Made by a program: the position numbers and the translations under genes. From the IMG/VR virus record IMGVR_UViG_3300042519_001716: a stretch of 11,048 nucleotides of DNA, one strand, 5' to 3'. A model generated the notes under the pieces. The model saw only the letters and a program-made list of their open reading frames with translations. It searched no databases and had not been told where the DNA came from. This document shows, one piece after another, positions 1 through 11,048 of the stretch (position 1 is its first letter; every line of letters begins with the position of its first letter). The DNA comes from a virus. Its lineage: Duplodnaviria > Heunggongvirae > Uroviricota > Caudoviricetes.

Positions 1-2
1 AT

Positions 3-35
3 AAAAAAGGGATATGAGTAGCGAATTCATATCCC
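3..35 (-). terminator. Intrinsic terminator closing the minus-strand block
   Basis: Perfect 9-bp stem GGGATATGA(9-17)/TCATATCCC(27-35) with a 9-nt loop, followed on the minus strand by a U6 tract (A3-A8 on +). Confidence 0.8.
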
Positions 36-107
36 AACGGGATTAGTAACTAGTCCCGGTCCTAAGCTGGGTCTTCAAACCCAGGTTATCGTTGGTTATT
101 TATAACC
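34..107. ncRNA. Putative structured RNA or multi-hairpin element (three-way junction) upstream of the terminator
   Basis: Stems: CCAACG(34-39)/CGTTGG(90-95), CGGGATTAG(38-46)/CTAGTCCCG(50-58), CTGGGT(67-72)/ACCCAG(79-84), GGTTAT(94-99)/ATAACC(102-107). The region is non-coding and GC-enriched relative to its surroundings. Family not recognised. Confidence 0.45.
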
Positions 108-118
108 ATTATTTCATT

Positions 119-685
119 CTATTTTACACCACCTCTATTAAAGTCTCTCAAATCCTCGCTATATTTGATCACTAAATTATTATACAACTCAGTCATACGT
201 TCATCTAAACCAAATTCCTTTTTGTATAGTCTAAGAGCCGTAATCTTTTTTTCAAGGTTCTCTAGTTCTTCTTTCTTACTAAGTTTTGGCGGCGCAATTT
301 GTTTAGGTTCATCGACCACATTTGGAGTATTCAACTTATCATACGTAGTTTTGGGTGGTTGAAGATCATATGGCAAGATATCGTCACGATATGACGAATC
401 TTCAATACTGTCACCCGATGCATTAGGTCTGTCTTTTTCCCAATGTGGCCTATATTCTTTACCTGGGTCTGGGAACTCTTTTTGGAAGTCTTGTTTAAAT
501 TGGTTTGCTGCTGCACGTTTTTTTAGATATGCATCATTAGGTCTACCTGTTTGAGTTTTAAAATCAGGGTTGCCTCTTACAACATCATAATTATCATATC
601 GTTTGCTAATATATGCTCGCTCATTTATAACTTTTTTAACCAAGTTAACAAGTTCCGATTCAGTTATTTTGATGATTTTATTCAT
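119..685 (-). CDS. Hypothetical protein (188 aa) with N-terminal KIIKITESELVNLVKKVINE tag, Pro/Asp-rich middle and C-terminal helical region
   Basis: Long ORF tiling with its neighbours, late-type motif upstream (704-711), N-terminal tag shared with 3920..4639 and with the C-terminus of 3112..3882. Confidence 0.85.
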   Translation of the reverse strand: MNKIIKITESELVNLVKKVINERAYISKRYDNYDVVRGNPDFKTQTGRPNDAYLKKRAAANQFKQDFQKEFPDPGKEYRPHWEKDRPNASGDSIEDSSYRDDILPYDLQPPKTTYDKLNTPNVVDEPKQIAPPKLSKKEELENLEKKITALRLYKKEFGLDERMTELYNNLVIKYSEDLRDFNRGGVK

Positions 686-703
686 TTTATTTCTTTTATC
701 TTT

Positions 704-711
704 AATAAATA
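704..711 (-). promoter_or_regulatory. TATTTATA-like motif (TATTTATT), 18 nt before the ATG at 685
   Basis: 7/8 match. It abuts the stop codon of the upstream gene and is followed by AAAGATAAAA, like the copy at 3911-3918. Confidence 0.55.
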
Positions 712-1128
712 TTATTTATGTTTAATTATCAATTCACCAAGCACTTCAATGCGTCCAACCAATTTCTGAAATGCAACTTGTTCCATGTCAGAAGATAAAT
801 CCTTAACACATTGTTTAAATTCTTTTTTAGCTGCAGCAAGATCGAACTTACCTTCGGCCGCTTTATTATAATAAGGTTTTTTAACGTTAAAGTGATGATA
901 GGTAAGCATCGCAAGCCCACCTTTCGCTTTTGCTGTTGTTGCGATCTTATCCGCACCTTTCATTCTTGTCTCAGCAAACTCATCAAATGATTTTGGTGTA
1001 TTATCATGACCACACTTATGGCACAAGTATTTCTCCTTACCGCCTTCAGATTCTTTCCATGACCAATCACAATGATTGCATTTTATTTTTTTATCTTTAG
1101 CTTCTGTTAATAAATCTATTAATTTCAT
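712..1128 (-). CDS. Hypothetical protein (138 aa) with N-terminal Zn-ribbon (CNHC...CHKC)
   Basis: Two CxxC motifs (CNHC, CHKC) after an MKLIDLLTEA leader. The start lies 1 nt from the stop of the upstream gene, suggesting coupling. Confidence 0.85.
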   Translation of the reverse strand: MKLIDLLTEAKDKKIKCNHCDWSWKESEGGKEKYLCHKCGHDNTPKSFDEFAETRMKGADKIATTAKAKGGLAMLTYHHFNVKKPYYNKAAEGKFDLAAAKKEFKQCVKDLSSDMEQVAFQKLVGRIEVLGELIIKHK

Positions 1129-1129
1129 A

Positions 1130-1852
1130 TTAATCTTTTTTGTCTGATGTTAAAAAATCATATAGCGATCTAAGTTTTTTATAATGACCATCATAAAGTC
1201 TAAAACCATTTAGTTCTTTCATATCATGTTTTTGATATTCTTTATGTAAATTATCCCAAGTTTCGTATGTACCCAAGTATTTTGGGTTATCTTCAACAAA
1301 TCTTTCAAATGTTGGGTAATTAATATGACCACCTGGGAATACCGTTGATAGCTCAACCTTATCAGGATTTACTCGACCGAATTTATCTAGAATGTTTTTA
1401 GCCTCTTCAAAACCTCTTCTAATGCTTTCTACTGTTGCATATGGATCCATTATAACATCCGCTTCAAATCTGGTTAATGCTTGCCCGGTAATGTTATTAC
1501 CAAGAAGTGAAACTAGCAATTCCTCATATGCTTCTAATTTTAGTTTTGCAAGTTTTCTTCTTTTAAGGGTGATTAGATCAGATCTAATAGCTGAGATTAT
1601 TTTAGATTTATTTTTAACAAACTCATCAGCTTCTTTATTTTCTCTCCACTCACTAAATTCCTCACCTCTATTTCTAAAATAATTAGACATTTCGTTCCAA
1701 TCATAATTAAACATATAGATGCCAGAATAATTGCTTTCCAGAAATTCTAATAATTCCGGCGGGAAATTATCAAACACACCAAGATTCTCCCCTTCATTAA
1801 GGCCCATCATGTGTTTAATTTTTTTAATCTGCTCGTTAATATTCTGTTTCAT
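1130..1852 (-). CDS. Hypothetical protein (about 240 aa) with MKQNINEQIKKIKHMMGLNE N-terminal tag
   Basis: The ORF track starts at 1858. The ATG at 1852 is preferred because it aligns with the N-terminus of 1896..2399 and has CATTTAAT 4 nt upstream. Confidence 0.85.
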   Translation of the reverse strand: MKQNINEQIKKIKHMMGLNEGENLGVFDNFPPELLEFLESNYSGIYMFNYDWNEMSNYFRNRGEEFSEWRENKEADEFVKNKSKIISAIRSDLITLKRRKLAKLKLEAYEELLVSLLGNNITGQALTRFEADVIMDPYATVESIRRGFEEAKNILDKFGRVNPDKVELSTVFPGGHINYPTFERFVEDNPKYLGTYETWDNLHKEYQKHDMKELNGFRLYDGHYKKLRSLYDFLTSDKKD

Positions 1853-1866
1853 TTCCATTAAATGTA

Positions 1867-1884
1867 GCGGCGAAGCCGCGGCCG
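1867..1884. other. GC-rich intergenic mini-hairpin GCGGC-GAA-GCCGC (contains GCGAAGC)
   Basis: Stem 1867-1871/1875-1879 with a GAA loop. 16 of 18 nt are G/C in an AT-rich 43-nt spacer. No U-tract on either side. Confidence 0.6.
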
Positions 1885-1895
1885 TTGTTATGTTA

Positions 1896-2399
1896 TTACC
1901 ATCTTAACAAACCAAACAGACGTGACTTCTTTCCATCACACCAATAGGTTGTTGTTTTATTAAATCTAATGAACTTAGCCAAAAATGATAATATCATTAT
2001 AAAGATAATTCCACCAATAACCATTGCAAAAGCTGGTGGCATGCTAACACCCAATAATGATATAACGGCCGGTCCGGCAACTTGTTCATTTTGCTGTTGT
2101 CTCTTTAATTCTTTCAATTGTTTTTTTACTTGCATTAGTTCAGCGAATGATGCGGTTTTCATTTTTTCTTTTAATTCCATCACCTTTTGCTTCTCTTCAT
2201 CGCCAATATTTGGCATATCAGCATCATCTGGATCTGAGCATGTAAGCTCCTTATATTCTTCCGGAGTTAAATCCTCATCAACCTTCTGGTTAAATTCTTC
2301 AGTCTCTTGTTGCAACATCGCCATTGTTTGTGATTCATCTTCATTAAGACTCATCATTGCTTTAATTCTAGCTACCTGCTCGTTTAATGTTTGCTTCAT
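1896..2399 (-). CDS. Putative membrane protein (167 aa) with MKQTLNEQVARIKAMMSLNE tag
   Basis: Acidic helical N-terminal half, hydrophobic stretch AVISLLGVSMPPAFAMVIGGIIFIMILSFLA and a basic tail. Confidence 0.85.
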   Translation of the reverse strand: MKQTLNEQVARIKAMMSLNEDESQTMAMLQQETEEFNQKVDEDLTPEEYKELTCSDPDDADMPNIGDEEKQKVMELKEKMKTASFAELMQVKKQLKELKRQQQNEQVAGPAVISLLGVSMPPAFAMVIGGIIFIMILSFLAKFIRFNKTTTYWCDGKKSRLFGLLRW

Positions 2400-2509
2400 T
2401 TTATTAAATATTTTTTTATAATATCATTATTCTTTTTTATTTGTTCCATTTTTTTAACCCCAGATCTTCTCGATCTTCTAGCTACGGGTTTTTTCTTTTT
2501 GTTTGCCAT
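2396..2509 (-). CDS. Small basic peptide (37 aa, MANKKKKPVARRSRRSGVKKMEQIKKNNDIIKKYLIK), possible nucleic-acid-binding protein
   Basis: Translated by hand; it is below the ORF-track cutoff. It fills the gap between 2521..3033 and 1896..2399, and its TGA overlaps the next ATG (ATGA). 15 K/R versus 2 D/E. Confidence 0.7.
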   Translation of the reverse strand: MANKKKKPVARRSRRSGVKKMEQIKKNNDIIKKYLIK

Positions 2510-2520
2510 GTACTATATTT

Positions 2521-3033
2521 TTAACCATTATAATCGTCATAACTATTTATTTCATCTTCAATCATTACACCAAAAAATTCATGTAAAAAGCTTCCACCAT
2601 AACTAATACGGTTTTGGCCATATCTTGATTCTGTCTCACCAATTTTTAAATTTGTAAAATCTGTAAAATCTGGCCCCTCATAAACAACCTGATCATTATC
2701 CATAACAGTTAGTTGTGTTATATCAATATCATATTCCGCCGGATCATAATCTCCGGGATCGTCATAAGTTGCCGGTGTGTATGATGGATATGCGGTAATA
2801 TCAATTTCAAAGTTATATTGAAGAAAATATTCAGAAGAACCACCCTCAGATAAAACGATATTCGAAACCCCTTTTACATCAAGATCATAGTCCCAAATAA
2901 AATCTCTTTGATCTTTACTGCTATCAGCAAACATAAACTTAACCAATACCTGTTTTGCAACCCATTTTGCATGTTCAGACGGCCCCTCACTCTCAGCAAT
3001 CAAAATATCCTTAATTATGTCCTTAAACTTCAT
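2521..3033 (-). CDS. Acidic hypothetical protein (170 aa), starts MKFKDIIKDILIAE
   Basis: Start moved from 3111 to 3033 because the extension runs through a terminator and the TATTTATA motif. Contains an acidic YTPATYDDPGDYDPAEY segment. Confidence 0.8.
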   Translation of the reverse strand: MKFKDIIKDILIAESEGPSEHAKWVAKQVLVKFMFADSSKDQRDFIWDYDLDVKGVSNIVLSEGGSSEYFLQYNFEIDITAYPSYTPATYDDPGDYDPAEYDIDITQLTVMDNDQVVYEGPDFTDFTNLKIGETESRYGQNRISYGGSFLHEFFGVMIEDEINSYDDYNG

Positions 3034-3037
3034 AGTA

Positions 3038-3045
3038 TATAAATA
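3038..3045 (-). promoter_or_regulatory. TATTTATA motif, 4 nt before ATG 3033
   Basis: Perfect copy, intergenic, with the same spacing as the copies at 5367 and 5959. Confidence 0.7.
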
Positions 3046-3082
3046 TAGGTAAAACCCATATGTGTCCAAAATGGTTACCAAT

Positions 3083-3104
3083 AAAAAACCCCGAAAAATC
3101 GGGG
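3083..3104 (-). terminator. Intrinsic terminator after 3112..3882
   Basis: CCCCGA(3089-3094)/TCGGGG(3099-3104) stem with a 4-nt loop and a U6 tract on the minus strand (A3083-3088). Confidence 0.8.
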
Positions 3105-3111
3105 CTTTCAT

Positions 3112-3882
3112 TTATTTCTTTGTTGTTTGTTTGACTATGTTTTTCACCAGCTCTATCAATTCGCTTTCGGTTAACCTAAGAACGGATTCGTTCACACCTG
3201 GTTTTAGCGAAGCCGCCGCCAATCTTTTATCCGCTAATTCTCGACTCCTAGCCATCTCCCATTTCATTCGTTTTCTTTGCTCTTTTGCCCATTCTCTTTC
3301 TTTTCTTTGTGCGATTATTTTCTTTTTTTCTTCCCATGATAACAAATTTTCTGGATCGGTTCTATCTTTATCTGTATACTTGGGGAAATCAAGTGGCGCA
3401 TTTTTCTTTCTATCAGCCAATGTTTCTGATTCCATATCTGGATCTGGAGTTCCATATGTTCTTAAATAATAATCTGAAGTTGGTTGCTTCGGTATAGTAC
3501 TCGAAGTACGCGAGGACATATCAGAAGGACCATTAATCATGGTTGGTATTTCATTGTAAAAATCCTGTGCAACATTATAGTCAATATCTTTTGGACCAGA
3601 ATGACCCATATCAACCATCTTATCCTTTGGCAAATTTTGCTTTGCCACAGATAGATCATAAAGATCTTCATAGTCATCCGGATCATCACCAAACTCCATA
3701 TTAAATTCAGGAGTTTCATCCTCCATATCGTCATCACCAGCATATAACTTGTTTAGTTCCATTTCCTCATCATCACTATCAATCTCCTCAACAATACCTT
3801 TTGGCTTCTTATAACCAAAAGAACCATGCTGTTCCATTATCTGCTTTCTTTCTTCGTCCGTTAAATTAAAATTTTTATACAT
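3112..3882 (-). CDS. Acidic low-complexity hypothetical protein (256 aa) with N-terminal LTDEERKQIMEQH leader and C-terminal LRLTESELIELVKNIV tag
   Basis: Long ORF bounded by a TATTTATA motif and a terminator. D/E-rich N-terminal half and a charged helix near the C-terminus. Confidence 0.85.
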   Translation of the reverse strand: MYKNFNLTDEERKQIMEQHGSFGYKKPKGIVEEIDSDDEEMELNKLYAGDDDMEDETPEFNMEFGDDPDDYEDLYDLSVAKQNLPKDKMVDMGHSGPKDIDYNVAQDFYNEIPTMINGPSDMSSRTSSTIPKQPTSDYYLRTYGTPDPDMESETLADRKKNAPLDFPKYTDKDRTDPENLLSWEEKKKIIAQRKEREWAKEQRKRMKWEMARSRELADKRLAAASLKPGVNESVLRLTESELIELVKNIVKQTTKK

Positions 3883-3910
3883 TACAAATATCTTTTGTTT
3901 TTATCTTTTA

Positions 3911-3918
3911 TATAAATA
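3911..3918 (-). promoter_or_regulatory. TATTTATA motif, 28 nt before ATG 3882
   Basis: Perfect copy directly after the TAG of 3920..4639, followed by AAAGATAAAA. Confidence 0.7.
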
Positions 3919-3919
3919 T

Positions 3920-4639
3920 CTATGACTCTAGATTAGGTTTAATATAGTTTTTGATGATAAAGGTTATATACTTCTTCTGCGTGCCAGCATTAAACGGCGC
4001 ATGTATATTGGTATGACTACGCAAATCCCTAACCATATTGGTAATTCTTTTTGTAATGATATCAAGACTCAACGCCTTCCAATTGGGATAATTTTCCACA
4101 AACCTATCAAATATCTCTCTACCATGTAGAACCATCTCTTGTCTGTCTCTATAATACATCTTCATACCATCTGGATGTGTATTATATAAACAGTTCTCAA
4201 CACCCCTTTGTGACATATAGAAATGGCTGCACTCATGCTTAAGAATGTGAGGCAACCCCTTAACCAAACGCCAAGCTGGATCACCACCCCTTAAACTTTG
4301 ATATTCACTAGAATCCTTAGCCAAAACCTTCACCTGTATATAATCCTGACTAGCATAACCAATACCCGTACCGTTATTTGATAACCTAAAATCAATGGTC
4401 ACCTCATATGGTTGCAAACATTCTATCTCCGGATGAAACACATACTTCTTTTCACTAGGTAAACTAATATTATGCTCATAATAATTCATAACATCCTGAT
4501 AGATCTCCTCACCAATATATCTGGCAGTCTTATCCACAGGTAATAAATCCAATATGTCAATCAACTCCTCAGGAGATCCAGGTTTCCCAGCCTCAATAAT
4601 TCTCTTAAGTTGAGATTCTGTTATAATAATCTTTTTCAT
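3920..4639 (-). CDS. Putative zincin-like metallopeptidase (239 aa) with MKKIIITESQLKRIIE tag
   Basis: HExxH motif (ILKHECSHFY) followed about 30 aa later by YYRDRQEM, a candidate third-ligand Glu. Confidence 0.65.
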   Translation of the reverse strand: MKKIIITESQLKRIIEAGKPGSPEELIDILDLLPVDKTARYIGEEIYQDVMNYYEHNISLPSEKKYVFHPEIECLQPYEVTIDFRLSNNGTGIGYASQDYIQVKVLAKDSSEYQSLRGGDPAWRLVKGLPHILKHECSHFYMSQRGVENCLYNTHPDGMKMYYRDRQEMVLHGREIFDRFVENYPNWKALSLDIITKRITNMVRDLRSHTNIHAPFNAGTQKKYITFIIKNYIKPNLES

Positions 4640-4651
4640 ATAATAAATTAA

Positions 4652-5362
4652 CTATTTTACCTTAATGTTAAACTCCTCAAAGAAGTCAGGATAACTCTGA
4701 CGATAACCTTCCAATGTTTCCTCATCATACTCAATATCTTCAGCATTCCAAAACCAATATAAATCCTTATCAGCCTTAAACCCATAGTAATCATGGTTCT
4801 CATATTGAAGCTGACATATATCATCAGCATACTGATGCTGCCCCACACAAATGAACCCCGAAGTAACATCTTTTATTATATTCGTTTCCCCGTATGGAAT
4901 ATATCTATTGTTAATCCAATTCAATCTTTCAATCAGCTTCTGATAAAACATATTTGCTGCACCCCACCTAACAGAAGAGAAAAATATAACACAGTCAGAC
5001 TCAAACAATTCCTTACTTATCTTCCAAAGCTCATCATCAGGATTATGTATTGACGCCCAACATCTATGATATCCAGTTGGATTCTTATCTTTATCTTTTA
5101 ATTGAGCCTCCATGATCCCACAAACATTACCCTCCATTCTTGAAACATTACCCTCACAAGGATAAATGTTTAATTTGGTTACATCTATTAATGTGGAATT
5201 CTCAACCTTATCATTAATAATCGATGCAAGAATCGATGATTTTGGCTTTTGTGTTTTTATTACTTCAGAATTCCTATTGGAACATGTTAAAAGTAACACA
5301 CGTTCAAATTTCTTTAACTTACTGATAGTCGTCTTTAATCTTGTTAAATTTCCTTCGGTCAT
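4652..5362 (-). CDS. WrbA/NADPH-dependent FMN reductase-like flavoprotein (236 aa)
   Basis: Flavodoxin-fold pattern: VLLLTCSNR (FMN phosphate loop), IDVTKLNIYPCEG, DDELWKISKELFESDCVIFFSSVRWG, QKLIERL. Start moved from 5509 to 5362 because the extension overlaps the PRTase gene and TATTTATA lies 4 nt upstream of 5362. Confidence 0.8.
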   Translation of the reverse strand: MTEGNLTRLKTTISKLKKFERVLLLTCSNRNSEVIKTQKPKSSILASIINDKVENSTLIDVTKLNIYPCEGNVSRMEGNVCGIMEAQLKDKDKNPTGYHRCWASIHNPDDELWKISKELFESDCVIFFSSVRWGAANMFYQKLIERLNWINNRYIPYGETNIIKDVTSGFICVGQHQYADDICQLQYENHDYYGFKADKDLYWFWNAEDIEYDEETLEGYRQSYPDFFEEFNIKVK

Positions 5363-5366
5363 ATTA

Positions 5367-5374
5367 TATAAATA
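5367..5374 (-). promoter_or_regulatory. TATTTATA motif, 4 nt before ATG 5362
   Basis: Perfect copy in the 25-nt spacer between the PRTase and flavoprotein genes. Confidence 0.7.
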
Positions 5375-5387
5375 TTCTAAATAACCA

Positions 5388-5954
5388 TTAATCTTCCAAC
5401 CTAAATAGACATACACCAACCGCATTGATGTTGTTAGGTATAATATTAAACGCGTTTCTGAATGAACTACCTGTGGTGATGAAATCATCCACAACACATA
5501 TGTTATCACTTAACTCAAAGTCCATATTAAACAGTCCAGTAATACTCCTTCTCTCAGCTTTAGGTACCCCTCTCATTTTAAAAGAATTATCCATCTTCTT
5601 AAACCCGTCTTTAATTGATGGTTTATTAATAACACCCATAATATCATCGTTAATATTTGAAGAGGTTTCCAATGAAACGAGCATATCAGTATTTGCTAGT
5701 TTCGCAACAGAATCAAATCTTTTTTTAAACGTACGCAAAAAATGAACATAGCTTTCTCCGTTTAACTCTAACGTGTTGGACATACCCTTAATAGCCAATA
5801 TAGCTTCTCTATTATTATAATAACCCACATTACCGAATAAAGCATATACTACACGATCACCCACATTGAATTTTCTAATCTTATCATAAGGATTAATCAA
5901 TTTTACACTATTACCATCAATCTCGATCTCCTCAAATATATTAGTTAGTTTCAT
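5388..5954 (-). CDS. Type I phosphoribosyltransferase-domain protein (188 aa)
   Basis: PRPP-binding loop ICVVDDFITTGSSF near the C-terminus, followed by a helix and terminal strand (AVGVCLF). Start moved from 6035 to 5954 (MKLTNIFEE). Confidence 0.8.
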   Translation of the reverse strand: MKLTNIFEEIEIDGNSVKLINPYDKIRKFNVGDRVVYALFGNVGYYNNREAILAIKGMSNTLELNGESYVHFLRTFKKRFDSVAKLANTDMLVSLETSSNINDDIMGVINKPSIKDGFKKMDNSFKMRGVPKAERRSITGLFNMDFELSDNICVVDDFITTGSSFRNAFNIIPNNINAVGVCLFRLED

Positions 5955-5958
5955 ATAG

Positions 5959-5966
5959 TATAAATA
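5959..5966 (-). promoter_or_regulatory. TATTTATA motif, 4 nt before ATG 5954
   Basis: Perfect copy, intergenic, immediately downstream of a minus-strand terminator. Confidence 0.7.
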
Positions 5967-5978
5967 GATAAAGGGCAC

Positions 5979-6011
5979 AAAAAAGCCCCTAAGCACTTTA
6001 TGCGAAGGGGC
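5979..6011 (-). terminator. Minus-strand intrinsic terminator upstream of the late-type block
   Basis: GCCCCT(5985-5990)/AGGGGC(6006-6011) plus an inner GCA/TGC pairing, with a U6 tract on the minus strand (A5979-5984). Confidence 0.65.
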
Positions 6012-6075
6012 GATTATATATGATTCTTTTACCAATTACTCTTTAAAAAATTAAACTGTTTTTTTATATTAGGTT

Positions 6076-6936
6076 ATGGAAAATCAAAATATTAAAAAAA
6101 TTGAAAAAATAAGAAATAAATTAAGACAACGAAACATCCTCCCCAAATATGGTGGTTTTTTAACAGAAGAACAAACAAAAATCTATGAACAATTAAATAG
6201 AGGTGACTTCAGCTTGTGGGAAAAAATAAAAGAAGAAGAACATGCACAAAAACAATACAAGCACGTAAAAAAAGAAAGGAATCTAAAAAAACATAATTAT
6301 TATATCAAATCACAATTAAGAAAACTAGGGGTTTTACCAAAAGTTGGTACACCAATGAACGTAGAGGAAATGGAAATTTGTAATCAAATAGCACAAGGGA
6401 ATTATGAGGTATATAAAAAATATAAAAAATATGGTGATAGTAATGTTGTTATTAAATCTTTTAATTGTACAATCTGTGGAGATGTTGATCCACTGAACTT
6501 TTATCCAACCCATAAAAGCAAATGTAAAAAGTGTAATCTAAAAGAAAAAAAAATAAAATATATAAATGGAGATTTATATGGTAGTTTAGCTAAAAATAAG
6601 GAGTGGAGAAAAGAAAACTTTATTCGACTAAGAGTTATGAATGCTAAACATTCAGCTAAAAGAAAAAATCTTGAATTTACTATTGATGATGAGTTTATAT
6701 ACCAAAGGCTAACAGAACAGGAAAGTAAATGTGCTATAAGTGGTATTGTTCTAACCTTTAATTCGGATGATTGGCATTCTATGTCAATAGATAGAATAGA
6801 TTCAAGCCTTGGTTATACCCCAGATAATATTTTATTGGTTATTAGGTTTCTCAATATAGCGAAGGGGAATAAATCAAATGAGGCTCTGGTTGAAGAGATT
6901 AAATTATGTTATGAGGGAATAATAGCCCACAGCTAA
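6076..6936 (+). CDS. His-Me-finger (HNH/EndoVII-like) endonuclease, probable homing endonuclease, with duplicated N-terminal module and CxxC...CxxC linker
   Basis: C-terminal KCAISG...SIDRIDSSLGYTPDNILLVIRFLNIAK pattern typical of phage free-standing endonucleases. CTIC...CKKC at aa 131-153. Lone plus-strand gene between two minus-strand blocks. Confidence 0.75.
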   Translation: MENQNIKKIEKIRNKLRQRNILPKYGGFLTEEQTKIYEQLNRGDFSLWEKIKEEEHAQKQYKHVKKERNLKKHNYYIKSQLRKLGVLPKVGTPMNVEEMEICNQIAQGNYEVYKKYKKYGDSNVVIKSFNCTICGDVDPLNFYPTHKSKCKKCNLKEKKIKYINGDLYGSLAKNKEWRKENFIRLRVMNAKHSAKRKNLEFTIDDEFIYQRLTEQESKCAISGIVLTFNSDDWHSMSIDRIDSSLGYTPDNILLVIRFLNIAKGNKSNEALVEEIKLCYEGIIAHS

Positions 6937-7060
6937 TTTTTGCCAGAAATTTTTTTTTTGAAACACAGGGTCTTTTGTCACACCAGCTTTTTTTGCCAAA
7001 ATTTTTTTTTTAAAAAGGGCCCTAGTGTTTCCGATTTTAGGTTTTTTCCGGAAAAAAATT
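6930..7060. repeat. Three T-tract/GC-core/A-tract units phased at 53 bp, including a 16-bp palindrome
   Basis: TTTTT-GCCA-GAAA-T10 (core starts 6942), TTTTT-GCCA-AAA-T10 (6995), TTTTT-CCGG-AAAAAAA-TTT (7048). Palindrome TTTTTTCCGGAAAAAA at 7042-7057. Confidence 0.7.
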
Positions 7061-7113
7061 TCTCTCACGGTATTGTCCCCCGTCCCACAAACCGAAAAAA
7101 CCCCTATATAATA

Positions 7114-7147
7114 GGGGATACCTTGGGGGCGGTGGTGGGGGTAGGGG
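7114..7147 (+). other. Canonical G-quadruplex-forming motif
   Basis: GGGG(7114-7117)-ATACCTT-GGGGG(7125-7129)-CGGTGGT-GGGGG(7137-7141)-TA-GGGG(7144-7147). Four tracts of at least 4 G, loops of 7, 7 and 2 nt. Confidence 0.7.
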
Positions 7148-7165
7148 TGCTACCTAACCCCTACC
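7140..7165. terminator. Hairpin overlapping the stop codon of 7154..7567
   Basis: GGTAGGGGT(7140-7148)/ACCCCTACC(7157-7165) 9-bp stem. No clear U-tract, so a terminator role is uncertain. Confidence 0.4.
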
Positions 7166-7567
7166 GAAACATTCACTACCCATACCCCTCTCTATGCTTT
7201 CCGGTGTGGTTAGTTTCCGGTTACACTTACAGCATCTACCCTCGTGCCATATTTCCGTACGGCTGTCTATGATACCCTTCTGCAAGTGGGCGAATATCCA
7301 ACTAAACGCCAGTGCTTGTGGCAGTCCCTTAAACTGACTCTTGGCAGTTTGGTAAAAGCCTCTTTGCTCCGTTAAGCATCCAATGTAGGAATAGTCCGCC
7401 TCATTATTTGAGCCTCTTAAAACTGACACAAAATAGAGGTCGCTATCCTCTGCTTTGCGTACCTTATAAGTAAAGCGGTTTGTAGTGCCAACAAATGTGG
7501 CGGTCGCGTTACCGCCTAAAAGAAACGCGAGTGCTTGGCTTGGTTCGGTGATTTGTCTAGTAGTCAT
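7154..7567 (-). CDS. DUF6011-like phage protein (137 aa) with C-terminal Zn-binding motif
   Basis: Recognised pattern AFLLGGNATATF...RFTYKVRK...YFVSVLRGSNNEADYSYIG...WHEGRCCKCNRKLTTPESIERGMGSEC. Confidence 0.8.
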   Translation of the reverse strand: MTTRQITEPSQALAFLLGGNATATFVGTTNRFTYKVRKAEDSDLYFVSVLRGSNNEADYSYIGCLTEQRGFYQTAKSQFKGLPQALAFSWIFAHLQKGIIDSRTEIWHEGRCCKCNRKLTTPESIERGMGSECFGRG

Positions 7568-7596
7568 TTTAAAGCGATTTAAGGGGTTTAAATTAA

Positions 7597-7619
7597 GGGG
7601 TAGGCTAACTACCTACCCC
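7597..7619. terminator. Intergenic hairpin after 7635..8216
   Basis: GGGGTAGG(7597-7604)/CCTACCCC(7612-7619) perfect 8-bp stem, with an AT-rich tail on the minus strand. Confidence 0.55.
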
Positions 7620-7634
7620 AATGGTTAAAGTGTC

Positions 7635-8216
7635 TTACAACTCAGCGAAAACATCGTAAATTTCGCCATTCAAACTAACCGACCTAATGGAATTTAAGGA
7701 TGGGTTAATTACAGGAATTTGGTCTTGCTTTGCAATACCAAAATCGGACTGCTTTTTACTTGTGTTATCCCTAAAATAAGGCTTAACTTGGTCTAAGGTT
7801 AGCGGTCGCATTTGAGAATCATAATACTCCGCTTCTCTTTGGCAATCTTTGTGCAACATAAATTGTGCGTACAATCTGCGTTGCTCAATAGGTAGATTTA
7901 CATCTGCTCTATGATAAAGAACATTACCGCTTAAATGGTCTGCGTATAAATGCGGTTGCGGTGTCCAATTAGCAAAATCTAGATTTAGTTTTTCTGCTAA
8001 TAATTCTACTGCTCTATCATACTTGCGATTTGCAACAATAGTGTAGGTAGCAAACTTGTAAACAACTCCCCCGAATTGTGCTTTTACTTGCTTACCGCCC
8101 TCTAATGTAGCCTCTGTCATTAAAGCCCAATGGCTAAATGGGTGTCCTTTTACCGCCATTAATAACTCTCTTAATTCAGCTACTGAAATGCGGTTTCTTG
8201 TTTTGTTCTTATTCAT
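7635..8216 (-). CDS. Hypothetical phage protein (193 aa)
   Basis: Long ORF downstream of a host-type promoter. The C-terminal IRSVSLNGEIYDV is loosely reminiscent of small beta-barrel (WYL/Sm-like) ends, but this is not confirmed. Confidence 0.8.
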   Translation of the reverse strand: MNKNKTRNRISVAELRELLMAVKGHPFSHWALMTEATLEGGKQVKAQFGGVVYKFATYTIVANRKYDRAVELLAEKLNLDFANWTPQPHLYADHLSGNVLYHRADVNLPIEQRRLYAQFMLHKDCQREAEYYDSQMRPLTLDQVKPYFRDNTSKKQSDFGIAKQDQIPVINPSLNSIRSVSLNGEIYDVFAEL

Positions 8217-8277
8217 AATGAATCTAAATTAGTGCCTACTTGATAGGGCATCGGCAATCCCTCTTGGTTTGTGTCAA

Positions 8278-8309
8278 CAAAGTACGGAAATAGTTTTCAC
8301 ATACACAAA
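8278..8309 (-). promoter_or_regulatory. Bacteroidota sigma-type promoter (degenerate -7), leftward
   Basis: Minus strand TTTG(8309-8306)-N20-GTACTTTG(8285-8278). TATATTTG(8313-8306) is an alternative perfect -7 box. Confidence 0.55.
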
Positions 8310-8351
8310 TATATTTTTGGTATTATTTTAAATTTATTTTATTTCTGGCAT

Positions 8352-8376
8352 TAATCTATTGAAAATCAATAAGTTA
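8352..8376. promoter_or_regulatory. Interrupted palindrome containing the IHF consensus WATCAANNNNTTR
   Basis: TAA-tc-TATTGA-aaa-TCAATA-ag-TTA. AATCAATAAGTTA (8364-8376) is an exact consensus match, and the opposite strand gives TTTCAATAGATTA (one mismatch). Confidence 0.55.
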
Positions 8377-8417
8377 GCACCGAAAAAAAAACTTAAATAA
8401 TTTTTATATAAATCTTA

Positions 8418-8450
8418 TTTGTTTATTTGGAATAGTTTTATTTAACTTTG
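8418..8450 (+). promoter_or_regulatory. Bacteroidota sigma-type promoter, rightward
   Basis: TTTG(8418-8421)-N21-TAACTTTG(8443-8450), matching -33 TTTG / -7 TAnnTTTG. Confidence 0.75.
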
Positions 8451-8486
8451 CGAAACAATTTTATTTAAACCTAAATTTTATCCATT

Positions 8487-9371
8487 ATGCAAAAGTCAAT
8501 TTTAGAACAAGCGAATTTGAATTGGGCCGTTAAAGGCGAACGATTAGTTACCGCAGAGAGTAACATTGAAACGGATAGCATTGCTATTGTCCGAACGGAT
8601 AATAATGCTATTCTTGGAGTACATGGCAAGGGTTATCATCCTTTGCAGAATTTAGAGATGATGGAAATCCTTGACCGCATTAGTGGTAAGATGGATTTAC
8701 CTTTACACAAGGGCGGTTATTTTGGCGAAGGTCAAAAGGTCTATGTTCAATTAAAGACAAAAGACCAGCGCGTGAACAAAGATATGGTTAAAGGGTATCT
8801 AACTTGTGTGAATAGTTTTGATGGCTCTACCTCTCTTGCGTTTGGCCATAGTAATTTAACTATCTCTTGCCAAAACACATTCTTTGCTAACTATCGCGAG
8901 ATGGCTAACAAAGTGCGTCATACACAAAAGATGCACGAGCGTATCGACTTAATTTGTATGCAGATTGAGGATGTACTACGCGCGGAGGAAAAGATTTTCC
9001 AGCAGATTGTAAAGATGGATAGTGTTTCTATCAACGAGCCTAGTGCCGTATTACTTAAAGCACTTAAATCAAAAGGCTTTGCATCCGTTAAGGATTTGGC
9101 TTTAACTCGCATCCTTAATTTAGAGGGTGAGGAGCGTTTGGCTGACTTGTCTACTTTGTCTACTCGCAAGAAAAATATTCTATCCGATTTGGAGGTGAAT
9201 ATTATGGGTGAGGTGCAAGACAAGGGTAGTAATATCTGGGGGTTGTTCTCAGGTATTACAAAGTACACTACACATCAATTAAAGGGCGATAGCAACGAGA
9301 ACAAATTGTTCGGAGTGTATGGCCGTAGAGAACGCGAGGTGTTCGCAGAATTAGGTCAATTAATTTCTTAA
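8487..9371 (+). CDS. DUF932 family protein (TIGR03299 phage/plasmid-like), 294 aa
   Basis: Recognised pattern LNW.V...AIVRTDNNAILGVHGKGYHPLQN...GG.FGEGQKVYV...GYLTCVNSFDGSTS...CQNT and a C-terminal WGLFSGITKYTTH. Confidence 0.85.
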   Translation: MQKSILEQANLNWAVKGERLVTAESNIETDSIAIVRTDNNAILGVHGKGYHPLQNLEMMEILDRISGKMDLPLHKGGYFGEGQKVYVQLKTKDQRVNKDMVKGYLTCVNSFDGSTSLAFGHSNLTISCQNTFFANYREMANKVRHTQKMHERIDLICMQIEDVLRAEEKIFQQIVKMDSVSINEPSAVLLKALKSKGFASVKDLALTRILNLEGEERLADLSTLSTRKKNILSDLEVNIMGEVQDKGSNIWGLFSGITKYTTHQLKGDSNENKLFGVYGRREREVFAELGQLIS

Positions 9372-9378
9372 TCTTAAT

Positions 9379-9408
9379 GGGGCGGGTATTACGCTCGCCC
9401 CTTATTTT
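9379..9408 (+). terminator. Intrinsic terminator after the DUF932-like gene
   Basis: GGGGCGGGT(9379-9387)/GCTCGCCCC(9393-9401) stem with G-U pairs, followed by TTATTTT. Confidence 0.7.
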
Positions 9409-9431
9409 AAAACTACATAAATTTAATTAAA

Positions 9432-9692
9432 ATGAAATCATTTGATTTTTATTTAGACACAAAGGTTACAACTTGGTATCGAACCCCTTTTGAAATTGAG
9501 GCTAACTCTTTGGAGGAGGCCAAGCAAAAGGCTATCAAGTTCGTTAAAGATGATGAGCATAGTTCTATCTCTTGGGATCAAGTTGATGAAACTATCGAGG
9601 TGATGTCGGTAGATGAAAATGGTGGTGAGTCTACGGAGGAACTATATTATGAGTCCAGCAAAAATATGGTTTGGGATAACACTAAGAAATAA
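9432..9692 (+). CDS. Small acidic hypothetical protein (86 aa) with FEIEANSLEEAKQKA motif
   Basis: The xEAxSxEEA motif is common in small phage proteins (DpnD/PcfM-like, tentative). A-rich leader before the ATG. Confidence 0.8.
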   Translation: MKSFDFYLDTKVTTWYRTPFEIEANSLEEAKQKAIKFVKDDEHSSISWDQVDETIEVMSVDENGGESTEELYYESSKNMVWDNTKK

Positions 9693-9694
9693 TT

Positions 9695-9720
9695 ATGGTA
9701 GGGATTTTGTCCCTATCCAT
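9695..9720 (+). terminator. Hairpin after 9432..9692
   Basis: ATGG-TAGGGA(9695-9704)/TCCCTA-t-CCAT(9710-9720), followed by TTTATT. Confidence 0.45.
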
Positions 9721-9762
9721 TTTATTCTTAAATTTGAATTATTAATTAAAACTATTTCAATT

Positions 9763-10002
9763 ATGGAAAAGAAACTAAAATGTAGAACAAGCGAATTTAA
9801 AAGTGATATAACTTTTAATGAATGGGTTGTTATGTTTAATGTTAGTCGAGACTATATCCAGCCGACTCCTTATTTTCAAGGTAATCCCAAAACCATTATG
9901 GAATTTGACGGATATAAACTTAATCGAAAAAAAGAACCATTGTCTTGGAGAATTGGGAAAATAGCCACTATGCTGGTGAATAGTATTAAATTGCCGTTTT
10001 AA
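9763..10002 (+). CDS. Hypothetical protein (79 aa), starts MEKKLKC
   Basis: Start moved from 9613 to 9763 because the extension overlaps the previous gene and crosses a hairpin and an AT-rich spacer. Confidence 0.7.
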   Translation: MEKKLKCRTSEFKSDITFNEWVVMFNVSRDYIQPTPYFQGNPKTIMEFDGYKLNRKKEPLSWRIGKIATMLVNSIKLPF

Positions 10003-10010
10003 GTAGTTAG

Positions 10011-10045
10011 TCCCGCATTCGTAATACGGGTGCGGGATCTTTTTT
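10011..10045 (+). terminator. Intrinsic terminator
   Basis: 12-bp stem TCCCGCATTCGT(10011-10022)/ACGGGTGCGGGA(10026-10037) with two G-U pairs, followed by TCTTTTTT. Confidence 0.8.
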
Positions 10046-10069
10046 AATTTACTTATTACAAAAAATAAA

Positions 10070-10100
10070 TTTGTTGGTTTAAATTATTTCATTTAAATTG
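10070..10100 (+). promoter_or_regulatory. Degenerate Bacteroidota sigma-type promoter
   Basis: TTTG(10070-10073), then TAAATTG(10094-10100) followed by C. The -7 box is imperfect. It lies after a terminator and 8 nt before the ATG. Confidence 0.45.
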
Positions 10101-10108
10101 CGTTCACT

Positions 10109-10459
10109 ATGTTAGACTCTAAAACTTTAATCTTTACGCGTGGCGAATTCTCCCAATCAATATGGAAGTTTGAACCTGGTGATTTCGAGGATATGAGATT
10201 GTCCGATGCGGAGTTGGATGATCTGCACGATAGGTTGATCGCGTATTACCAATATATGTTGATCACCAATGAAAATTCGATCAAGGAATTTCGTGCAAAT
10301 CTTGTAGATTTGATATGGGAATTCGCGTATGATGAATTTGAGTCTACTGATGATTGGATTGGTTTAGCAAAAAGTACGGAGGAAGATTTGATATGGAATG
10401 TGCGTTCGTGTTTTGCTTATGTTATTGAAAGGAATGCTGAGATGTATGAAGATTATTAA
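10109..10459 (+). CDS. Acidic hypothetical protein (116 aa)
   Basis: ORF tiles the region, is D/E-rich and looks helical. No motif recognised. Confidence 0.75.
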   Translation: MLDSKTLIFTRGEFSQSIWKFEPGDFEDMRLSDAELDDLHDRLIAYYQYMLITNENSIKEFRANLVDLIWEFAYDEFESTDDWIGLAKSTEEDLIWNVRSCFAYVIERNAEMYEDY

Positions 10460-10477
10460 CCTTTAAATAAAGTTCGT

Positions 10478-10687
10478 ATGACAACTACAAACAACAAATG
10501 GCCGATCGGTCAAATTATTGAGATCATTAAAATGGATGATCCACAAGCACCGCCACCGCATACACGCGGAGTAATACAATCAATTGATGGTATAGGGCAG
10601 ATCCACGTAAAATGGGATAATGGTTCAAGTCTGGCAGTTCAGCCGTATGACGATGTTTATCGAATTCTTGATGAACCAAAAAAATAA
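10478..10687 (+). CDS. DUF4314-like protein (69 aa)
   Basis: Recognised pattern IEIIKMDDPQAPPPHTRGVIQSIDGIGQIHVKWDNGSSLAV. Confidence 0.85.
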   Translation: MTTTNNKWPIGQIIEIIKMDDPQAPPPHTRGVIQSIDGIGQIHVKWDNGSSLAVQPYDDVYRILDEPKK

Positions 10688-10688
10688 T

Positions 10689-10719
10689 TTTGGTAATTAA
10701 ATAATTTTATTTATTTTTG
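10689..10719 (+). promoter_or_regulatory. Bacteroidota sigma-type promoter
   Basis: TTTG(10689-10692)-N19-TATTTTTG(10712-10719). Confidence 0.7.
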
Positions 10720-10740
10720 CTAAACAAAACAATTTAACCT

Positions 10741-11004
10741 ATGGCAAAGAAAACATTTAAAATCGGGGAGTACGCAATCGGAGGAATTATCCAAGTGTGT
10801 ACTACAAGTGAATCGGTTACTATTGATGCACTTGATTGGAATAGTAAGCAGAAAATTATGGGTAGAGAATTTCAAGTTAGAGCAACCAATGTTACTAACG
10901 AAATGGATAACTACCTAAATGAATTAACGAGTTCGTATTACGCAGACAAGGTATTAGACTTTATCAAAGAAAATGTTACATTTAATCTTAACTATCAATT
11001 TTAA
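10741..11004 (+). CDS. Hypothetical protein (87 aa)
   Basis: ORF 21 nt downstream of a host-type promoter. No motif recognised. Confidence 0.8.
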   Translation: MAKKTFKIGEYAIGGIIQVCTTSESVTIDALDWNSKQKIMGREFQVRATNVTNEMDNYLNELTSSYYADKVLDFIKENVTFNLNYQF

Positions 11005-11009
11005 TTATT

Positions 11010-11048
11010 ATGAAAGCAAATCCAATTGTTGATGCAATCCGTGAATCT
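11010..11048 (+). CDS. Start of a further ORF, truncated by the window edge (MKANPIVDAIRES...)
   Basis: ATG 5 nt after the previous stop, open to the end of the window. Confidence 0.55.
   Translation, partial: MKANPIVDAIRES

Follow-up and report, generated by a model that had tools for sequence, protein, structure and literature searches.

Candidate capsid-targeting propeptides carried as portable terminal tags on otherwise unrelated proteins of a predicted giant T4-like Bacteroidota phage

Introduction

A capsid targeting sequence (CTS) of the internal proteins of phage T4 was reportedly described by Mullaney and Black in 1996. The string is given as MKTYQEFIAE (PMC8442874), and its 10 residues are enough for packaging, with gp21 cutting after L/I-x-E (PMC9026906, PMC3012670). 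It is found on IPI, IPII and IPIII and, like the propeptides of Alt, is removed by gp21, the prohead protease (PMC9026906, PMC3012670, PMC9958956); Alt is processed at both ends and loses a C-terminal propeptide too (PMC9026906). In phiKZ, 201phi2-1 and SPN3US the propeptides of inner-body or ejection proteins are cut by gp175/gp245 after S/A/G-x-E (PMC9026906, PMC5694885, PMC7411985). Encapsulin cargo-loading peptides and the helix by which P22 scaffolding protein binds coat also send unrelated cargo inside an HK97-fold shell by a short terminal helix at either terminus, as is proposed here; unlike the proposed tags, they stay on the cargo, with no maturation protease to take them off, they bind directly to the shell protein, and they have no sequence similarity to the tags described below.

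The window studied here is the whole stretch of 11,048 nucleotides of IMG/VR virus record IMGVR_UViG_3300042519_001716, and the genes of interest occupy its positions 119-5954. As in the case of the T4 CTS, short N-terminal peptides with an L/I-x-E end are carried by proteins that otherwise have nothing in common, the phage is T4-type, a gp21-family protease belongs to the head module and the genes are clustered in a variable region. One kind of tag, type c, also has the length and the pattern of the T4 CTS, M-K-x-x-[D/N/E]-[I/L]-[I/L]-x-E. Unlike T4, with its one tag sequence on four genes, at least three unrelated tag sequences are present here, two of them about 20 residues long, on about 25 predicted genes per genome; the strand-helix type a is also internal, tandem and C-terminal, and the hosts belong to the phylum Bacteroidota. 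In sequence the tags are not related to the T4 CTS, type c sharing only length and pattern and types a and b being unrelated, so that they would be analogous peptides of a related phage lineage and not members of the same peptide family.

The likeness to phiKZ, 201phi2-1 and SPN3US lies in a large genome, in dozens of head-internal proteins (here proposed from genes) and in a distant gp21 homologue cutting after Glu, with several cut sites per propeptide. Their propeptides, unlike the tags here, are long and without a shared short consensus, their P3 preference is another one, and they stand outside the T4 gp23/gp20 lineage found here. Our preferred reading, to which we give slightly better than an even chance, is that the tags are capsid-targeting propeptides removed by the head protease. 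The principle has already been published for T4; here it would be realised with new tags and on a far larger scale.

Results

Shared leaders in the gene block

A short helical leader opens eight of the nine genes in 119-5954, all on the minus strand, and the observation of shared leaders in the block is confirmed. The genes and their tags are as follows.

119-685, minus strand: g1, with a type a leader at 620-685 (residues 1-22: strand KIIKI, TES cap and amphipathic helix with an I-N-E end)
712-1128, minus strand: g2, with the type c leader MKLIDLLTE at 1102-1128 (L-T-E end), then a Zn-ribbon insert and a conserved body
1130-1858, minus strand: g3, with a type b leader at 1793-1858 (L-N-E end)
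1896-2399, minus strand: g4, with a type b leader at 2340-2399 (L-N-E end)
2521-3033, minus strand: g5, with the type c leader MKFKDIIKDILIAE at 2992-3033 (I-A-E end)
3112-3882, minus strand: g6, with the N-terminal leader NLTDEERKQIMEQH at 3826-3882, a type a variant seen again in L005 and L019
3121-3186, minus strand: C-terminal type a copy of g6 (residues 233-254), with V-N-E before it and an HMM score of 23 bits
3920-4639, minus strand: g7, with a type a leader at 4592-4639 (residues 1-16), I-I-E standing directly before the conserved body (K-x-GSPEEL)
4652-5362, minus strand: g8, the sole gene of the block without a leader
5388-5954, minus strand: g9, with the type c leader MKLTNIFEE at 5928-5954

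All the N-termini quoted in the original prediction were found at their coordinates on the minus strand, and its count of (I/L)-x-E within the first 22 residues of eight of ten minus-strand genes became eight of the nine genes g1-g9, g8 being the one without it.

The likeness of the leaders was scored against chance within the window as the best ungapped BLOSUM62 score, 25-residue termini being compared with 4000 pairs of internal 25-residue windows, which gave a mean of 14.7 and a maximum of 37. The N-termini of g3 and g4 scored 69, and the N-terminus of g1 against the C-terminus of g6 scored 56. For the N-termini of g1 and g7 the score was 31 (p = 0.002), which alone is not significant over 108 comparisons; the type a leader of g1 was matched by the HMM with 32.8 bits over residues 3-23. 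Pairs of type c within the window were by themselves not significant in this test. As a set, the N-termini resembled one another more than internal windows did (Mann-Whitney p = 6e-6). Of the three leader types originally distinguished, types b (g3 and g4) and a (g1 N-terminus against g6 C-terminus) are thus provable within the window, type c only with comparative data. Across the blocks rich in leaders, in the window and in related loci, 36 of 56 genes had [L/I]-x-E within the first 22 residues; the background was 21% for internal windows taken from these proteins (binomial p = 3e-12), and neighbouring blocks gave 12 of 35 (Fisher p = 0.009).

Phage lineage and head protease

A search with g2 led to an IMG/VR contig of 251,149 bp (G001) that is 85-96% identical in nucleotides to positions 1-3232 of the window. 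The gp21-like protease that had been suggested as a check was found in this close relative, in the form of a Peptidase_S77 (gp21-type; E = 2e-24, above the Pfam cut-off) encoded between the portal and the scaffold/gp23-type major capsid protein. The same head module with S77 is present in a second contig of 311 kb (G002) and in the cultured Flavobacterium phage Immuto. Maturation of T4 gp23 removes 65 residues (PMC9958956), and in alignment A3 its site E65|A66 forms an invariant column, reading L-I-N-E|A in G001 and I-V-S-E|A in Immuto. The specificity of the protease has probably been kept, as judged from this column, and the source of the window is an uncultured giant T4-like phage of Bacteroidota.

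The type a module beyond N-termini

Type a is a module of about 20 residues, strand plus helix, which occurs on 95 protein clusters from many environments. It is often internal or C-terminal as well, and a cut-site-like motif then precedes the copy: [L/I/V/M]-x-E lies at most 13 residues upstream in 54% of the internal and C-terminal copies (n = 61), against a background of 21%, the upstream stretch so scored being outside the search profile. At N-terminal copies [I/V/M]-x-E stands at the helix end in 77 of 88, an excess that is partly circular because those positions are part of the profile. The idea of a purely N-terminal tag like that of T4 did not hold, since the longer type a motif is present at C-termini and inside proteins, which makes the simple T4 CTS picture too narrow.

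A ribbon-helix-helix domain (Arc/CopG) combines a strand with a first helix (A) and a conserved second one (B). This identity was rejected for type a, the A2 profile having retrieved no such protein from all PDB sequences (best E = 0.15, Tsg101), Pfam giving no match, and the residues after the helix being variable and linker-like.

Type a also occurs in tandem, and some predicted proteins of 45-68 residues hold little beyond two copies and a Lys-rich linker; together with the internal and C-terminal copies, these fit a general protein-protein association module equally well as a propeptide. If so, the type a strand-helix, along with the type b and c helices, would pair mutually or with one hub, and late accessory proteins would gather in a complex or condensate without encapsidation or cleavage. 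The position independence of type a speaks for such a role, as do the near-identical copies at the N-terminus of g1 and the C-terminus of g6, on two different proteins, and a low-confidence AF2 model of P0074 in which both copies are a strand followed by a helix. We consider it unlikely all the same, since it leaves unexplained the cut-site-like motif just upstream of non-N-terminal copies, the likeness of the short type c tags to the T4 CTS and the [I/L/V]-x-E found at the body junction of every swapped leader, and no hub protein was identified.

Exchange of leaders on the same body

Among related phages one protein body may bear a leader of type a, b or c or none. In the 23 full-length homologues of g7 that were aligned, at least five different leaders were found, all with [I/L/V]-x-E at the same junction, 5-10 residues ahead of GSPEEL. 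The body homologous to g3 in locus L007 (11627-12349) has a type a leader, against the type b leader of the window, and the homologue of g8 in locus L002 (11225-11995) has an additional type b leader of 18-19 residues, which ends within two residues of the point corresponding to the start of g8. Homologues of g2 open with MKLFELINE in L005 and MRLLELLRE in Immuto (112261), type c being thus seen in three variants, and an identical MIKLIDLLTE opens an unrelated Immuto gene at 24569. No mutual matches were obtained by BLAST among the tagged bodies, though their leaders are common to them and swapped. The leader is predicted to lie outside the fold, detached from the body: in the AF2 model of g7 the pLDDT is about 40 over residues 1-21, compared with about 90 in the body.

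The g3 and g4 leaders match at 43 of 60 nt and use a different codon at only two of 13 identical residues, and this near lack of synonymous differences suggests a recent DNA copy. It is one of the observations that speak for cassette shuffling in a hyperplastic region as the origin of the shared termini. New genes would arise there by recombination onto existing starts, and a leader would merely be carried along, useful at most in a generic way, for instance for efficient translation start or solubility. The others are that g1 is in its entirety an insertion relative to G001, being absent there, that homologues gain, lose and exchange leaders, and that the genes start A/T-rich and have no Shine-Dalgarno sequence. 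The codons of type a tell against this origin, which is improbable in our judgement. The copies of g1 (N-terminus) and g6 (C-terminus) have different codons at five of eight identical residues, including Ser TCG against AGC; across the type a leaders of G001, 46% of identical residues are encoded by different codons, which argues that the peptide itself is conserved by selection at the protein level. Cassette shuffling likewise does not account for the retention of type a in the 95 clusters, C-termini included, where translation start is irrelevant, or for a junction Glu that is constant across unrelated leader types.

Promoter-like motif and tag island

A promoter-like motif is found ahead of four genes of the block.

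3038-3045, minus strand: TATTTATA before g5, 4 nt ahead of the ATG
3911-3918, minus strand: TATTTATA before g6
5367-5374, minus strand: TATTTATA before g8
5959-5966, minus strand: TATTTATA before g9

Its number in the window is not significant (5 against 2.5 expected), but each of the four minus-strand copies is 4-28 nt upstream of a start codon, that of g5, g6, g8 or g9. In G001 it stands ahead of the tagged genes and of those for terL, portal, protease, scaffold, tube, baseplate and fibre; the promoter-like motif TATTTAT[AG] lies at most 45 nt upstream of this same terL-to-fibre set, and it stands in front of 10 of 24 tagged genes, compared with 35 of 243 other genes (p = 0.002). Twenty of the 24 tagged genes in G001 are within its first 38 kb (Fisher p = 1e-12), and a similar tag island is present in G002. 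Island genes without a tag mostly encode Sec-type signal peptides or an endolysin. The tags themselves were rejected as Sec or lipoprotein signal peptides, being amphipathic and charged throughout, with no hydrophobic core of at least 10 residues; genuine signal peptides are present in these islands, but on different genes and never in combination with a tag.

That a modifying enzyme or a chaperone might recognise the tags as RiPP-like leaders, as the seven radical-SAM genes of the genome family could suggest, is hardly credible. In G001 the radical-SAM genes are found at 219-226 kb and 244 kb, a distance of 180 kb or more on the contig from the tag island (0-38 kb), and not adjacent to tagged genes. 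The tags also have none of the Cys, Gly or Ser/Thr-rich cores usual in modified peptides, and they sit on full-size folded proteins.

Discussion

The original interpretation is supported in part. All the sequence-level predictions tested here for the capsid-targeting reading were borne out: a T4-like phage with a gp21-type protease in its relative, portable tags that are swapped between homologues, [I/L/V]-x-E ends and a promoter-like motif in common with head and tail genes. The functional labels for the cargo are mostly unsupported: 'peptidase' for g7 and 'PRTase' for g9 came from short motifs alone (HECSH; VVDDFITTGSS), and neither protein retrieved anything from Pfam, PHROGs and PDB sequence searches or from fold searches. 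The body of g4 is an acidic coiled coil with a transmembrane segment and has a weak match to the scaffolding family PHROG 206 (E = 6e-4).

Under the capsid-targeting reading, the block at 119-5954 would be the edge of an island of about 40 kb of putative late genes, whose otherwise unrelated products bear portable terminal peptides of at least three types: c, of 9-14 residues and like the T4 CTS, b, of about 20 residues, and a, of about 20 residues with strand and helix. The peptide would bind the assembling scaffold core of the prohead, by which the protein would be enclosed in the capsid. The gp21-type (Peptidase_S77) protease would then cut after the [I/L/V]-x-E that ends N-terminal tags or precedes internal and C-terminal copies, freeing the mature protein inside the head, and when the phage infects, at least some of the cargo proteins would exit together with the DNA. 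Core binding and cleavage are inferred steps, as are the presence of the proteins in virions and their ejection. Counted against this course of events are the protease gene, seen in a close relative and not on the window's own contig, the at least 25 cargo genes, far beyond the T4 precedent, the presence of type a on a 133-kb gut-metagenome contig on which head genes were not seen, and the absence of the full type a module from Immuto.

Overall, we put forward, more tentatively than the propeptide reading itself and as a possibility that we rate below even, that type a (basic linker, short strand, T-E-S cap and amphipathic helix to I-x-E) may be a capsid-loading handle that works at any position and can be excised, with head-protease sites on either side, in many large Bacteroidota phages from freshwater to gut. 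If this were true, the proteins that these uncultured phages package and eject could be read straight from sequence, and proteins with several copies might cross-link cargo into an internal body.

Terminal tags in the window

Nine minus-strand genes (g1–g9) stand head to tail at 119–5954. No credible family could be assigned to them in Pfam or PHROG searches, and PDB sequence searches with g8 and g9 returned nothing; the cargo labels "peptidase" for g7 and "PRTase" for g9 in the original prediction are unsupported. The N-termini that it quoted are all present. To the right of the nine genes lies an HNH endonuclease gene on the opposite strand, followed by a block of small genes with DUF6011, DUF932 and DUF4314.

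Genes of the block and their terminal tags
119–685, minus strand: g1, type a tag at the N-terminus
712–1128, minus strand: g2, short type c tag at the N-terminus
1130–1858, minus strand: g3, type b tag at the N-terminus
1896–2399, minus strand: g4, type b tag at the N-terminus
2521–3033, minus strand: g5, short type c tag at the N-terminus
3112–3882, minus strand: g6, type a variant NLTDEERKQIMEQH at the N-terminus and, at the C-terminus, a near-copy of the g1 tag preceded by V-N-E
3920–4639, minus strand: g7, type a tag at the N-terminus
4652–5362, minus strand: g8, no tag
5388–5954, minus strand: g9, short type c tag at the N-terminus

The termini were compared with 4000 pairs of internal 25-residue windows from the same proteins, among which the maximum score was 37. 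The g3 and g4 leaders scored 69, the g1 N-terminus and the g6 C-terminus 56, and g1 and g7 31 (p = 0.002), while pairs of type c tags reached no significance by themselves in this test within the window. Eight of the nine genes have the motif [L/I]-x-E within their first 22 residues; across the window and related loci it was found in 36/56 genes of tagged-type blocks, against a frequency of 21% for internal windows (p = 3e-12) and 12/35 for the genes of neighbouring blocks. On the strength of these two results, types a and b hold from the window alone and type c requires comparative evidence.

Portability of the leaders

Sharing of terminal tags by otherwise unrelated proteins, as originally proposed, was confirmed and reaches far outside the window. 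The g7 family has 37 homologues in metagenomes, of which 24 were aligned and the 23 full-length ones used for leader comparison. A single common body, from K-x-GSPEEL onward, is preceded in these 23 by at least five different leaders, all of which (23/23) terminate in [I/L/V]-x-E, 5–10 residues ahead of GSPEEL.

Leader variants ahead of the common g7-family body
Variant 1: MKKIIITESQLKRIIE
Variant 2: MKLLDIILE
Variant 3: MKYIKLFE
Variant 4: MKLYKLYEEVLGE
Variant 5: MKGYIKKLLRESLLSE

The same exchange is seen on other bodies. That of g3 carries a type b leader in the window and a type a leader in the metagenome contig L007; the g8 homologue in contig L002 has an additional type b leader of 18–19 residues, the end of which lies within two residues of the g8 start; and the g2 body bears three type c variants, one of them in the cultured Flavobacterium phage Immuto. 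When g7 is modelled with AlphaFold2 from the family alignment, pLDDT is about 90 in the body and about 40 over residues 1–21, and the leader is drawn as a free helix, so that the leader is an add-on outside the fold.

Within the confidently modelled g7 body, K-H-E-C-x-H is invariant, as are further His, Glu and Cys residues, and the family may represent a novel zinc hydrolase fold. In fold searches with the model, neither PDB nor AFDB clusters yielded a credible match; there were just faint rows of M48/M56 metallopeptidases. Some homologues possess an extra 100–170 residues at the C-terminus. Searches of IMG/VR with the g7 sequence and alignment returned no relatives, and neither the window DNA nor g7, g3 or the gp13 homologue of L002 matched INPHARED phages.

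Phage lineage and prohead protease

A close relative, IMGVR_UViG_3300021963_000023 (G001; 251,149 bp), was found in IMG/VR by a g2 search and its whole contig analysed. It shares 85–96% DNA identity with window 1–3232, and its contig start falls within the g6 homologue. It encodes terL, a gp20-type portal, a scaffold-like acidic protein (78358–79554), a gp23-type major capsid protein (with matches in 2556 T4-like phage records), sheath, tube and baseplate. The gp21-like protease that the original prediction had called for is present in this relative at 77576–78265 as a prohead protease of the Peptidase_S77 family (E = 2e-24, which passes the Pfam cut-off). The same head module was observed in another relative, G002 (311 kb, with completeness estimated at 93%), and in Immuto (MW353175), whose host is Flavobacterium sp. 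LMO8. Contig L002/L010 carries g7 and g8 homologues together with T4 gp13 and a sheath gene; walking L002/L010 and L007/L017 revealed further tagged genes, sheath and gp13, and no head module along these contigs.

In T4, gp21 cleaves after L/I-x-E and gp23 loses 65 residues (PMC9026906, PMC9958956). In a three-way capsid alignment, T4 E65 and A66 are invariant columns, corresponding to L-I-N-E|A in G001 and I-V-S-E|A in Immuto, indirect evidence that the protease of this lineage would cut after [I/L/V]-x-E.

The Immuto S77 protease (124660–125241; 24660–25241 of locus L014) has at least 7987 relatives in the protein collection, the best 120 of which are 92–100% identical. It is unusually conserved, in a very abundant aquatic phage group.

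The type a module

A type a profile of 23 positions, built from 17 copies, was searched against 1.84 billion representative proteins and gave 95 matches at E ≤ 1e-3. The consensus, K-v-I-r-L-T-E-S-d-L-v-r-I-V-K-R-V-I-k-E, runs from a short strand through a T-E-S cap into an amphipathic helix. Of the best matches, about three quarters begin at residues 1–8; many proteins contain a second copy that is internal or C-terminal, and some predicted proteins of 45–68 residues are simply two copies joined by a Lys-rich linker. An AlphaFold2 model of a two-copy protein (P0074) has a mean pLDDT of 40 and is usable for secondary structure only.

In the 61 copies that are not N-terminal, [L/I/V/M]-x-E occurs within 13 residues upstream in 54% of cases against a background of 21%, typically as L-x-E-[N/S]-K-K-K; this comparison is not circular because the stretch lies outside the search profile. 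In N-terminal copies the motif stands at the helix end in 77/88, at positions that belong to the profile. Copies flanked in this manner by cut-site-like motifs fit an excisable handle, and a precedent for removal at both ends is T4 Alt, which loses both termini (PMC9026906). The main rival explanation, that type a is a general association module, fits the same facts.

A ribbon-helix-helix identity was considered for type a and dropped, since the profile gave nothing meaningful against PDB sequences; by this search the motif is absent from solved structures. No relevant paper was retrieved by full-text literature search with the tag strings, an ESM Atlas look-up with the g1 tag scored 0.80 or less, and a tblastn search of phages with a 30-residue tag was negative. 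The one IMG/VR match to a back-translated type a pattern was a chance hit in a low-complexity contig. In a 133-kb gut-type metagenome contig (L018), two adjacent type a-tagged paralogues (MKKNRIRLTES...) lie at 9470–10837 beside primase-like and sigma-70-like genes, so type a also occurs in another phage group, probably of gut Bacteroidales.

Codon usage of the tags

The g3 and g4 leaders are identical at 43/60 nt, with a different codon at 2 of 13 identical residues, and look like a recent DNA copy. The g1 N-terminus and the g6 C-terminus use different codons at 5 of 8 identical residues (including Ser TCG against AGC), and eleven type a leaders of G001 do so at 46% of identical residues, which counts against a recombination seam or an RNA/DNA signal as the main cause of the sharing. 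Selection is, judging by these codons, on the peptide rather than the DNA.

At the level of the gene, g1 forms a clean insertion at window 94–711: in G001, positions 3386–3478 (window 1–93) follow directly upon the g2 homologue ending at 3387, and the lack of g1 there marks it as an inserted cassette. A 63-aa entry of the protein collection (P0101) is a shortened g1 variant from another assembly, identical over the first ~54 residues and then divergent, which points to a cassette copy that is broken or frameshifted.

Tag islands and a promoter-like motif

The first 38 kb of G001 (52 of 267 genes) hold 20 of the 24 tagged genes picked out by regex and 13 of the 14 matches to the type a HMM (Fisher p = 1e-12); judged by eye, about 25 of about 50 genes in this island are tagged, and the window block is its right-hand edge. 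G002 has a smaller island at 11–36 kb and a few more tagged genes by the head module, about 19 of 26 neighbouring genes are tagged in a 113-kb contig (L005), and every tag type occurs on the 311-kb contig that contains locus L019. Most untagged island genes encode proteins that have classic signal peptides and are secreted or sit in the outer membrane, or else an endolysin; replication enzymes and virion shell proteins outside the islands are without tags. Among the tagged bodies tested, the sole Pfam domain was a C39-type cysteine peptidase (G001 9877–10854, locus L102), directly after a type a tag.

Within or beside islands of the same phage group, a secreted Endonuclease_NS and full-length outer-membrane proteins resembling TonB-dependent receptors, all with a signal peptide, were noted at L017 16687–19221 and 19350–20024 and at L002 12172–15495. 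A phage Fe/Mn superoxide dismutase at L010 9272–9961 starts with MKILETIKEE, possibly a type c tag on a recognisable enzyme.

The motif TATTTAT[A/G] has 89 copies in G001, 45 of them within 45 nt upstream of a same-strand start codon. The downstream genes include terL, portal, protease, scaffold, gp13-like, tube, baseplate and four fibre genes, and because of these structural genes the motif is regarded as a putative late promoter; in sequence it differs from the T4 late box itself and equals the reverse complement of that box. It precedes 10 of 24 regex-defined tagged genes of G001 against 35 of 243 others (p = 0.002), and all four minus-strand copies in the window (TATTTATA) lie 4–28 nt upstream of g5, g6, g8 and g9. 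G001 copies such as those at 72410–72430, 74245–74262, 77540–77560 and 78320–78340 (loci L102–L114) stand from a few to ~30 nt before terL, portal, protease, scaffold, tube, baseplate and fibre genes. In several cases just 2–4 nt separate the motif from ATG, a spacing that would yield leaderless or near-leaderless late mRNAs.

Tags in a cultured phage

In Immuto, one gene starts with MIKLIDLLTE, nearly the g2 tag, and the g2 homologue has the leader MRLLELLRE. Two genes carry a b-like leader and four a shorter MKKSQLxxIIKE leader, one of the four lying between portal and protease, the place of the core proteins in T4. The strict type a HMM found nothing in Immuto, where the tags are b-like, c-type and MKKSQLxxIIKE only.

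Residues 46–138 of g2 are 57% identical to the product of Immuto 112261–112575, annotated "tRNA(Ile2) C34 agmatinyltransferase TiaS", an annotation that looks wrong because the product has only 104 residues. In the window (712–1128), a CxxC...CxxC zinc-ribbon lies between the g2 tag and body. Relatives of g2 are encoded in more than 500 IMG/VR stretches.

Interpretation and significance

Overall, the tags are best explained as capsid-targeting signals, a reading we hold at somewhat better than even confidence from comparative sequence evidence. It is preferred since no other reading explains five observations together: unrelated tags have a Glu at the junction, non-N-terminal copies are preceded by a cut-site-like motif, the protease is of T4 type, type c resembles the T4 capsid targeting sequence (CTS), and tagged genes share a promoter-like motif with head genes. 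The tag principle itself is already known in T4; the novelty lies in three tag families that coexist and are exchanged, in a position-independent module of 20 residues and in the scale of the island.

Phage proteins injected alongside the DNA are the first weapons against host defences, and those of T4 include an anti-restriction protein and an ADP-ribosyltransferase. We know of no means of telling which proteins are injected by uncultured phages. If the tags do serve to load the capsid, each genome in this abundant aquatic group of Bacteroidota phages would supply about 25 candidate ejected effectors, mostly ORFans and one C39-type peptidase, and the tags would offer a ready means of filling such capsids with foreign proteins. 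The CTS principle of T4 would then have diversified into several interchangeable tag families at an order-of-magnitude larger scale.

Follow-up and report, generated by a model that had tools for sequence, protein, structure and literature searches.

A lone four-tract G-quadruplex motif in an AT-rich freshwater phage, read as the complement of a transcript-end module at the early/late boundary

Intrinsic (Rho-independent) terminators of bacteria and phages lie at the ends of operons. They consist of a GC-rich hairpin followed at once by four to six U residues, and their stems carry compensatory changes. A different arrangement is found at the Rho-dependent terminator tR1 of phage lambda, where the rut site is split into rutA and rutB around the boxB hairpin. 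In T4-type phages, the promoter-early stem-loop (PeSL) cassette junctions are hairpins with GC stems that border optional small early genes.

G-rich tracts have other described roles. The co-transcriptional or hybrid G-quadruplex (G4) of CSB II needs the G-rich sequence to be on the non-template strand (PMC3488243, PMC4176368). The vrRNAs of VIPR carry 9–16 tandem YNNGG units, and these repeats are followed by a conserved tail (bioRxiv 10.64898/2026.04.26.720920).

Here we describe a phage locus that resembles each of these systems in part. The window, by which we mean the whole stretch of 11,048 nucleotides that was analysed, comes from an uncultured freshwater phage whose host is probably one of the Bacteroidota. 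A sequence-only reading of the window had drawn attention to a four-tract quadruplex motif between two hairpins and had proposed for it a function in replication, recombination or termination. Our preferred reading, with a probability of roughly 0.55, is that a GC-clamped module at the early/late boundary ends and insulates transcripts, and that the G-tracts are what this module shows on the complementary strand. The features of the locus are as follows.

6076 to 6936, plus strand: inserted homing-type endonuclease gene, phrog_3322, endonuclease VII/HNH-like by PHROG matches
6937 to 7041, no strand: two more A10/T-run units with GC cores, part of a 53-bp array
7042 to 7058, no strand: T-run/CCGG/A-run palindrome, the first unit of the phased A/T array
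7066 to 7089, minus strand: invariant G-rich box of the GGGGGGACAATA type, just past the terminator (alignments A1 and A2)
7095 to 7117, minus strand: intrinsic terminator of the leftward early operon, hairpin 7117–7101 and then T6 at 7100–7095
7114 to 7147, plus strand: four-tract G-quadruplex motif, complement of the C-rich 3' UTR
7114 to 7117 (G4), 7125 to 7129 (G5), 7137 to 7141 (G5) and 7144 to 7147 (G4), plus strand: the G-tracts, with loops of 7, 7 and 2
7118 to 7139, minus strand (mRNA): C-rich, G-poor linker between the hairpins, its composition kept and its sequence free
7140 to 7165, minus strand: stop-codon hairpin with a 9-bp stem, the last three codons (G-R-G) forming its 5' arm and the stop lying in the loop
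7154 to 7567, minus strand: DUF6011 / phrog_20259 gene of 137 aa, an early gene, stop TAG at 7156–7154

The motif itself is as it had been described. Read on the plus strand, 7114–7147 is G4-N7-G5-N7-G5-N2-G4, and this falls within the canonical definition of a quadruplex motif (PQS; four G-runs of at least three, loops of 1–7 nt). It is the sole PQS in the 11-kb, 34.5% GC window when both strands are scanned for G-runs of at least three with loops of no more than 7, and four of the window's 14 G-runs of at least four fall inside its 34 bases. A PQS of any kind appeared in 43 of 2000 dinucleotide-preserving shuffles of the window. The G4Hunter maximum of 2.56, against a threshold taken as 1.5 or more, exceeded all 2000 shuffles (mean 1.44, largest 2.36). 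The adjoining plus-strand stretch, 7153–7202, has 23 C against 2 G in 50 nt, a strong C-richness that is due to the G-rich C-terminal codons of the DUF6011 gene, and an antisense RNA would therefore run C-rich, G-rich, C-rich.

Is the motif peculiar to this phage? The same locus was reached in at least 10 related metagenomic lineages, all from uncultured freshwater phages, through the DUF6011 protein (93% and 66–75% identity) and through a DNA pattern on the conserved downstream box. The top G4Hunter window in every related locus is the orthologous tract (|2.36–3.04|), and it is the sole site scoring at least 2 in the approximately 190 kb of related loci scanned, which is partly redundant sequence. 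In L020–L023, representing two lineages, loops of 8–9 nt are needed and the strict PQS pattern fails. The sequence-only reading had named unconserved G-tracts, or many equivalent motifs, as grounds for giving it up; the pattern is kept in the relatives and the motif is single. Cultured phages gave no nucleotide match to the window or to its 234-nt gap among 50,697 phage records, and their DUF6011 and DUF932 protein matches were all below 60% identity, the best being 46% among the matches listed. In IMG/VR the exact motif was not found, and one distant protein relative was the only match. The more distant DUF6011 loci L024, L026 and L027 belong to unrelated genomes and do not have the tract.

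The orientation of the neighbouring gene is central to how the motif is read. ORF 7154–7567(-) matches Pfam DUF6011 at 4e-11 and phrog_20259 over its full length at 1e-35, its product has 207 homologues, and judged by these matches it is a real gene. The G-rich strand is the template strand of this gene, and the mRNA at the tract is C-rich. The early region has promoter motifs of the Bacteroidota type on its flanks: 8418–8450(+) matches the -33/-7 pattern in full, 8306–8313(-) is a -7 box, and both sit in a divergent region. No -7 box was found on either strand between 6527 and 8305, so nothing points to an RNA with the G-rich sequence in the relatives.

On the other side of the tract the situation differs between the window and its relatives. 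The motif had been placed between convergent genes, downstream of the endonuclease. That is correct for this window, but in most relatives the endonuclease gene is absent from the gap and the next gene is co-directional. The convergent layout is due to the insertion of a homing-type endonuclease that is specific to the window lineage.

The two hairpins that had been proposed to compete with the quadruplex are both present in minimum-energy folds, whether RNA or DNA and on either strand. The first, 7101–7117, has a 7-bp stem (CCCCTAT/ATAGGGG) with a 3-nt loop, and G-tract 1 is its 3' arm. The second, 7140–7165, has a 9-bp stem (GGTAGGGGT/ACCCCTACC) with an 8-nt loop; its 5' arm holds tract 4 plus two bases of tract 3. 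Because tracts 1, 4 and part of 3 are in hairpin arms, the hairpins and the four-tract quadruplex are mutually exclusive, as had been claimed.

Two points about these hairpins had been missed. The stop codon of the DUF6011 gene lies in the loop of hairpin 7140–7165, and hairpin 7117–7101 with its T6 is called an intrinsic terminator on the minus strand by a terminator scan. The terminator stem is 7 bp long with 4 GC pairs and a 3-nt loop, and the T6 adjoins it directly. It is co-oriented with the DUF6011 gene and lies 36 nt past the stop codon. The scan of 5800–8800 returned seven terminator-like sites against 2.2 expected, all seven of them on the minus strand, and no plus-strand terminator after the endonuclease gene. 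The G-tracts are thus the template-strand complement of a 59-nt 3' UTR that comprises the stop-codon hairpin, the C-rich linker, the terminator hairpin and U6. The locus has both sequence features of an intrinsic terminator: the GC-rich stem with its U-tract, and co-orientation with the gene together with compensatory changes.

Those changes come from the relatives. The terminator is kept in all of them, with T4–6, and pairs 5 and 6 of its stem vary between lineages on both sides (T:A to C:G and A:T to C:G), separating the window/L002 type from the other lineages. The stop-codon hairpin has one compensatory change, in L023, where GGGGTA/TACCCC has become GGGGCA/TGCCCC (n = 1). In the relatives the first hairpin sits at, or just 3' of, the stop codon. 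Their folds show a two-tier hairpin with the stop codon in an internal loop, where the first two C-runs are taken up by a coding GGGG and by a second GGGG that follows the stop.

The order of elements is common to all lineages: stop hairpin, C-rich tract, GTAT, terminator hairpin with T4–6, box, palindrome and A/T units. In four of the six lineages the U-tract ends 59 nt from the stop. One lineage (L033, L034 and L044) does not have the DUF6011 gene; its 199-aa gene is the orthologue of window gene 7635–8216, at 49% identity. Even so, this lineage still has two C-runs and a self-contained hairpin along with the terminator and the G-box, nearly unchanged. As a separate observation from alignments A1 and A2, the terminator, the GGGGGGACAATACC box and the T-run/CCGG/A-run palindrome (window 7042–7117) are nearly identical where the adjacent protein is only 49% identical, and the non-coding module is far more conserved than the flanking genes.

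Between these fixed elements the tract behaves differently. On the gene-sense strand it is 65–81% C and 3–9% G in six lineages, and its sequence is not alignable between lineages; L033 and L034 differ here even though their flanks are nearly identical. When each tract was shuffled, the four-run pattern was retained in 53–95% of trials, so the four-run layout does not go beyond what composition gives, and selection on the run arrangement itself is not demonstrable from these sequences. The conserved property is strand-asymmetric C-richness, and the capacity to form a G4 is a consequence of it.

Why should the mRNA be so rich in C? Folds of the sense RNA pair the C-runs with G-runs of the same strand in every lineage. 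The partners are the end of the coding sequence, the post-stop run, the arm of the terminator and the invariant GGGGGGACAATA box; the terminator C-arm pairs with its own G-arm. On the mRNA strand the runs are ordered G, G, C, C and then C, C, G, G. Two mirror-image hairpin systems therefore stand with their C-arms abutting, and their complement reads as a PQS. The window lacks the post-stop G-run, and its local fold leaves about 15 nt of the tract single-stranded; the free part of the tract is 11–30 nt. Since the lineage without DUF6011 keeps two free C-runs with only one obvious partner, and its tract is C-rich in L033 and L034 alike in spite of their different sequences, pairing accounts for much of the C-richness and not for all of it.

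The G-box lies on the 3' side of the terminator. Its columns are invariant in alignments A1 and A2, and there is one copy per locus. When the fold is extended past the U-tract, the remaining C-run is predicted to pair with the G-run of the box, enclosing the terminator. The RNAalifold consensus contains this helix, as do nearly all folds of the single lineages. Because the G-box is constant throughout, covariation lends the long-range helix no support. A second near-copy of the box in L039 and L043 was set aside as a chance match, being inside an endonuclease coding region.

The transcript-end reading would work as follows. Host RNA polymerase would start near 8306 on the minus strand and transcribe a 193-aa gene and then the DUF6011 gene. 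It would next meet the stop-codon hairpin, the short C-rich linker and the intrinsic terminator, in that order, and most transcripts would end at hairpin 7117–7101 with U6 (7095–7100), ahead of the late-gene block. The upstream G-runs, at the coding end and after the stop, would pair with the first C-runs, and the arms of the terminator would pair together. In read-through RNA the remaining C-run would pair with the invariant G-run past the U-tract, locking the RNA. The stop-codon hairpin and the GC clamps would stabilise the 3' end and keep the upstream G-runs off the terminator stem. By this arrangement the four C-runs come to lie next to one another, and their complement is a textbook quadruplex motif. 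We infer that selection has acted on termination and on protection of the 3' end, and that the excess of C is there for RNA pairing and insulation and not for a quadruplex. The module shares with known intrinsic terminators all the properties given at the outset. Unlike them, it has in addition a hairpin embedding the stop codon and a C-rich linker of constrained composition on the 5' side, and on the 3' side an invariant G-box that is predicted to pair back across the terminator.

Other readings of the same sequences are less probable. The one that survives best, unlikely as we hold it to be, acts at the level of DNA: the tract, the terminator palindrome, the G-box and the phased A/T units would together form a protein-bound or cruciform-prone control region, which could activate the late genes, serve as an origin, or be the target or junction at which homing or cassette exchange takes place. 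Spacing is one argument for it. The T-run of the palindrome starts +99 from the first base of the stop codon in five of the seven lineages, and the A-run/T-run junctions are 52–55 bp apart in all lineages, with TTCCRGAA-like cores. The near identity of the module between lineages whose neighbouring protein is 49% identical also fits, as do the three endonuclease genes of one family inserted in the gap and the similar GGGGTAG-type hairpins that border the DUF6011 cassette. Against this, the G-box is not repeated elsewhere in the loci, no candidate binding protein emerged, and the strong excess of C over G on one strand is unexpected for a duplex binding site. The version of this reading in which the module is a physical end (cos) is disfavoured: 8 of the 22 contigs end within 110 nt after the gene, but the two sides share no position. 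The number of A/T units ranges from one to at least five among the relatives, and L042 has a tandem expansion 3' of the G-box. Readings of the array cores as sigma-54-like or sigma-70-like promoters were rejected, the spacing being inconsistent by eye.

We consider it quite unlikely that the tract is a functional G-quadruplex switch, in which the G-rich strand would leave its hairpins under negative supercoiling or strand separation and fold into a G4. Such a structure, possibly with an i-motif opposite, would block polymerases, mark a site of recombination or replication, or stop antisense transcripts such as the endonuclease mRNA, as at CSB II. The standing of the tract as the strongest G4Hunter site in every related locus, and the only one of at least 2 in some 190 kb, speaks for a switch. 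The pattern of two free and two hairpin-held runs recurs across lineages even with a different upstream gene, the endonuclease gene has no plus-strand terminator 3' of it, and the site is a junction of gene-content variation. The counter-arguments are as follows. The only conserved transcription unit is read from the G-rich strand and so yields neither an RNA G4 nor a hybrid G4; the run pattern is within what composition gives; the 8–9 nt loops of two lineages break the strict PQS; and the endonuclease, being specific to one lineage, is not what the tract evolved for.

The comparison with known quadruplex elements turns on the same point. Like mitochondrial CSB II, the locus has a cluster of G-runs in AT-rich DNA beside a transcript end. 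In CSB II the G-rich strand has to be the non-template strand, whereas here it is the template of the conserved DUF6011 operon, and the orientation found at CSB II would apply only to the transcript of the window-specific endonuclease. The analogy that had been drawn with CSB II and the pilE G4 is not supported for this reason, and the proposed replication or recombination signalling found no evidence in the analysis of the locus and its relatives. In the relatives the sequence drifts yet G4 capacity persists, even where the upstream gene has been lost. Less probable again is a clade of AT-rich freshwater phages with a true hairpin-versus-G4 (or i-motif) DNA switch on the template strand of the early/late boundary, which might stop polymerases from one direction only, or might serve for structure-specific loading or recombination and in that way couple replication to late expression.

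The least probable reading, for which we see little chance, is a Rho-loading (rut-like) patch in the C-rich, G-poor 3' UTR that would back up the terminator against entry into the late genes: over 30 nt (19 C against 2 G) and over 50 nt alike, no minus-strand stretch has a larger C-over-G excess than the tract, which also has 17–20 YC dinucleotides, and Rho is documented to cooperate with intrinsic terminators at 3' UTRs (bioRxiv 10.1101/2022.07.21.500918), but it is outside the top five at the classical 78-nt scale and lacks a C>G bubble of about that length, most of its C-runs are predicted to be paired in the relatives whereas rut sites are described as unstructured, and the stretch left free is short. 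The locus and the rut sites of the tR1 type have in common a short C-rich, G-poor RNA beside a hairpin, 3' of a coding region. The patch here is far shorter than the usual 60–80 nt, it is largely paired in the folds, and a full intrinsic terminator lies 3' of it.

Several further candidates were rejected. The tract resembles VIPR guide RNA genes in being a strand-asymmetric intergenic phage tract, G-rich on one strand, beside a hairpin; the longest tandem YNNGG run anywhere in these sequences is three units, and none is at the tract. Protein coding across the tract (ORF 6940–7272+ in the window and ORFs in L002 and L010) gave no family match, and is also ruled out by tract lengths that differ by 3 and 11 nt among lineages. 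Searches for tRNA, tmRNA and Rfam families at the site gave no match.

Taken together, the observation of the sequence-only reading is borne out, and its interpretation only in part; the tract most likely belongs to a terminator module, of a known type in a new phage clade. If this ordinary reading is true, a textbook G4 motif has arisen here as a by-product. In AT-rich phages that build all of their hairpin stems from G4/C4 runs, mirror-image hairpin systems can align four C-runs. Surveys of G4 motifs in phages should check the strand, the orientation of genes and nearby terminators before function is inferred. The module has an interest of its own, as it is better conserved than the flanking proteins, stands at the early/late boundary and appears to be a hotspot for the insertion of homing endonucleases and cassettes, and its tract is constrained in composition and not in sequence.

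The DUF6011 gene acts as an optional cassette, missing in the L033/L034/L044 lineage. Where it is present it is bordered on both sides by similar hairpins of the GGGGTAG...CTACCCC type (window 7597–7619 and 7140–7165), a pattern that suggests exchange of cassettes at repeated hairpins with GC stems. In the L002 type, a 65-aa ORF between the 193-aa gene and the DUF6011 gene is optional as well. Such repeated GC-stem hairpins at the borders of optional genes, with gene content varying exactly there, are shared with the PeSL junctions; the hairpins here differ in that no promoter motif was found attached to them, and exchange here is a candidate process.

Assemblies break at the module far above chance, with ends in L005, L006, L007, L012, L013, L016, L019 and L021 and starts in L030 and L031. 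Contigs coming from the left stop at the G-box or just after it, and those from the right begin within an A10 run about 58 nt beyond. A single base after the G-run is the shared end of three contigs, which belong to two lineages and three projects. The breaks point to assembly trouble in low-complexity or structured DNA and not to a defined terminus. In contigs L010–L017, which come from sister samples and are otherwise identical, the first C-run 3' of the stop has lengths from C10 to C13; this is either real slippage or homopolymer sequencing error.

Three different endonuclease genes of the phrog_3322 family are present in the same gap, at 6076–6936(+) in the window, L018:3587–3838(-) and L043:11514–12023(-). 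Relative to the flanking genes, one has the sense and two have the antisense orientation. From these insertions, the gap beside the conserved module looks like a homing-endonuclease hotspot. After the endonuclease gene of the window, 5952–6075(-) contains one or more hairpins with a T-run at about 5971–6010, followed by TATTTATA at 5966–5959(-) and, 4 nt away, an ATG at 5954. The late gene probably starts at 5954 and not at the TTG at 6035. Homology to the endonuclease-free relatives picks up again at this TATTTATA-ATG junction.
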